NCBI GenBank assembly: GCA_021323375.2
Contig: JAJPCT020000025.1
Span: 22,583-86,582 of the forward strand
Direction: 5' to 3'
DNA from: Candidatus Wolframiiraptor gerlachensis
Lineage (GTDB): Archaea; Thermoproteota; Nitrososphaeria_A; Caldarchaeales; Wolframiiraptoraceae
DNA: 64,000 nucleotides
Part shown: positions 1 to 64,000 of the stretch, piece by piece
Layout: each line of letters opens with the position of its first letter
How positions within the stretch are numbered: position 1 is the first letter of the stretch
Translations under genes and position numbers: made by a program
Notes under the pieces: generated by a model
Told to the model about the DNA's origin: nothing
The model's input: only the letters and a program-made list of their open reading frames with translations
Databases searched by the model: none

Positions 1-825
1 TGGCCGAAGCCAGAAGAGGAGATGATTGACGAGGAGATTGAGGATTGCATGGAGATTGCTAGGATAACGATCTCCGAGGCGGTGGCGCTCAGGCAGAAGC
101 ATGGCAGGAAGCTCAGGTGGCCCGTGAAGACGGTGATCATAGCGCCGAGAAGCGCGAAGGCTAAGAAGGCCTTAGAGAGGCTCGTGAACTTTATCAAGCC
201 CCAAGTCAACGCCATAGACCTTAGGATACTTGAGGTCGGCGAGAGGCCGGAGGGCATCAAGATAATCTGTAAGCTAGTTTATGAGAGACTTGGGCCGAGG
301 CTCGGCGGCCGGGTTAGGGAGGTCGCAGAAAGGCTATCGAGGATGAATGGCGAGCTTGTTAGATCGGAGATCGAGTCCAGCGGATCATTCAAGCTCATCC
401 TGAGCGATGGCGCGCCGGTGGAGCTTACAGAGGAGGATTTATCCTTCGAGGAGGAGCTGCCTGACAACCTCGGGAAGATCGAGGGAAGATTCGCCGACAT
501 ATACATCGACTTCTCCGAGACGAGGGATATAGTTGCGCAGTCGCTCGCAAGGGAGATTATTAGGAGGATCCAGGTGATGAGGAAGGAGCTTGATCTCATG
601 ATCTCTGACTACATCGAGGCGACGATAATCGCTGAGGATGAGGAGGACTTGGAGCTGCTCCAAGAGATGAAGGACTATATTATGGAGGAGGTGCGCGCTA
701 AGAGAATCAGACTCACCCTAGGGAAGCCCGAGAAGCTTGAGGGCTATATGAAGGAGTGGATGATAGAGGGCAAGAGATATACGATTGCCATCTCGAGGAT
801 TCAGGAGGCAGAGGTATCAAGGTGA
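1..825 (+). CDS. ileS: Isoleucyl-tRNA synthetase, C-terminal part (gene starts left of window)
   Basis: Anticodon-binding/C-terminal motifs 'LRQKHGRKLRWP' and 'AREIIRRIQVMRKELDL' typical of archaeal/eukaryote-type IleRS. Confidence 0.85.
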   Translation, partial: WPKPEEEMIDEEIEDCMEIARITISEAVALRQKHGRKLRWPVKTVIIAPRSAKAKKALERLVNFIKPQVNAIDLRILEVGERPEGIKIICKLVYERLGPRLGGRVREVAERLSRMNGELVRSEIESSGSFKLILSDGAPVELTEEDLSFEEELPDNLGKIEGRFADIYIDFSETRDIVAQSLAREIIRRIQVMRKELDLMISDYIEATIIAEDEEDLELLQEMKDYIMEEVRAKRIRLTLGKPEKLEGYMKEWMIEGKRYTIAISRIQEAEVSR

Positions 826-829
826 AACC

Positions 830-1729
830 TTGCCATCACTCATAAGCTATGTCAGAGACATATTCGGGAAGCTTGATGAAAACCATTTCAAGGTTCTAAG
901 GGTGATAGAGCAGAACCTCGCGAGATACGAGATCGTCCCGAGGGAGGTGATATACAGCGAGACCGGGCTGGGCGAGAGGGCTGAGAAGCTCCTGAAAAAG
1001 CTAAACGAATACAAGCTCATCTGGGCGCCGATGGGGTATGAGAAGGGATTCTGCATAAACTATTATGGCCTAGATATGCTTGCATTGAAAGCGCTTGTCG
1101 ACAGGAATATCATCACGAGCCTTGGGAGGCCTCTCGGGGTCGGGAAGGAGGCCGATGTCTATGACGCCCTAGCCCCAGATGGTAAAAGACTTGTAGTTAA
1201 GTTCTTCAGGATAGGGAGGACTAGCTTCAGGAAATATGAGAGGCATAGGACGAGCCTAGTTACGGCTCCAAGCCATCTAGCCGCTTCCATAAAATCCGCT
1301 AGAATGGAGTATAGGGCCTTGAGAATGCTCCACCCGGCGGGGATCAAGGTCCCGAAGCCCGTCGCGAGGAATAGGCATGTGATCGTGACCGAGTTCTTTC
1401 AGGGGATAGAGCTCGCGATAATCCAGAGCCTTAGCAGACCCATCGAGGTTCTAGGCGAGATCCTAAGAAATGCTGTGAGGGCGTGGGAGGTTGGCGTCGT
1501 CCACAGCGACCTAAGCGCATATAACATATTGATCACGCCGGAGGAGGAGATACTGATAATAGACTGGCCTCAATGGGTTCCACCAAGCCACCCGATGGCC
1601 CGGGAATATCTTAGGAGGGATCTGTCAAACCTCATCAAGTTCTTCAGGAGAAAGTGGCGTATCGAAGAAATACCGGAAGAATACCTTGATCTGATCAGAA
1701 AGGTCCTCGAGGAAAGCTTTTTAATTTGA
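830..1729 (+). CDS. rio2: RIO2-type Ser/Thr kinase
   Basis: N-terminal wHTH, 'GVGKEADVY', 'HSDLSAYNI', 'IIDWPQ'; TTG start at 830 follows an AGGTGA SD. Confidence 0.9.
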   Translation: MPSLISYVRDIFGKLDENHFKVLRVIEQNLARYEIVPREVIYSETGLGERAEKLLKKLNEYKLIWAPMGYEKGFCINYYGLDMLALKALVDRNIITSLGRPLGVGKEADVYDALAPDGKRLVVKFFRIGRTSFRKYERHRTSLVTAPSHLAASIKSARMEYRALRMLHPAGIKVPKPVARNRHVIVTEFFQGIELAIIQSLSRPIEVLGEILRNAVRAWEVGVVHSDLSAYNILITPEEEILIIDWPQWVPPSHPMAREYLRRDLSNLIKFFRRKWRIEEIPEEYLDLIRKVLEESFLI

Positions 1730-1762
1730 TGGAGCCGTCAATAGGGTGAAGGTGCCCCGGTA

Positions 1763-2437
1763 ATGGCATCAATGAAGACGGGAGCTATGATCAGCATCCT
1801 AGGAGCGCTGATCTCGCTCACACCAGTCATCTACTTCCTCACGCTTCCACTCGACTCGCCGACTAGGGGGATCCTCTCCCAGCAGATAATGGGATTACCC
1901 CTCATGTTATACTTCACGCTCGCGGGCGCTGTGGTAACCGCCACAGGCCTCTTCATATTCATGAAGGCTGCGAGAGCTCCGCCGGAGATTGCCTATCCAT
2001 CCACGCTCCCGATCAGGAGCATGCCTAGGGTGCGGGCAACTCCCTCAACAGCGGTTCTAGCGCCGCCAGATGAACTCGTTACAGAGATAGAGCGCGAGAT
2101 AGAGAAAATAGTTCAGCTCGAGGAGCCCAAAGCGGAAGTGGCGCCAGCTCCAGAAGAGGCCGCTGAAGAGAGGCCGACAATTGAGGTTCAGGTGGTTAAT
2201 AGGGGACAGGACATGGTTTGCCCCCACTGTGGGGAGCTTAATCCACTGAAGTCAACTCGATGTGTCAAGTGTAAGAAGCCACTTTATGAGGTCGGAGAGG
2301 GCGAGCCGAGGTGCCCTGTTTGTGACGCACCGCTCCGCCTCTCACAAAGGATTTCTGAAGACCTGTTCACATGTGGGCTCTGCTTCTCCGAGCTTAGGAT
2401 ACCCATCGAGTTGAGGAAAGAGATAGGTCTTGAATGA
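1763..2437 (+). CDS. Membrane-anchored double zinc-ribbon protein
   Basis: Two N-terminal hydrophobic helices, four CxxC motifs at the C-terminus. Confidence 0.7.
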   Translation: MASMKTGAMISILGALISLTPVIYFLTLPLDSPTRGILSQQIMGLPLMLYFTLAGAVVTATGLFIFMKAARAPPEIAYPSTLPIRSMPRVRATPSTAVLAPPDELVTEIEREIEKIVQLEEPKAEVAPAPEEAAEERPTIEVQVVNRGQDMVCPHCGELNPLKSTRCVKCKKPLYEVGEGEPRCPVCDAPLRLSQRISEDLFTCGLCFSELRIPIELRKEIGLE

Positions 2438-2541
2438 GAGCGCTGCTCGTATTTATCCTCGAGCACCATCTGAGAAAAGCTTAAAATCAGCGCGCTCCAG
2501 CTATCTATTGAAGAACATTGACGCAGATACAGGGACATCAG

Positions 2542-2787
2542 ATGAACATGGGCAAGAGGCCGCTAGCAATGGTAATGAAGCACGTGGACAAGTTCGTCAG
2601 GATAAAGCTGAAGAACGAGCTTGTATATGAGGGGAGGATGGTCGAGTGTGACAGCTACATGAACATAGTGATAGAGAAGGCCGTGGAGTATGAAGGTAAT
2701 GGAAGGAAGGCGCAGTATCCGAAGGTCCTCATCAGGGGCAACAACATAATGTATATACAGTTGAATCCGCAGCTCTCTGAGGGCTAG
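2542..2787 (+). CDS. Sm-like (LSm/SmAP) RNA-binding protein
   Basis: Sm1 'G..VECDSYMNIV' and Sm2 'LIRGNNI' motifs. Confidence 0.9.
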   Translation: MNMGKRPLAMVMKHVDKFVRIKLKNELVYEGRMVECDSYMNIVIEKAVEYEGNGRKAQYPKVLIRGNNIMYIQLNPQLSEG

Positions 2788-2862
2788 CCAGCGGCCTTCA
2801 CGGTGCGAGGTGAGGCTTCACTTAAATACTAATATTCTAGGATAGGTTCTCGTAGAGCCGAT

Positions 2863-4092
2863 ATGCAGAGATCCAAGATAGTTGTTGAGAGATTGAATAG
2901 GCTGCCGGTGAAGGATCAGTATGTTGAGCTTGTGGAGAGGAAGGGGTTGGGACATCCTGACTATATTATAGATGCGGCTTGCGAATGCGCCAGCGTAGCG
3001 CTCTCACGATATTATCTGGAGAACTTTGGCCAGATCCTTCATCATAACTTGGATAAGGGTCTTCTGGTTGGCGGCCACTCCGAGGTATGGTTTGGTGGAG
3101 GAGTAGTTGAGGAGCCTATTGATATAATCATAGCTGGGAGAGCCACGACCAAGATCTCGACACCATCCGGGTATATCGAGGTTCCCTATAGGGAGCTTGT
3201 GGAGGAGGCGGTTAAACATTTCATCAGGGAGAATTTCAGGTTCTTGGATCCCGAGGAGCATATCAGGATCGATGTTAAGGTGAGGATGGGTAGCGCGGAT
3301 CTAAGGAGGACTGTGGATAGCTCGGATGAGGTTCCAAGGGCTAATGACACGTCCTATGGCGTCGGTTATGCTCCCCTGACGCCGCTTGAAAGACTCGTTT
3401 ACGAGGTTGAGAGGAGGATAAACTCGCGGGGATTTAAGGGCAGAGTTCCGGAGAGCGGTGAGGATTGCAAGGTTATGGGGCTGAGAGTCGGTAAGAGGTA
3501 TTTGATCACTGTTGCCGATAGCATTCTAGCGCCCCTCACGCCGGATCCGGGGCACTATGAGGCTGTGAAGGAGGAGATACGTGAGGAGGTTCTAAGGATA
3601 GCTGACGAGATTTTGAGGGAGGAGAGGCATGAGGGCGTGGAGGTTTACGTGAACGCTGCTGACAGGCCGGATGAGGGGATATTCTATCTCACGGTTACCG
3701 GGACATCGGCTGAGAGTGGCGATGACGGGAATACGGGAAGAGGTAATAGGGCGAATGGCCTCATAACGCCCAATAGGCAGATGTCTCTCGAGGCGACAGC
3801 CGGCAAGAATGTTAGATCCCATGTTGGGAAGCTCTATAACCTGGTCGCGAGGAGGATTGCCGAGAGGATATACGAGGAGACGGGCAAGGTTGATGAAGTC
3901 TATGTTAGGATACTCAGCCAGATAGGCAGGCCCATAAACAGGCCGCTCGTGATCTCGATACAATACACATCGCTCGAGAACATAGATGAAAGGTCATTCG
4001 CCTATGAGGCTGCTGAGATAGCCAAGGAGCAGATGAAGGAGATCAGGGAGATGGAGAAGCTCGTATTAGAGCAGAAGGTGATGTTATTTTGA
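2863..4092 (+). CDS. mat: Archaeal S-adenosylmethionine synthetase
   Basis: 'ERKGLGHPD', 'HHNLDK', 'ANDTS', '[11 protein letters not shown]', 'AGKN..HVGKLYN'. Confidence 0.95.
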
Positions 4093-4269
4093 GATTAGCA
4101 TCCACACTCGCCATGAGGAATGAGGATCACATACATGGGCCTAAACCCCTCAGATGACTCATACGCGATATCTGAGAACTTTCCCTGCCCGAATACTGAT
4201 CCTCATTCTCTCCTCATCCTCGATAACCTCCCATCTCCTCCTAGTGTCATTCATAAACAATATCATGTC

Positions 4270-4530
4270 ATGCGATCCTCTCCCGCGTGCCCAAACCTAA
4301 CACACGCCCAAAATCCATCATCCTCCTGAACTCCTCGATGACCCTCTCATCCATCCACTTCCAGAACCGTTTTCTACACTCCTCGCATATCACCTGAATA
4401 ATCCCCCATCTACTATAATCGCATAGCCCTTAGCCCTCTCCTCAAGCTCCTTCTTTGTAAGTGTTATGAGTCCCCTGCATAGGTTGCATACGACCTCATG
4501 CTTCTCGATATGCGGAACCTTCTTGATCCT
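4270..4530 (-). pseudogene. Degraded small zinc-finger ORF
   Basis: Minus strand reads 'EVVCNLCRGLITLT...' and, after a frame change, 'QVICEECRKRFW...'. Confidence 0.35.
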
Positions 4531-4631
4531 ATCTTACTTATCAGTTAGGTGGGCTTAAAATTCCTCAGGGGTGAGCCTCCATTTTCGGGATGGCCCTCAA
4601 TGAATAAAGGAGGGGCGCATGTCAGGGATAT

Positions 4632-4931
4632 GTGGGGATGTGGTTGCCTGGAGTCCAAGGATTGTATGGGGGGTTTGTGGGCTGCTTTAAGGGAGTGGAG
4701 TTGCTGGACGACCTCACCAAGATATTTGATTACACGAATGAGACGTTAATGATTGTAGAGGGTTATGGGGGTGGGCTTCATCCGGTTCTGGTGAGGACAT
4801 TAGTCCTCGAGAGTCTTGAGAGGATAAATGATTTCGCTGGGGCTTATGCCGGGTATATCGGGGAATCCATGATGAGGGTGCTATGTGACGAGCTTAAAGG
4901 CCTGCTGGAGGTGGTTGAGGACTGCGAGTAG
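4632..4931 (+). CDS. Hypothetical small protein overlapping the start of the IS110-like gene
   Basis: 99-aa ORF with the same lower-GC composition as the downstream gene; overlaps its start. Confidence 0.5.
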   Translation: MGMWLPGVQGLYGGFVGCFKGVELLDDLTKIFDYTNETLMIVEGYGGGLHPVLVRTLVLESLERINDFAGAYAGYIGESMMRVLCDELKGLLEVVEDCE

Positions 4932-5807
4932 GGTTGTTTTTGTTGATACTTCTAGGATTGGTAGGGGTGGTAGGAGAAGGGGGAAGCCGCATGTATGCTA
5001 TGATGGTGAGAGGATATTTAAGGTGAGTGGGCTGACAGGGCTCAAGGATTACGACGAGATATTCATCGACACGTTATTCCCGGAGATCTATGATGAGGTT
5101 CTTGAATTGTTGAGGAGGGTGTTAGGGTGTATCTGCTGAAGGACATCACTAAGCTGAAGAAGCTGAGGATAGAAAGTAATTTGAGGAAGAGTGATGAGAA
5201 TGATGCTGGATTGCTTGCATGTATTCCAAGAGAGGCATTTAGGCAGCTGACTGCTGAGGAGCTGGAGATTAAGGCTCGGATAGAACCGTTGATAAGGCAC
5301 TATGAGAAGATTGTAAGGTGGAGAATGACACTAAAGAAGTTGATAAAAGATGGCTTTGACTACAATCTTAAGGAAACAATAAGGTTCATGAAGATAGATG
5401 AAAAAAGAATTTCTGAGGAGATTATTAGACAGGTCGCCAACCTCTTCATATATGGGAAGGTTTACAGAAAAACCTGTGAGATCCTCGGGGTTAAGGGTAG
5501 CACCAGATTGGCAATACTAACACTAGAGCCACCGCTTCACCTACCATTAGTGAGGTTAAAAGGATTACTAGGACTGATTCCGGGCCAAAATGAGGAAAGA
5601 TACTACCATAAACTGAGAAAATCTCTCGCACAGTGTGCAACAAACCTTTACATAAACACTAAGAGAGGTGTGAGTGTTTCGAATGAAGTTGCTGAAGTTG
5701 TTAATCTCTTGCCAGAGAGGCAAGCAATATACAGGTTACAGTTAATTATTCTAAAGGCGCTATGGATAGCATATCTTATGACTGTGAAGCCGCTGGCCGG
5801 CGAGTAG
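4915..5807 (+). pseudogene. IS110-family/TasR-like RuvC (DEDD-type)-coiled-coil-Nop/Tnp protein, ~297 aa, one frameshift near 5118
   Basis: 'VVFVD', 'IFID', 'KSDENDA' RuvC motifs; 'LLGLIP...HKLR' Tnp/Nop-like motif; adding one G in AGGAGGGT restores 'LLRRGVRVYLLKD'. Confidence 0.7.
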
Positions 5808-5932
5808 TAAAAACCATAAAGGCCGGTAAGGTTGTAGCTTGCACCCCACCACGGAGGATTTTTATGATTCCGTGGATGGTTATACTCAGGTCCCCTGCCG
5901 GCTTTTATGGCTACGAGGACTCGCCGGCCAGC
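5792..5932 (+). ncRNA. Long hairpin ncRNA (bridge/seek/tigRNA-like), copy 1
   Basis: GCTGGCCGGCGAGT/ACTCGCCGGCCAGC, CCATAAA/TTTATGG and CCACGGA/TCCGTGG stems; homologous copy at 56174-56306; followed by a T-rich tract. Confidence 0.7.
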
Positions 5933-6112
5933 CCCACCCTAACCCCTTACCTTTTTATTTCAAATTTAGGCCGGGAAAGGGGATAGGAGAATGGATCTAA
6001 GCCTTACTTTATTATTGAGCCCTTATTTGAAGTCCTTAAGATTATTGCTCATGAGATATGGGAATTTTATGTCGCCAGGAGACTGTTTTAGGAGGGATCT
6101 TCTGATGCTCTT

Positions 6113-6853
6113 CTAGCCAAGGAACTCGTCTAAGCCCCTCCCGCGCCTGAGAACCTCATGGCACTTCCTCGGGCTTAGGCACCTGAACTCGACCCCGTGG
6201 GCCGCCAGCATCTTCGACGCCGATCTCTGGACGCCCGGCGCGACGAGGATCATTCTCGGCCTTCTCCCAAGTTCCCTCTCAATCTCCCTGACATAGGAGA
6301 CTAGCTGCTTTACATCTTCTGAGGTCGCATTCCTCCGCTTTATCTCGATCACGACGATGTTTCCCGAGGAATCCACTCCGAAGATATCCACGAAGCCCGC
6401 GCGCCCGACCCTCCTCTCATCCTCAATGGGCTTAAAGCCCTCCTCGATAAGCGATGGCTCTAGAAGTATCGCCCTCTTCATCTCCTCCTCCGTCGCATAC
6501 ATCGCGAACTCTGCCGAGTCCTCAAGCCTGTATGCCTCCAAGCTATACACCCTCTTCACCGTGATCCTGAGAATTTCCTCCGGGCTCAGACGCCTCGCCT
6601 CTATGACCAGCTCATTATCCCTCATGGCCACATCTATCATGGATCCGGGAGGTTGCCAGTTTACGGGCTCATAGCCTGTTGGCCTATGAACTAGAACACT
6701 TCCATCCTGCTTGATTATTAGGAGGCGCTCGCCCTCTCCTAGGCTTGAGGAGGCTCTGCCTTCATAGAAGACCTCCATAAGCCCTACTAAGACCATGAGC
6801 GACCTGCTTCTAATCCCCTCCTTGAGCTTCTCAGCCGCCTCCTCGAGCCTCAA
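6113..6853 (-). CDS. nucS: Endonuclease NucS/EndoMS
   Basis: 'YEGRASS', 'PVNWQP', 'VDIFG', 'IEIKR', 'QL..Y'. Confidence 0.93.
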   Translation of the reverse strand: MRLEEAAEKLKEGIRSRSLMVLVGLMEVFYEGRASSSLGEGERLLIIKQDGSVLVHRPTGYEPVNWQPPGSMIDVAMRDNELVIEARRLSPEEILRITVKRVYSLEAYRLEDSAEFAMYATEEEMKRAILLEPSLIEEGFKPIEDERRVGRAGFVDIFGVDSSGNIVVIEIKRRNATSEDVKQLVSYVREIERELGRRPRMILVAPGVQRSASKMLAAHGVEFRCLSPRKCHEVLRRGRGLDEFLG

Positions 6854-6949
6854 TCCAGCCGAGTTAATCTAGGTGGGGTTGGGGCTAAAACCCTTCTCCC
6901 ATGGAATGGCCATGAATAAATGTCACCGAGAACATTATACCTCTGGGGT

Positions 6950-8128
6950 ATGAGCGCTTGGATCCCCCTTGTCAGGGATGTTATGAGAAGGGAGGTATAC
7001 CTTGTCGATGGAAACGACCCTGTTAGCAGGACAATAGGTATCATGAGAGAGCATAATGCCCCTCTCGTGATCGTGATGGATAAGCTTGAGAATGGCAGGA
7101 TCTTGGGGGCGATAACGGAGAGGATGATCATGCGAGCAACATATAACCCGGATACCATGAAGGCTAGAACTGTTGCTGCTAGGATTCCCAAGATAAGCTC
7201 CAGCGCCTCCGTGGCCGAGGCCGCTCGCCTGATGCTCGAGAACCACGTGCTCGCCCTGCCGGTTGAGGAGGATGGCAGAATCATCGGCGTCATCACAGTC
7301 GAGGATGTCGTCCGCGCAGTGGGCGATGAATTCTTCTCCAAGATAAGGGTTGAGGATGTGATGAGCAAGGATCTCGTCTCCATAGACCCGAAGGATACCA
7401 TCGGCCAAGCGATAGCGCTGATGAGGGAATATGGTATCTCAAGGCTCCCCGTTGTTGATGGGGGCAAGCTCGTTGGTGTAATCACAATACATGACATCAT
7501 AGTCAAGGTTATACAACCTAGGCAGAGGGCAACACGTGGAGAATACGTGGGCGAGAAGCTCAGGACTCTAAGCCATCAGGTCAAGGACATTATGACCGCT
7601 GATGTTATTGTTGCGAGGCCTGATGAGCCTCTAAGCGCGGCCATAAGGAGGATGTTTGAGGCGGATGTATCCTGTCTCGTGGTGGTTCATGATGGAAGGC
7701 CCGTCGGAATACTGACGAGGACGGATATACTTGCACCCATCGCAGCTCTCGCGGAGAAGGAGAGGCGGGCGATAAGCGTCCAGCTAAGCTTCAAGGTCAA
7801 CAACCTCTCGGAATCAGATAAGGAGCGGGTGATGGAGATCGTTGAGAGGTTTCTCAGGAGGCTTGGCGAGAGTATTGGGGTTGGCTACCTCATGCTCCAC
7901 TTCAAGGAGCATAAGGAGAAGCATGGCGAGACTCACATGATCCACTGCAGGGCTAGGCTTAACACAGATAAGGCTCACGTGGTAGGTATTGGCGAGGGGT
8001 GGACGCCGGCCTTAGCCGCGAGAGTAGCCCTAGACATAATCGAGAGAAAGCTCTTAGTGATGAAGGAGAACATGCAGAAATACCCATACGCCGAGGAGCT
8101 ATTGTCTCGAATTGCCTCGGAGATCTAG
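6950..8128 (+). CDS. 4xCBS-domain protein with C-terminal HPF/RaiA-like domain (putative ribosome hibernation factor)
   Basis: Four CBS repeats ('LPVVDGGKLVGVIT' etc.) plus a ~95-aa beta-alpha-beta-beta-beta-alpha tail. Confidence 0.75.
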   Translation: MSAWIPLVRDVMRREVYLVDGNDPVSRTIGIMREHNAPLVIVMDKLENGRILGAITERMIMRATYNPDTMKARTVAARIPKISSSASVAEAARLMLENHVLALPVEEDGRIIGVITVEDVVRAVGDEFFSKIRVEDVMSKDLVSIDPKDTIGQAIALMREYGISRLPVVDGGKLVGVITIHDIIVKVIQPRQRATRGEYVGEKLRTLSHQVKDIMTADVIVARPDEPLSAAIRRMFEADVSCLVVVHDGRPVGILTRTDILAPIAALAEKERRAISVQLSFKVNNLSESDKERVMEIVERFLRRLGESIGVGYLMLHFKEHKEKHGETHMIHCRARLNTDKAHVVGIGEGWTPALAARVALDIIERKLLVMKENMQKYPYAEELLSRIASEI

Positions 8129-9380
8129 CTAGAATAATCGGCCCTGCATGGGGATTTCCAAGGCTCTTAGAATCGAGCCTATCTCAGCATCCACCTCGAT
8201 CAGGTTTCTAGAGCTTTTCAGGACTATGTCAGGATCCTTCAACCCATGGCCCGTAACTATGCAGACTATCCTGCTATCATGCTCGATCAAGCCACTTCTC
8301 GCAGCCCTAATTAGAAGGGCTATTGGAGAAGCCCCAGCCGGCTCAGCAAATATCCCTTCCCTCGAGGCTAGAATTCTCTGAGCGGCGAGAATCTCCTCGT
8401 CGGATACCGCCTCAACCAGCCCCTCGGTCTCCCTCACAGCTCTTAGAGCCCTCTTCCAGTTCACGGGATTGCCTATCCTGATAGCTGTTGCAATGGTCTC
8501 AACATTATTGAGGGGCCTTATCTCGTTAGCGCCCTCCACGAAGGCCCTGTAAATCGGGCATGCGCCCTCAGCCTGAACGCCCATAAGCCTTGGAAGCCCA
8601 TCGGCCAAGCCTAGGCTCTTCAGGTCGCTAAAGCCCTTCCAGTAGGCGACAATATTGCCCGCATTCCCAATAGGTATTATCAAATAGTCTGGAATGTCTC
8701 CGCCAAGCTGTTCATAGATCTCATAGGCCGCCGTCTTCTGCCCCTCAAGCCTAAACGGGTTTATCGGAGTTCAAGAGGTAGAATCTCGGATCCCTGCTCA
8801 ATTCCCTGACTATTCGTAAGCAGTCGTCGAAATTCCCTCTAACCGCTAAAACCTTGGCGCCGTGGATCAGTGCCTGGCTAAGCTTTCCGAGAGCGATCCT
8901 CTTCGAAGGGACCAGCACAGCGCATCCAAGGCCCGCACGAGCCGAGTAGGCTGCAAGGCTGCTACTCGTATTCCCGGTCGAGGCGCAGATTGTCATCTCG
9001 GCGCCGGCCTCAACAGCTTTCGTCACGCCAACAGTCATTCCCCTATCCTTGAAAGACCCAGTCGGGTTATCACCCTCATATTTCACATAGATCTCCTTGA
9101 TGCCAAGCTCTCGCTCCAAGTTTCTGCACCTTATCAACCTCGTCCCACCCTCATTCATCGAGACTACATGCCGGTAATCCTCTACCGGGAGAAGCTCCCT
9201 GTATCTCCAGACCCCGAGCGGCCTCGACTCGAAATTCCTCAGCCATGGTATCTCGGAAACTTCCCTATCCATATCATATACTATGTCGAGCAGGTCGCCG
9301 CACGCTGGGCACGAGTATACCCTAGCAGACCCAGGATACTCGGCACCACATCCAATACAGCGAAGCCAGTATCTCGGCAT
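8129..9380 (-). CDS. thrC: Threonine synthase, split by a +1 frameshift near 8766
   Basis: 'NPTGSFKDRG', 'ASTGNT', 'PIGNAGN', 'TGHGLKD'; removing one base restores 'LNSINPFRLEGQKT'. Confidence 0.9.
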
Positions 9381-9396
9381 AGTAATGCACCCTCAT

Positions 9397-10317
9397 CTAC
9401 CCGATCTCGGTAACACCCGGCCCCGGCTCGGTGATATAGACTTGAACCTTATAGCCGCGTAATGCATAGAACCTCTCCAAGGCATCGGCTGCCAGCTTTC
9501 TACGCTCCTTCTCGATCACGCAGATCACGGCGGGGCCGGCGCCACTTACAGCTACCCCGGCATCAAGCTCCTCGCCCAATCTCTTAGCCCCCTCGTATTC
9601 AGGTATTATCCCCGCCCTAGCCCTCGCTGGCTCGACAATCACATCACTCATCCCCTCCTTCACCATATTAATGTTCTTCAGGGCCATCCCAGTAGCTAAA
9701 ATAGACGCGCTAGCAACATTACGCACAAGCGATATAAGGGGAACCTCCTTGGGAACAACCTCCCTCGCCCTCCTCGTAGACCCCTTCTCCACGTCGGGGA
9801 GTACTATGACCACGCCGAGATCTGGTGGGGGGTCCACATGATAGATCCTCAGCCTCGGCTCCTGAGAAACTATGACGAACCCCCCATATATTGCTGGAGC
9901 GACATTATCTAGATGAGGGGCGCCTGCCGAGACAAGCTCCCCCAGCGCAGCATATCTCACAAGCTCCTCCCGGCTCAATCCCAAGTCAAAGAGCTTGTTG
10001 ACGAGATAAGCCGCCGCGGCCGCTGTAGCTGCTGAGCTCCCGAGCCCGCTCCCCGGCTTTATCCCCTTCCAGATCCTCAGCCTCACACCCTCCGAGAGCC
10101 CGAACTCCTCCATCATCCTCAAGGCAACATAGCCCCCAGTATTCTCCTCAGGCCTAGCTGGGACACGGTAGCCCTCCAGCACCTCAACCTCAACACGTTT
10201 ATCCGGGATCCGCTCAGCCTCCACGATATCATAAGGCTCCATCAACGCGAGCCCGAAAACATCGAAGCCAGGGCCCAAGTTCGCGGAGGACGCAGGTGCC
10301 TTAACCCTCAACCTCAT
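9397..10317 (-). CDS. thrB: Homoserine kinase
   Basis: 'PASSANLGPGFD', 'GLGSSA', 'HLDNVAP', 'SGAGP'. Confidence 0.95.
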   Translation of the reverse strand: MRLRVKAPASSANLGPGFDVFGLALMEPYDIVEAERIPDKRVEVEVLEGYRVPARPEENTGGYVALRMMEEFGLSEGVRLRIWKGIKPGSGLGSSAATAAAAAYLVNKLFDLGLSREELVRYAALGELVSAGAPHLDNVAPAIYGGFVIVSQEPRLRIYHVDPPPDLGVVIVLPDVEKGSTRRAREVVPKEVPLISLVRNVASASILATGMALKNINMVKEGMSDVIVEPARARAGIIPEYEGAKRLGEELDAGVAVSGAGPAVICVIEKERRKLAADALERFYALRGYKVQVYITEPGPGVTEIG

Positions 10318-10407
10318 ATACTGAAAAACCCGAATAAATCTCCAAGAAAAAGCTTACCTCTAGCTTAGAAAAGATCAATAGCGGGCGGATCGGAGGAGGT
10401 GTTAGAA

Positions 10408-10485
10408 GGGCCCGTGGCCTAGCTTGGATAGGGCGTCGGCCTGCGGAGCCGGAGGTCCCGGGTTCAAATCCCGGCGGGCCCGCCA
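10408..10485 (+). tRNA. tRNA-Arg(GCG)
   Basis: Cloverleaf GGGCCCG...CGGGCCC-G-CCA; anticodon loop CTGCGGA; GTTCAAATC T-loop. Confidence 0.95.
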
Positions 10486-10533
10486 CACACGATATGAAAC
10501 ACGACATGAAAAAGAGTAAAGGGTTGAAAATTA

Positions 10534-10752
10534 TTGCCGACTAAATTTTTATCCTCTACTGTGTCCCACATAACGGGTATAAAATGGGACAAAGTGTCTG
10601 TGTGTTGTCAGAGGAAGATGCTCGAGAGGTTTTGCTATATCTACGACCGCGTTAAGAGTGTACGTAAGCTCACTGAAATGTTTCGGGTCAGTAAGTCCTC
10701 TGTATATAGAATACTCCGCGGTGAACAGGTAGTACCTTTAACTAACACTTAG
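10534..10752 (+). pseudogene. Small HTH fragment, possibly the N-terminus of a tRNA-targeting integrase or regulator
   Basis: 'SVRKLTEMFRVSKSSVYRILRGEQ' HTH; low-GC DNA directly after the tRNA 3' end. Confidence 0.45.
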
Positions 10753-10874
10753 AATAATGACCTAAGTTATTTTACTTATTGTTTTACTATGTTTTATTAC
10801 TTATATAGTGCAATAACCCTAGTTTACAATAAAAATATAGTGCCTTAAATAGTGTATAAGGCGGGTGCTTCAGA

Positions 10875-11505
10875 GTGGCTCAGTCTATTAAACCACGTGT
10901 TTTGATGCTTGGCCTTTTACCTATTGTTGTCAACGCTATCTTTACGCCTATGATCATAGGGGCTCTTGTCGGATTTAGAGAGTTTGCTAAGAACAGTGTG
11001 TACCACATTTTTCTCTATGGGCCTTATCTGTGGAGCATCTATGACGTTGTCTTTGCTTATTTAGCGTTCATGTTTTTAAGAGTGAAGGAGAGAATATCAG
11101 GGAAATTCTTGGTGGAATAAGAGATAAACCACTACTCTCAACAACCATAGCTATTGGGCTAGTTGTAGTGTGCATGCCTCTTAGCTATGGATTGTCGCTA
11201 GTATTTGGCAGCGGCTACGATACTAGTATCTTTAAGGCATTACCACTTCATGTACTACTATATCTAGCTACTATCGGCTCTATTATAGCTGGTGCTTGCG
11301 AAGAGCTTACTTGGAGAGGTTATTTATTAACTAGGCTTGAAAAGCTCACTGGTAAGACAATTGTAGCTGTTGTTATCCAAGCAGTTCTATTTGGCTTTTA
11401 CCATGGATTCACGATGTATGCACTCTCTGTAATGATATTCGGCCTCATAACAGGCTTGATCTACGCTAAGTCCAGAAGGTTGATACCACTAATAATAGGT
11501 CATAC
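10875..11505 (+). pseudogene. CPBP/CAAX (Abi) intramembrane protease, frameshifted near 11080 and truncated/fused after 'IIGH'
   Basis: 'CEELTWRGY', 'FGFYH', 'IIGH' motifs split across ORFs 10875-11120 and 11168-11665. Confidence 0.7.
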
Positions 11506-11790
11506 TAGGAGACGGCATCCCAAGAACCGCTCTAGAGCCTTAGTGAGCGTTTTACAAGTCTTTGACAGGATTACAAGTGAGCTTGGGTACGAAACTGAGC
11601 TAGAGCGTGTTGCTGTAATTAAGCGTTCAGCTGTTAGACTCTTTGGCAGTGACAGGGAAACCTAGATCAACCCTGAATAGAGCTCGCACCCTTATGCTAA
11701 TGTTGCTTAAATGTGAGCATATGCTCCCGACAAATTCGAATAAATCAGTGTTTTCTATGAAAACGAAATAAAATAATGCGGGTTATCGTG

Positions 11791-11893
11791 TGCCGGGGCC
11801 GGGATTTGAACCCGGGACAACGGGGTTCCATCCTCTGACCAGGCTTTGGGAGGATTATGAGCCCCGCACTCTACCAGGCTGAGTTACCCCGGC
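11791..11893 (-). tRNA. tRNA-Met(CAT), elongator-type, with 29-nt anticodon-loop intron
   Basis: GCCGGGG...CCCCGGC-A; BHB motif TCAT/ATGG with AAT and AAC bulges. Confidence 0.9.
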
Positions 11894-12169
11894 GCCTAAA
11901 TCTCCATGCATCACATTTATTAGTTTTTGCGAGTGATTATTTAGGGTTTTAGGCGGCTTAGCGCCCTTTGAAGCCTATCTTCAATCCTTAATGTTTTCCA
12001 GGTGAGGGTGGCTATTAACGCCTTTAAGTAATATTCATCTCCCTGACGGAAGATCTCCGCATCTCCTCGGCAAGAAAACCTATTTCATCCCCGCATTTCC
12101 CCATTATCCTCACAATATTTTCTCAGCCTAGGTAAAAGGTCCTATGCTAGCCTCATAGACAGAATGTTC

Positions 12170-12726
12170 AACAGGATCTCTAGGGCATCATATATCCGAA
12201 GTATCGTGGCATAGAATTGGGCGCGATGCTCGTCAGGGGGACTACGCTCCTAGCCGGGACACCATATGTCAATGTGCTCGCACCCATGGCCAGATACAAT
12301 CCATTCTTCGATAAGGCCGGCATGAGGAGGGTAGAATACAAGTCCAAGTCATGAAAAGATATTGAGAAGCTTCTTGAGAGGCTGAGGATGCTCGGGCTTA
12401 ATCCAGACCTCATAACATCAAGGGCCTATATTAGGAAGGTTTTCAGGGCCATGGATAGGAGGGGACTGAGAAGCATGGCCACCATCACTGAGAGAATCGC
12501 AAGATCCAAGATGATGAGCGCCGAGAAGGTGGAGAGGATAGGGAGGCTTAGCCACGGCGCGATAATCGAGGCCCTAGCCAGGATCCGGGCTAAACGAAAA
12601 TACTTCGTCTGGAGAAACTCGGCAATATTATCTCCAGCCGATGAGATTCTTGGGAAAGGTGCGAGCAACATACAGCCCTGTTATGTTTATGCAGCCCGCT
12701 TTCAGCCAACCCTTATACGGCTATAA
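12170..12726 (+). pseudogene. Remnant of a GNAT-like (ABC-ATPase-associated) mobile-element gene
   Basis: Reads 'PKYRGIELGAMLVRGTTLLAGTPYVNVLAPMARYNPFFDKAGM' then a stop; continues in ORF 12388-12726. Confidence 0.45.
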
Positions 12727-13020
12727 TCCTCGAGTTATCTCATCGGGCGGAGGCTGAGCGTCAAGCTTAGGCTGCCGGAGCCCCTAGTCAAGAGCATAAG
12801 GAGTAGGGTCATCGCATTCCTCATCGACAACCGGGTTAAGGATTATATTGGAGATATATTCGAGACGTTCTCGGCGAGATCCGATTAGATAATCTGAAGG
12901 GAGCTCTACTGCGAATACTGCAAGTCATTCGTGTGTGGGCACACGAAATATGCTGAGAAGATCTATGTAAAGCATGGCCCCTCGATCACGTGGACGTCGG
13001 GGGATAACGACCTCTAGCCT

Positions 13021-14142
13021 TTAACCATATGACATTCTCTCGAGATAGAGAAGCCTCCTTAGAGCCTCCTTCCTCTCCTCGGCATTTATCTCAGCCCCTT
13101 CCAAGACCTGTTGCATGAATGATATCGCCTCATCATATGTTCTCCGTGAGACCGGATATGGAACGCCATCCTTCCCGCCCACAGCAAAGCTGAACTTCAC
13201 AGGATCCCTCCAGTCTATCTTCACGCCATAGATTAGGGCGGAGATTAGGGCGAGAGCCCGAAGCGTGGAAGGCCCAATCCCCCTAATCTCGACAAGCTCT
13301 TCATATTTCCTTGGCCTAACATCATAAGCCCTCTTAATTGCCTTCCAATCTATCCTCCTCGGCATCTTCAGGAAGCTTGGGAGCTCCTTGACAGGGATAG
13401 CCTCATCGCCCTCGATTGACGCTGACAGCGTCTCCTGCCCACGCAACACGAGATTCAATAATCTTATCAGGGTGTTCGGCTTCTCGGAGACGAGGTCAAC
13501 GGAGGCCTTCCTCGCCTCCTCGCTCTCCCTTGAGACCATGTTCAGCACGATCTTCTCCCTCCTTATCGAGGCTATTGCCGCATGCGGCTCGACGACGAAG
13601 CACTCAACCCTCTCACCAAGCCAATGATATCTCCTCGCATATCCCTGATCCGGGCTCATACCCTGCTGGATGACCGCCCACTCGCCATCCTCCGTGAATA
13701 TTATCGCGTGGTGGTAGATCTGGTAGCCATCCTGAAGGACCGCATTATCCACCTTCGCAGCGAGCCTACTCGCCCTGATAAGCTTGGCGGCCTTATCCTC
13801 ATCGATCCCGGATCTCATTATCTGCTCTGGAACCCTCCTGCTCATCATCCCCTTGCCGCCTGCAACCGCGACCCCATGAACATCTAGACTCAAAGCCTCC
13901 CTCAAGGCCCCGACAACAGTGGTCGTGAGGCCGCTTGAGTGCCAGTCGAATCCCAAGGCGCATCCAAGCGACTGGAACCAGTATGGGTCGCTGAGCCTTC
14001 TGAGAAGCTCCCTCCGTCCATAATCATCCACGATGACCTTCGCGATCGCATATGCCATCCTCCTCATCCTGGCCATGAGCCACGCCGGAGCCCTACCCTC
14101 GTGGAGAGGCAGATCCGTTACACCCGAGAGCTTCATTGCCAC
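13021..14142 (-). CDS. DUF763 family protein
   Basis: 'LPLH.GRAP.WL', 'DWHSSGLTT', 'AKVDNAVLQDGY..YHH', 'GGKDGVPYPV'. Confidence 0.9.
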   Translation of the reverse strand: MAMKLSGVTDLPLHEGRAPAWLMARMRRMAYAIAKVIVDDYGRRELLRRLSDPYWFQSLGCALGFDWHSSGLTTTVVGALREALSLDVHGVAVAGGKGMMSRRVPEQIMRSGIDEDKAAKLIRASRLAAKVDNAVLQDGYQIYHHAIIFTEDGEWAVIQQGMSPDQGYARRYHWLGERVECFVVEPHAAIASIRREKIVLNMVSRESEEARKASVDLVSEKPNTLIRLLNLVLRGQETLSASIEGDEAIPVKELPSFLKMPRRIDWKAIKRAYDVRPRKYEELVEIRGIGPSTLRALALISALIYGVKIDWRDPVKFSFAVGGKDGVPYPVSRRTYDEAISFMQQVLEGAEINAEERKEALRRLLYLERMSYG

Positions 14143-14250
14143 GCCCAGACAAATACTGGGATTCTCGGGATTTAACAGTTATCGGCCTGTATCATGACGG
14201 TGGTAAGGTTTATGAGTTAAGCAGTCCGGCCTCTAGGCGACCGGTGATAC

Positions 14251-16491
14251 ATGAGCATGCTGCTCTCCGGTCCCTCATTAACGGTTGTCATCATGGCGAT
14301 CACCTTCGGCATCATCGGCGTTGTTGCCGCCATACTTCTCTACGCAATTGTCCGTAGATACCCGATGGGAAGTAGGGAGATGATAAGTATCTGGGAGGCT
14401 ATCAGGGAGGGCTCTAGGGCATACATGAACAAGCAGATCAGGACCATAATGCTCTTCACGCTCGGGCTCGCCATCGTGATCGCTGTGATGATCTACACCA
14501 TTTACACGGCCGCAATGAATGTTGATCCGGGGATAGCTACTAGAGAGGCGTTTCTCACAAGCCTCTCGACCCTGATCGGCGGCGGCGCATCGGTCGCGGC
14601 GGCATTCTTCAGCATGGATGCTTCAACAAGAACCAATGTCAGAACTACTGAGGCCGCTAAACGCGGCAGCCTCGCAGCCCTAAGGGTCGCGGTCCTAGGC
14701 GGAGGGGTGCTCGGCTTCTCGGTCTATAGCTTAAGCCTGCTCGGGCTCGCGATCCTATTCCTCGCCTACTCGCTCCTAGCCGCAGGCCTACCCGAGATGA
14801 TCGAGTTCAGGATGGTTCTTGATGCTCTTGCAGGCTTCGCGTTCGGGGCAAGCCTCTCAGCACTCTTCGCCCAGCTGGGCGGCGGGATCTACACGAAGTC
14901 CGCAGACATAGGCGCTGACCTCGTTGGAAAGATTGAGGCCGGGATACCAGAGGATGATCCGAGGAACCCGGCGGTCATCGCCGACCAAGTTGGAGATAAT
15001 GTCGGCGACTGCGCGGGCAGAGGCGCCGACATCTTCGAATCAGTCACGGCCGAGACCCTTGGAGGAATGATCATAGGATGGGTCCTCTATGTCCTGACGC
15101 ATGATCCGCTCTTCATGGTGCTGCCGCTCGCGATAGGTGCCGTCGGAGTAATCTCAACAGTCGCGGGTCTCGCGGCGATCCTCTCCTACAAGACCTTCAA
15201 GGAGCCCTTTGAGCCCTTTGCATTCGGCATAGTCGTAACAGCCATCGTCTCCATCATCGCGTATGCGGGCGTTGTCTACTGGCTCTTCCCAGTCCAGTGG
15301 CTCTACATGCTCGGAGCTGGTGCCGCTGGCATAATAGGCGCAACCCTAGTCGTCCTCTCGACTAACAGGTATACTGGTATGAGGAGCAGGGTTGTTAGGG
15401 AGGTTGCTGAGGCCTCTGTCAGCGGGCCGGCCCTAAACATCCTCGGAGGCCTCTCGGTTGGAATGAGGGCTGTCGCTGAGCCCATAATCATTATAGCCGC
15501 AGCCCTCGGCATCTCCTTCCTCTTCGGGAAACTCATGCCTATAGGCGGGATGGAGGGGGGATGGCTTACAGACTTCATTAAGGGGGTGTTCGGGACCGCG
15601 CTCGCCACGCGTGGAATGCTCTCGCTCACCGGGACCGTGATGACCCTGGATGGCGCCGGCCCGATAACCGACAACGCTGCCGGGATCGCCGAGATGTCCA
15701 GGCTCAGTAAGGAGATCAGGGATAACCTCGAGCCGCTAGACGCTGTTGGGAACACGACGAAGGCTCTCACGAAGGGATATGCCATGGGCTCAGCTACGAT
15801 AGCGACGCTCCTCCTCTTCCAAGCATTCATCCAAGACTATGTGGCAAGGGAGGTTGGGATAACCACAATAACGCCTTCAGCCCTCCTAGAATCCATGGCC
15901 GCCTTCTTCAACGAGCTCATACTCATCAAGCCCGGGATAATAATAGCCGCCCTGATCGGCGCCCTCTTACCATACCTATTTTCCGGAATAGCCTTAAAGG
16001 TGGTCACGCAGGCGGCCTTCAAGATGGTCGATGAAGTTCGGAGGCAGTTCAGGGAGATACCCGGCCTGCTAGATGGAAGCGGTAGGCCGGACTACTATAG
16101 GGCGGTCTCAATAGCAACAGAGCATGCTCTCCGTGGAATGCTAGCACCCAGCCTGACAATAATCCTGACGCCGCTCATCATAGGCCTCCTCTTCGGGGGC
16201 CCGGGCGTCGGCGCGCTAGTAATCGGCGCAACCGCCTCCACAATCCCACTCGCGATAATGATGATGTGGGGAGGCGCTACCTGGGATAACGCGAAGAAGT
16301 TCATCGAGGCCGGGAACCTAGGTGGGAAGAGGTCGCCGGCTCACCAAGCGGCGGTCGTCGGAGATACCGTGGGAGATCCGCTAAAGGACACTGTCGGCCC
16401 ATCACTACACATCCTGATAAAGCTGCTGAATACCATCTCCCTAGTCTTCATACCCCTCTACATGCTCTGGCTGCTCCACGGAATCCTCTAA
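14251..16491 (+). CDS. hppA: Membrane-bound pyrophosphatase, K+-independent H+-PPase type
   Basis: 'GGGIYTKSADIGADLVGKIE', 'EDDPRN', 'GNTTKA' (Lys marks K+-independent type), 'GDTVGDPLKDT'. Confidence 0.93.
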   Translation: MSMLLSGPSLTVVIMAITFGIIGVVAAILLYAIVRRYPMGSREMISIWEAIREGSRAYMNKQIRTIMLFTLGLAIVIAVMIYTIYTAAMNVDPGIATREAFLTSLSTLIGGGASVAAAFFSMDASTRTNVRTTEAAKRGSLAALRVAVLGGGVLGFSVYSLSLLGLAILFLAYSLLAAGLPEMIEFRMVLDALAGFAFGASLSALFAQLGGGIYTKSADIGADLVGKIEAGIPEDDPRNPAVIADQVGDNVGDCAGRGADIFESVTAETLGGMIIGWVLYVLTHDPLFMVLPLAIGAVGVISTVAGLAAILSYKTFKEPFEPFAFGIVVTAIVSIIAYAGVVYWLFPVQWLYMLGAGAAGIIGATLVVLSTNRYTGMRSRVVREVAEASVSGPALNILGGLSVGMRAVAEPIIIIAAALGISFLFGKLMPIGGMEGGWLTDFIKGVFGTALATRGMLSLTGTVMTLDGAGPITDNAAGIAEMSRLSKEIRDNLEPLDAVGNTTKALTKGYAMGSATIATLLLFQAFIQDYVAREVGITTITPSALLESMAAFFNELILIKPGIIIAALIGALLPYLFSGIALKVVTQAAFKMVDEVRRQFREIPGLLDGSGRPDYYRAVSIATEHALRGMLAPSLTIILTPLIIGLLFGGPGVGALVIGATASTIPLAIMMMWGGATWDNAKKFIEAGNLGGKRSPAHQAAVVGDTVGDPLKDTVGPSLHILIKLLNTISLVFIPLYMLWLLHGIL

Positions 16492-16560
16492 TCACCTCAT
16501 CCATTTTCCCCTAACTCGGCTATATTATCCCCAACTGCTCAGCCACCTTCACTGCCCGCC

Positions 16561-17064
16561 TCAGCGCGGATTCATAGGGCCCCCATTCTTGAAAATCCAG
16601 TTATTGACACCGCTTATCAGCACAGGCTCGATTTCGAAAACCTCCAACACCTCCTCCCTCCGAAAAGCCCTCAGATAATGCCCTGGATCCTTCAATATCA
16701 GAACCTGCTGATACTCCACCTCATGCACATGCGTCAACGGATGGTCCTCAGCCGATACCACACCCAGAGTCAAGTGCTCTATATCTGATAAGCTGATCGA
16801 GCCTCTCATCCCACGACGCTTCCACTCCTCGACACAGGCATTGAAGTAGTCAATGAAATCCCTGAGATAGGGCCTGCCATAATTATAGTACATGAGGACT
16901 ATCGGGTGGTTGAACCAGCCGCGCCTCACATCCCTTATCAAGCCCATCTTGCGGAGAATAGCCATTATAACCTGCTTCGCCTCCATCCTCTGCTTTCTCA
17001 GCCGCCTATCATCCAATACTCGCGAAGACATGCGCCAGTCCACGTAGGGTCTGAAAACCCGCAT
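16561..17064 (-). CDS. Pyrimidine-dimer DNA glycosylase-like (Pyr_excise) protein
   Basis: 'LDDRRLRKQRME..Q', 'GWFNHP...M', 'EEWKRRG'. Confidence 0.7.
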   Translation of the reverse strand: MRVFRPYVDWRMSSRVLDDRRLRKQRMEAKQVIMAILRKMGLIRDVRRGWFNHPIVLMYYNYGRPYLRDFIDYFNACVEEWKRRGMRGSISLSDIEHLTLGVVSAEDHPLTHVHEVEYQQVLILKDPGHYLRAFRREEVLEVFEIEPVLISGVNNWIFKNGGPMNPR

Positions 17065-17117
17065 ACCCCAAGCTGAGGAAAACCAGCGCATCAAAAATCT
17101 TCAAGCAAGTCCGTAGC

Positions 17118-17176
17118 CGCCTGTGATGAGGCCTCTGCAGCACCTAAGAGGTTGAGCCCTACAAATTTCTTAGGCA
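17118..17176 (+). ncRNA. Possible degenerate box C/D sRNA
   Basis: GCCT-GTGATGA ... CTAA ... GTTGA ... CTTA-GGC spacing fits, but both D boxes deviate from CTGA. Confidence 0.35.
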
Positions 17177-17275
17177 GACCTCAACCCAAGCCTTAAAAGC
17201 CTCAAAAACCCTAGGAGCGGAACACAAGTTTGAGATTAAAATATCTGGTGTGGGAGAATTAGTTTCTGGGAGGGT

Positions 17276-17383
17276 GCGGGGGTAGCCAAGCCTGGTCAAC
17301 GGCGGCGGGCTCAAGATCCCCTTGCAAGATGGGTGACCCGCTCCCGCAGGGGTTCGTGGGTTCGAATCCCACCCCCCGCACCA
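17276..17383 (+). tRNA. tRNA-Leu(CAA) with 20-nt intron (17316-17335)
   Basis: GCGGGGG...CCCCCGC-A-CCA; long variable arm; BHB at 37/38. Confidence 0.93.
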
Positions 17384-17414
17384 CCTCTGAGCAATTATGC
17401 TGGATGACATGTCC

Positions 17415-17936
17415 TCATCGGCTTTTCAGCGCCTCGAGTATCCGTGCATGCCTTTTCTCATCCTCCGCCATCCACTCTATGATCATCTTGAGGCAGTTTG
17501 CCTCAGGCCTAGCCTCCAATAGCATCTTTATTGCCTCCGCCTGGAGCATCATCAAATACTCCTCCATGACGGCGCTCTCCAAGTCTGCCAGCGACTCTAT
17601 CATGGATGCCAGCTCCTCTCTCGTGAGCCTGCTGGTCTGAGCAAGTTCGCGATCCACGCCCCGCATCGTTGTGGCCCAGAGCTCTCCAGCAACCCGCCTA
17701 CACTCCTCCAGGTCCATCGCCCCCGCGCCTAGGGCCGCGGCCATGCTCTTTAGCGCATCTGCATGTTTCCACGAGTCATCCGCTATATAGCCCAGCACGG
17801 CCTTCAGGATGGAGTCCCCAGCCCTCTCCGCCATGTGCTTATAGGCCTCCGCCACCCGCTCCTCCAAAACCCCACAGCAATAAATCAGCTTGAGAAGCTC
17901 ATCCCCGCTGATGCCGCTCATGGAAACTAACCCCAT
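17415..17936 (-). CDS. Ferritin-like/rubrerythrin-type protein
   Basis: 'DSWKH' and 'EDEKRH' diiron-type motifs. Confidence 0.7.
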   Translation of the reverse strand: MGLVSMSGISGDELLKLIYCCGVLEERVAEAYKHMAERAGDSILKAVLGYIADDSWKHADALKSMAAALGAGAMDLEECRRVAGELWATTMRGVDRELAQTSRLTREELASMIESLADLESAVMEEYLMMLQAEAIKMLLEARPEANCLKMIIEWMAEDEKRHARILEALKSR

Positions 17937-18014
17937 CGCATGGGTAATAAAGTTTCCACGCTGTGCAATAACACATTTATTTCGGGGCGGCGGCGTTACC
18001 TCCGAGGCTTGTCC

Positions 18015-18494
18015 ATGTCTTCAATGGAGAATCTCTTAGAATTCATCCGCGAACAGATCAAGGTTGAGAGGGAGATCGTCAGATCCTTAGAGGAGTCTCT
18101 CCCCCGCATCGGCAGCCCGGCCATCAACACAGTCTTGAAGGGAATATCACATGACTCGATGAAGCATGCGGAGATGTATGAGGCGGTTGAGATGATGTTA
18201 ACGAAGACCCGTCCACCCCTAAGCCACGAGACACTACATGAGCAGAGGGAGCTTATCGAGAGGCATATCGAGTATGAGTCTAGGCTGATAAGGAGGGTCG
18301 AGGAGATTCTGCCGGAGATCGAAGACGAGAAGATTAAGCTTGTCCTAAACGCGATCCTAGCGGATGAGAGGAGGCATCACGAGCTACTGAAGAGGATCCT
18401 AGATGTGATAATCAGGGCTGAGGCTATGACATATGAGGATGAATGGGACATGATATGGAGGGATGTGCCCTTCCACGGCTCTCCAGGCGGATGA
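18015..18494 (+). CDS. Ferritin-like protein
   Basis: 'DSMKH', 'DERRHH'; divergent from the neighbouring paralogue. Confidence 0.75.
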   Translation: MSSMENLLEFIREQIKVEREIVRSLEESLPRIGSPAINTVLKGISHDSMKHAEMYEAVEMMLTKTRPPLSHETLHEQRELIERHIEYESRLIRRVEEILPEIEDEKIKLVLNAILADERRHHELLKRILDVIIRAEAMTYEDEWDMIWRDVPFHGSPGG

Positions 18495-18556
18495 CCCATC
18501 ACTACCTTTTATATTTTTATCTTTATTTATCTTTTTTACTTCAGGGCTCTATGCGT

Positions 18557-18973
18557 TTAGAGTCTTTTAAGGCTTGGAAGCATTATCACTAGCCCGATGA
18601 TTATTAGGACTATTGCTAGGGCTGCCTGGATGGCGTGGATTATGCCGACCGGGTGGAGGATCCAAGAGATTGTCAGGGCTGTAGCTGAGCCGAGCATGGC
18701 CGCGCCTATGATCACGAGGATGAGGCCCACTATCAGGCTCGCGTGCCGCGAGATGTCGAAGCTCGCTATCGGTGGCTTCTCCTCGCCTGCCCTTGGCATT
18801 AACAGGACACCAAGAACGTAGAATATTATCATGAGCACAGGTGAGAGTATGAGGAGGATCACGGCGACAATCCTGAGAAGTGTTGCATCAACCCCGAGAT
18901 ACTCCCCAAGCCCGCCTATAACCCCCGCGAGGACTTTATTCCTCGCCGACCTCTCAAGCCTCTTCGACGACAT
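18557..18973 (-). CDS. PspC-domain membrane protein
   Basis: 'LERS..NKVLAGVIGGLGEYLGVD.TLLRI'. Confidence 0.85.
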   Translation of the reverse strand: MSSKRLERSARNKVLAGVIGGLGEYLGVDATLLRIVAVILLILSPVLMIIFYVLGVLLMPRAGEEKPPIASFDISRHASLIVGLILVIIGAAMLGSATALTISWILHPVGIIHAIQAALAIVLIIIGLVIMLPSLKRL

Positions 18974-19114
18974 GACTCAGCATTTATGTGTTTCATGGGT
19001 TATAAAGGCTTTCTAAAGCCGCGTGCGATCCGCATTGAGCCTGCAAGCCTAGTTGGGGATTCTCTAGAGCCAGTAAATCGTTATTAGGATTCCCGGCGAA
19101 TGCCCATTAGGTGG

Positions 19115-22100
19115 ATGAAGACGGCCAAGATCCTCGAAAGGCTTGGATACGACTACTTCTCCTTCGAGATCCCGCCTGAGCTCCCCGAGATCTCCAATAT
19201 CAGGTTCGGTGACCTCATCCCTGAGCTTGAGAGGTCGGGTTCTCCCCTATGTAGGAGGATTGCTAGTCAGAGGCTCTACACACATCAGGTTAAGGCGATG
19301 GAGGCTCTTAGGAGGGGTGAGAACCTCGTCCTCAAGTCTGGCACGGGCTCCGGGAAGACCGAAGCATGGTTTCTGAGAGTGGCCTTAGATGGCGTGGGCG
19401 CCCTTGCAGTCTATCCAACCCTAGCGCTTGCAAACGACCAACTTAATAGACTGCGGGAATATGGCTCTGCACTCGGCTTCAAGGTAATGGCCCTAGATGC
19501 CGTGAAGCGTGATGAGCTCGTGAAGAGCATCGGGTATCGTGGGCTTAGGAGGGAGATCGCCGAGTCGAGGATCGTAATAACAAACCCCGCATTCCTCCTT
19601 AATGAGCTCAAGAAGATGGGCGCCGGAAAAGCCTCACTACTGAGACCATTCCTCGAGAAGGCTGGGATGATCGTCATAGACGACTTCGACTTCTACGGCC
19701 CGAGATCGATTGCGCTGCTATTCAGCATGATTAGGCTCCTCCTCAGGCTCACGAACCCGAGCATCCAGCTCGCCTTCATGACAGCGGCCCTCGCAAATCC
19801 GGAGGAAGTCGCCGAATACCTCACATCAATAAATGGCAGGAAGACAGTCATAGTTGATGGTAAGTCCTTTCATCCGAGAAACCTCGTCTATATCGTGTTG
19901 GGGAAAAGCCTTACAGCTGTCTGGGATAGGGTTAGAGCCGCGCTCGCCGACAAGATGGAGATGCTCGGCGAAGATGTTAGAAGAGCGCTCAGCGACTTCC
20001 AGCAGTTCAAGAAATACTACTTCAGAGTCTTGGATGCGGCTCGGGGGCTCGGTGTCGAGATCCCAGACGTGTCTCTCGATATCGCAGAGATCCTCGAGCA
20101 TTATCTGGATGATGATGGGGTTACGATAGTCTTCACGAGGAATATCGCGAGAGCCGAGGAGGTTGCTAGGAGGGTGAGGCTCAGGGCTGGCGAGGGCGCG
20201 GGAATAGCCTCCCATCACCATCTCCTCTCCAAGAGGTTTAGGGAGGAGGTTGAGGAGAGCGCGAGAGCTGGGAGGATAAAGGTCATAGTCTCGCCTAGGA
20301 CCCTTAGCCAGGGAATAGACATAGGTCTTGTTAAAAGGATCGTCCATGTCGGGCTCCCTGACTCCCTCAGGGAGTTCAAGCAGCGTGAGGGGAGAAAGGG
20401 CAGGAGGCCGGAGATAGAGGAGACGGAGACCGTGATAATCCCGCAGGGAGCATGGGATCATGAGCTCCTTTCAAGAGGCGTTGAAGCCCTCAGGAAGTGG
20501 ATGGAACTTCCACAAGAGAAGGTGATGGTCAACAGGGACAACCTATATGGCAAGTTCTTTGAAGCATTATTCAAGTATGTCTCACCATCACTCAGGCAGG
20601 AGCTCACGCAGGATGAATTGAGGCTTCTCAGGGAGCTCGGCCTTGAATCCGATGGGGAGCTGACTAGAAGGGGCAAGATGACCTGGCTCAAGATGAACTT
20701 CTACGAGTTCGCCCCCGCCTATGGGATAAAGCGGATAAGGGTCTCGAGGCTCGGCGACCAAGAGTATCTCGAGGATATCTCGCACGTTGATCTAGTTGAG
20801 AAGTTCCAGATAGGATGCATAGATTATAGCAGTGATGGAGTTGTCGTGGAGCATAAACTTGGTGGGAGGAGCTCGAGGACTGTTACAGCGGTCTATGTGG
20901 AGGACCTTAGCGAGGGGGTTTTAAGGAGGCATGACGCACTCGCCCAAGTTCTCGAGGAGTATGAGAAGGCGAAATGGAGGTGGGGGGAGAGACCCGATCT
21001 CAGGAGAGACTACTTCGCCGGCAAGATCCACACGGATGTTAGGTGCGTCGTTCATGCCCCGAGCAACGGCTTCGGCCTATACACAAAGATACCGAATAGG
21101 GTGATCTGGAGGATAATTTCGGACAAAAGGCTTATCAAGGTCATAGGGGAGAGAACCATCACGATCAGAGAGAGCAGGACAATCGAAGTCCCGGCGCCGA
21201 CGAATGGTATCTACACAGACTACACTTATGGGATAAGCTTCGAGGTCAGCCCGGAGGAGGATCCACAGCTCCTCAGACTTGGCCTCGCATTCCTCATCAT
21301 AGCTCTCAGGAGAATCCTCGGAATAGCCTTTGACACAATAAAATATGATATTATGATCATGGGTGAGAGGAAAGTTGTTGGGATGCATGAGACCGAGAGC
21401 GCCGGGCTTCTCTCAAGGATAAACTGGCAGGACCTCGCGGAGAAGATCAGAGAATATGAGCCGGATGAGCTTGACGAGGTCTTCTTGGAAGAGGTTGATG
21501 AGCTCGCCTACTCGAGCTTCATTACGCTAAAACTTGACTGGGATCTAGTCAAGAGACAGACACTAAAAATCTTGGATTATCTCCTCCTGCGGGAGAGGCT
21601 GAGGATAGAGCTTGCTGGCAGGAGCATCACGATCCCGAAGCCCTCGAGGGCGCTGAGGCTTGCATCCATCGCCGCGGTATCCATACTTCTCAGAGAGGAT
21701 TTGAGGAGCGGCCTTTACGGGGTCGCGATATTTGATGGCGAGGAGGCCCTAACATCCGCCGGGTTCTACGAGCTCGGCGCGCCGGACAAGTCGCATTCAA
21801 GCCTCCTAACATATCTCAACTCACTCATAGATCAGGGCTTCAGTATCATAGTCTATGACTTGAAGGCTGTTAGCAGGGCGCTCGAGGAAGCCGGCCTAGC
21901 CTCCCTCAAGATTATACTGGAAGGCCTTCGAGCATCGAATAAGATGATAGAGGCTGGGAGGGAGCTCATGGAGGCTCTTGGAGAGCCGGTATCGCTGGAG
22001 CTCTTTGAGGAGCTCATGGGCCTCGAGAAGGAGGTTAGGCTCCAAGACCTAATCTACGCGGCTGAGGAGGAGAAGAGGAGGATCCCGAAGATCTCGTTCT

Positions 22101-22216
22101 TGAGAAGTGTTCCTAGGAGGCTTGCTCAGAGGCTTACTGAACTTCTAGAGACCGAGGCTAGGAGTGCGTATCTGGCACATCTGGTCGCGGGGGAGCTTTG
22201 CGGCACAGGATCCTAG
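19115..22216 (+). CDS. SF2 helicase, Hrq1/MrfA-like, with large C-terminal extension
   Basis: 'LYTHQ' Q-motif, 'GTGSGKT', 'YPTLALANDQ', 'TNP', 'GIDIG', 'QREGRKGRR'; motif II reads DDFD. Confidence 0.8.
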   Translation: MKTAKILERLGYDYFSFEIPPELPEISNIRFGDLIPELERSGSPLCRRIASQRLYTHQVKAMEALRRGENLVLKSGTGSGKTEAWFLRVALDGVGALAVYPTLALANDQLNRLREYGSALGFKVMALDAVKRDELVKSIGYRGLRREIAESRIVITNPAFLLNELKKMGAGKASLLRPFLEKAGMIVIDDFDFYGPRSIALLFSMIRLLLRLTNPSIQLAFMTAALANPEEVAEYLTSINGRKTVIVDGKSFHPRNLVYIVLGKSLTAVWDRVRAALADKMEMLGEDVRRALSDFQQFKKYYFRVLDAARGLGVEIPDVSLDIAEILEHYLDDDGVTIVFTRNIARAEEVARRVRLRAGEGAGIASHHHLLSKRFREEVEESARAGRIKVIVSPRTLSQGIDIGLVKRIVHVGLPDSLREFKQREGRKGRRPEIEETETVIIPQGAWDHELLSRGVEALRKWMELPQEKVMVNRDNLYGKFFEALFKYVSPSLRQELTQDELRLLRELGLESDGELTRRGKMTWLKMNFYEFAPAYGIKRIRVSRLGDQEYLEDISHVDLVEKFQIGCIDYSSDGVVVEHKLGGRSSRTVTAVYVEDLSEGVLRRHDALAQVLEEYEKAKWRWGERPDLRRDYFAGKIHTDVRCVVHAPSNGFGLYTKIPNRVIWRIISDKRLIKVIGERTITIRESRTIEVPAPTNGIYTDYTYGISFEVSPEEDPQLLRLGLAFLIIALRRILGIAFDTIKYDIMIMGERKVVGMHETESAGLLSRINWQDLAEKIREYEPDELDEVFLEEVDELAYSSFITLKLDWDLVKRQTLKILDYLLLRERLRIELAGRSITIPKPSRALRLASIAAVSILLREDLRSGLYGVAIFDGEEALTSAGFYELGAPDKSHSSLLTYLNSLIDQGFSIIVYDLKAVSRALEEAGLASLKIILEGLRASNKMIEAGRELMEALGEPVSLELFEELMGLEKEVRLQDLIYAAEEEKRRIPKISFLRSVPRRLAQRLTELLETEARSAYLAHLVAGELCGTGS

Positions 22217-25074
22217 CGGCCCACCTCGAGCCTCCTCTGGAGCGCCTTTTTCTCCGCCTCTATCAGGAGCTCTATCAGCCTCATGGACTCACCGCGCTCT
22301 TCCTCCAGTATCCTCGTTATCTCCTTGAGTGTTAGGCCTCGTGCTGAGAGAGCTATTGCCGCCGTTCTACCATACTTGGAGATTAGGACCGCGTTCCTCT
22401 TCAACTCGGCCATTATCCTCCGCTCCTTCCTGTTTATCGGCCTACCTCTTCTCGCGATAAGGCCCAAGACCTCCTCCCTCGAGTGCTTTGTCAGCCCGAT
22501 GAGCTTCGATCCACAGACCGGGCACTTAGGCTCCTCTGGAAGCTCCTTAACCGCCAACTGTTCATAATATTCATAACATTCTGTGCAGACCGCGAGCCAT
22601 TGCTCGCCGAAGAGCCTTCCCCGAACCGCCATCAGGACAACCCTCTTCATCCGCTCCGGCGTCGAGACCTCTCCTTCGTTCTCAAACCTGCTAAGAGTAA
22701 GCTTTGCCAGAGGCGATGGATCCCCGCTCGGCGACCTCCAGAAGTACACGTTAAGCCCGCCCTCGATAATCTGCCTGAGGATCATCCTCGCCCTCTCCGG
22801 ATCATAATCGTGGAAGATTGTGTAGTTCATGGTCTCCCGATATACCGGAGTATCCTTGAGGGCCTCGGCGAGCTGATTGAGGTTCAGATCCACTAGGCTC
22901 GCCTCATGCTCTATCACGCCCATCTTCCTCGCCACGTGGACGAGCCTCCGCTTGAAGAGCGTGGACCCCTCTATGCTCCTCCTCAAAATCTCATCGAAGT
23001 TCTCCAAGACCTCTCGCATCGCCTTGAAGACGGCATCCCCGGAGATCAGTCTGGATCTGAGCGCTATCCTGTATGGATCCTGCTGAGCCCTGATCGGCGC
23101 CCCAAGCTTCTCGGAGAGATGGTGGCTTATCAGCCTCTGGTTTGTCCGATTCACCTTGAGCCCGCCATGTATGTGGAGGATCACGTATTCACCGGCCTCC
23201 TCTATTACTATGTCGCGGTCTGTTGGCACGGGTATCCCGCGTCTCAGATGGGCCTCCACCTCCCTCAAAGCCTTGAGAACGATCTGCGCATCCACGCCAT
23301 ATCTCCCCGCAATATCCCTTGCGATGAGATCCCTCGGCTCTCCGGCGAGGACCCTATCCCGATACTCCCTCCTCAGGGCGCCGACCTCCATCGCCACTTC
23401 ATAGGGGACTGGTATCTCCTCTCCAACCCAGCTCGGGATCGCGCCCTCATAATCCTCAAGCGGCGCGACATAGATCCTATCTCCGCTAACATGATGAATC
23501 TCCCAGGCCCTCCCCATCAGGATGAACCTCGTGCCAGGCTCACCATACTCCGCAACAAACTCCTCATCAAGTATTCCAACAGGCTCCCCACTCGACTCAT
23601 CTATCACAACATATTGCCTCTCCTCCGGGATCATCGAGAGATTGTTAAAGTAGTAGTCGTAGAAGGCTCGGCTATTCCTCGGTTTAGCCACCTGATCATC
23701 TCTTAGATCCGCTATCCCGAGGCTTCTCATGTGCTCAATGACCTGTCTCAGCTCCTCGAGCTTCAAATCCCTGTAATTGTAGGCTCTCCCGACTATCTCG
23801 AGGATCTCTGAGATCCCGATCCTGCCATATTCTATGAGGAGTCCTGCTATCTGGTGCATTAGCGCATCATAGCATTTCATGGGTATCTCGGGCTTCTCGA
23901 GGAGCTCGAGCATCGCCCTCCTCGCTATCACCATGGCCTCAAGCGCATCGTCAGAATCTATGGCTATCACCACGCCCTTCGCAGTCCTCCCCACTCCATG
24001 GCCACTCCTCCCAACCCTCTGAATCAGCCGCGTAACCTCCCTAGGCGAATTATACTGAATCACGAGATCTATTCTCCCCACATCTATGCCGAGCTCCAAG
24101 GATGATGTGCAGACTATGCCGGCAAGCTTCCCCGTCTTCAAAGCCTCCTCCGTTAAGATCCTCGTCGTCTTCGACAACGAGCCATGATGTATCCCTATGC
24201 GCACCTGCTCATCCCAGACCCTGAACCTGTTCGTCAGTATCTCGGCGAGCGGCCTCGTATTCGTGAAAATCAGGGTTGAGTTATGGGACTCGACAAGCTC
24301 CCTGATCACCCGCAGCCTCGCGGCCACATCCGGGTAGACCCCTATGCTCTCGGCGAGGACAACATCCTCCTCATCTGGGTCGGGGTAGAGGACTGTTATG
24401 CTCATGCTCCTCGCTACCGGCACCTTGACTATCTCGCAGCTCCTGCCAACACCGGCCAAGAACTCCGCAATGGATTCCGGCTCACCTATCGTCGCGGATA
24501 ATCCTATCCTCTGAAAATCCCTCTCCGTGATTCTCGTCAGCCTCTCGAGGCCGACGGAGAGCTGGGCGCCCCGTTTATCAGTCGCGAGCTCATGAATCTC
24601 ATCTATTATGACCCATCGCACGTTCCTGAGATGGCCCCTCAGAACCCTGCCCGTTAAAATGACCTGAAGGGTCTCGGGTGTTGTTATCAGTATGTCGGGC
24701 GGCTCAAGCGTCTGGATCCTTCTCTCTCTCGGGCCTGTATCACCATGCCTGACAGCAGTCCTGAGATCAAGCCTTTGCGCCCACCACTCGATCCTCTCCA
24801 GTAGATCCCTGTTCAGGGCTCTGAGGGGCGTTATGTAGATGACCTTGATGCCGGGAGACCTCGCCTCCACTAAGAGCTTGCTGAGGATTGGGAGGAGGGC
24901 GGCCTCCGTCTTACCCGTCCCAGTCGGCGCCATGAGCAGAAGATTCCTGCCGGCTAGGATCTTGGGTATCGCCTCCCGCTGAGGCTCCGTGAGATGCTTA
25001 AACCTCTCCCTGAAGAGGGCCTCGACCGGCTTAGCCAGCATCCCGAGAACAGTCTCCTCATCGAGCAGTGACAT
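22213..25074 (-). CDS. lhr: Lhr-family ATP-dependent helicase
   Basis: 'APTGTGKT', 'TTPE', 'DEIHE', 'GLSAT', 'SSLELGID', 'QRVGRSGH'; C-terminal zinc ribbon. Confidence 0.92.
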   Translation of the reverse strand: MSLLDEETVLGMLAKPVEALFRERFKHLTEPQREAIPKILAGRNLLLMAPTGTGKTEAALLPILSKLLVEARSPGIKVIYITPLRALNRDLLERIEWWAQRLDLRTAVRHGDTGPRERRIQTLEPPDILITTPETLQVILTGRVLRGHLRNVRWVIIDEIHELATDKRGAQLSVGLERLTRITERDFQRIGLSATIGEPESIAEFLAGVGRSCEIVKVPVARSMSITVLYPDPDEEDVVLAESIGVYPDVAARLRVIRELVESHNSTLIFTNTRPLAEILTNRFRVWDEQVRIGIHHGSLSKTTRILTEEALKTGKLAGIVCTSSLELGIDVGRIDLVIQYNSPREVTRLIQRVGRSGHGVGRTAKGVVIAIDSDDALEAMVIARRAMLELLEKPEIPMKCYDALMHQIAGLLIEYGRIGISEILEIVGRAYNYRDLKLEELRQVIEHMRSLGIADLRDDQVAKPRNSRAFYDYYFNNLSMIPEERQYVVIDESSGEPVGILDEEFVAEYGEPGTRFILMGRAWEIHHVSGDRIYVAPLEDYEGAIPSWVGEEIPVPYEVAMEVGALRREYRDRVLAGEPRDLIARDIAGRYGVDAQIVLKALREVEAHLRRGIPVPTDRDIVIEEAGEYVILHIHGGLKVNRTNQRLISHHLSEKLGAPIRAQQDPYRIALRSRLISGDAVFKAMREVLENFDEILRRSIEGSTLFKRRLVHVARKMGVIEHEASLVDLNLNQLAEALKDTPVYRETMNYTIFHDYDPERARMILRQIIEGGLNVYFWRSPSGDPSPLAKLTLSRFENEGEVSTPERMKRVVLMAVRGRLFGEQWLAVCTECYEYYEQLAVKELPEEPKCPVCGSKLIGLTKHSREEVLGLIARRGRPINRKERRIMAELKRNAVLISKYGRTAAIALSARGLTLKEITRILEEERGESMRLIELLIEAEKKALQRRLEVGR

Positions 25075-25209
25075 GATCCTCCAGCCTTTCCAGCAACCAT
25101 GAATGATCAGATCCCGAGGAAATAAGTATGTATCGGCTTAATAGCCCGAGGCTGGAGAAGATGCCCATAGAACATGGCCCTCAAATCATGTTAAGAGAAA
25201 AAGAGGGGA

Positions 25210-25590
25210 TTATGTTTCGGCGCTCTGGCACGGGGCATGCAACCCCTCAGCGCGCTCGATATTCTTCAGGGCCGTGATTCCCGTCATGTAGCGGCTTATC
25301 ATGAGGATCGTGGCCCAAGTTAGCGTGATCGCCGCCGTCATCGCGACGCCTATCGTGGCCATTTCATGAAGTATTATCTGGATGCCCGTGGAGCTCGTCA
25401 TCGCGGTCAGGAATGGGGGCCATGGGACTATCTCTCCATGCCAGGCATGCTCGAGCGCCAGCAGAATCGACCCGCCCCAGAGAAGCGCGTTGAGAATCCA
25501 GAGCTTCAGCCTCTCTGCCAAGCCTCGAGCCGTCTTCTGCATGATCGAGGTTGTCACGGCGAGGATCATGGGGACTAGAAAGCACGCCAT
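25210..25590 (-). CDS. Small membrane protein ('MACFLVP...LEHAWHGE')
   Basis: Three hydrophobic segments and an HxxH motif. Confidence 0.65.
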   Translation of the reverse strand: MACFLVPMILAVTTSIMQKTARGLAERLKLWILNALLWGGSILLALEHAWHGEIVPWPPFLTAMTSSTGIQIILHEMATIGVAMTAAITLTWATILMISRYMTGITALKNIERAEGLHAPCQSAET

Positions 25591-25692
25591 ATGCCTCTTC
25601 CTCCTTGTAACACTGTTGACGCTATTCAGTAACACCAATATAAGCCTTTCCAGCAAGACTTATCCCAAAGCCAGCGCATCGCCATAGCCGCC

Positions 25693-25986
25693 ATGTGGCT
25701 CCTAATCCTAGCCTTCGCAGCCACCATCATCACCCCATTATGGTACTTGATGGCCGATAATGACCGGTACATGCTTAGGCTTCTCTGCCTCATCCTCTGG
25801 GGGGCCACGATAATGGCCCTTATAGACCGCGTGGTTGGATACATGATGGAGGGAGGCGAGTTCATAGAGCTGACGCCGGAGGCCGCGGCGCTGGGCCTCA
25901 CCATGCTACTAGCAGCCCTGATAATATGGGAGATAACATTACTTGTAAGAGACCCGAGAGGCGTGCTGCGCAGGAGGCGCAAATAG
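25693..25986 (+). CDS. Small three-TM membrane protein
   Basis: Hydrophobic 97-aa ORF. Confidence 0.65.
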   Translation: MWLLILAFAATIITPLWYLMADNDRYMLRLLCLILWGATIMALIDRVVGYMMEGGEFIELTPEAAALGLTMLLAALIIWEITLLVRDPRGVLRRRRK

Positions 25987-26018
25987 GAAAAGGAGGCATA
26001 TTCGCAATGGATGCACTG

Positions 26019-26897
26019 CTATGCTTTCCCACCGAACTCCTCATATAATTTCTTCCTATTTGCCTCTAGGAGGTTCTCGTTAAGCCCCATGTAGGCGGCC
26101 GCCGTGCATATTCTCACGCCGCATACATCCGCCCAATCCATCACGGATCTCACCCTGCTTCTCCACTCCAGATCCCGAAGAAGATGATGGTCTAAGATCA
26201 TTTCTTGGAGGAATCCTCTGCCGATTATCTCCGAGATGTTCCTTATTGACTCCCTGAGAACGTCATCCTTCAACCTGTATCCGAGCATGTATGTCATGGG
26301 CCCATCACAGATCAACATGTCAGGCCTATTGTCGAGGATAAACTTCACCTGATCCTTGGAGACGAAGCCCTCTACATCCGATGAGTGTATAAGCTTCTCG
26401 CCGCGCTCCTCTATGAGGACCTCAAGCACGTAGCCAAGCTTCGGATCATCCCCATGCTCGACCGGGTTGGAGAACCTGATCCTGCATCCACCGATCCTCA
26501 GCTCCCGGGAGTCCGCGACCTCAACCCTCACATCGAGCTTTCTAAGCCTCTCGAGAAAGATCCGCGACCTAACCTTCTGGCTGAAGTTGATCATGTGCTC
26601 TGCATCCTTCAAGAGTATTCTCTTGCCCCTCAGCCACCCGATATCCTCCCCCGGCCTCGGGAAATGATCATAATGATAATGCGTGATTATTATCAGGTCT
26701 GCCTCGGATGCTTCATGCTCTATAGCGCGTTTATGCTCCCTCAGCTTCTCAAGCTCTATCGGATGCGGCTTCAGCCCATATCGCCATGGCCCAAGAGCGG
26801 CTCCCGGATCGATAATGATCCGCGCATCATCAGCCTCCACTAGCGTGCACATGCTTCGAGTTCCCATGCTATCGAATGCTAGGAATCTCACCCTCAT
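26019..26897 (-). CDS. MBL-fold hydrolase (UPF0282-like)
   Basis: 'DSMGTRSM', 'THYHYDH', 'SDVEG', 'DHHLLRD'. Confidence 0.85.
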   Translation of the reverse strand: MRVRFLAFDSMGTRSMCTLVEADDARIIIDPGAALGPWRYGLKPHPIELEKLREHKRAIEHEASEADLIIITHYHYDHFPRPGEDIGWLRGKRILLKDAEHMINFSQKVRSRIFLERLRKLDVRVEVADSRELRIGGCRIRFSNPVEHGDDPKLGYVLEVLIEERGEKLIHSSDVEGFVSKDQVKFILDNRPDMLICDGPMTYMLGYRLKDDVLRESIRNISEIIGRGFLQEMILDHHLLRDLEWRSRVRSVMDWADVCGVRICTAAAYMGLNENLLEANRKKLYEEFGGKA

Positions 26898-27400
26898 CTC
26901 TCTTCAGCAACCCTAGAGCCGCATAATGGGCAGTAAATGGAGTCTGATGGTATCTGGCGGCCGCATGACGGGCACTCGATAAGCTCCACCTCCTCCTCGG
27001 CCATCTCGGCCTCCGGCCTCGCAGCCTCCTCCACTGCCGCTACCTCTACCTCGCGCTCAATCCCCCGCTCAGCCCTAAGCTCCGCAACGAGGAGAGCCAG
27101 CGCTGGGGATGCTATGAGGCCCAAAGCCAAGTAGGGCCAATCAAAATACACCCGAGATGATGCGGCCAAGAATAATCCCGAGAGATAGTTCGTCAAGAAT
27201 GATGCAGCGGAGCCCGAGAGCGGAGGTATGATGGAGTAGTGGCTGCGGATAAGTAGGCCCGAGATGATCGCGGAGGCGATTGCGGCAGACATGATTATGA
27301 TAACGAGGACCATGTATGAGCTCGTTAAAGCTGATAGTATGTAAGGTAGCAGGAAGAGAAGGTAGGAGATTATCGAGGTGGCGGCAAACCTACCAATCAA
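26894..27400 (-). CDS. Membrane protein with C-terminal zinc ribbon
   Basis: Four TM segments plus 'CPSCG...YCPLCG'. Confidence 0.7.
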   Translation of the reverse strand: MIGRFAATSIISYLLFLLPYILSALTSSYMVLVIIIMSAAIASAIISGLLIRSHYSIIPPLSGSAASFLTNYLSGLFLAASSRVYFDWPYLALGLIASPALALLVAELRAERGIEREVEVAAVEEAARPEAEMAEEEVELIECPSCGRQIPSDSIYCPLCGSRVAEER

Positions 27401-27614
27401 CTCCCAATATACTATCCGTTGAGCACTATTTTATAGATTATGGTTAATGCATCTCCCCGCGCGGCGCAGGCTTCCAAGATACAATCCTCCAGTAAGATCC
27501 ATGAACTATCATCGTCAGACCTAGTGATGATCATTTTCCTCGAGTAGCTATGCTTCCCATGCTCCAGTGACCTGGATCAAAGTTTTTATCCCGAGCTTTG
27601 CTCTGGGTGCAAGG

Positions 27615-28580
27615 ATGCTGGAAGCCATGGTCTCCGGCTTGGTGACATTTTTTCTGGCGCCCGCGGTGATTATGCTGGGAAGGCGGCTCGAGATCGTGGG
27701 CGTGGATGTCCATAAGCCCTGGAAGCCCATCGTTCCGAAGACAGGCGGCCTCGCGATAATCCTCGGCGCGACCGCCGGCATGATCCTCGGAGCACATGTA
27801 AGCGGATTCCAGCTCCTCATACCAGTAATCCTCTCCTGCCTAGTCGCCGCCTCCATAGGCCTCATAGAAGATCTACGGGGGGAGATAAATCCCAGACTCA
27901 AACCCCTCCTGCTCATCTTCGCATCCCTACCCATCCTTATCTCAGGAGCATATTCTCCTAGGCCGCTCATCCCATTCCTCGGGAGGACGAGGCTCTACAG
28001 AGTATATCCCGTGCTAGTTATAGCATCCTATCCGGTGGTCTGCAACGCCATCAATGGTCTTGATGTCCTCAATGGCTCGGCCCTCCTAACATCCATCCCC
28101 TTCCTCATAATGAGCTCCGTGATCTTCTATATGCGGGGCGACCTCCAGCTCCTCATTCTAAGCCTAGTATTTCTCGCGGCCGCTGTGGCCATGCTCCCTT
28201 ACAACATGTATCCAGCCAAGACGTTCATCGGCAACTCTGGGAGCCTCTTCATTGGAGCAGGGATAACCTCCATAGCCATAATGGGGGGCATCGAGGTGGC
28301 GGCGATAATAGCCCTCATGCCCCATATAATGAACGAGATGTATGTGCTGTTCTCTATTCGAGGGCTCAAATCGGCCAAGAACATCGGCAAAAGGCCCGTC
28401 ATAGTTGAGGATGGCGTGCTAACGGCCTCCAAAGACCCAGACGCGCCGATAACGCTCCTGAGGATGATCTGCGCCGGCAATAGGATTGATGAGAGGAGGG
28501 CTGTCTATGCCATGACCCTGATCTCCGCCTTCGCCACGCTCCTTGGATTCCTGACGCACATCCTGCTATTGGGAGGCTGA
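27615..28580 (+). CDS. MraY/GPT-family glycosyltransferase (AglH-like GlcNAc-1-P transferase)
   Basis: 'GVDVHKP', 'GLIED', 'NAINGLDVLNG', 'YPAKTFIGNSG'. Confidence 0.8.
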   Translation: MLEAMVSGLVTFFLAPAVIMLGRRLEIVGVDVHKPWKPIVPKTGGLAIILGATAGMILGAHVSGFQLLIPVILSCLVAASIGLIEDLRGEINPRLKPLLLIFASLPILISGAYSPRPLIPFLGRTRLYRVYPVLVIASYPVVCNAINGLDVLNGSALLTSIPFLIMSSVIFYMRGDLQLLILSLVFLAAAVAMLPYNMYPAKTFIGNSGSLFIGAGITSIAIMGGIEVAAIIALMPHIMNEMYVLFSIRGLKSAKNIGKRPVIVEDGVLTASKDPDAPITLLRMICAGNRIDERRAVYAMTLISAFATLLGFLTHILLLGG

Positions 28581-28586
28581 GCGAGA

Positions 28587-28835
28587 ATGGGCTTGGCGAG
28601 AAACATTCTCATGATAATTGTTCTCCTGATCCTGGTTTGGGCAATATTCCTCCTTGTAAGCTACGTGATCACTGTTACGGTGCTCTATACGCTAGAGCTT
28701 CCCGGAGACACGATTATAAGCATCGCCAGGGTGGTGCTTGGGCTCATAATCGCCGGAGCATGGATTCTAGGATGGTATAAGCTCACTAAGCTCTGGCTGT
28801 ACAAAATTCTACTAGCTAGAAAGCGGGAAACTTAA
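28587..28835 (+). CDS. Small two-TM protein
   Basis: Hydrophobic ORF within the operon. Confidence 0.6.
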   Translation: MGLARNILMIIVLLILVWAIFLLVSYVITVTVLYTLELPGDTIISIARVVLGLIIAGAWILGWYKLTKLWLYKILLARKRET

Positions 28836-28869
28836 GAGCGGGCGGTTCACTGGTGAAGGCTGACTAGGC

Positions 28870-29835
28870 TTGTGGAAGGATTTGAGCGTCGGCGTTGTCG
28901 GGGTCGGCTCCTGGGGCAGGAATCATGTCAGGGTATTAAGGTCGCTCGGCGTAGCCGTGGCCGCCGTATGCGATGTGAACGAGGAGCGGGCGAGGAGTGT
29001 GGCGAGGGAGTATGGTGTGGAGAGATACTACACGAGCCTTGACGCGATGCTCAGCCGAGAGAGCCTTGACGCCGTGACGATCTGCACGCCTTCGATAACC
29101 CATGCGGACTGCGCTGTTAAGGCGCTTGAGATAGGCCTCCACACCTTCGTCGAGAAACCCCTAGCATCAAACATTGAGGGATGCTTGAGGATAATTGATG
29201 CGATGAAGTCTAGCGGCAGGATAGTCATGACCGGGTTCATCGAGAGGTTCAACCCAGCGGTCAGGAAGGCCATGGAGCTCCTTGAGACCGATGAGATAGG
29301 TGAGATACTGATGATCCATGGGAGGAGGATTGGCTGGTGGCCCGAGAGGATAGGGGACGTGGGGGTGGTCAAGGACACGGCGATCCACGACATAGATCTT
29401 ACGAGATTCATCTTGAAAGAGGATCCAACACAGGTTTATGCTAGGGGTGGGAGACACTTCCACAAGCTCGAGGATCATGTTCAGGCGATACTCTCGTTTG
29501 AGAATGGCTTGAAGGCGGCGTTCATAGAGGCTAACTGGCTCACGCCGAGAAAGAAGAGGGAGATGGAGCTTACGGGGAGCGGCGGCGTCATCTCGATAAA
29601 GTTCCTGACCCAGGAGGTCTCGCTCGAGAAGGCGGACATGGTGATCGAGCCGATAGTGAGGCAGGATGAGCCGCTCAAGCTCGAGCTCCAGCACTTCGTG
29701 GAGTGTGTGTCGAGTGGTGGTAAGCCGCTGGCCGACGCCTTTGACGGGTTAAAGGCCGTGGCCATCGCCGAGGCGATACTCGAGTCCATCGAGACGGGAC
29801 GGGTCATCGAGCTTGACCTGAAGAGCATCGTGTAG
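28870..29835 (+). CDS. Gfo/Idh/MocA oxidoreductase
   Basis: 'GVGSWG.NH', 'VEKP', 'ERFNP', 'DTAIHDID'. Confidence 0.9.
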   Translation: MWKDLSVGVVGVGSWGRNHVRVLRSLGVAVAAVCDVNEERARSVAREYGVERYYTSLDAMLSRESLDAVTICTPSITHADCAVKALEIGLHTFVEKPLASNIEGCLRIIDAMKSSGRIVMTGFIERFNPAVRKAMELLETDEIGEILMIHGRRIGWWPERIGDVGVVKDTAIHDIDLTRFILKEDPTQVYARGGRHFHKLEDHVQAILSFENGLKAAFIEANWLTPRKKREMELTGSGGVISIKFLTQEVSLEKADMVIEPIVRQDEPLKLELQHFVECVSSGGKPLADAFDGLKAVAIAEAILESIETGRVIELDLKSIV

Positions 29836-29847
29836 GGGTGGCCTAAC

Positions 29848-30894
29848 ATGTCCTCGGAGGTCTGGACCATTAGATGGATTGATGGCGTTGTGGAGATTCT
29901 TGATCAGAGGCTTCTACCTCATAGGGTGAGGTATCTCCGTCTCAGGACGGCGAGGCAGGTGGCTAGGGCCATAAGGGATATGGCGATTAGAGGTGCTCCA
30001 GCGATAGGCGTCGCCGCCGCGATGGGGATGGCGCTAACAGCATATCATTCTAGGGCAAAGGCTCGTGAGAAGATCCTAGAGCAGCTTAGGAGGAGCTATG
30101 AGGTTCTGAGGAGCAGCAGGCCTACGGCCGTGAACCTCTTCTGGGCTCTTGACAGGATGATGAGGCTCGCTGAGTCGCTTGGCAGCATCGAGGAGATCAG
30201 GTCTAGGCTCGTGGAGGAGGCCCTGAGGATAATGGAGGAGGATGTTGAGGCGAATAGGAGGATAGGTGAGAATGGCGCGAGGCTTATAGAGGATGGGGAC
30301 CGGATACTGACCCACTGTAATGCTGGGGCCTTGGCGACGGCGGGCTATGGGACTGCTCTCGGCGTGATAAGAGCAGCGCATGCTCAGGGTAAGAAAATCA
30401 TGGTCTATGCATGCGAGACGAGGCCAAAGCTTCAGGGGGCTAAGCTCACTACATGGGAGCTACTAAGAGACGGAATTCCCGTCAAGCTGATAACGGATAA
30501 CATGGCAGCATTCCTCATGCAGCGCGGGGAGGTGGATAAGGTGATCGTTGGAGCGGATAGGATACTCGCGAGGACCGGCCACGTGATAAACAAGATCGGG
30601 ACACTATGCCACGCGATATGCGCGAAATATTATGGGATACCGTTTCTCGTGGCCGCACCCACCTCGACGATAGACTTCGAGAGCAGGCTCGAGGACGTGG
30701 TCATAGAGGAGAGGGATCCGAGGGAGGTTCTCTATATGAATGGTAGGCGGATAGCGCCGGAGGGTGTTGAGGCCTGGAACCCCGCCTTCGACATAACACC
30801 ACCCGAGCTCGTCACATACATAATCACCGAGAAGGGAGTTTACAGGCCGGAGGAGCTCAGAGAAATAGGTTCAGGAGTGTTATCAGGAGAATAG
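29848..30894 (+). CDS. mtnA: Methylthioribose-1-phosphate isomerase
   Basis: 'IRGAPAIG', 'RPTAVNL', 'THCNAG', 'ETRP.LQG', 'NPAFDITP'. Confidence 0.92.
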   Translation: MSSEVWTIRWIDGVVEILDQRLLPHRVRYLRLRTARQVARAIRDMAIRGAPAIGVAAAMGMALTAYHSRAKAREKILEQLRRSYEVLRSSRPTAVNLFWALDRMMRLAESLGSIEEIRSRLVEEALRIMEEDVEANRRIGENGARLIEDGDRILTHCNAGALATAGYGTALGVIRAAHAQGKKIMVYACETRPKLQGAKLTTWELLRDGIPVKLITDNMAAFLMQRGEVDKVIVGADRILARTGHVINKIGTLCHAICAKYYGIPFLVAAPTSTIDFESRLEDVVIEERDPREVLYMNGRRIAPEGVEAWNPAFDITPPELVTYIITEKGVYRPEELREIGSGVLSGE

Positions 30895-31486
30895 TTGCAG
30901 CTCCTATTGCAAGGGATTTCAGGCCGGATATGATCAAGTTGCTCCTCGCGATCCTTCCTAAGAATAGGCCTAGAGTGAATAGAAAGCTTAGCGAGAGCCC
31001 TAGAGAGATGTAGAAGGCGAGATGCAGGTTCAGCAAGCCGGAAAGCACGGCGAAATATGGTGATAATGGGACTAGGCCTGCTAGGAGTGCCGCGAGCGCG
31101 TCCACTATTGCTGAGAAGACTGCAGCCCTCTTCCTCGCCTCTGCTATGATCGAGTTGTCAAGCCTCGTGAGCATCGCTTCCTCGAGCTCTCTTATCCTCC
31201 TCTCCTGCTCAGCCCTCTCAGCCATGTATGTCCCGCTAACGCCCGAGATCGCCATAGCTATTAGGGCGCCAACCCCAGCAGCGACAACATTGCCCGCGCT
31301 GGCCTCGCCAAGCAGCGTCGAGCCGAGAACTATCCCGAGAATCGTCACTACTCCATCAAACGCATTCATGACAGCATATCTCCTAGAGAACTCCCCAGCG
31401 CCAGAATACCTCATTATCCTAGAGATCGAGCCCCTTAACAGCCTGATCATCCCAAGCTCATCTCCATTATTCGAAGACCACCTCAT
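30857..31486 (-). CDS. VIT1/CCC1-like membrane protein (TIGR00267-type)
   Basis: 'RRYAVMNAFDG', 'SGTYMAERAE'. Confidence 0.8.
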   Translation of the reverse strand: MRWSSNNGDELGMIRLLRGSISRIMRYSGAGEFSRRYAVMNAFDGVVTILGIVLGSTLLGEASAGNVVAAGVGALIAMAISGVSGTYMAERAEQERRIRELEEAMLTRLDNSIIAEARKRAAVFSAIVDALAALLAGLVPLSPYFAVLSGLLNLHLAFYISLGLSLSFLFTLGLFLGRIARSNLIISGLKSLAIGAATILLITLLNLFL

Positions 31487-31727
31487 CCACGCTATGAATC
31501 GCGCCGCCCAGCTCCCTCACCCGCTCCTTCAGCGCCTCGAAGTCTATGTCCCTCCCCTCCACAGTGATCTTCACCGTATCCGTCTCGGCGTCAACCTCCA
31601 CGACCACCGCTGATACCTTCTTCACGCCCTCAACCTCAGAGAGCGATCTACAGAACTCGATGAGATCCGGGATATGGGGCTTTAACACATCGAGGACAAG
31701 CCTAGACAATGAGGGGCGTTTAGACAC
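31467..31727 (-). CDS. DUF211 family protein
   Basis: 'LVLDVLKPH', 'GGAIHSVDEV'; start codon uncertain. Confidence 0.85.
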   Translation of the reverse strand: MSKRPSLSRLVLDVLKPHIPDLIEFCRSLSEVEGVKKVSAVVVEVDAETDTVKITVEGRDIDFEALKERVRELGGAIHSVDEVVFE

Positions 31728-31862
31728 CCTTTATTCACCCAACCTAGATATCGCCTGTGAGGCCGGGTTAAAAAAGATTAAGCCTCATGCTTAAAATGGC
31801 GCGAGTAGAAAGGCCCGAAACCTTTAATCCTGCTCATAGGAGAATCGGATTACGGGACGAGT

Positions 31863-31947
31863 GCGGCGGTTCCCTAGCCTGGTAGGGGGCAGGCCTGCTA
31901 AGCCTGTGGCCCGATGGGCCGCGCGGGTTCAAATCCCGCCCGCCGCG
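31863..31947 (+). tRNA. tRNA-Ser(GCT)
   Basis: GCGGCGG...CCGCCGC-G; anticodon loop CTGCTAA; long variable arm. Confidence 0.93.
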
Positions 31948-32002
31948 CATCCCACACTCACATTAACATGGGTTTTTAGGGTGGGCTTCTCACCATGTTT
32001 GG

Positions 32003-32488
32003 ATGGATTCTAGGCATTCTATAATGGTTGGCGTTAGCTTCGGCCTGACCTCCGCGGTCATAACTACTCTTGGGCTTATGATCGGCCTTTATTCTGGGAC
32101 TCAGTCGAGGCTAGCGGTAATCGGCGGCGTCCTCACCATAGCTTTCGCGGACGCCTTATCTGATGCTCTCGGGATCCATATGTCTGAAGAGTCTGAGGCT
32201 AGGCATACATCGGGCGAGATCTGGCTCTCGACTATCGCCACGCTTCTCTCGAAGCTAGGCTTCGCCCTCACCTTCCTAATACCACTGCTGCTCCTCGACC
32301 TCCAGAGCGCGATCATAGCGAATGTGACCTGGGGCTTCATACTCCTAGCAGCATTAAGCTATAAGTTCGCGAGGGATAGTGGTGGGAGCTTTATCAGGAT
32401 CGCGGCAGAGCACCTGACCGTCGCCACCGCGGTCATATTTATCGCGCACTTCATCGGTGAGCTCGTCGCAGCATATTTCGGCGAGTGA
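32003..32488 (+). CDS. VIT-family small membrane protein
   Basis: 'FGLTSAVITTLG', 'DALSDALGIHMSEE'. Confidence 0.75.
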   Translation: MDSRHSIMVGVSFGLTSAVITTLGLMIGLYSGTQSRLAVIGGVLTIAFADALSDALGIHMSEESEARHTSGEIWLSTIATLLSKLGFALTFLIPLLLLDLQSAIIANVTWGFILLAALSYKFARDSGGSFIRIAAEHLTVATAVIFIAHFIGELVAAYFGE

Positions 32489-32537
32489 AGGACTCTGCTA
32501 ATGGTTTATCTTATTCCGATCCGAGGTTTTATGCTGA

Positions 32538-33137
32538 ATGCCGGCTGGATTCCTGATAGCTTTAGAGGGCATAGACGGGGCCGGGAAGACCACGCAGGCA
32601 AGGCTGCTCGTCAACTGGCTTAGGGAGAAGGGGTTTGACGCCCGCTACACCTATGAGCCGACTCGCGGGCCCTTTGGCAGGATTCTAAGATCCATGGCCC
32701 ATTCGAGGGATGTTGATCCAAGACTTGAGGCTCTCCTCTTCGCAGCCGACAGGCTTCATCATCTCATGTGCGTGATAAGCCCCCTCCTGGAAAGAGGCTT
32801 AATCATCGTCTCGGATAGGTATCTCCACTCCTCGCTAGCTTATCAATCAGTTACAACGGGGGATCAGAGATGGGTTGAGGAGATCAATAAGTTCGCGAGA
32901 AGGCCGGATCTCGGGATATACCTCGATGTCACCGCATCCGGGGGGCTTAACAGGCTGGCGAGGCGTAGGAAGAGGAGCAGGTTCGAGGATGAGGACTTCC
33001 TAGAGCGGGTTAGGGAGAAGTATCTCGAGTATGTTGAGAGGGGCGAGCTGGTGAAGGTTGATGCCGGGAGGCCGGTGGATGATGTCTTCTCCGAGATCAC
33101 CTCTATTGTTGAGAATGCTTTGAGGGATAGGCGATAG
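32538..33137 (+). CDS. tmk: Thymidylate kinase
   Basis: 'EGIDGAGKTT', 'LFAADR', 'DRYLHSSLAYQ'. Confidence 0.93.
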   Translation: MPAGFLIALEGIDGAGKTTQARLLVNWLREKGFDARYTYEPTRGPFGRILRSMAHSRDVDPRLEALLFAADRLHHLMCVISPLLERGLIIVSDRYLHSSLAYQSVTTGDQRWVEEINKFARRPDLGIYLDVTASGGLNRLARRRKRSRFEDEDFLERVREKYLEYVERGELVKVDAGRPVDDVFSEITSIVENALRDRR

Positions 33138-33172
33138 CGTTTTTATGGGCGGCCTACCATATTCTCGGCGAG

Positions 33173-34384
33173 TTGCCCATTAAGCTGATTAAGGACCCCG
33201 TCCACGGGTATATTGAGGTCTCAAGCGAGGAGCTTCAAGTTGTTGATGCTAGGGCTGTTCAGAGGCTTAGGAGGATAAGCCAGCTCCCCTTTGTATACCT
33301 CGTTTATCCGGGTGCCCGGCATAGCAGATTCGACCACTCGCTCGGATGCATGCATCTTGCAGGCGAGTTCGCGAGGAGCCTCGGGCTGGAGGAGTATAGA
33401 GTTAGGGTTCTGAGGATCGCGGGTCTGCTCCACGATGTCGGCCATACGCCATACTCTCACCTCTTCGAGACGATATTGGAGAGGGCTGGGCTGAGCCATG
33501 AGGATATGACTGCTAAGATCCTTCGGGAGGATTCCGAGCTTGCTGAGGCCATAGAGAGATGCGGCATCATGCTCAAGGATATCTTGGAGGTGCTTGAGGG
33601 GAAGGCGCCTGAGTCTGTGGTTATCAGCGGGCCGATAGACGCGGATAAGCTCGACTTCCTCGTCCGCGACTCCTATTTCACTGGAGCTCCCTATGGACTA
33701 ATAGATGTTAGGAGGATAGTCCTCAGGAGCAGGCTCGTAGATGGGAAGCTCGCGATCAACATAAATGCCGTGGGCGCGGTCGAGGAGATGGCCCTAGCTA
33801 GATACCAGAACTTCATGAATATTTATCTTCATCATACCGCGAGAGCTGCTCAGATGCTCTTCTTATCCGGCGCCAAGCTACTCGATGAGATCATGAGCCT
33901 GCCTAGGATGAGCGTCGAAGAGTATCTGGGCCACGACGACTATACCGTCTGGTGCCTCATGAAAGCCAATGATAAGACGCGGTGGATCATAGATAGAATA
34001 GAGAGGAGGATTATACCCAAGGTCGCTTACGAGCTTAGGCTGAGAGAGGAAGAGGTCCCAGCGGATGCCCTAAGAAACCCGGAGGAGGTTGTGAGCGACA
34101 TCTCCTCTCTTTCAGGCGCGCCAGAGGATAGGATCTGGCTCGACACACCATACATAACATCCCTACCATTTAGGGATGGTGGGAAAATCTCCTTTTACGA
34201 GGATCGGTATGGCAAGCCGAGGACCGTGGAATACTCGTCGCCACTCCTCGAGTTCACGTCGAGAATGCACGTCATCATTAGGGTTTACACGGATCCACCC
34301 TTTATCGAGCGGGTTAGGGCTGCTTCGGAGAAATATTTTGGAGAGAGAATTGAAACCCTTTCCCAAAGATCCTGTGATAGATGA
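33173..34384 (+). CDS. HD-superfamily phosphohydrolase (SAMHD1/dNTPase-like)
   Basis: 'DPVHG', 'HSRFDHSLG', 'HDVGH.PYSH', 'DADKLD...RD'. Confidence 0.88.
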   Translation: MPIKLIKDPVHGYIEVSSEELQVVDARAVQRLRRISQLPFVYLVYPGARHSRFDHSLGCMHLAGEFARSLGLEEYRVRVLRIAGLLHDVGHTPYSHLFETILERAGLSHEDMTAKILREDSELAEAIERCGIMLKDILEVLEGKAPESVVISGPIDADKLDFLVRDSYFTGAPYGLIDVRRIVLRSRLVDGKLAININAVGAVEEMALARYQNFMNIYLHHTARAAQMLFLSGAKLLDEIMSLPRMSVEEYLGHDDYTVWCLMKANDKTRWIIDRIERRIIPKVAYELRLREEEVPADALRNPEEVVSDISSLSGAPEDRIWLDTPYITSLPFRDGGKISFYEDRYGKPRTVEYSSPLLEFTSRMHVIIRVYTDPPFIERVRAASEKYFGERIETLSQRSCDR

Positions 34385-34522
34385 GATAGCCACCGACGGC
34401 ATATGATGCAGCGATCGCGATGAGGGTTATCGCGAAAATTCTCATCATCCTCAGGTAGGATCTAATGCTCGGCGTCTATATAATCGCATGCTCGCGAACA
34501 TGTTGTTCGTCTCCTCGAATGC

Positions 34523-36004
34523 CTAGACGAATCTTCTGAGTTTTATTGAGAGATCTCCAAGGTTTATCAGGGCCATGGCCCCGACTGTTGGCTCGAGGCC
34601 CACGCTTCTCTGATAGCTTGTCTGCTCCTGCCATGTGCCGGAGTTTATGATCCTAACGCCGCGGTATGATCCCGCATACGCGACATGGACATGGCCCGTG
34701 TGGAATACATGTGGAACCCGGTCTATCACAAGCATATCCTCGGGCGTGGGGATTATGGGCGTGGTCTCGCCATAGATTGGGCAGAGATGCCTACACCTGA
34801 GAACGAGCTTCAAAACCTCCCCAAGATCCCTCTCCAGGCTGCCATGCGAGAACCCGGGGACCTGCTGTATCACGTCATCCAGCCCCTGGCCATGATAAAC
34901 TAGAAAAGTCCTTCCGGAGATCCTGATCCAAGCGGGGTTCCCGACGAAGATGAAGCTTTTCCCGGACTTCTCAAGTATCGCGCGATATTTCTCGGGGAGT
35001 GGGGGCTGTGGAAGGGCTCGCTGAACCGGGTCATGGTTTCCCGGGCCCATTATTATCTTCACGCGCCCCGGGATCTCAGACAATAGCCTTGCAAGTTTCT
35101 CAAACTGCTCCTCGACTGAGAATGTCTCAAGCTCCTTATGCTGGTTCGGGTACACGCCCACCCCATCCACCACGTCCCCGGCGATTATCAGGAGCCTGAC
35201 ATTCCTGGCCTCGGGGTCATCCTCGCGATTAATCCAGTCTAGGAAGTTCTCGAAGAGATCCTCCCTAAAGTGTTTGCTTCCTGCATGTATGTCGGAGATC
35301 ATGCAGATGAGCGCTTCTCGGTCCGTCTTCTCCAAGCGCTCCGCGGCCAAGTCCGGGAGTATGAGCTCCCTCGCGATGAGTGTTTCGCCGCTCTTTACAA
35401 CCCTCGCCCCGATCACCATATCAGGTAATAGCTGCTCCAGACTATCCCCTGAGACACCACCCTTCGGCGCGATTATTCTATGCTCCCCGCTCGGGTCATC
35501 CACCCTCAGAATCCACGCCTTCTCGGACTCCTTCTTCTCGATGAGCATCACGATGACTTTTGCCTCCTGCGACTCCCGGAGCCTCATGGCCTCCCTCAGC
35601 AAGATCGCGCCCCTAAGCCTCTCCCGCAGAAGCCCTGAAAGCTTCTCATACCTGCTCGTGAAATACCTCTGAAACTCCTCGAATGTTCCCTGAATCCTCC
35701 ACTCTGCTAGAAAACGCTCATCAACCTCTACCACTAAATCCTCACGCGCTTCCTCGGCTTCCTCTATATCACCCTCCTCAGCCACGACCGGCGACTCTCC
35801 AGTCACCTCCCCAACCAACTCTATCAGGAGGCGCTCATCAATTATCATGGCCCCGCTCCTCTCCAGCCTATGCATCGCCTCCTCCAATATCTCGAGGGGC
35901 GCCTCAGCTCGTTCGAGGATCTCTAGAGCTCCCTTAGTCACCGTATATCCCTGGGACGTGGCCTTCTCGATGATCTTCCTTGCTAGGATCTCACGCCTCA
36001 ACAT
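34523..36004 (-). CDS. polB: DNA polymerase D small subunit (DP1)
   Basis: 'SDIHAGS', 'GDVVDGVGVYP', 'PGNHD', 'YHG', 'GHVH', 'NSGTWQ'. Confidence 0.93.
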   Translation of the reverse strand: MLRREILARKIIEKATSQGYTVTKGALEILERAEAPLEILEEAMHRLERSGAMIIDERLLIELVGEVTGESPVVAEEGDIEEAEEAREDLVVEVDERFLAEWRIQGTFEEFQRYFTSRYEKLSGLLRERLRGAILLREAMRLRESQEAKVIVMLIEKKESEKAWILRVDDPSGEHRIIAPKGGVSGDSLEQLLPDMVIGARVVKSGETLIARELILPDLAAERLEKTDREALICMISDIHAGSKHFREDLFENFLDWINREDDPEARNVRLLIIAGDVVDGVGVYPNQHKELETFSVEEQFEKLARLLSEIPGRVKIIMGPGNHDPVQRALPQPPLPEKYRAILEKSGKSFIFVGNPAWIRISGRTFLVYHGQGLDDVIQQVPGFSHGSLERDLGEVLKLVLRCRHLCPIYGETTPIIPTPEDMLVIDRVPHVFHTGHVHVAYAGSYRGVRIINSGTWQEQTSYQRSVGLEPTVGAMALINLGDLSIKLRRFV

Positions 36005-36025
36005 CCCTCACAGCCTATTGTCCAA

Positions 36026-37237
36026 TTATCTTGCGGCTGATGGCTTATAGTCGAGTAGGGGCGAGAGGAGCTCATCCCCGCGTATCGCCTCCTCGATCTC
36101 GTCGGGCGGCGTGAGGAGTATTATTCTCCGCGTCCTTCCATGCCTGCCCATATTCACCAGCTCGCTCTTCACGACCCCGAGCATGTCTAGCTCCGATATA
36201 AGGCTGCTAACCCTCCTATCTGTCAAGGGCTCTATGCCGATCTGCTTGCAGACCTCCTTGTATGTCTGGTATACCATGCCTGAGACCGGGCTCGAGACAT
36301 TGCCCCTCGCGAGGAGGAGCATGCTGAGGAGGACGAGCTTGCTATGGAGTGGAAGGGTGGATATGGCCTCGAATATCCTGCCGCGCTCTATGATGTTCTG
36401 AGCGATCCTCACATGTCTCTCCTCAACCACCTCATCCCCATTTCTCTCGGCGACCTCGGCGGCGACTCTAAGCAGGTCTATGGCCCTCCTCGCATCACCA
36501 TGCTCGGATGCGGCAAGCGCTGCACACAGATTTATGATCTCTTGAGGCACCGCGCCCTCCCTGAAGGCCAGCCTCGCCCTCTCACTCAAGATATCCACGA
36601 GCTCTATGGCCGTGTATGGGTGGAAGACAAGCTCCTCCTCGCTGAGACTGCTAAGAACCCTTGGATCCAAGTAATCCTTGAAATGGAGATCGTTTGAGGT
36701 CCCGATCATTGTGAGGCCACATCCCTCCATGCCCTCATTTATCCGTGAGAGCTCATAGAGGAGGTTATCGCCATAACTTTTCACAAGCGCGTCAATCTCA
36801 TCGAAGCAGGCCACAAGTAGAATCCCCCTTTCCTTTAGCCCTCTCCTAAGTCTCGCGAAGACCTCAGCCTTTGCAAGGCCTGTGAAGGGCACCTTGACGC
36901 TTATGCTCTCGCAGAGTTCCGCCAGCACCCGATACTCCGTCCCAGCTATCCTGCAATTAACATATGCGAAAGCAACAGGCAGATCCTCCTTGGCGACGAC
37001 CTCCTGAAACCTCTTGAATACATAGCGTACTACCGCGGTCTTACCAGTCCCCGTCTTACCATAAATGAAGACATTACTGGGTTTTGAGAGGCTTAGGGCT
37101 GGGGATAATATCTCGCCAAGCCGCCTGATATGCTCATGCCTGTGCGGAAGTTTCTCTGGAACATAATCAGACCTCATCACCTCGCGGTTCACGAATATCC
37201 TCGGCCTCTGAAGAGCCTTCTTTAAAACATCCTCCAA
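36026..37237 (-). CDS. cdc6: Orc1/Cdc6 replication initiator
   Basis: 'YGKTGTGKT', 'DEID', 'GDARRAIDLL', C-terminal wHTH; TTG start at 37237 preferred because the upstream in-frame stretch contains an ORB. Confidence 0.93.
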   Translation of the reverse strand: MEDVLKKALQRPRIFVNREVMRSDYVPEKLPHRHEHIRRLGEILSPALSLSKPSNVFIYGKTGTGKTAVVRYVFKRFQEVVAKEDLPVAFAYVNCRIAGTEYRVLAELCESISVKVPFTGLAKAEVFARLRRGLKERGILLVACFDEIDALVKSYGDNLLYELSRINEGMEGCGLTMIGTSNDLHFKDYLDPRVLSSLSEEELVFHPYTAIELVDILSERARLAFREGAVPQEIINLCAALAASEHGDARRAIDLLRVAAEVAERNGDEVVEERHVRIAQNIIERGRIFEAISTLPLHSKLVLLSMLLLARGNVSSPVSGMVYQTYKEVCKQIGIEPLTDRRVSSLISELDMLGVVKSELVNMGRHGRTRRIILLTPPDEIEEAIRGDELLSPLLDYKPSAAR

Positions 37238-37250
37238 GGGATCCCCTCCA

Positions 37251-37930
37251 CCCCCAGATTTCCTATGGAAGAGCCCCTCATATGATTGAGATTTCATTGA
37301 TGACTTTGTATTCAAAGTAGCCCCTTAATGTAATCAGGAACGAAGATTAATCAACTGAATACTTGAGAAATGTCGAGTAAACTCTCGAAAACTGTTCGAA
37401 GGAGCTCTAAAATTGGTTTTCTCGGGCTAATGTTTTATTTCCAGTGGAAATATAGGGGTGTGGGTCTTTCGGGAGAACCAATGACACTGCATAACATTTC
37501 ACATCGTGAAAAAGCCTGTGAAGTGGCTGAATGAAAAGCCTTTTTCAAGGCCTTTCTTTCGAGACAAGGCAGGATATGCCTCTCCACCAGAAATTGAAGG
37601 GACCCCACGCTTTCCGCTGGAAGACTCCATCTGTAAACATATCCTCGTATCCCGGCTCTATACAGGTGTCGTGAAAAGGGAACTAGCCCGGCGTCTAGCG
37701 GCTTTCCCGATCAACGTAGCGTATTCTTCTCATAAATTGAACATTTTTACTAAGGAACTATCTCATGGTTAATCACTTTCTTGAAAACGACCAGACTTAT
37801 AGCCGGGAACGCTCATCATAACAAGCAGGTGAACATATTTTACCGATAATGCCCCTTAATCATAATTGTGATTTCAGGGGCATTCTAGGGTATTATTTGG
37901 GATGCGGCGGCTACACGAAATGCGAAGCTC
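37251..37930. other. Replication origin (oriC) with ORB elements
   Basis: ORBs: TTCCAGTGGAAATATAGGGG (37439-37458,+), CTCCACCAGAAATTGAAGGG (37582-37601,+), reverse TTCCAGCGGAAAGCGTGGGG (37603-37622), reverse TTCCATAGGAAATCTGGGGG (37251-37270); AT-rich intergenic DNA beside cdc6. Confidence 0.85.
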
Positions 37931-37931
37931 T

Positions 37932-38309
37932 TCACTCTTGTTCTGTAAAGCGTTCTCTTAGATTTGATGCGAGCTCGAGGGCTTTTAAGAGGCCTATCAA
38001 GGTCTTTATAAGCTCTTTTACCTCCTTTGGATCTGCCGCCCGCTTTAGCGCGATGTTCACCTCCTCGATCTTCGTGGTTAGGGTCTTCACGAGCTCGTTC
38101 AATGTAATGCCCGTGAAGGCCTCCTCGATTTCCTCCTCGCTCGAGACTCTGATCACCCTCTTATTGCACTTCAGGCACCAGATCTGGCCCTTTATTTCGA
38201 AGAGGGGACTGCTGCAGACCGGGCAGACGTCGGCGAGCATCTTAGCCCCACTCCTAAGGGCATCTGCCATTCTCCGCATATACTCGGCCTCATCCGAGGA
38301 CATGGCCAC
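37932..38309 (-). CDS. UPF0148/Sjogren autoantigen-1-like zinc-ribbon protein
   Basis: 'LRSGAKMLADVCPVC..PLF....QIWCLKC'. Confidence 0.8.
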   Translation of the reverse strand: MAMSSDEAEYMRRMADALRSGAKMLADVCPVCSSPLFEIKGQIWCLKCNKRVIRVSSEEEIEEAFTGITLNELVKTLTTKIEEVNIALKRAADPKEVKELIKTLIGLLKALELASNLRERFTEQE

Positions 38310-38350
38310 AAAGATATTCCCGAGATCGAGCTATAAAGATGCTTCCAGTA

Positions 38351-39742
38351 TTACTCCCAGGCCCTTTGGAAAAATCTCTTGAGATAGCGGATGGCCCCTG
38401 GGAGCGCTCTCCTAAGGATAAAGCCCTTATCAACTATTATATCCTTGAGAACCCGCTTCGGGCTCAGGTAGAAGGTAATATATGCCCAGAGGAGCAGCCT
38501 CCTGATCCTCTCGGGAGTTAGGTAGAGGCTCCTCATGACGACGTCGAGGGTCGTGAATTTCCTCCAATTCCTAGTTAGGAGCAGGTTCTCCTCCACGGCC
38601 ATATCCCAGAGCCTTGTGCCGGGGTATGGTGTGGCTATTGTGAACTGGGCGAGATCAACCCCGCAGCCATCAGCAAACCTTATCGTCGCCTTTATGTCCT
38701 CCTCCCTCTCATGCGGGAATCCTATGATAAATGAGCCAAGCGCGTTTAGTCCACAGTCCTTGGCAGCCCTCACAGCATCCACAGCCTGCCTCCTAGTTAT
38801 CCCCTTCCCGATAAGTCTCAGGGTCTCATCTGAACCGGATTCTATGCCGAAGTAGATCGTATGGGCGCCAGCCCTCCTCATGGCCTCGCCGAGGCCCCTA
38901 CTGAACGTGTTAACCCTGGAGGAGGCGCTCCATGATATGTCCAGCCTCTCCCTCACGATCATCTTGGATATCTCTTCAGCCCTGCCCATCTTTAGCGTGA
39001 AGGTGTCATCGAGGAATTCGATCTCCCTGACGCCGTAGTCGTATCTCAGCATCATCAGCTCCTCTAGGACCCTCTCGGGGCTATGAGCCCTCCACCTCTT
39101 GCCGAACTGAAGTGATGAGGAGCAGAATATGCAGCCATAGGGACAGCCCCTCGACGTGATTACAGCAGCATACTTGACCTTATCGACGACATACTTCTCC
39201 ATAGGAAGAAGATCATAGGCGGGTATTGGAAGCGCGTCCAGGTCATCTATGAGCTTTCCCGGTGGCCCCTCCTTTATCCTGCCCTCCACTCTATACGTTA
39301 TCCCCGCGATTCCCTCGAGACCCCTTCCATGCTCAATTCTTTTGAGTATCTCCCTAAATGTCTCCTCCCCCTCGCCTCTAATCACCACGTCGATGTATGG
39401 GCATTCTTGGAGGACCTCATGGGCCATGAATGTCGCATGTGGTCCGCCGAGAAGGACTAAGATGTCCGGGGAATATTCCTTAACGATCTTAGCGACTGCG
39501 TATGCGTCGTAGATCGCCGGCGTCGTGGCCGTCAACCCAACAATATCGGGCTGGAATCTCTTAACAATATTCGCAACATCCTGAAGCGTTAGGTTCTCCG
39601 TGAGACAATCAATTATCTTGGCCTCCCATCCTTGCTCCCTAGCAACAGCGGCCAAATATGCGAGGCCGAGAGGCGGCCCAGATGCCCCTAAAACCTCCTT
39701 AACAACGGATCTCGTGGGCGGGGAGATAAGTAGAAGCCTCAT
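38351..39742 (-). CDS. B12-binding radical SAM protein
   Basis: 'PPLGLAYLAA', 'GGPHAT', 'SRGCPYGCIFC', 'GIESG'. Confidence 0.9.
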   Translation of the reverse strand: MRLLLISPPTRSVVKEVLGASGPPLGLAYLAAVAREQGWEAKIIDCLTENLTLQDVANIVKRFQPDIVGLTATTPAIYDAYAVAKIVKEYSPDILVLLGGPHATFMAHEVLQECPYIDVVIRGEGEETFREILKRIEHGRGLEGIAGITYRVEGRIKEGPPGKLIDDLDALPIPAYDLLPMEKYVVDKVKYAAVITSRGCPYGCIFCSSSLQFGKRWRAHSPERVLEELMMLRYDYGVREIEFLDDTFTLKMGRAEEISKMIVRERLDISWSASSRVNTFSRGLGEAMRRAGAHTIYFGIESGSDETLRLIGKGITRRQAVDAVRAAKDCGLNALGSFIIGFPHEREEDIKATIRFADGCGVDLAQFTIATPYPGTRLWDMAVEENLLLTRNWRKFTTLDVVMRSLYLTPERIRRLLLWAYITFYLSPKRVLKDIIVDKGFILRRALPGAIRYLKRFFQRAWE

Positions 39743-39781
39743 ATCCACCGAATTTTCATGGCAACCACACATAATTATCTC

Positions 39782-40465
39782 TTATTTGCCGATAGTCCTG
39801 ATCCTTCTCCTAAGCGCTGGGTCGCGGTCTATCAGCTCATCCAAGACCTGTTCAAATGATTTCTCCTGCGGTATTGTTATCTCACGGTAGACACCAGTCC
39901 TGCCATGCTCCCTTCTCCTCCTGAGGACTCTCACCCTGTTTCTGAGGATCTTTGGATCTATACCGAGGATCGCGGCGGCCTCCTCGATGTTTCTTTCGAC
40001 TGGCAGCTCGACATGGCCCTCGGGCGTCGGGATTATCAGCATGAGCTCCTTATTCATGCCTGGAACCCTCAGCCCTCTCCTCAGATCCTCATATGAGAGC
40101 TGGCCGGCGAGCCTGTAGAAGCCCATCTCATCCTCGGTCATCCTCAAGAGGGGTAAAGAGACCGAGGTATAGTCGTCTATCACGAGATATGCCTTGGGCA
40201 CGTGGCTTGGCGTGGCCTGAACTAAGATCCTGTCTCTCACCCTCACGCCAGCCTCGAAGAGATATAGCTCCACCATGGCCGTGCTCGCCGGGAATGGTAT
40301 GAAGACATCTACATCGCTCTCCTCATCAACATCTCCACGCGCGACACTTCCATAGACTATCGGGTTGAGACCATGATCCAAGAGGGGTTTCATGAGGGCG
40401 AGAGCCCTCTCTCGAAGACGCGTCAAAAGCCTCCACCGCGCATCATCATACCTCACCTCCAGCAT
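39782..40465 (-). CDS. Archaeal nucleotidyltransferase-domain protein
   Basis: 'YGSVARGDV...SDVD'. Confidence 0.8.
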   Translation of the reverse strand: MLEVRYDDARWRLLTRLRERALALMKPLLDHGLNPIVYGSVARGDVDEESDVDVFIPFPASTAMVELYLFEAGVRVRDRILVQATPSHVPKAYLVIDDYTSVSLPLLRMTEDEMGFYRLAGQLSYEDLRRGLRVPGMNKELMLIIPTPEGHVELPVERNIEEAAAILGIDPKILRNRVRVLRRRREHGRTGVYREITIPQEKSFEQVLDELIDRDPALRRRIRTIGK

Positions 40466-40516
40466 TCAAGAATATCCTCGAGAAACCCTCCTAAGATTAT
40501 TTCCCGGCGTCCTCGG

Positions 40517-41071
40517 CTAGGTTGCTCCAGCCAAGTGCTCGAGCAAGATCTTGAGGCCGAGGAGCACGAGTATGGCGCCCCCTACTATCGAGGCCTTCTC
40601 CCCCGCTAAGCCCCTAACCCTTAGACCCATGAAGTATCCTAGGATCGCTAGTATGAGGGTGGCGAGGCCGGCTGCGACGGACATGCTGACCACCTCAAGC
40701 CCCATAAACGGCGTGCTGAAGCCAACCGCAAGCGCATCCATACTCGTGGCCACGGAGAGGGTGATGAGAAGCCGGAGTGTGAGAGGCTCACATCCCATCG
40801 GCTCACCGCTAAGCCCTCCCCAGATCATGTGGCCCCCCACAGCGGCCAAGAGAATGAATGCTATCCAGTGATCATAATGGGCTGCTACCTCTATGAGGCT
40901 CCCGCCGGCCCATCCCAGCAATATCATCCCAGCTTGGAAGGCGGCGAATGATGCCGCGAGCAGGAGGGGGGTAAACGCCTTCACGCGCTCCCAGCATGCC
41001 CCCGCGGCAAAGGCCGCCGAGAAGCAGTCAAGGGCCAAGCCAACCGCGATCGCGGCCACAACCTCAATCAT
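40517..41071 (-). CDS. mntP: Manganese efflux pump MntP family
   Basis: 'LALDCFS', 'DHWIAFILL', 'ATSMDALAVG'. Confidence 0.85.
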   Translation of the reverse strand: MIEVVAAIAVGLALDCFSAAFAAGACWERVKAFTPLLLAASFAAFQAGMILLGWAGGSLIEVAAHYDHWIAFILLAAVGGHMIWGGLSGEPMGCEPLTLRLLITLSVATSMDALAVGFSTPFMGLEVVSMSVAAGLATLILAILGYFMGLRVRGLAGEKASIVGGAILVLLGLKILLEHLAGAT

Positions 41072-41182
41072 TTGACGCTCCCTAGGCTGCTTTCAGGCGA
41101 AAAACCTTTGCGCTGGGGCCATGGCAGAATATATCTTTACGTTCTCAACAAGGTTTCCTCTAGGAGGCGCTGTAAGGCTGGC

Positions 41183-42253
41183 ATGATAGTCGGGCGCGTG
41201 GATGCGGTTAAGAGGAGGATCGAGCTAACTCCCGAGAGCAGCCTAGACTTGATAAATTTGTTCAGGCTTGTGAAGCCGGGCGATATAGTCTACTCGAAGA
41301 CATCTAGAGAGCTGAAAAAGGAGAGGGCGAGCGGTAAGACAGATAGCGAGAGGATACAGGTGATCCTCGGGGTCGAGGTAGAGTCCAAGACGGCGGACCC
41401 GCTTATGAGGAGGATTAGGCTCTCGGGGAGGATAGTCTACGAGAGCCGCGATCTAGACCTCATCGGAAAACATCATACGCTCACGATCTACCCCGGCATC
41501 CCCATCAAGATAGAGTCTCAGAGGGATTTCGAGAGGCTCCGATCTTTCGCGAAAAGTTATGAGGAGAGGAAGGAGGGCATGGTCATCTGCGTCTCCCTCG
41601 ATGACGAGGACCTCGCAGTCGCCGAGTTCTCAAGCAAAGGTGTAAGGGTCGCACACTCGAAAAGCCTGCCAAGGGCTGATAAATCGATTCAATGGGGCGA
41701 GCAGGAGCTTGAAAAGTTCTTCGATGAGGTTGTCGAAGCGATTAAGGGCCTGCCTGAGGCCGGAATACTCCTCATCGGCCCGAGAATATTTGTCGAGAGG
41801 TTTCTCACGTATCTCAGGAAGCGTGAGAAGGATCTCCTGAACAGGATCGTAGGATCCTTGAGCACCTCGATAGGCGGCGAGGCTGGCATAAGAGAGGCCC
41901 TGAGATCCAGCGCGATACCCGAGCACTTGAGGGAATTGAAGCCATTCAGGGACATGATGGAAGCGGAGAGCTTCATCAGAATTATGTCGAGTGATCCGGA
42001 GAAGGTTGCGATAGGGCTTGACGAGGTTTATGAGGCCTGGAGTCTCGGGGCCGTGGAGAAGATCCTCGTGGCAGAATCCTATCTCTGGAACAACTTAGAG
42101 AATGAGAGGCTGGAGAAGCTCTTGGAGCAAACCGAGAGAGGTAGGCTGGAGCTCCATGTGCTCGTGGATGGGCTCGAGGCATCGGAGAAGATTGCTAGCC
42201 TCGGCGGCATAGTCGCCATACTCAGGTGGAAGCTGCCACTGAGAAGAAGTTAG
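41183..42253 (+). CDS. pelA: Pelota mRNA surveillance protein
   Basis: 'PESSLDL', 'GKHHTL', eRF1-like C-terminus 'LGGIVAILRW'. Confidence 0.88.
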   Translation: MIVGRVDAVKRRIELTPESSLDLINLFRLVKPGDIVYSKTSRELKKERASGKTDSERIQVILGVEVESKTADPLMRRIRLSGRIVYESRDLDLIGKHHTLTIYPGIPIKIESQRDFERLRSFAKSYEERKEGMVICVSLDDEDLAVAEFSSKGVRVAHSKSLPRADKSIQWGEQELEKFFDEVVEAIKGLPEAGILLIGPRIFVERFLTYLRKREKDLLNRIVGSLSTSIGGEAGIREALRSSAIPEHLRELKPFRDMMEAESFIRIMSSDPEKVAIGLDEVYEAWSLGAVEKILVAESYLWNNLENERLEKLLEQTERGRLELHVLVDGLEASEKIASLGGIVAILRWKLPLRRS

Positions 42254-43407
42254 AGCTGATTGAATGTCACAACCTTGACGTTGTCAGAGGGCTTCGAGAT
42301 ATCCCCTATCCTGACGCCTATCAGGTAAACCTCATCCGGCCTCCCCGAGAGTATATCGACTAGCCTCTGCGTGACTATTCCATCGAATATCACGTATTTC
42401 ACGGAGTCCTTATAGTTCTCGAGCTCTTGGGCTAGCTCGCTTACTGGCACCCTCTTAAGTTCGTTCAAGCCCTCATCCAGCAGGACGGCCATAAGCCTCT
42501 CCTTAACCTCATCAACATATCTCCTAATCTCCTCGGGGAGCTCGACGCGCTCCCTCTCAACGGCCTTAGGCATCTTCAAGCCCTTCAGGGCCTCCTCAAG
42601 CGGCACAGCGCGGTGAAGGGCATCCGAGATCTCCTTTCCAGTCAGTTCCTCAACCTCCTTACCATAAGGCGCTCGAGCAACCTCATCGATCTTCACACCG
42701 GAGCTATGCAGCTGATAGAGTATCATGTCTCCGCCCCTATCCCCATCCAAGAAGGCTATGACCCTCCTCTTCCTGTTGGCGAGGTTTTTAACATATTCAG
42801 GTATCTTTATCCCCTCAACCGCTATGACGTTCGTGTAGCCATGCCTGAGCAGGTTTATCACATCAGCCCTCCCCTCAACTATTATCAGCTCATCGCTCTT
42901 CTCGGCGTCCGGGCCTGCTGGAATCCTCTCGGGCCCCAGCTCAATCATCTTTGCCCTCAACAATGACTCCTCGAGCTCCTTCAGGATCTCATCCTCCTCG
43001 GGGATCTTGCTCTTCTCCCACTCGTAGAGTATAGCCCTAGCCCTCTCGACAATCTTCCTACGCTTCTCAGCCCTGAGATCATGAATCTTCTCAATCTTCA
43101 CGGATGCGGTATACGGTCCCACGCGCTCAATACTCTCAATCATGGCGGCTATAAGCGCCGTTGAGTACTTGTCAAGCGCGGTCGGCACTATGATCTTGCC
43201 AAAAGTCTTCTTATCCTGGACATTGACCGTTATCTCTATCCTCCCGATCCTCCCGCTCTTCTGAAGCTCCCTTAGATCAAACTCACTGCTAAAAAGCCCC
43301 TCAGTCTGGCCGAAGACCGCGCCAACAACATCGTTCTTATCCACTACGCCATTAACCTCGATTCTAGCCTCGATAAGATACTTCATCGAAGGTGCTCCAG
43401 CGCTCAA
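42250..43407 (-). CDS. dnaG: Archaeal DnaG-type primase/exosome subunit
   Basis: 'GAVFGQTEGL', 'GRIGRI', TOPRIM 'VEGRADV' and 'DGDRGG'. Confidence 0.93.
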   Translation of the reverse strand: MSAGAPSMKYLIEARIEVNGVVDKNDVVGAVFGQTEGLFSSEFDLRELQKSGRIGRIEITVNVQDKKTFGKIIVPTALDKYSTALIAAMIESIERVGPYTASVKIEKIHDLRAEKRRKIVERARAILYEWEKSKIPEEDEILKELEESLLRAKMIELGPERIPAGPDAEKSDELIIVEGRADVINLLRHGYTNVIAVEGIKIPEYVKNLANRKRRVIAFLDGDRGGDMILYQLHSSGVKIDEVARAPYGKEVEELTGKEISDALHRAVPLEEALKGLKMPKAVERERVELPEEIRRYVDEVKERLMAVLLDEGLNELKRVPVSELAQELENYKDSVKYVIFDGIVTQRLVDILSGRPDEVYLIGVRIGDISKPSDNVKVVTFNQL

Positions 43408-43550
43408 ACCCTATTCCTCCCATGAGCATCAACACAAGCTCCAGCTACATTCATCAGCGGATCCTATTAAATGTAAGGTAAGGGAGCCCGGCCCCGGGGG
43501 CGAGAACTATTAGAAGACCCTCAGTATAAGTAAGGAGATGAGGCGCATAG

Positions 43551-43606
43551 GTGATGAGCCTCTACCGGGCTGAGAAAAGCGAATGATGAAAATATGCACG
43601 TTCTGA
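43551..43606 (+). ncRNA. Box C/D guide sRNA
   Basis: C GTGATGA - 12 nt - D' CTGA - C' ATGATGA - 13 nt - D CTGA. Confidence 0.85.
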
Positions 43607-43758
43607 AAACGGAAAGCTCACAATACAGAAGAAGGGGAGGAGGCTGGGGTTTAGGTTGAGTCCATCCTTAGGTCTACTGTTGGTGGCACACCCCGCTCAA
43701 TTCTCAAAATTGAGCCGATATTAAGGAGGAATACTCGAGCAGGCTACACCGAGAATTC

Positions 43759-44037
43759 GTGGAGATCGCGGAGGTGCCGGAGGAGACATCCATGGAGGAG
43801 CATAGCCGGCTGCAGGAAGCCGAGCATAAGGCCCCGGAGCGTCAAGAGGCTATCATGATGGAGGGCAGGGCTGAGCAGGAATCAGCTGCCGAGCAAAGTA
43901 TTCAGGAGATCGAGCTCCCCACCGCAAAGATAAGCGAGCTCCAAGAGCTTCTAGAGATGAGTAAAGAGCTCAAAAAGGAGGTTCAAAGGCTGGTAGAGGC
44001 CTTAAATTCGGCGAAAAACCACAAAAGAGTTAATTAG
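43759..44037 (+). CDS. Hypothetical acidic coiled-coil protein
   Basis: 92-aa ORF; may be a fragment. Confidence 0.4.
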   Translation: MEIAEVPEETSMEEHSRLQEAEHKAPERQEAIMMEGRAEQESAAEQSIQEIELPTAKISELQELLEMSKELKKEVQRLVEALNSAKNHKRVN

Positions 44038-44063
44038 AGCCTAGGAAAAGACACAAGATAGCC

Positions 44064-44201
44064 CCCGCGGTAGCTCAGCCTGGTAGACTCCTAAGGGGGC
44101 CAACAGCGCCCGGCTGTAGCCCGCGCCCAAAGAGGCGCGGCACTCAGCCTACCAGGCGGACAGACACCGGGTGGCCGCAGGTTCAAATCCTGCCCGCGGG
44201 A
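44064..44201 (+). tRNA. tRNA-Tyr(GTA) with two introns (44087-44104 in the D-arm; 44120-44165 at 37/38)
   Basis: CCCGCGG...CCGCGGG-A; both introns bounded by BHB motifs (TGGT/GCCA; CTGT/ACAG). Confidence 0.88.
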
Positions 44202-45527
44202 TACAACCACCACCCCTTCCTCTTTTTCAGCTCTTCTGCGCATTGGGCTGGTGTGTAGGTGGTTTTCGACAGGCTCTCCCAGCTCCATATAATTTTTAAT
44301 TGGTCGGTTGATAGAGGTCCTGAGGATTGTGAAACGACCTTTCGGCTGAATCCTTTCAATAAGGCAGCTATCCATCGCCCGTAGGGTTTCAGTTTGAGGT
44401 TGGTAGAGATAACTCCTAGATCTATGAGTTGCTCGATTTCCCTCTCGATGAGATCTATGGGTGGGAGTTGCCCTAGGGATATTCCCATGATTACCGAGAG
44501 ATGAACAAAGTTTAGTTTCTTGAAGAGCTGCTCGTTGATGAATTGGAAGAACCCGGCTTTCTTGCGTTTGCTTTTTAGGGTCTTGCTTTTATTGATAGCG
44601 AATGATAGAAGGTTTCTGCTAATGTATAGTAGGGCGGCAGGCGCAAAATACCTAGTCACCGGCAATTCTCGTTGATAAGGCTTCCTAGATACCTCACCAT
44701 AGGCTTGACGCAGCATGTCACTGAGGTTTCCTCCAATTTTGGAAAATCTTAAGCCATTTTCTTCATAAATTACCCCCAAGCATTTGAGCTTCTGAATTGT
44801 GGGTTTAGAGTCTGGCACCAGTTCCTTAAATACCCTCTCGACGATTATGTTAGGCGCCCTTAGGAGTCTAGCTCCTAACAATATATAGGTTATATCCGTG
44901 CTGTTAAGGGCCCCTATAATCCACTTTGCTACACCCTTCAGGTTTAATTGTCTGACTACGTGCTCACCACTAATTGTTGTTAATTCGTCTCTAAGCCTCA
45001 GTGCATAATTTTGGAGTTCCCTTTCTTCCTCGATCGCCCATTCGTTAACCTCGTAAATCGTTCTTACTATTTCGGCCGCCAAATCCCCTATCCGATAATC
45101 CTGCATTGGAGCAATTTGTACCTCAAGCCATTTGCCGTTATGTTTTACTTGCTTAACATCGTATCTTAAATCCTCAAGCATTCTTGATAGACGTGTAAAG
45201 TATTCTGACTGCTCCAGAAGACTATTGTATTTTTCGAAGCATATCGAGCATCTGAACGAATCTCTATTAATTGTGAAGTACATGCGGGGGCCGTCGTTGA
45301 ACTTTATCTTGCGGGCAACGTAGTCGCAGGAGATCGTTAACTTTTTGGGTATTTCACGAAACTTTACGTCGCGGATGAGTTTTAGAACCTCTCCTTCAGG
45401 ATCTCGCAGTTCGTAAGAGCGCTCTCCCTCTTCGTACCACTTATGAATTATCATTTTGAATGGCTGGCCCTTGATTATGACTACACCATCATCGGGCTTT
45501 AGCCGGATCTTTCTAAAAAGCACCACT
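44183..45527 (-). CDS. Orphan ~450-aa protein with possible wHTH-like segments
   Basis: Long open frame (track ORF 44183-45970); start probably near 'VVLFRKIRL' because the upstream frame crosses hairpin DNA; stop falls inside the tRNA T-loop. Confidence 0.6.
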
Positions 45528-45665
45528 AACGGAAAGGTTCGAGAAGGGTTATTTTTGATTAACTCGATTATGAAAGATGCGCTTAAATATTTGTTTTCAT
45601 ATATCTTAATTGGTTGGCCAGCGAGGTAAAGGGGGTAGTATGCCCATAGGCCAACTGGGCGGTTG

Positions 45666-45733
45666 GGCGAGTAATCGGCTCGCCAAGCTGGGGTGGTAAT
45701 CGCCCACCCGATTGGCAGGGTAATCGTCCCTGC
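45666..45733. repeat. Three tandem 6-bp hairpins with a conserved TAATCGN loop
   Basis: GGCGAG-TAATCGG-CTCGCC; GGGTGG-TAATCGC-CCACCC; GCAGGG-TAATCGT-CCCTGC; period 25/24 nt. Confidence 0.9.
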
Positions 45734-45776
45734 ACAAGTAATTCTAGAAGAAGCTCCGAAGTAAAGAGGCGTCACA

Positions 45777-46673
45777 ATGACATCCGTAAGAAGTATCAAT
45801 GCTAGGGGATCCGCTGGCTCCCGCCTCTCTGGGGGGTTGGGGCGGGAGCTCCCGCCGCTCCTCCAAAGATATCTCTGTAAAGGGCGGTTAAGGCTTGTTA
45901 CAATCGATGTTAACGTTGAGGATGTAACAATAGCTGAGGTAGAAGTTTTACAGCTGATACACGTAGTCAAATACTACAGGGTTCGAAGGAACACGGGCAA
46001 ACTACTGTTTGTGAGAAAGGTGAACAGACGCTCGATGAGGCTGCATGGTAGACCAGCATCCTCATGGCTCAAATATGCTAAAAACCTCGACAATGACTGG
46101 ATCAATAAATCAGTTGGGTTAGTTAAGAAGTTGGTTCGGAGCGCTGACGCGGTGGTAATCGAGGAACTCGACAGTAAACAGCTGAAGTTAAAGTTGAAAT
46201 CCAAAGACCCTGAGAAAGCACTTCTATTTAGCTCCTGGCCGATAGCTAAGATTGTCAGGCGAATAACGGCAATGGCGAGGAAAGCGGGAAAGCTTCTAAC
46301 AGTCCCACCTCATTATAGCAGTAGGCTCTGCCCTAAATGTAATTCGATGATGAAGCACGAGAGCGGGAGATGGGACAGATTAAGGTGCGAAAGGTGCGGG
46401 TTTACTGATGACCGAGATCACGTAGCTGTGAGGAACTTGGCCCGAACAGCATTGCTTCTGAACGGGCTCCATTACCTGGCAACAATACTTGGAAGTCAGC
46501 TAAGAGATTACAGAAGAGCGCTTAAGGACGCCCTCGCCCAAGACCCCGAGTTTCAGGCCCCATCACTCGGAGGGGAAGGGGAGGCACCCTCCCCAAGTAC
46601 CCTCCGGGTAGGGCCTGGGCCCGAGGGTACTTGGGCGGGGGTTGTTAATGAGCTTTTCTCCAATGGCGGGTGA
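45777..46673 (+). CDS. Minimal TnpB/Cas12f-like RuvC-zinc-finger protein lacking WED/REC
   Basis: RuvC-I 'VTIDVN', RuvC-II 'VVIEEL', 'VPPHYSSRLCPKC...CERCG', RuvC-III 'DRDHVAVRNL'. Confidence 0.8.
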   Translation: MTSVRSINARGSAGSRLSGGLGRELPPLLQRYLCKGRLRLVTIDVNVEDVTIAEVEVLQLIHVVKYYRVRRNTGKLLFVRKVNRRSMRLHGRPASSWLKYAKNLDNDWINKSVGLVKKLVRSADAVVIEELDSKQLKLKLKSKDPEKALLFSSWPIAKIVRRITAMARKAGKLLTVPPHYSSRLCPKCNSMMKHESGRWDRLRCERCGFTDDRDHVAVRNLARTALLLNGLHYLATILGSQLRDYRRALKDALAQDPEFQAPSLGGEGEAPSPSTLRVGPGPEGTWAGVVNELFSNGG

Positions 46674-46769
46674 TGGAGCCAGCCGGCGCCCCAGCCGTCA
46701 ACCCCCTTTAGGGTTGATGACATCGGGGCGGCAGGCAGCCGGACGCGCCGCGGGAGAGTCTTGGGCGAG
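46533..46769 (+). ncRNA. Structured RNA overlapping the 3' end of the TnpB-like ORF (omegaRNA-like position)
   Basis: 12-bp closing stem CTCGCCCAAGAC/GTCTTGGGCGAG; internal 13-bp CCCAAGTACCCTC/GAGGGTACTTGGG and other nested stems. Confidence 0.65.
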
Positions 46770-46820
46770 ATAAAAAGGTTTACCGGCAAAGGATCGGTCG
46801 CCGATAACCCCCTCCTTTAC

Positions 46821-46846
46821 CTCTTTTTCTCTCCTCTTCTTTTTTC
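46821..46846 (+). terminator. Pyrimidine/T-rich archaeal terminator
   Basis: CTCTTTTTCTCTCCTCTTCTTTTTTC. Confidence 0.55.
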
Positions 46847-47121
46847 TAGTACGATTTGTTAGTTATTTCCAGCCTCTTAAGCGGATGTTGGGGTTGTTAT
46901 CCGGATATCCCTAGTGATTTGCTTAAATCTTCGAGCGTTGTTTCAGGGCTTCATCTTAGTGGCTTTCTCGCCTATTACGGCATCCGATAAGATGGTTGAG
47001 GGACGGATAATAATACTCTGGGAGAAGGATATGTAGCCTGCCGGGGAATCCACGGGGCTAGTTAGTTTTAGTTTTTGACTTCAGACGGGTATAACCGAAT
47101 ATAGAGTTATATTGAGTTTTT

Positions 47122-48198
47122 GTGGTCTATTTAGGTGAGATGAGGTCTAATGTGGAGTTGAGGCGTGTTCAGATTACTGGGGGTTCTACCTATATAGTTT
47201 CTCTCCCGAAGGATTGGGCTGAGAGTCTGGGCCTTAAGCCAGGCGATTATATCCAGATTGTGAGGCAGCCGGATATGAGCCTGCTCCTAATCCCGGGTGG
47301 CGGCAAGGTCAATAGGCCTGTCGAGGCGTTCATAGATGCCTCCTCGGCCAGCTCCCTCGGCGAGGTGGTCCGTGAGTTCATATCATGCTACTTGGCGGGC
47401 TATGATGTCATCAGGGTGAAGTTTGGGCAGAGGGTTGACGAGTATAAGGCGTATTTGAAGGCTGTGATGAGGAGTAAGCTGATAGGGCTGGAAACAGTCG
47501 AGGAGTCGACGGACTGCATGGTTGTTAGATGTCTGCTCGGCCTGGTCGAGTTCCCGGTTAAGGATGCTATCAGCAGGATGCACTCCATGGTGGCCTCCAT
47601 GTGCATGGATGCTTTAAAGGCGTTAAGGCTTCAAGACTCGTCACTTGCAAAGGACGTTATCCAGAGGGATGATGAGATTGATAGGCTCTACTTCTTCGTC
47701 GTGAGGGGATTAAAGATGGCGGTTGAGAACAGGATATTCATGAGGGATATGGGGATGAGCCCGAGGGAGTGCCTCGGATACAGGGTAATAGTCAAGAGCA
47801 TGGAGAGGATCGCCGACCACGCGGCGAGGATAGCGAAGCTCTCGATGTCCATGAACCTTGCGAACGCCTCAAATCTTATAAACAAGGTGGTGGAGGTTGC
47901 TGATCTCTCACTGAAAATCTACGAGAGCTCGATGGAGTCTCTCTTAAAGATGAACTCTAAACAGGCAAATGCCGTGATTGAGGAGGTTGAAAGATTTCAC
48001 GAGCTCGAGTCAAAGGCCGTGAATGAAGTCCTGTCCTCGAGGCTTGATGCCAAGACCTTAACGGGGCTGAGGCTCGTCCTCGAGAGCCTCAGGAGGATAG
48101 CGGATTATAGCGCTGACATAGCGGAGATAGTCATGAATCTCGCTACAATGCCGAGATATCATACCGCTGCAGGGCCGGCAGCGGCTGAGGAAACTTAA
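47122..48198 (+). CDS. phoU: AbrB-PhoU phosphate uptake regulator
   Basis: 'RRVQITGGSTYIVSLPKDW', 'DDEIDRLY', 'ERIADHA', 'RRIADYS'. Confidence 0.9.
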   Translation: MVYLGEMRSNVELRRVQITGGSTYIVSLPKDWAESLGLKPGDYIQIVRQPDMSLLLIPGGGKVNRPVEAFIDASSASSLGEVVREFISCYLAGYDVIRVKFGQRVDEYKAYLKAVMRSKLIGLETVEESTDCMVVRCLLGLVEFPVKDAISRMHSMVASMCMDALKALRLQDSSLAKDVIQRDDEIDRLYFFVVRGLKMAVENRIFMRDMGMSPRECLGYRVIVKSMERIADHAARIAKLSMSMNLANASNLINKVVEVADLSLKIYESSMESLLKMNSKQANAVIEEVERFHELESKAVNEVLSSRLDAKTLTGLRLVLESLRRIADYSADIAEIVMNLATMPRYHTAAGPAAAEET

Positions 48199-48223
48199 AT
48201 ATCGTGGCAAAAAGTCCATTCCT

Positions 48224-49129
48224 TTGATGAAGATCTTTCTCGATACGGCTGAGATTGAGGAGATAAAGTTCGCGGCCTCGCTGGGCGTGATTGATGGAGT
48301 TACGACAAATCCATCCCTGATAAAGCAGGCTGTTGATAAGCGAAGTGGATCAATAAACATGGAGGAGTATATCAAGGAGATACTGAGAACTTCTCCAGGG
48401 CCGGTCAGCTTAGAGGTGATAAGCGTATCATACGAGAAGATGGTTGAAGAGGCTAAGCTTCTCTATGAAAAGTTTGCTGGATATGGGGAGGTCGTGATAA
48501 AGATCCCGGTATGTCCAAGTCTCGATGGTGAGAGCAACATCTATGATGGCTTGAGGGCCATAAAGACTTTGAGCGAGCTAGGAATCCCGGTGAACGCGAC
48601 CTTGGTAATGACGCCGGAGCAGGCCCTGCTCGCGGCGAAGGCAGGCGCAGCTTATGTAAGCCCGTTCGCGGGCAGGATTGACGACTACCTGAGGGATAAG
48701 CTGGGTATGAAGAGGGGCAAGGACTACAATAAGGAAGATTACTATGACTTTGAGCTGATGGGAATGCTGGAGGCGGAGAAGCTAGGCAGGGTAATATCTT
48801 CGCTTGAGCTTGATTCCTTGGCCAAGGCTTATCTGGATGAGCGGGTGAGGAGCACAGCCGCGCTCGCGAATGACAATGGAATATACAGCGGCGTGGATCT
48901 CGTGCGATCAATACTACAAATATTCTCAAACTATGGATTCAAGACTGAGGTCATCGCCTCAAGCATGAGAAACGCGAGGCAGGTTAGAGAAGTCGCGGAG
49001 CTCGGGGTCCACATAGTAACGATACCTTTCTACGTCTTAAAGGAGATGCTCTTACACTACAAGACAATAGAGGGGATAAATGCCTTCGTTAAGGACGTTG
49101 TCGAGCCTTACAGGAAGATATTCGAGTAG
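48224..49129 (+). CDS. tal: Transaldolase (FSA/TalC type) with internal insertion
   Basis: 'IFLDTA', 'GVTTNPSL', 'IKIP', 'YVSPFAGRIDD', 'ASSMR'. Confidence 0.9.
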   Translation: MMKIFLDTAEIEEIKFAASLGVIDGVTTNPSLIKQAVDKRSGSINMEEYIKEILRTSPGPVSLEVISVSYEKMVEEAKLLYEKFAGYGEVVIKIPVCPSLDGESNIYDGLRAIKTLSELGIPVNATLVMTPEQALLAAKAGAAYVSPFAGRIDDYLRDKLGMKRGKDYNKEDYYDFELMGMLEAEKLGRVISSLELDSLAKAYLDERVRSTAALANDNGIYSGVDLVRSILQIFSNYGFKTEVIASSMRNARQVREVAELGVHIVTIPFYVLKEMLLHYKTIEGINAFVKDVVEPYRKIFE

Positions 49130-49163
49130 AAGCTCTGCAGCCCATGCCTTGTTTCTTATCAGC

Positions 49164-49424
49164 TTAGCCCTCCTTGTGTATTGTTAATTCTCTGCGCATG
49201 CTTTCCCTAAGGGCTGTGAGTTCGGCGACCTCTCTCTGAAGCTTTATCCTCTCATTTTCCAGCTCTAGTATCTTGTCCCTGAGTTCCTTAAGCCTCTTCT
49301 CAAGCTCCTCTATCTGGCTCTTCAGTTCATCATATCTCTTGATCTCGGAGGACATTTTCCAAGCTAGGATAAATCTGGATAGCTCATCTTCATTTCCCGA
49401 GAAGATTACTTGGAAGTTCGCCAT
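49164..49424 (-). CDS. Small coiled-coil protein
   Basis: Heptad-rich 86-aa ORF. Confidence 0.55.
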   Translation of the reverse strand: MANFQVIFSGNEDELSRFILAWKMSSEIKRYDELKSQIEELEKRLKELRDKILELENERIKLQREVAELTALRESMRRELTIHKEG

Positions 49425-49555
49425 GGTTCCCTTGTCTAATGTTCGTCTCCCTTCCTAAAAACGATTTCATGGGAAGTTTTCTCGATTCTCGTTAAGCAGG
49501 TTCGCTTTCCTAATCAATGCTTAAGAATGTGAATGAGGGCGGTTGGCGGCGAGAG

Positions 49556-50935
49556 TTGCCGAAGATACTTGATACGACTCTCAGGGAGGGCGAGCTGTAT
49601 AAGCGGTTTAGGCGCGAGGTTAGGGCTAAGATCGCGGAGCTTCTGGCCTGCATAGGTGTTGATAGGGTTGAGCTGACAATAGATTATCCCCCAAGAACCA
49701 CCCGCGAGGATGTTGAAGCCGTGATAGATGCTCTTAGGAGCTATGAGGTCGAGATCGTGTTACATGGGAGGGCATATAGACAGGATGTCGAGGCGGCTGC
49801 GAAGTATGATGTGGAGGGCGTAGGAGTTTACCTTGCGCCGACGGAACTTCATAGACGTTTTAAGCTCGGCGGGATAAGTTTCGAGGAGGCGAAGAGGAGG
49901 CTTGAGGAGGCCCTAGAGCTCGCGGTCTCCTACGGCTTCAAATACAGGAGGGCCACGATCGAGGATGCATCGAGGTATTATCTCGGCGAGGATGGGGGTA
50001 TCGAGGCCCTAGCCAGGCTCGTGGATGATCTGGGGGAGGCTGGGGCGACTGTTGTAAGTGTCCCGGATACATGTGGGATGCTCACCCCACCTCAGGCGCG
50101 GGAGTTCTTCGAAAGGCTCGTGGCCCTTTGTAGAACACCGCTCTCAGCGCATTTCCATAATGATTATGGCTATGCCTCGGCGAACACGATTGAGGCGGCC
50201 CTAGTGGGGGCGGATGAGCTCCATGTCTCGATACTCGGCATAGGCGATAGGAATGGGATAGCGGACCTATACGAGGTCGCAGCACCGCTAATCGACATCC
50301 ACGGCTTCGATCTTAGGATCAGACGAGACAAGCTGAGAGAGCTCTATGAGACCTTCTCCAAGCTCACGGGAATAAGGATACCATTCAGACATCCATTAAG
50401 CAGGGAAGCCCAGACAATCCGCGCGGGAGTCCATCAATCCATGGCCCTGAAGGCACCCGAGGGCTATGTCCCAATAGGGAAGCTGAGGCATGACTTTGAC
50501 AGGCTCTACTTCGAGGCCACGACCTACCTGAGTAAGAGGCTCATCCAGAAGGCCCTCAAGAATGATGTGGATGATGAGGTGCTCCAAGAAGCATCCTCCA
50601 TGATCGCGAGGCTCGCCGAGCAGAAGGGCGGGGAGCTTGGCCCGAGAGAGGTTGCGGAGACCCTCAAGAGCATGAACTTGGAAGTTGATGAGCTCACCCT
50701 GCAGAAGCTCCTGAAGCCCCAGAAGGCCTACATCCTCCTAAACCTCGATCCAAGGTTCCCGGTAAGGGAGAAGATACCAGAGATACTGAGCTGGAGCGAG
50801 GTGGATCAGGTGGATGAAGTTTACGGAGACGCAGACCTGATAATAACCGCCAGGCTCGAGGACGATGTCATCGAGAGGGTTAAGAAGCTCTTCGGCGACG
50901 CGATCCTGGGGATTAGGACGCTTATCGCCGACTAG
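49556..50935 (+). CDS. DRE-TIM enzyme (homocitrate/isopropylmalate synthase-like) with C-terminal RAM/Lrp-type domain
   Basis: 'LDTTLREGE', 'PDTCG', 'HFHND.G', 'GIGDRNG'; C-terminal 'EVYGDADLII'. Confidence 0.8.
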   Translation: MPKILDTTLREGELYKRFRREVRAKIAELLACIGVDRVELTIDYPPRTTREDVEAVIDALRSYEVEIVLHGRAYRQDVEAAAKYDVEGVGVYLAPTELHRRFKLGGISFEEAKRRLEEALELAVSYGFKYRRATIEDASRYYLGEDGGIEALARLVDDLGEAGATVVSVPDTCGMLTPPQAREFFERLVALCRTPLSAHFHNDYGYASANTIEAALVGADELHVSILGIGDRNGIADLYEVAAPLIDIHGFDLRIRRDKLRELYETFSKLTGIRIPFRHPLSREAQTIRAGVHQSMALKAPEGYVPIGKLRHDFDRLYFEATTYLSKRLIQKALKNDVDDEVLQEASSMIARLAEQKGGELGPREVAETLKSMNLEVDELTLQKLLKPQKAYILLNLDPRFPVREKIPEILSWSEVDQVDEVYGDADLIITARLEDDVIERVKKLFGDAILGIRTLIAD

Positions 50936-51560
50936 CCGCCTCAACACCCTCGAGAATAGCTTTCAAGAATTTTCCGGCCGAGAGTTCGGAGGCCCTCTTC
51001 TCGAGATAGGCCTTATCGAGTCTATCCATGTTGGCGTAGATCACCTTCGCGGCGAGCTCCATCCTCATAGTGCCAGTCTCCCCCACAATGAGGCTCAAGG
51101 CATAATCCTCCGGAGATAGTATCCTCAGTCCCATCCTCTGCAAGCATCTTCCAGCAAGCTCATCACTCCACTTAAGCGGCCTCGGTGAATCAAGGAGCAT
51201 CACCACATTGTTGTTCTGGAGATCGAGGAAAGATATTCTGCCACGCGGCCCGATAACCTTCTCGAATCCACGCCCCCTAAAAGCCTCTACAACGCCATCT
51301 AAGCTTTCACCAACCTTTACCGCGAAGATCCTATCCCTCGCAATATATGGAACGCCATAGAGGGGAAGGGGGCGAAGACCATAAAAGACATAGAAGACCC
51401 CAATTTCCTCCAAGACCTGGGATACACGCTGGATGGAGCGGTCGAGAAGCCTAAACCAAGGCGATGATTCCTCGACAAACCTGACAACATCGAGACTCTT
51501 CACGGAGTCTATCTCCCTGACTATTCTCTGGAAGTCCCGGTCCGAGAGCATGGCGTCCAT
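50922..51560 (-). CDS. Hypothetical protein (nucleotidyltransferase-like fold possible)
   Basis: ORF immediately downstream of the SRP RNA; 'ILSPED' and 'LDKAYL' resemble NTase-family tails. Confidence 0.55.
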   Translation of the reverse strand: MDAMLSDRDFQRIVREIDSVKSLDVVRFVEESSPWFRLLDRSIQRVSQVLEEIGVFYVFYGLRPLPLYGVPYIARDRIFAVKVGESLDGVVEAFRGRGFEKVIGPRGRISFLDLQNNNVVMLLDSPRPLKWSDELAGRCLQRMGLRILSPEDYALSLIVGETGTMRMELAAKVIYANMDRLDKAYLEKRASELSAGKFLKAILEGVEAASRR

Positions 51561-51595
51561 TCCCTGGATAAAACGAGTAAGATCTCTTCTTTTGA

Positions 51596-51923
51596 GGGGG
51601 CGGCGGCCCTGAGGGTGGCAAGGAGGACGGGAGGCCGCGGGCGGCGGGAGGAAGTCCGGCACGTGATCCACGCGCGGCCCCGCCACGCCTTAGCGCTGCT
51701 CCCTCCCGGGCCTAACGCGGTTCGGCGTGCTCGGAGGCTGTTGCCCACCCCTACGAGTGGGGCAGCCTCCTACGAGGCCCTGCGTGGGCGCGCCCTCATC
51801 CCCCGAAGCCCGCAGCCGCGCCCTCCCCCTCGCAGGCGCCCCTCGGGTTATCCGGCCCCCGCATGTAGCCCATTTCGGGTTACAGGGAAGGGCTAGCTCC
51901 CCGGCCCTACCTGCCGCCGCCCC
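51596..51923 (-). ncRNA. ffs: Signal recognition particle (7S) RNA
   Basis: Terminal helix GGGGCGGCGGC/GCCGCCGCCCC; Alu-domain 'CCTGTAACCCGAAA'; helix 8 'AGGCCCGGGAGGGAGCAGC'; TATA-like TTATAT ~25 nt upstream. Confidence 0.9.
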
Positions 51924-51991
51924 ACTCCTCCTGATAGCCCGCCGGAGATATAACCTTACTGGGTTAAAGCCCGGAGCCGGCACCTCTCATT

Positions 51992-52222
51992 CTACTCGCC
52001 ATAATCCTCCAAGCTTCTGCTGGGCTTTAGGTAGACCTCGACGGCCCCCATCCTCCTCAATATCTGCAGGGCTCTACGCGTGAACTGGACCGAGTATCCT
52101 AGAGTCCGAGCTATTTCGCTCGAAGTATGCGGGCCATTATTCTTCAGGAAAACCAGTATCCGCAGTTGCTTTGGATCGGAAACCCCCTCGGGAAATTTCT
52201 TGAACCTCCAGAGATAGGGCAA
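51992..52222 (-). CDS. Small wHTH protein
   Basis: 'KQLRILVFL...TSSEIARTLG...RRALQILRRMGAV'. Confidence 0.7.
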   Translation of the reverse strand: MPYLWRFKKFPEGVSDPKQLRILVFLKNNGPHTSSEIARTLGYSVQFTRRALQILRRMGAVEVYLKPSRSLEDYGE

Positions 52223-52244
52223 GCAACCACCTTCTGAAGCAGCA

Positions 52245-53405
52245 TTACTCGTGTATCTTCCCCCACATCTCTCTAGCCAGCTCTCCATCGTACTTGTAGA
52301 GGTGGAGCTTTTCCTTCGCCTTCTCCCTTCTCTCGCGATGCTCCTCGAGGAACTTGAGGACCTTCTCGGTCAGGATCAGCTTTAGCTCGCCTGTTAGGAG
52401 TGCTCCTGACCTGTAATCCTCTTCTATCTTCTTCAGCTTCGCGTCATCTGGCTCGAAGAAATAGTAGAGCCACTGGAATGCGACATCCACCTCCGGGTTT
52501 CCTCCCAGTTTGCGGTGTAGCTCGGCGGTTGGCTGCCCGCCCGAATAGGCTTTCCAGATCTTTCTTCTCACGGATTCCTCATCCTCGTGGAGGTAGATCG
52601 CGGATTCCGGCTGGCTGGCGCTCATCTTGCCCGTGGGGCCTGTGAGCGGCGGCAGGAACTTGCTATGGATCGCGGCGGCCTTATAGTAGCCGAGGCTCTC
52701 AGCGATATCCCTCTGTATCCTCCAATATGGGTCTTGATCTATCGCACATGGGATGAGACAGCGCCTCCTCTCGAAGAGCGATGGCACTATCTGGATCGCC
52801 GGGTAAAAGATCATCCCGATATTCGTCTGCATGTCGAATCCGAAGACCGCCCTAACCCAGCTCATGTTAACCTTCCTCGCCACCTTCAAGGCAATAGGAT
52901 ACATGTTCCTGATATATTCCGTGTCTTGGAAGATGAAGGTCTTGTCAGGGTCGAAGCCCACGGCCGCTATATCAAGGGCGTTCTCATAGGCCCAGCTCCT
53001 CGTCTCCTCGAGCGTGAGACCCCGCTCCTCCTCAAGAAACTTCTCATCATCTGTTAGCTGTATGTAAACGTTGACGCCAAACTTGTCTTGGAGCCATTTT
53101 GTGAGATAGAATGGCAGGATGTGGCCTATGTGCATGGGCCCGCTTGGCCCCCTGCCAGTGTATAGGAAGAATCCCCGCCCAGCCTCCCAGTCGTCCAGAA
53201 CCTTGTCCAAGTCGCGGTGGGAGAAGAAGATCCGGCGTCTCAGGAGATGATTGAGCTCGCCGGCGAGTCTGCCGATCCTGCGGAGGAGCTCATCATCTAT
53301 CGGCGTTGTCCCGAACTTCTCAATCAGCTTGTCATAGTCTACCCTTCCCTCAACCCTCCACGGCGTGACTATGAATTCTTCTCCAGCTCCGCCAGCCTCA
53401 GCCAT
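52245..53405 (-). CDS. trpS: Tryptophanyl-tRNA synthetase
   Basis: 'VTPW', 'TGRGPSG.MHIGH', 'AIDQDPY', 'KMSAS'. Confidence 0.96.
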   Translation of the reverse strand: MAEAGGAGEEFIVTPWRVEGRVDYDKLIEKFGTTPIDDELLRRIGRLAGELNHLLRRRIFFSHRDLDKVLDDWEAGRGFFLYTGRGPSGPMHIGHILPFYLTKWLQDKFGVNVYIQLTDDEKFLEEERGLTLEETRSWAYENALDIAAVGFDPDKTFIFQDTEYIRNMYPIALKVARKVNMSWVRAVFGFDMQTNIGMIFYPAIQIVPSLFERRRCLIPCAIDQDPYWRIQRDIAESLGYYKAAAIHSKFLPPLTGPTGKMSASQPESAIYLHEDEESVRRKIWKAYSGGQPTAELHRKLGGNPEVDVAFQWLYYFFEPDDAKLKKIEEDYRSGALLTGELKLILTEKVLKFLEEHRERREKAKEKLHLYKYDGELAREMWGKIHE

Positions 53406-53506
53406 CTCCTCGAACAGCCCGTTAGCAGCCCAGCAATATATATGCTAAATGCGGTAACCCTTATTTCCGCTCTCAGAGAATATTCTCTCGGCGGGGGTGG
53501 TGGCGG

Positions 53507-53608
53507 GTGCCTAGGTGTCAGATCTGCGGGAGGAAGACGGAGAACCTTTACGCGGTCGGCGGTAAGCGGGTCTGTGATAAGTGTAGGTCGAAGGTTGGGA
53601 CTCCATAA
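53507..53608 (+). CDS. 33-aa zinc-finger micro-protein (not in ORF track)
   Basis: GTG start after GGGGTGG; MPRCQICGRKTENLYAVGGKRVCDKCRSKVGTP. Confidence 0.55.
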   Translation: MPRCQICGRKTENLYAVGGKRVCDKCRSKVGTP

Positions 53609-53664
53609 GCTCAGCCTAATTTTATCTAGTGGAGCTTTTGTGAGGAAGGCTGGATGAGGGAGAA

Positions 53665-54564
53665 TTGCTGAGCGAGGATGCCTTGGATAGGTTGAGGCAG
53701 GCGGGCTTGATAGCGAGAAGGGCTCGGGAGGAGGCTTGCAAGCTCATAAGAGAGGCCGCCCTCGTAATCGAGATCTGCGAGGCTGTCGAGGAGATTATAC
53801 GCCTAGAAGGAGCTAGGCCCGCATTCCCATGCAATGTCGGCATAAATGAGGTGGCCGCCCATTATACATCCCCGCCCGGAGACCAGCTGAGAATACCGCC
53901 GAGGAGCTTGGTCAAGGTTGATGTAGGCGCATCTCTCGATGGCTATATCGCTGATACCGCCGCGACGGTCGCATTATCGCCGGAGCTCGAGCCGATGGTG
54001 GAGGCGGCAAGAATAGTCCTTCAGGAGGCGATAAGGGCCATGCGCGCCGGAGTCCCAGTCTCGAGAATTGGACTTACAGTGCAGGAGGCGGCGAGCAGGC
54101 TCGGCTTCAAGCCCATAAGAAATCTCACAGGCCATGAGATAAGGCGGAACCAGCTTCATGCGGGGATGACGATACCGAACGTCGGCGGGGCATGCCCAGG
54201 CAGGCTTGAGGCGGGCCACATCTACGCCGTCGAGCCCTTCCTGACGACCATGAGGGGGGCTGGCGAGGTGGTCTCAGCGAAGATAGCGACCATATACCGC
54301 GTGGAGCCGGAGAAAACATGCCGTCAGAAGCTCAGAGAAGATGAGAGGAGGCTCATCCAGTACCTCGCCGAGAAGTTCGGCAACCTACCATATGCCGTGA
54401 GATGGATAGAGGGCTATGAGAAGGTTAAAGATGTTCATGAAAGGCTGGTCAAATCTGGTAGGATACAGCATTATCCGGTCCTTGTCGAAAGGCTCGGCGA
54501 GCCAGTCGCCCAAGCAGAGCACACAGTTATAGTCTACGAGGATGGATGCGAGATAATAACCTGA
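53665..54564 (+). CDS. map: Type II methionine aminopeptidase
   Basis: 'PAFP', 'AAHYT', 'DGYIADTA', 'NLTGH', 'AVEPF', 'QAEHT'. Confidence 0.95.
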   Translation: MLSEDALDRLRQAGLIARRAREEACKLIREAALVIEICEAVEEIIRLEGARPAFPCNVGINEVAAHYTSPPGDQLRIPPRSLVKVDVGASLDGYIADTAATVALSPELEPMVEAARIVLQEAIRAMRAGVPVSRIGLTVQEAASRLGFKPIRNLTGHEIRRNQLHAGMTIPNVGGACPGRLEAGHIYAVEPFLTTMRGAGEVVSAKIATIYRVEPEKTCRQKLREDERRLIQYLAEKFGNLPYAVRWIEGYEKVKDVHERLVKSGRIQHYPVLVERLGEPVAQAEHTVIVYEDGCEIIT

Positions 54565-54572
54565 AAAAAGGC

Positions 54573-54794
54573 TTAGAGTGTCTGCTTCTGCCTCTTCTCC
54601 CGCTGCTCCGGCTCCTTCACATATATGCCCACGATCCTCATTCTATCTCCACCGCATTTCGGGCACTTCTCCTCAACCTCGCCGAAAACATAATCCCCCT
54701 CCCTAAACGGCCTAGAGTTTATGGTTGAGCAGCTCAAGCACCTGAGGAAGGTTAAGGGATTCAAAATCTGCCTTTCCCGGCCGCTTGGAAACAT
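54573..54794 (-). CDS. Small zinc-ribbon protein
   Basis: 'CLSC...RPFREGDYVF....CPKC....IVGIY'. Confidence 0.7.
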   Translation of the reverse strand: MFPSGRERQILNPLTFLRCLSCSTINSRPFREGDYVFGEVEEKCPKCGGDRMRIVGIYVKEPEQREKRQKQTL

Positions 54795-54835
54795 GCTTTA
54801 CCCCGCCTCTTCCAGGCATAATCTCGCTTGAAGCC

Positions 54836-55996
54836 TCAACTTAATCCTATCCCAACAGTATTTCCTATCCCGGCGATGATCACCGAAGCTCCCTCCTCGA
54901 CCTTGCTCCTAATTATGCTCTTGACGCGCTCCACGACCTCTTCAGCCGCCTTAGCGATGCTCTCCTTCATCGGGGTTATCGCCTCCCCTATGGACTCGTA
55001 GATCACGAGCGCATAGAGCGGGATGTTATACTTCTTCGCTATCTCCTCTATCTTGAACTTGTCCACGCCTATCCCGCCTATCGCCGCGCCTATTCCCTCG
55101 ACAACCTTCCCCGTATCCTCGCCCTCGAGCTTGAGAGCAGCATCAATCATCACTATCGCCTTGACGCGCTCCCCCTCATTCTCAATTATCTTAATTATGC
55201 CGTCAGCCGGCTTCCCGACGGTCCCTCCCGGCCCAGCAGCCCTGAGAACGAAGAGCTTCTTACCATCCATCATGAGCTCATGAACTATGGTGTCCTTGGC
55301 AACCTCATATGTCTTCTTCTCCAATCCCTCGACGAGCTTTGCAGCGGCTAGGACTCCGACGCCATCCCCTACGGGCTGGCCCTGCATGAACGCGTAACAG
55401 GCCTGCCTATACGCCTCAGCGATCTCCATCAGCTGGGGCATCAGCATCTGGATCTGGAGCACGATGTATATGTTCGAGGTCTTCTTGCCTAAGAGGTAAT
55501 AGTGTCTAACAACCCTGTAGAGATAATCTATCCCCCTAGCAACCTCGACAAGATTTGTCAGAGTCTTCGCCCTCTCTCTATCAGCCTTCGGGCAAAGCCT
55601 CCTAACATTCTCCTCGAAAGTATCCTCCCAAGTATTGACTATGTGCTCGAGCTTATACACAATGCCGTAAGGGTCCATCGACTCGGGGGTTATCGCGAAG
55701 GATAGGAGGATCTGATCAACCTCCTTCTCCAGATCAACATTCCCGTCAGAATATTTTCGAAGAGTCTCTATGACCCTACTCCTAACCTCCTCTCTAATCC
55801 GCTTAAGCCCATAGAGCTTCCTCTCAAGATCTCTCAGGATATAGGATAGCTGGAGCCGCTGGGAGAAATTCGGATACAAGATGAAGATCATCAGGAAGAG
55901 GAGCCAGACAAGCTGTATGAGGGAGGTTAGTAGATCTCCCTGACCAGCAATCTGCATGCGGGCAAAGGCTTCAGCACCTCCGCTGGAAAAACCCAA
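54836..55996 (-). CDS. DUF1512 family protein
   Basis: 'QPVGDGVG', 'IDAALKLEGE.TG...EG.G.AIGG.G', 'GIGNTVG'. Confidence 0.85.
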   Translation of the reverse strand: MGFSSGGAEAFARMQIAGQGDLLTSLIQLVWLLFLMIFILYPNFSQRLQLSYILRDLERKLYGLKRIREEVRSRVIETLRKYSDGNVDLEKEVDQILLSFAITPESMDPYGIVYKLEHIVNTWEDTFEENVRRLCPKADRERAKTLTNLVEVARGIDYLYRVVRHYYLLGKKTSNIYIVLQIQMLMPQLMEIAEAYRQACYAFMQGQPVGDGVGVLAAAKLVEGLEKKTYEVAKDTIVHELMMDGKKLFVLRAAGPGGTVGKPADGIIKIIENEGERVKAIVMIDAALKLEGEDTGKVVEGIGAAIGGIGVDKFKIEEIAKKYNIPLYALVIYESIGEAITPMKESIAKAAEEVVERVKSIIRSKVEEGASVIIAGIGNTVGIGLS

Positions 55997-56099
55997 TTCT
56001 CAGCCCCTCTAGAAAACCATCCTAAATCCCAAGTTAAATACATATGTAGGCCTTCCCAGCCGGATGGGAAAGGATTAAAGCTCGCCTAGAAAACTCACT

Positions 56100-56188
56100 C
56101 TAAGCATTATGCGAGTTACAACTAATGACCCTACAAGGCACTACGGATAGCGTATCTCACAATGGTGAAGCCACTGGCCGGCGAGTAG
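56100..56188 (+). pseudogene. 3'-terminal remnant of a paralogue of the 4915-5807 IS110-like gene
   Basis: Aligns to the end of copy 1 (GTTACA...GGATAGC.TATCT...GTGAAGCC.CTGGCCGGCGAGTAG), encoding '...RIAYLTMVKPLAGE*'. Confidence 0.75.
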
Positions 56189-56306
56189 TAAAAGCCACAA
56201 AGGCCGGTAAGGCTCTAGCGGGTGCTCCACCATGGATTTACAAAACCATAGACGGTAATGACCGGCATCCTGCCAGCCTTTGTGGCTATAAGGACTTGTC
56301 GGCCAG
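56174..56306 (+). ncRNA. Long hairpin ncRNA, copy 2
   Basis: Same scaffold as 5792-5932 with compensatory changes and G-U pairs on the + strand. Confidence 0.7.
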
Positions 56307-56370
56307 CCCCACCCCCCATTTTTACTTTTGAGGAAAAAGGATAAAACTCGCTCAGAATCATAGTGAAGCT

Positions 56371-56496
56371 GGGGTTGCCGGTCATAGGGAGGGGGGAAAT
56401 ACCCAGACCCATTCCGAACCTGGAAGTCAAGCCCCCTCCCGCCTGGCGAGTAGTGGGGTGCGGGAGCCCCCGCGAAAGCCGGGTGCTGGCAACCCC
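56371..56496 (+). rRNA. rrf: 5S rRNA (unlinked)
   Basis: GGGGTTGCC...GGCAACCCC helix I; 'CCCATTCCGAAC', 'GAAGTCAAG', 'AGTA', 'GCGAAA' motifs. Confidence 0.95.
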
Positions 56497-56527
56497 CCTT
56501 CTATCATGTTCTTAAGCTCATGGCCTG

Positions 56528-57478
56528 ATGATTGAGGTTGGATGCTTGGTGACAGCTGGCGCCTGCACGTTCTGTGGCGAGAATCGGTCGATCTACTTTA
56601 GGCGATATTCTGGTGAGCGACTCTGCGCTCGATGCTTCTGCTCAAGCATGGTTGACAGGGTTAGGAGGACGATCTCCAAGTATGATCTCCTCAAGTATGA
56701 TGACCGGATACTCGTGGCGGTCTCGGGCGGCAAGGATAGCCTGAGCCTACTCAAGATATTACATCTGATAGAGCGGGACTTCCCGCATGCGCGGCTCTAC
56801 GCGGTTACGATAGATGAGGGGATTGAGGGCTATAGGAGTGAGGCGATAAAGATCGCGGAGAGCTTCTCCTCGAGCCTCGGCGTCCCATTCGCCTCCTTCA
56901 GCTTTAAGGAGCTCTTCGGGTTCGACTTGAGCGAGGCGGTTGAGTCCGGGGCTGCGGAGAGAGTTGGGGTTCAGCCATGCACGATATGCGGCGTCCTAAG
57001 GAGGAAGGCTCTGGTCATCGCGGCGAGGAGGCTCGGCGCAACGGTGATAGCAACGGCCCATACACTCGACGACGTGGTCCAGACATATCTGCTGAACCTG
57101 CTCAAGGGCGAGGGGAACATTAAGCCCGTGGGCCTTAGGAGAGAGGAGGGCGGAGCGGTGCCGAGGGTCGCGCCATTCAGGCTAACACCCCAGCGAGAGG
57201 TCGCGCTCTACGCCTATCTCCAAGGCATCCCATTCCAGACAATCACATGCCCCTACACCCGCACATCCATGAGGGATAGGGTTAGGAGCTTCCTAAACTG
57301 GTATTCCGCGAATAGGCCCGAGGCCCTCTTCTCATTCCTGAATAATTTCGAGAGGCTGATTATGAGGGCTGGATATGGCGGTGAGCAGGTATGCGAGTTA
57401 TGCGGGGAGCCTTCGAGCAGGAGGATATGTAGGGCCTGCGAGCTAGAGCAGCGCATAAGAGATGCCTTGAGAGCCTAG
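56528..57478 (+). CDS. TtuA/Ncs6-family tRNA 2-thiolation protein
   Basis: 'SGGKDS' PP-loop, 'CTICGVLRR', 'CPY', terminal zinc fingers. Confidence 0.88.
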   Translation: MIEVGCLVTAGACTFCGENRSIYFRRYSGERLCARCFCSSMVDRVRRTISKYDLLKYDDRILVAVSGGKDSLSLLKILHLIERDFPHARLYAVTIDEGIEGYRSEAIKIAESFSSSLGVPFASFSFKELFGFDLSEAVESGAAERVGVQPCTICGVLRRKALVIAARRLGATVIATAHTLDDVVQTYLLNLLKGEGNIKPVGLRREEGGAVPRVAPFRLTPQREVALYAYLQGIPFQTITCPYTRTSMRDRVRSFLNWYSANRPEALFSFLNNFERLIMRAGYGGEQVCELCGEPSSRRICRACELEQRIRDALRA

Positions 57479-58674
57479 ATCTGGACTAGGCCGAAGGTCT
57501 TGAATGTGAATCCTATATTGAGCGCTATGAGGCCAAGGGAGAATATTGTCAGGGCTGTGCTCACGCCCCTGATAGCCCTCTCGCTCTTTGTCAGCCTCTC
57601 CAAGAGACTTGTTATGAGAAGGCCGCCATCGAGGAAGCTAATCGGGAGCATGTTAAAGATCGCGACGTTTATTCCAAGCAGCTGGATCCAGAGCAGGAGC
57701 CTGTATAGGCCGTGCTCGAGCATCGGGTCTCCGAGGCCGACCCTCATCGGATAATAGAAGGCTACATGCGTGACCCCAAGGCTCCTAAGCACCTGGCCTA
57801 TCGGCATGTTTATCGGCTCGCGCAGCCCATAGACAAGCCTCCCCTTACTACTCTCGATCACTATCGTCTCCGATGCTGTTATGTTCCAGTAGAGGCTCGT
57901 GCTATTAACTGTAACACCACTCACGCTGTAAATCACGTCGTTCACGGATAGCTTTGCTCCCTCCTCGACACCGGCGACGATCACGCCAGCCTCCACGGGA
58001 ATAAATGCCACGAAGACTATAAGGAGGGCGATGAGGCCGACTATGAGGTTCGCGAGGCTCCCGCCAGCAGCGACCCTCGCCCTAACCCTTACAGGAGCAT
58101 TCTTGAACTCCTCCTCATCCGGCTCAACAAATCCTCCGGGGAATACGTAGAAGAGGAAGAGGCCAGTGGACTTGAGCCTCAGCCCCTCGACCCTCGCTAT
58201 TAGCCCATGCATCCCCTCATGTGTCACGAGTATTATCCCCAGCGCGAGGAGCAGATATGGCAGGTGCTCCAGTCTTATGGTCACGCCTATGACTAGGGGC
58301 AAGACGATGTTCTGGGGGCCGACCCGCGATGGCGTGAACAGGTATGTTGCGAGATTCCTGGAAAGCAGGTAGATCGCGGCACCCATCATAACAAAGCCCA
58401 AGACTATGCCGACGTCCGATAATATTCTGAGAAGTCTTGGGGCCTTGGAGGAGAATCTATCTAGGATTCCAAGAGCCCTCTCAGATCTTACGATGAAGCC
58501 TAGTGGATAGAGTTTAACTCCTCTAGGGCTCCACCTCACTAGGAACCTCAACACGAGATATGCCGCTATCCAGGCGATGGCGAGTGTTACTAGTGGATGG
58601 CTCAGCAGCTCCAGCAAGTCCGAGAAAGCAGGAGACTCTAACAATATTAGGTTAGCTCGCCTCATCCCCCTCAT
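57475..58674 (-). CDS. Site-2 protease (M50)
   Basis: 'HEGMH', 'GGSLAN', 'NMLP...DGG'. Confidence 0.9.
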   Translation of the reverse strand: MRGMRRANLILLESPAFSDLLELLSHPLVTLAIAWIAAYLVLRFLVRWSPRGVKLYPLGFIVRSERALGILDRFSSKAPRLLRILSDVGIVLGFVMMGAAIYLLSRNLATYLFTPSRVGPQNIVLPLVIGVTIRLEHLPYLLLALGIILVTHEGMHGLIARVEGLRLKSTGLFLFYVFPGGFVEPDEEEFKNAPVRVRARVAAGGSLANLIVGLIALLIVFVAFIPVEAGVIVAGVEEGAKLSVNDVIYSVSGVTVNSTSLYWNITASETIVIESSKGRLVYGLREPINMPIGQVLRSLGVTHVAFYYPMRVGLGDPMLEHGLYRLLLWIQLLGINVAIFNMLPISFLDGGLLITSLLERLTKSERAIRGVSTALTIFSLGLIALNIGFTFKTFGLVQI

Positions 58675-58756
58675 AGGGAAAACTTTTTGAGAAAGGGGCG
58701 CCGTGGAATTAGCGGCTTCACGAAATCTTCAGGGATATTATTCTCGGGGTGGGAGC

Positions 58757-59041
58757 ATGGCTAGTGGTGCTTCCCAGAGCTGGGAGGAAAAAAGGAAGAA
58801 TGTGGTCCAGATCTTGGAGTCCATAGCTAATGATGTCTCAACTCCCAGGAATATTCGGAGGGTGGCGAAGGAGGCTGCTGACGCGCTGTTCGATGAGCGG
58901 TATAAGCCGGCGGTTAGAGCCGCGAATGCGATCGAGATGATAGAAGGCATAATGAATGACCCGAATTTACCAGTCTTTACACGAACCCAGCTATGGATGG
59001 CCATATCCATCCTCGAGCAGATAAGATCATCACCCGAGTAA
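58757..59041 (+). CDS. UPF0147 family protein
   Basis: 'D.STPRNIRR', 'DPNLP...RT.LW'. Confidence 0.85.
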   Translation: MASGASQSWEEKRKNVVQILESIANDVSTPRNIRRVAKEAADALFDERYKPAVRAANAIEMIEGIMNDPNLPVFTRTQLWMAISILEQIRSSPE

Positions 59042-59134
59042 TTCATCCTGATTCTCACGGTATTATCCTGAGGCAACATGTCTACCTGTGGCTCTCAAAG
59101 GAGATATATCCGGGAGCGTGGAAGCTAGCGTGGA

Positions 59135-59608
59135 ATGGCGGGGCAGGGCGGGAGGAAGAAGATTAGGCTGGAGATGGTTGATGATAACGGGGATAAGCTA
59201 GTCCTGATCTTCGAGGGCAGACTGAGTAGGGAGAAGCTGATGCAGATGGCCGATCTCCTAGAGCTCTATGGCGGGCTCGCGGGCAGGGAGCATCAGGACG
59301 AGGAGCAGTATTACGAGAATAGCAAGCTTGGTAAGCTTGCCAGAATCCTCGCGAAATACTTTCCCTTCGGATACTTCACCTCAAGGGATGTTGTGGAGGC
59401 TTATATGACCGAGTATAGGGAGCCGATAACGCTCAGCACAGCATCAACATATCTGGCCAGGCTCGCGGAGAGGGGTTATCTCGAGAAGCATAGGCTCGGA
59501 AATCAGATAAGGTATCGGCTTGCCCAGCCCCGCGTCCCAGCAGGCGAGGAGAATATTCCAGCGAGATTCCCCTGGTACGATCTCGGCCCAGAGGCCCGGG
59601 AGAGGTAA
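59135..59608 (+). CDS. wHTH DNA-binding protein
   Basis: 'FTSRDV..AY......ITLSTASTYLARLAERGYL'. Confidence 0.7.
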   Translation: MAGQGGRKKIRLEMVDDNGDKLVLIFEGRLSREKLMQMADLLELYGGLAGREHQDEEQYYENSKLGKLARILAKYFPFGYFTSRDVVEAYMTEYREPITLSTASTYLARLAERGYLEKHRLGNQIRYRLAQPRVPAGEENIPARFPWYDLGPEARER

Positions 59609-59651
59609 TCCTCAATAGTCTACGAATCTGTATAACACGCGGAAGGCTTGT

Positions 59652-60050
59652 ATGAGGAGCTCCGTCCTCGCTTTTCTCGAGAAGAGCGGCGTCCAAATCC
59701 CCGAGAAAAATGTCTTAAAGTCTCTCCTGAAGCTCTCATACCTGACTGAGCCGCAACTCGAGGTTCTCCTAATAGAGCTGGGCTCCGCGAATCTTGGGAG
59801 GAAGGTGACTATCCGGGAGAAGGCTAGGATAAGGGGGGTTAGCAAGGGCGCCTACGCCCGAACCATGAGGCAGGCGATAGACAACATTAAGCGGAGCATA
59901 TACACGCTCTTCCTCCTCAGGTATCTCGGCGTTCTGGGCGATGAGGCGGTCTCGGCGATAATAGAGGCGGCCGATCTCCTCAAGAAGGGCATGGTTGAGG
60001 AGGCAGCTAACCTGATAAGCAGCGTGACGCCACGTGATATCACACAATAG
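59652..60050 (+). CDS. Tfx/sigma-like HTH protein
   Basis: 'SYLTEPQLE', 'RGVSKGAYART..QA..NI.RS'. Confidence 0.65.
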   Translation: MRSSVLAFLEKSGVQIPEKNVLKSLLKLSYLTEPQLEVLLIELGSANLGRKVTIREKARIRGVSKGAYARTMRQAIDNIKRSIYTLFLLRYLGVLGDEAVSAIIEAADLLKKGMVEEAANLISSVTPRDITQ

Positions 60051-60063
60051 GGGGCTATACCTG

Positions 60064-60441
60064 ATGAGCCAGCCTGAGATCCTCGTGATAATCTTCTCGA
60101 TCCTCTTCCTAGCTCAGACCGCCATCTTCACCTATCTCCTAGTGAGGGCTCGGAGGAGGATGGAGCGGCTCATGGTCGTCGGGGAGCTGGGCTGGACCGA
60201 GCAGAGGCCGTGTGATCTCACGGAGACCGAGATAAGGATCATGGAGCTGATCGAGTCTAGGGGCCCACAGAGCGCTAGAGATCTTAGCAGGGCTCTCGGG
60301 CTAAGTAGGGAGCATGTTGCAAGGACTCTTAAGAGGCTGGTTGAGGGCGGGCTCCTCATCAGGGAGGGCAAGCCATACAGGTATAGGCTGACGGAGCTCG
60401 GCAAAAACTCCCTGAGATCACGTGATATCACGGAGTCCTGA
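60064..60441 (+). CDS. Membrane-anchored MarR-like wHTH protein
   Basis: N-terminal TM plus 'LSREHVARTLKRLVEGG...KPYRYRLT'. Confidence 0.7.
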   Translation: MSQPEILVIIFSILFLAQTAIFTYLLVRARRRMERLMVVGELGWTEQRPCDLTETEIRIMELIESRGPQSARDLSRALGLSREHVARTLKRLVEGGLLIREGKPYRYRLTELGKNSLRSRDITES

Positions 60442-60478
60442 CTAAAGCTCTTAAGAAGCTTTGCTAAGCTCTTAGGCG

Positions 60479-60538
60479 GGGCAATGATGCATGCACAGGG
60501 ACTCTGATGTGTGACGATACCTGGGGTAACTGAGCCTC
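60479..60538 (+). ncRNA. Box C/D guide sRNA
   Basis: C ATGATGC, D' CTGA, C' GTGACGA, D CTGA (60530-60533); short terminal stem. Confidence 0.7.
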
Positions 60539-60583
60539 CCCTTGTAAGCCTTTTTAGGTGGGCTGTAGTAAGGTGGCTTGGAT

Positions 60584-60916
60584 ATGGGTAAGAGAAAGAT
60601 TGTCTCGGAGCCTGATGAGCTTGAGGAGATGCCTGAGCCTGGTCCGACGGATGTCTATGGGGTGGTGGTTAAGCTTGTTGGTAATGATAGGGTTCTTGTC
60701 GAGTGTAGTGATGGCAAGCGGAGACTTTGCAGGATTAGAGGGCAGCTTAGGCGCCGGATCTGGATAAGGGAGGGCGACTTGGTTCTTGTGAGCCCATGGG
60801 ATTTCCAGAGTGATAGCCGTGGTGATGTCTGGTGGAGGTTTACGAAGGGCCAAGCCCTTAAGCTTGCCGAACAGGGCGTCCTACCCGATTTTCTCAAGGA
60901 GAAGCTTAGCGCTTAG
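60584..60916 (+). CDS. eif1a: Translation initiation factor aIF-1A
   Basis: 'CSDGKRRLCRIRG...RRIWIREGD.V.VSPWDFQ'. Confidence 0.95.
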   Translation: MGKRKIVSEPDELEEMPEPGPTDVYGVVVKLVGNDRVLVECSDGKRRLCRIRGQLRRRIWIREGDLVLVSPWDFQSDSRGDVWWRFTKGQALKLAEQGVLPDFLKEKLSA

Positions 60917-60963
60917 TGGTTTTCAAAGCTTTTATTTGGGCTGGGCGTGTTTTCTGAGAGACT

Positions 60964-61782
60964 TTGCCCAGAGAGGATAAGCTGGAGAAGAAGCTTAGGA
61001 TGAGGGAGTATCGTTATGAGCGGGAGCAGCGTTATCTCAGGAAGAGGTCTGAGTTGAATGAGGTCTTGGAGGAGGTCTTTGACCAGCAGACCCTCATGAC
61101 GATCTATGAGCTGATGAATCGGAGGCTTATCAAGGAGTTTTATGGTGTTGTGAGCGCTGGGAAGGAGTCGAGGATCTATTATGCTGAGGGTGGGGGTGGT
61201 GAGGCTCTCGCGGTCAAGATCTACCTGATTACGAGCGCGGAGTTTAGAAAGACACGCTCCATGTATGTGCTTCATGATCCAAGGTTTCAGCGCGTCCCCA
61301 AGGATTTCAGGGACTTTATCTACCTGTGGGCGAGGAGGGAGTATAGGAACCTGAAGGACGCGTATGAGGTGGGCGTCCCCGTCCCGAGGCCCTACTTCGT
61401 GAGGAATAATGTTCTCGGGATGCAGTTTATGGGCGTGGATGGAAAGAGGTATCCATTGCTGGTGGAGGTGGAGCTGGAACCCGATGTCTATCCCGAGATA
61501 TATTCCAAGACTATTGAGGCTGTTAGGAGGCTTTATCAGGGTGCGATGCTGGTGCATGGTGATCTTAGCGAGTATAACATCTTCATAACGCCGGGGAATG
61601 ATATCGTGTTGATAGATCTCTCCCAGGCTGTTAGGGTTGAGCAGCCTGTCGCCGACGAGCTTCTCCTAAGAGATCTCAGGAACATCGTGAGGTATTTTGG
61701 TAAGATGGGTGTCGAGATCCCGGAGCCTGAGGTGCTCTTCGAGGAGATTGCTGGTAGGAGGCCCTTTGAGCGGGCTGTCTAG
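60964..61782 (+). CDS. rio1: RIO1 kinase
   Basis: 'SAGKES', 'AVKIY', 'HGDLSEYNI', 'IDLSQAV'. Confidence 0.92.
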   Translation: MPREDKLEKKLRMREYRYEREQRYLRKRSELNEVLEEVFDQQTLMTIYELMNRRLIKEFYGVVSAGKESRIYYAEGGGGEALAVKIYLITSAEFRKTRSMYVLHDPRFQRVPKDFRDFIYLWARREYRNLKDAYEVGVPVPRPYFVRNNVLGMQFMGVDGKRYPLLVEVELEPDVYPEIYSKTIEAVRRLYQGAMLVHGDLSEYNIFITPGNDIVLIDLSQAVRVEQPVADELLLRDLRNIVRYFGKMGVEIPEPEVLFEEIAGRRPFERAV

Positions 61783-61836
61783 CCTCTTAAGCTTTTAAGG
61801 ATGATGGGTTTTTGAGGGTTTCTCAGGGGAGGGGTT

Positions 61837-62415
61837 ATGGAGTTTCGGCCTGAGCCGGAGTTCATGTTGAATATTCCGCGGGAGAGGGTCGGCGTCTTGA
61901 TTGGGCCGCAGGGGTCCGTGAAGAGGAGGATCGAGGAGGCTCTAGGCGTTGTTCTCGAGGTTGATAGCGGGAGTGGGTCTGTTAGGATTAGGCTTGCTAG
62001 GAGGCCTGAGGAGGGTGGTGATCCCGTGGCCCTATTCAAGGCGAGAGATGTTGTTCAGGCTATTGGTAGGGGTTTCTCGCCTGAGAGGGCTTTCAGGCTC
62101 TTCGAGGATGATGTTGTTCTCAGCGTGATAGATATCGCGGATTACGTGAAGCCGAGCAGGAATAATCTCGTCAGGGTTAGAGCTAGGCTTATCGGGAGGG
62201 AGGGGAGGACTCGGAGGATGATCGAGGAGACCACTAACACGTATGTCTCGATCTATGGTGATACCGTCGCGATTATTGGCGAGGAGGAGGATGTTAGGGC
62301 TGCCGAGGAGGCTGTGATAGACCTGATAAACGGCGCTCCCCACTCGGCGGTATACAAGAAGCTGAACGAGTATGCGAGGTTGAGGAAGCTCGGTGGATTG
62401 AGGCCGAGATTCTAG
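61837..62415 (+). CDS. KH-domain ribosome biogenesis protein (Dim2/Pno1)
   Basis: 'RVGVLIG..G', 'GRGFSPE', 'RLIGREG', 'GAPH..VY'. Confidence 0.9.
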   Translation: MEFRPEPEFMLNIPRERVGVLIGPQGSVKRRIEEALGVVLEVDSGSGSVRIRLARRPEEGGDPVALFKARDVVQAIGRGFSPERAFRLFEDDVVLSVIDIADYVKPSRNNLVRVRARLIGREGRTRRMIEETTNTYVSIYGDTVAIIGEEEDVRAAEEAVIDLINGAPHSAVYKKLNEYARLRKLGGLRPRF

Positions 62416-62478
62416 GAATCCTTCCCTTTGGGGAAGGGTTTTAACGGCCCTTCCTTGGCTATTCTCTTGGTGGGTTTC

Positions 62479-62832
62479 TTGGTTAAACGTGATGAGGTTG
62501 AGCATTTGGAGAGGAGGGTTAGAGAGTTTCTGAAGACCGCGGATTATCAGGCTGGGGAAGGGATGTATGAGCTTGCGATATTTAGCTTGGAGCAGGCCTT
62601 GCAGCTTTTCCTCAAGTCTAGGCTTCTTTTCCATGGCGTTGATTATCTTAGGACTCATGGTCTTAGGAAGCTTCTCGAGATTCTTGCATCGGTTTCGAGT
62701 GAGGATGAGCCTCGGATTAAGAGGCTTCTTAAGGAGAGGGCTTTGGAGCTCTCTTTTCTTGAGGATGCTTATATCTCCTCGCGGTATCTTTTGAGAGAGT
62801 TTGGGGAGGAAGAGGGTTTTCGCGGAGCTTGA
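62479..62832 (+). CDS. HEPN-domain protein (toxin side of HEPN-MNT pair), C-terminus possibly truncated
   Basis: 'EQALQL.LK', 'RTH.L', 'AYISSRY'. Confidence 0.8.
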   Translation: MVKRDEVEHLERRVREFLKTADYQAGEGMYELAIFSLEQALQLFLKSRLLFHGVDYLRTHGLRKLLEILASVSSEDEPRIKRLLKERALELSFLEDAYISSRYLLREFGEEEGFRGA

Positions 62833-63088
62833 TAAGTGGCTTCAGGTGATCAAGGAGAAGGTGCTTGAGATTGATCCATGTGCGGAGGTTTATCTCTTCG
62901 GCTCTGTCGCGGAGGGGCGCTACACCTATTCAAGTGATATTGATGTTCTTGTGATTACGGATAGGGGTGTTGAGGAGATTTTGCCGAGGCTCTGGGAGGC
63001 TGGAGTCAGCGACCCCTTCGAGATCCATGTTAGGCCTAGGAGCATGCTGGAGCGGTATAAGCGGAGGGGCAAGCTGATAAGAATATAG
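62801..63088 (+). CDS. Minimal nucleotidyltransferase (MNT)
   Basis: 'YLFGSVAEG....SDIDVL'. Confidence 0.85.
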   Translation: MGRKRVFAELDKWLQVIKEKVLEIDPCAEVYLFGSVAEGRYTYSSDIDVLVITDRGVEEILPRLWEAGVSDPFEIHVRPRSMLERYKRRGKLIRI

Positions 63089-63091
63089 GGC

Positions 63092-63532
63092 TTGGCGTAT
63101 CATGTTTATGCGGGCTTGAGCGGCGAGTATGTTGCCAGGCTGAAGAGGAGGACTCTAAGCTTCCTTAGAGCGGTGGATCATGTTGATGATGCGGATCTCG
63201 CGGCCTTCTTCGCGGAGCAGGCCATGCAGCTTTACATCAAGGCAGTCCTGTATGAGCTTTTTGGGGAGAAGTTTAGAGGCCATGGGCTCAGGGAGCTTCT
63301 CGGGTTCTTGGCACAATATTTGAAGAAAAGTGGTTATGAGGAATTATCAGAAAGGATAAGGAAGTTTGTGGATGAATATAGGGCCCAGCTCGCTCTCGCC
63401 GAGGAGGCGTATATTGGTGGGAGGTATGGTGAAGTGGATTATGATCGGAGGGATGTTGAGGCTTTGGTGAAGGTTGCAGATGAGTTGATCCGGTTATTGG
63501 ATGAGGTGGTGGAGAGTGTCAAGCTGGGTTAG
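63092..63532 (+). CDS. HEPN-domain protein
   Basis: 'EQAMQLYIKA', 'RGH.L', 'AYIGGRY'. Confidence 0.85.
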   Translation: MAYHVYAGLSGEYVARLKRRTLSFLRAVDHVDDADLAAFFAEQAMQLYIKAVLYELFGEKFRGHGLRELLGFLAQYLKKSGYEELSERIRKFVDEYRAQLALAEEAYIGGRYGEVDYDRRDVEALVKVADELIRLLDEVVESVKLG

Positions 63533-63857
63533 GTATCATTTTAGGCATCTCAGGAGGTGGAGGGAGTATGCTGAGAGCATCTGCAGGGCTGCTAGAGATA
63601 TTCTCGGCGAGAATGTCGAGGTCTATGTTATCGGCGGGGTTGCCGAGGGAAGAACCACAATCCTCAGCGACATAGATATCCTGATAGTTGCCGACATGCT
63701 CCCAAGAAATAGGAAGAGGCTTTATGGTGAGATTCTGGGAAGAGCGATTGACATGTATGGGCTTCCATGGGACGCACCAGTAGAACTACACATAACAGAC
63801 AAGAAAAGAGCAAAAGAATGTCTGAAAGGAAAACATATAAGAGTAAATGCTGATTGA
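63516..63857 (+). CDS. Minimal nucleotidyltransferase (MNT)
   Basis: 'YVIGGVAEG....SDIDIL', 'PVELH'. Confidence 0.85.
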   Translation: MSSWVRYHFRHLRRWREYAESICRAARDILGENVEVYVIGGVAEGRTTILSDIDILIVADMLPRNRKRLYGEILGRAIDMYGLPWDAPVELHITDKKRAKECLKGKHIRVNAD

Positions 63858-64000
63858 AAGCATGTGTTTTATGTTGCTATTTTTTATGCATGTTTTAGCC
63901 TTCTATCCCAATTTTTGGGACAGATTTTGCTTTATCCCATAATATTTTCACACTTTTTCAGGATCTGGTGAGATAAAGGATTAAACCTAAATGTCATAGG

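Follow-up and report, generated by a model that had tools for sequence, protein, structure and literature searches.

Upstream of a 5S rRNA gene in Candidatus Wolframiiraptor gerlachensis stands the second copy of a hairpin RNA, which is preceded by only the end of a protein-coding gene and is enclosed by two versions of the 5S promoter region. This raises the question of what such a gene-less hairpin is and how it came to lie at this place. The window analyzed here, a stretch of 64,000 nt, carries both hairpin copies on the + strand, copy 1 at about 5794-5940 and copy 2 at 56175-56315, and the two are linked by the repeat families D2 (81%) and D13 (85%). With a probability of roughly 0.7, copy 2 represents an RNA-guided mobile element from hot-spring archaea, in a 5′-truncated and gene-less form that is located at its own 5S target. 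This explanation builds on the structure of the RNA, the variability of its loop, the matching of guides and flanks, the empty sites in relatives, the fold of the associated protein and its intact DEDD tetrad, all of which are regarded as established.

Copy 2 and the hairpin RNA family

The features at copy 2 follow one another on the + strand. The left end is formed by a promoter box of the 5S rRNA gene together with a portion of the spacer (56066..56102; box at 56066-56086, then 16 nt of spacer), which was aligned with the empty sites of the sister genomes G002, G011 and G008 and resembles the versions of G011 and G008. It is followed by the 3′-end remnant of a RuvC/Nop-like gene (56103..56174), recognized by alignment with gene-bearing copies and by repeat family D2, and by the hairpin guide RNA itself (56175..56315), identified by covariance model R1, fold z-score and covariation. 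The coding remnant comprises about 27 codons (56103-56184), within the 25-30 that the first-pass annotation had estimated to survive, and its stop codon (56185-56187) lies inside the outer stem of the RNA. Behind the RNA, a T-rich run (56316..56329), similar to the T-runs after other copies, is likely to function as an archaeal terminator. The second, diverged 5S promoter box with its spacer (56330..56375), G002-like in the alignment, now directly precedes the 5S rRNA gene (56374..56494; Rfam RF00001, 94.7 bits, and guide match), while the left promoter copy is separated from the gene by copy 2. The box presumably acts as a promoter, judging by its position before the 5S rRNA gene in relatives. 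The spacing from the copy 2 RNA to the 5S rRNA gene is about 60 nt.

Within the copy 2 RNA, an outer stem, an invariant lower internal loop, a second stem, a large variable internal loop and an apical hairpin were distinguished. The 5′ strand of the large internal loop is here termed T and the 3′ strand B, each being 11-15 nt long; extraction by alignment columns placed them at 56213..56226 (+) and 56256..56268 (+), respectively, in copy 2. A covariance model of the hairpin was built from ten copies, and copy 2 reached 131.4 bits (E 1e-27) against it. Its fold of −63 kcal/mol (z = −5.98) was matched by none of 200 shuffled sequences; the RNA is intact, as had been supposed. RNAalifold gave 41 pairs for ten copies, nine of them with compensatory changes; in 41 copies from three genomes, compensatory changes were found in 18 of 26 consensus pairs, and the frequent G-U pairs among these copies fit the + strand only. 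The difference between CCATAAA/TTTATGG and CCACAAA/TTTGTGG, from which covarying stems had been proposed at the outset, is truly compensatory (UA in nine and CG in one of the ten copies). The GGCGAGT/ACTTGTC differences likewise are G-U pairs on the + strand only, as first described, and the loop strands quoted in that description and all its other sequence details are present in the window.

Loop positions had been expected to vary more than stems, and this was borne out by the column entropies of 14 close copies, which were 1.53 bit for the T loop and 1.54 bit for the B loop compared with 0.38 bit for paired columns and 0.32 bit for the lower internal loop. There is one programmable loop per RNA, the lower internal loop being as invariant as the stems, and GG..GG and CC..CC are, by eye, conserved around the loop strands. 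The likeness to bridge RNAs suggested by the first-pass annotation therefore stands for the kind of loop, which is that of IS110 bridge RNAs and tigRNAs, and fails for the number of programmable loops, which is one and not two. That the 3′ ends of T and B are mutually complementary, as claimed for both copies, holds statistically, no shuffled T/B pairing out of 500 having reached the 15 RNAs with a complementary run of at least 3 nt, and the TGC/GCA core of copy 2 lies at the overlap of its guides; yet only 15 of 43 RNAs show such a run.

A search of the whole genome (1.28 Mb, 27 contigs) and its relatives with the covariance model had been suggested along with the initial description. It gave 44 matches in this genome, which correspond to 28 loci plus weaker echoes on the opposite strand; 14 of the loci are close relatives ('A' type) and about 14 are diverged. 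The RNA units are dispersed singly over 15 contigs, with two pairs spaced by 6-8 kb on one contig and none in tandem, and other RNA loci are gene-less or truncated like copy 2. The distribution is patchy: within the genus, the model matched 2 of the 13 other genomes, and it matched none of 27 genomes belonging to other genera in the order; no Rfam family matched the hairpin at gathering score. Retro-copying, considered in view of the 5′ truncation and the end at the terminator, is a remote option; no RVT_1 domain was found in the 89%-complete genome.

Two pairs of loci stood out by their guides. L021 (G000:C16:117116-117244) and L023 (G000:C23:2360-2488) have an identical T guide and unrelated B guides, a pattern that suggests shuffling of guide halves between copies. 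L011 (G000:C16:72539-72692, − strand) and L043 (G005:C1:34459-34601) carry near-identical T guides in two species, with the same flank sequence on opposite sides of the RNA, and at L011 an opposite-strand gene fragment abuts the 3′ end of the RNA. This arrangement points to an inversion or to independent insertion in both orientations.

Loop strands, flanking DNA and empty sites

The T and B strands of 45 loci (27 in this genome and 18 in two sister genomes) were compared with their own flanks by counting exact matches of at least 10 nt within 1.8 kb, with 200 derangements of the guides over the loci as the reference. Four geometries that fit a common rule yielded 19 matches where 1.4 were expected, namely T as reverse complement downstream (7 observed, 0.47 expected), B in the same sense upstream (5 and 0.34), B as reverse complement downstream (4 and 0.32) and T in the same sense upstream (3 and 0.28). 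The four non-fitting geometries together gave 4 matches against 1.75 expected, and a flank match of at least 10 nt was present at only 16 of the 45 loci. The four geometries are two mirror images of one rule, with the element in either orientation: one guide is identical to the top strand on the left side of the element, and on the right side the top strand is complementary to the other guide. In copy 2, the reverse complement of the B guide has an exact 10-nt match at 56376-56385, the first bases of the 5S rRNA gene and the right half of the copy 2 target.

Single guide halves were enriched near their own loci, and genome-wide they were not: best-match counts for 10, 11, 12, 13 and 14 nt were 8, 28, 13, 3 and 2, compared with 13, 26, 13, 2 and 0 for reversed controls. 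A genome-wide search with composite T+B sites gave 107 matches, compared with 84-116 for shuffled pairings, and none for copy 2, and so provides no evidence of trans targets. Guide targets, for which an excess over chance had been proposed as a test, exceeded chance at the flanks of the elements themselves, and composite sites across the genome did not. The idea of copy 2 as a free orphan guide directed at other sites had to be given up; its guides spell the adjoining 5S 5′ end, and the genome-wide search found no other target. Its RNA, if produced, may be taken up in trans by intact paralogous proteins. The guides of copy 1 do not match the site of copy 1. Near window position 42216 (G000:C25:64798), a near-composite match to the copy 1 guides was observed (B in the same sense 10/14, T as reverse complement 11/14, register 5), which may be an unoccupied copy 1 target, though such matches are not enriched over shuffled pairings genome-wide.

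The guides of L025 (G000:C7:3332-3468) and of L041 and L044 (both G002) match inside neighbouring tRNA genes, in D-arm or T-arm regions, and conserved RNA genes are therefore recurrent targets of the family. Matches to tRNA or 5S genes, together with a hairpin that has a two-stranded variable pocket, would also be found in an RNA-modification guide, either with an H/ACA-like pocket or of the box C/D sRNA type, aimed at 5S rRNA or tRNAs. This is very improbable: T and B match opposite DNA strands, so only one of them could pair with an RNA product. Moreover, the hairpin lacks an Rfam family at gathering score, is patchily distributed and occurs at loci that are insertions with empty sites in relatives, and the RuvC site of the associated protein is intact, unlike that of Nop5 as it is described in the preprint 10.1101/2024.06.21.599552.

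Elements were found to be absent in sister genomes at L010 (1173 nt), L004 (1598 nt), copy 1 (about 2.0 kb) and copy 2. On these empty sites the two guide halves are contiguous, overlap by 1-3 nt and lie on opposite DNA strands (T in the same sense plus B as reverse complement, or the mirror image), as the proposal of a programmable two-part guide had foreseen. On the empty sites of G008, the guides of L004 matched at 9/13 plus 12/13 and those of L010 at 10/14 plus 12/14 positions. The own guide pair was the best of 45 pairs in six of eight comparisons, and one comparison was tied by a single foreign pair. The composite test allowed T/B overlaps of up to 8; limiting the overlap to 4 nt gave low composite scores because the outermost loop bases are not guide.

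At the 5S site, the upstream flank and the 5S rRNA gene are 15-19 nt apart in G002, G011 and G008, compared with about 285 nt in the window, and none of the genus's 13 other genomes carries the insertion there. In relatives, the T sequence corresponds to DNA that runs from just upstream of the 5S rRNA gene into its start, and the TGC core of copy 2 is the exact overlap of the T and B halves on the empty site. T and B of copy 2 matched at 10/14 plus 9/13 on G008 and at 9/14 plus 10/13 on G011, the own pair being the best in both comparisons (19/27 each), with a composite score of 0.70 that is modestly above that of the best foreign guide pair (0.65). Against the closest relative, G002, the T half failed to match. 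Since copy 2 is absent from the sister genomes, the 5S site is uninterrupted there and T and B read that site, copy 2 is taken to be a truncated, non-autonomous copy at its own target. A finding against this explanation is that the left junction of copy 2 lacks the left half of the target: only the first 5 nt of T match there, before the gene remnant, and in the window's own site an extra T splits the sequence and further changes spoil the T half. The two promoter copies could, alternatively, be a long target duplication, which would place the right junction at about 56330, approximately 45 nt upstream of the guide match. Contigs of four runs were searched as well; those of X6 and X7 contain the insertion, and joints of an empty site or circles were found in none.

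Each full element encodes a protein of about 290 aa and a hairpin RNA of about 140 nt that overlaps the stop codon of the gene. In the proposed mechanism, the conserved stems would be the handle for the protein, and the two strands of the large loop would be two guides that overlap by 1-3 nt, the core. One guide has the top-strand sequence to the left of the insertion point and so would pair with the bottom strand, and the other would pair with the top strand to the right, to which it is complementary. The ribonucleoprotein would open the duplex and act at the core, and the element would come to lie between the half-sites, whichever way round. The strand with which either guide pairs in vivo and a cut at the core are inferred and not observed. 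The guides of copy 2 correspond to the junction between spacer and 5S rRNA gene, covering the final bases of the one and the initial bases of the other, and the element would have been inserted there; the second promoter-plus-spacer copy at its right end would keep the 5S rRNA gene served, and a later deletion would have removed most of the gene together with the left junction.

The position of copy 2 downstream of a 5S promoter copy, the complementarity of its B guide to the 5S 5′ end and an RNA that is intact and near consensus despite the loss of the gene are features that domestication would explain as well. Copy 2 would then be transcribed from the stranded left 5S promoter and would act with a paralogous protein in trans on the 5S locus, for example by repression or processing. 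TIGR-Tas repressors do exist, catalytically dead TasR proteins being described as repressing transcription in 10.64898/2026.09.09.750476. Domestication nevertheless appears improbable. The insertion is missing at the 5S site of 13 of 13 other genomes of the genus, so it has no conserved function; the proteins of the family keep the DEDD tetrad, the T half no longer fits the resident site, and many other gene-less copies lie at unrelated sites.

The associated protein and the chemistry of insertion

Copy 1 is a full element of about 2.0 kb (4094..6103, + strand) with a leader ORF (4632-4931), a frameshifted gene (4885-5807) and the RNA (5794-5940), and it is absent from five sister genomes. Its gene is split into an upstream ORF (4885-5139) and a 226-codon ORF (5127-5807) in different frames, the stop codon of the latter being overlapped by the RNA, whereas its paralogues are in a single frame. 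The leader ORF and a conserved motif of about 35 nt (around 4575-4615) were seen to precede many copies of the gene and to be missing from others, e.g. on C4. By tblastn, the gene was located at about 19 places in the genome, six of them apparently intact (286-300 aa). The mutual identity of these paralogues is 37-75%, an old divergence that counts against the main explanation, unlike what is seen for recently active insertion sequences.

The only match of the protein to Pfam and NCBIfam was a sub-threshold one to PF01548 (DEDD_Tnp_IS110, E 0.022). A large protein collection contains at least 157 homologues, none with a name other than 'hypothetical' or with a Pfam domain; the source given for five of them is 'Thaumarchaeota archaeon'. 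Sequence and profile searches of PDB chains with the protein gave no match. In the AF2 model (pLDDT 88.9), the N-terminal part of the roughly 290 aa is a RuvC-like nuclease domain bearing a DEDD catalytic tetrad; the protein further has a coiled coil and, fused to RuvC in this way, a Nop domain (Nop/Tnp-like, RNA-binding). D8, E46 and D95 are present in 49 of 49 sequences and D50 and D92 in 48 of 49. The protein is in the same structural superfamily as the IS110 bridge recombinases and TIGR-TasR.

This relationship makes it necessary to consider that the family is a true IS110-type bridge recombinase, which exchanges strands via a covalent intermediate and uses the same loop for donor and target. 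With one programmable loop, such an enzyme would so read the target as well as the circle junction, and each element end would mimic a target flank. The geometry of the guides and their shared core are as in a target-binding loop, and the RNA lies 3′ of the gene, as it does in IS1111-type elements. Element ends at right junctions resemble the partner guide in some cases (10/14 at L010); for copy 2 the end-mimic score is 0.57, with 1 of 42 foreign guides as good, and 4 of 20 right junctions rank second or better among 42. The flank 'duplications' are imperfect, as would be expected of pre-existing mimics, and solo RNA modules are on record for ISPpu9 in PMC12288879. Overall, however, the donor-mimic test was weak (mean 0.47 compared with 0.41), and there are neither a second variable loop nor conserved left and right ends. 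The protein sequence points the same way. The nucleophile of IS621 is Ser241 (Ser241-Gly242) in the loop between Tnp helices 3 and 4, as given in PMC11208158. In the corresponding loop 217-228, mapped by helix order in the AF2 model and not by residue-level superposition, no conserved serine was found; position 222 is N in 23, D in 8, T in 6 and S in 5 sequences, Y227 is Y in 42, F in 4 and H in 3, and the invariant S194 (49 sequences) is located outside this loop. PF02371 had no match in the whole genome at E values up to 10, and hhalign to canonical archaeal IS110 of the same class aligned only the KSDxxD stretch (E 0.13, not significant). An IS110-type mechanism is accordingly regarded as rather doubtful.

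A missing serine loop and missing conserved ends fit a TasR-like RNA-guided homing nuclease, whose RuvC domain would cut the uninterrupted site, whereupon host repair would copy the element in. The copied block would include a recoded replacement of the host flank, and truncated copies and footprints would be products of repair. The single dual-spacer hairpin equals one unit of a stem-loop tigRNA as presented in PMC12045711, the left boundaries of gene-less copies are ragged, and the flank duplications are of about 5-6, 10, 13 and about 40 nt, as also measured for the junction repeats. The SAM-synthetase gene end beside copy 1 is duplicated and synonymously recoded, which belongs to the same picture. 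On the other side, the guide is inside the element, so homing alone leaves unexplained how 16 loci at different sites match their own flanks. Furthermore, 28 dispersed copies in 1.3 Mb are IS-like, and the stem-loop TasR proteins reported in 10.64898/2026.09.09.750476 are catalytically dead repressors with arrays, unlike the present family. The homing nuclease comes near to an even chance and stays somewhat below it; some other chemistry would take the share that this and the IS110-type mechanism leave.

Inside 20 right and 10 left junctions, no common motif and no conserved ends were detected. The right ends lie from 9 to several hundred nt beyond the RNA, and the left boundaries vary among gene-less copies. 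Long direct repeats around each locus were searched with blastn-short, and none beyond the hand-aligned cases were found. Copy 1 is flanked on both sides by the final codons (V M L F stop) of the SAM-synthetase gene (4078-4092 and 6104-6116); the left set, which ends the gene, is the recoded one, and the right set is the version of the relatives. In G002 the two versions persist at a distance of about 8 nt, resembling an excision footprint, and the G002 sites look like footprints of lost elements.

Relation to known RNA-guided systems

The family combines features of IS110 and TIGR-Tas and stands between the two. With the bridge (seek) RNAs of IS110/IS1111 elements, e.g. IS621, as characterized in PMC11208160 and PMC11208158, it shares a structured RNA beside the gene, an internal loop that specifies the left target by identity with its 5′ strand and the right target by complementarity to its 3′ strand, with a short shared core, and elements inserted between half-sites. 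It differs from IS110 in the number of programmable loops, one here and two (for target and donor) there, in the missing Pfam Transposase_20 signal and conserved Ser-Gly of the helix 3-4 loop, and in variable flank duplications without conserved ends, where IS110 has defined ends with only the core repeated at the junctions. Insertion occurs in both orientations relative to the target, with guides of 11-15 nt.

The likeness to TIGR-Tas TasR with stem-loop tigRNAs, following the accounts in PMC12045711 and 10.64898/2026.09.09.750476, consists in a single hairpin unit, the two short spacers of which are directed in tandem at the two DNA strands, and in a RuvC plus Nop-like architecture of about 290 aa. 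There is, in contrast, no tandem array in the family, which has a single unit fused to the gene end and dispersed solo units; its spacers match the flanks of their own elements, indicating mobility and not an aim at foreign DNA; long extra stems are present and box C/D motifs are not evident; and the DEDD tetrad is intact, whereas the stem-loop TasR published in 10.64898/2026.09.09.750476 is catalytically dead. ISPpu9 with Ssr9 is an IS110-family element whose downstream small-RNA gene also exists as solo copies; these modules originate from defined circles, and transposition does not require Ssr9, according to the data given in PMC12288879. The solo copies of the present family differ by ragged left ends and by loops that match their own sites. 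Free-standing homing endonuclease genes and integrative elements that restore the end of the host gene are similar in their insertion beside or into conserved genes (5S, tRNA, last codons) and in the duplicated, partly recoded copy of displaced host sequence, whereas here the specificity resides in RNA and not in protein. The features of a box C/D sRNP (Nop5), i.e. an inactive RuvC-like domain recruiting fibrillarin, a K-turn RNA and RNA-pairing guides, were not found.

As programmable tools for DNA, bridge recombinases and TIGR-Tas are new, compact and independent of a PAM, and their relationship is an evolutionary question. Faure et al. proposed in PMC12045711 that a bridge RNA resembles two fused tigRNAs, and the survey that Vaysset et al. 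describe in 10.1101/2024.06.21.599552 did not find an archaeal lineage linking IS110 and Nop5. The family is a direct test case, being thermophilic and archaeal, with one programmable loop, a RuvC site that its sequence predicts to be active, and natural evidence of site choice in the form of empty sites, guide-flank matches and truncated copies. No account of a single-loop, mobile archaeal member came up in full-text literature searches, and the supplementary locus tables of Faure et al. and Vaysset et al. might include one; the guide-flank rule and the empty sites of the family are added here. It is conceivable, though we would not favour it, that the family is a living TIGR-Tas/IS110 intermediate, in which a self-mobile RuvC/Nop protein with a single dual-spacer hairpin carries out RNA-specified insertion without the IS110 serine, donor loop or fixed ends. 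Its elements would carry a replacement of the displaced host sequence (promoter, gene end), and new specificities would arise from the shuffling of guide halves. If true, this would be a third kind of RNA-guided transposition and would show a route from a one-loop guide to an array-based nuclease or a two-loop recombinase.

The minimal set of a protein of about 290 aa and an RNA of about 140 nt is a candidate for a bench trial. For annotation, the family accounts for about 28 'hypothetical' loci and odd hairpins in the 1.3-Mb genome and for the doubled 5S promoter at copy 2. Elsewhere in the window, Rfam called tRNAs of 103-105 nt at 11791-11893 (− strand) and 17276-17380 (+ strand) that are missing from the ARAGORN list and are probably intron-containing tRNA genes.
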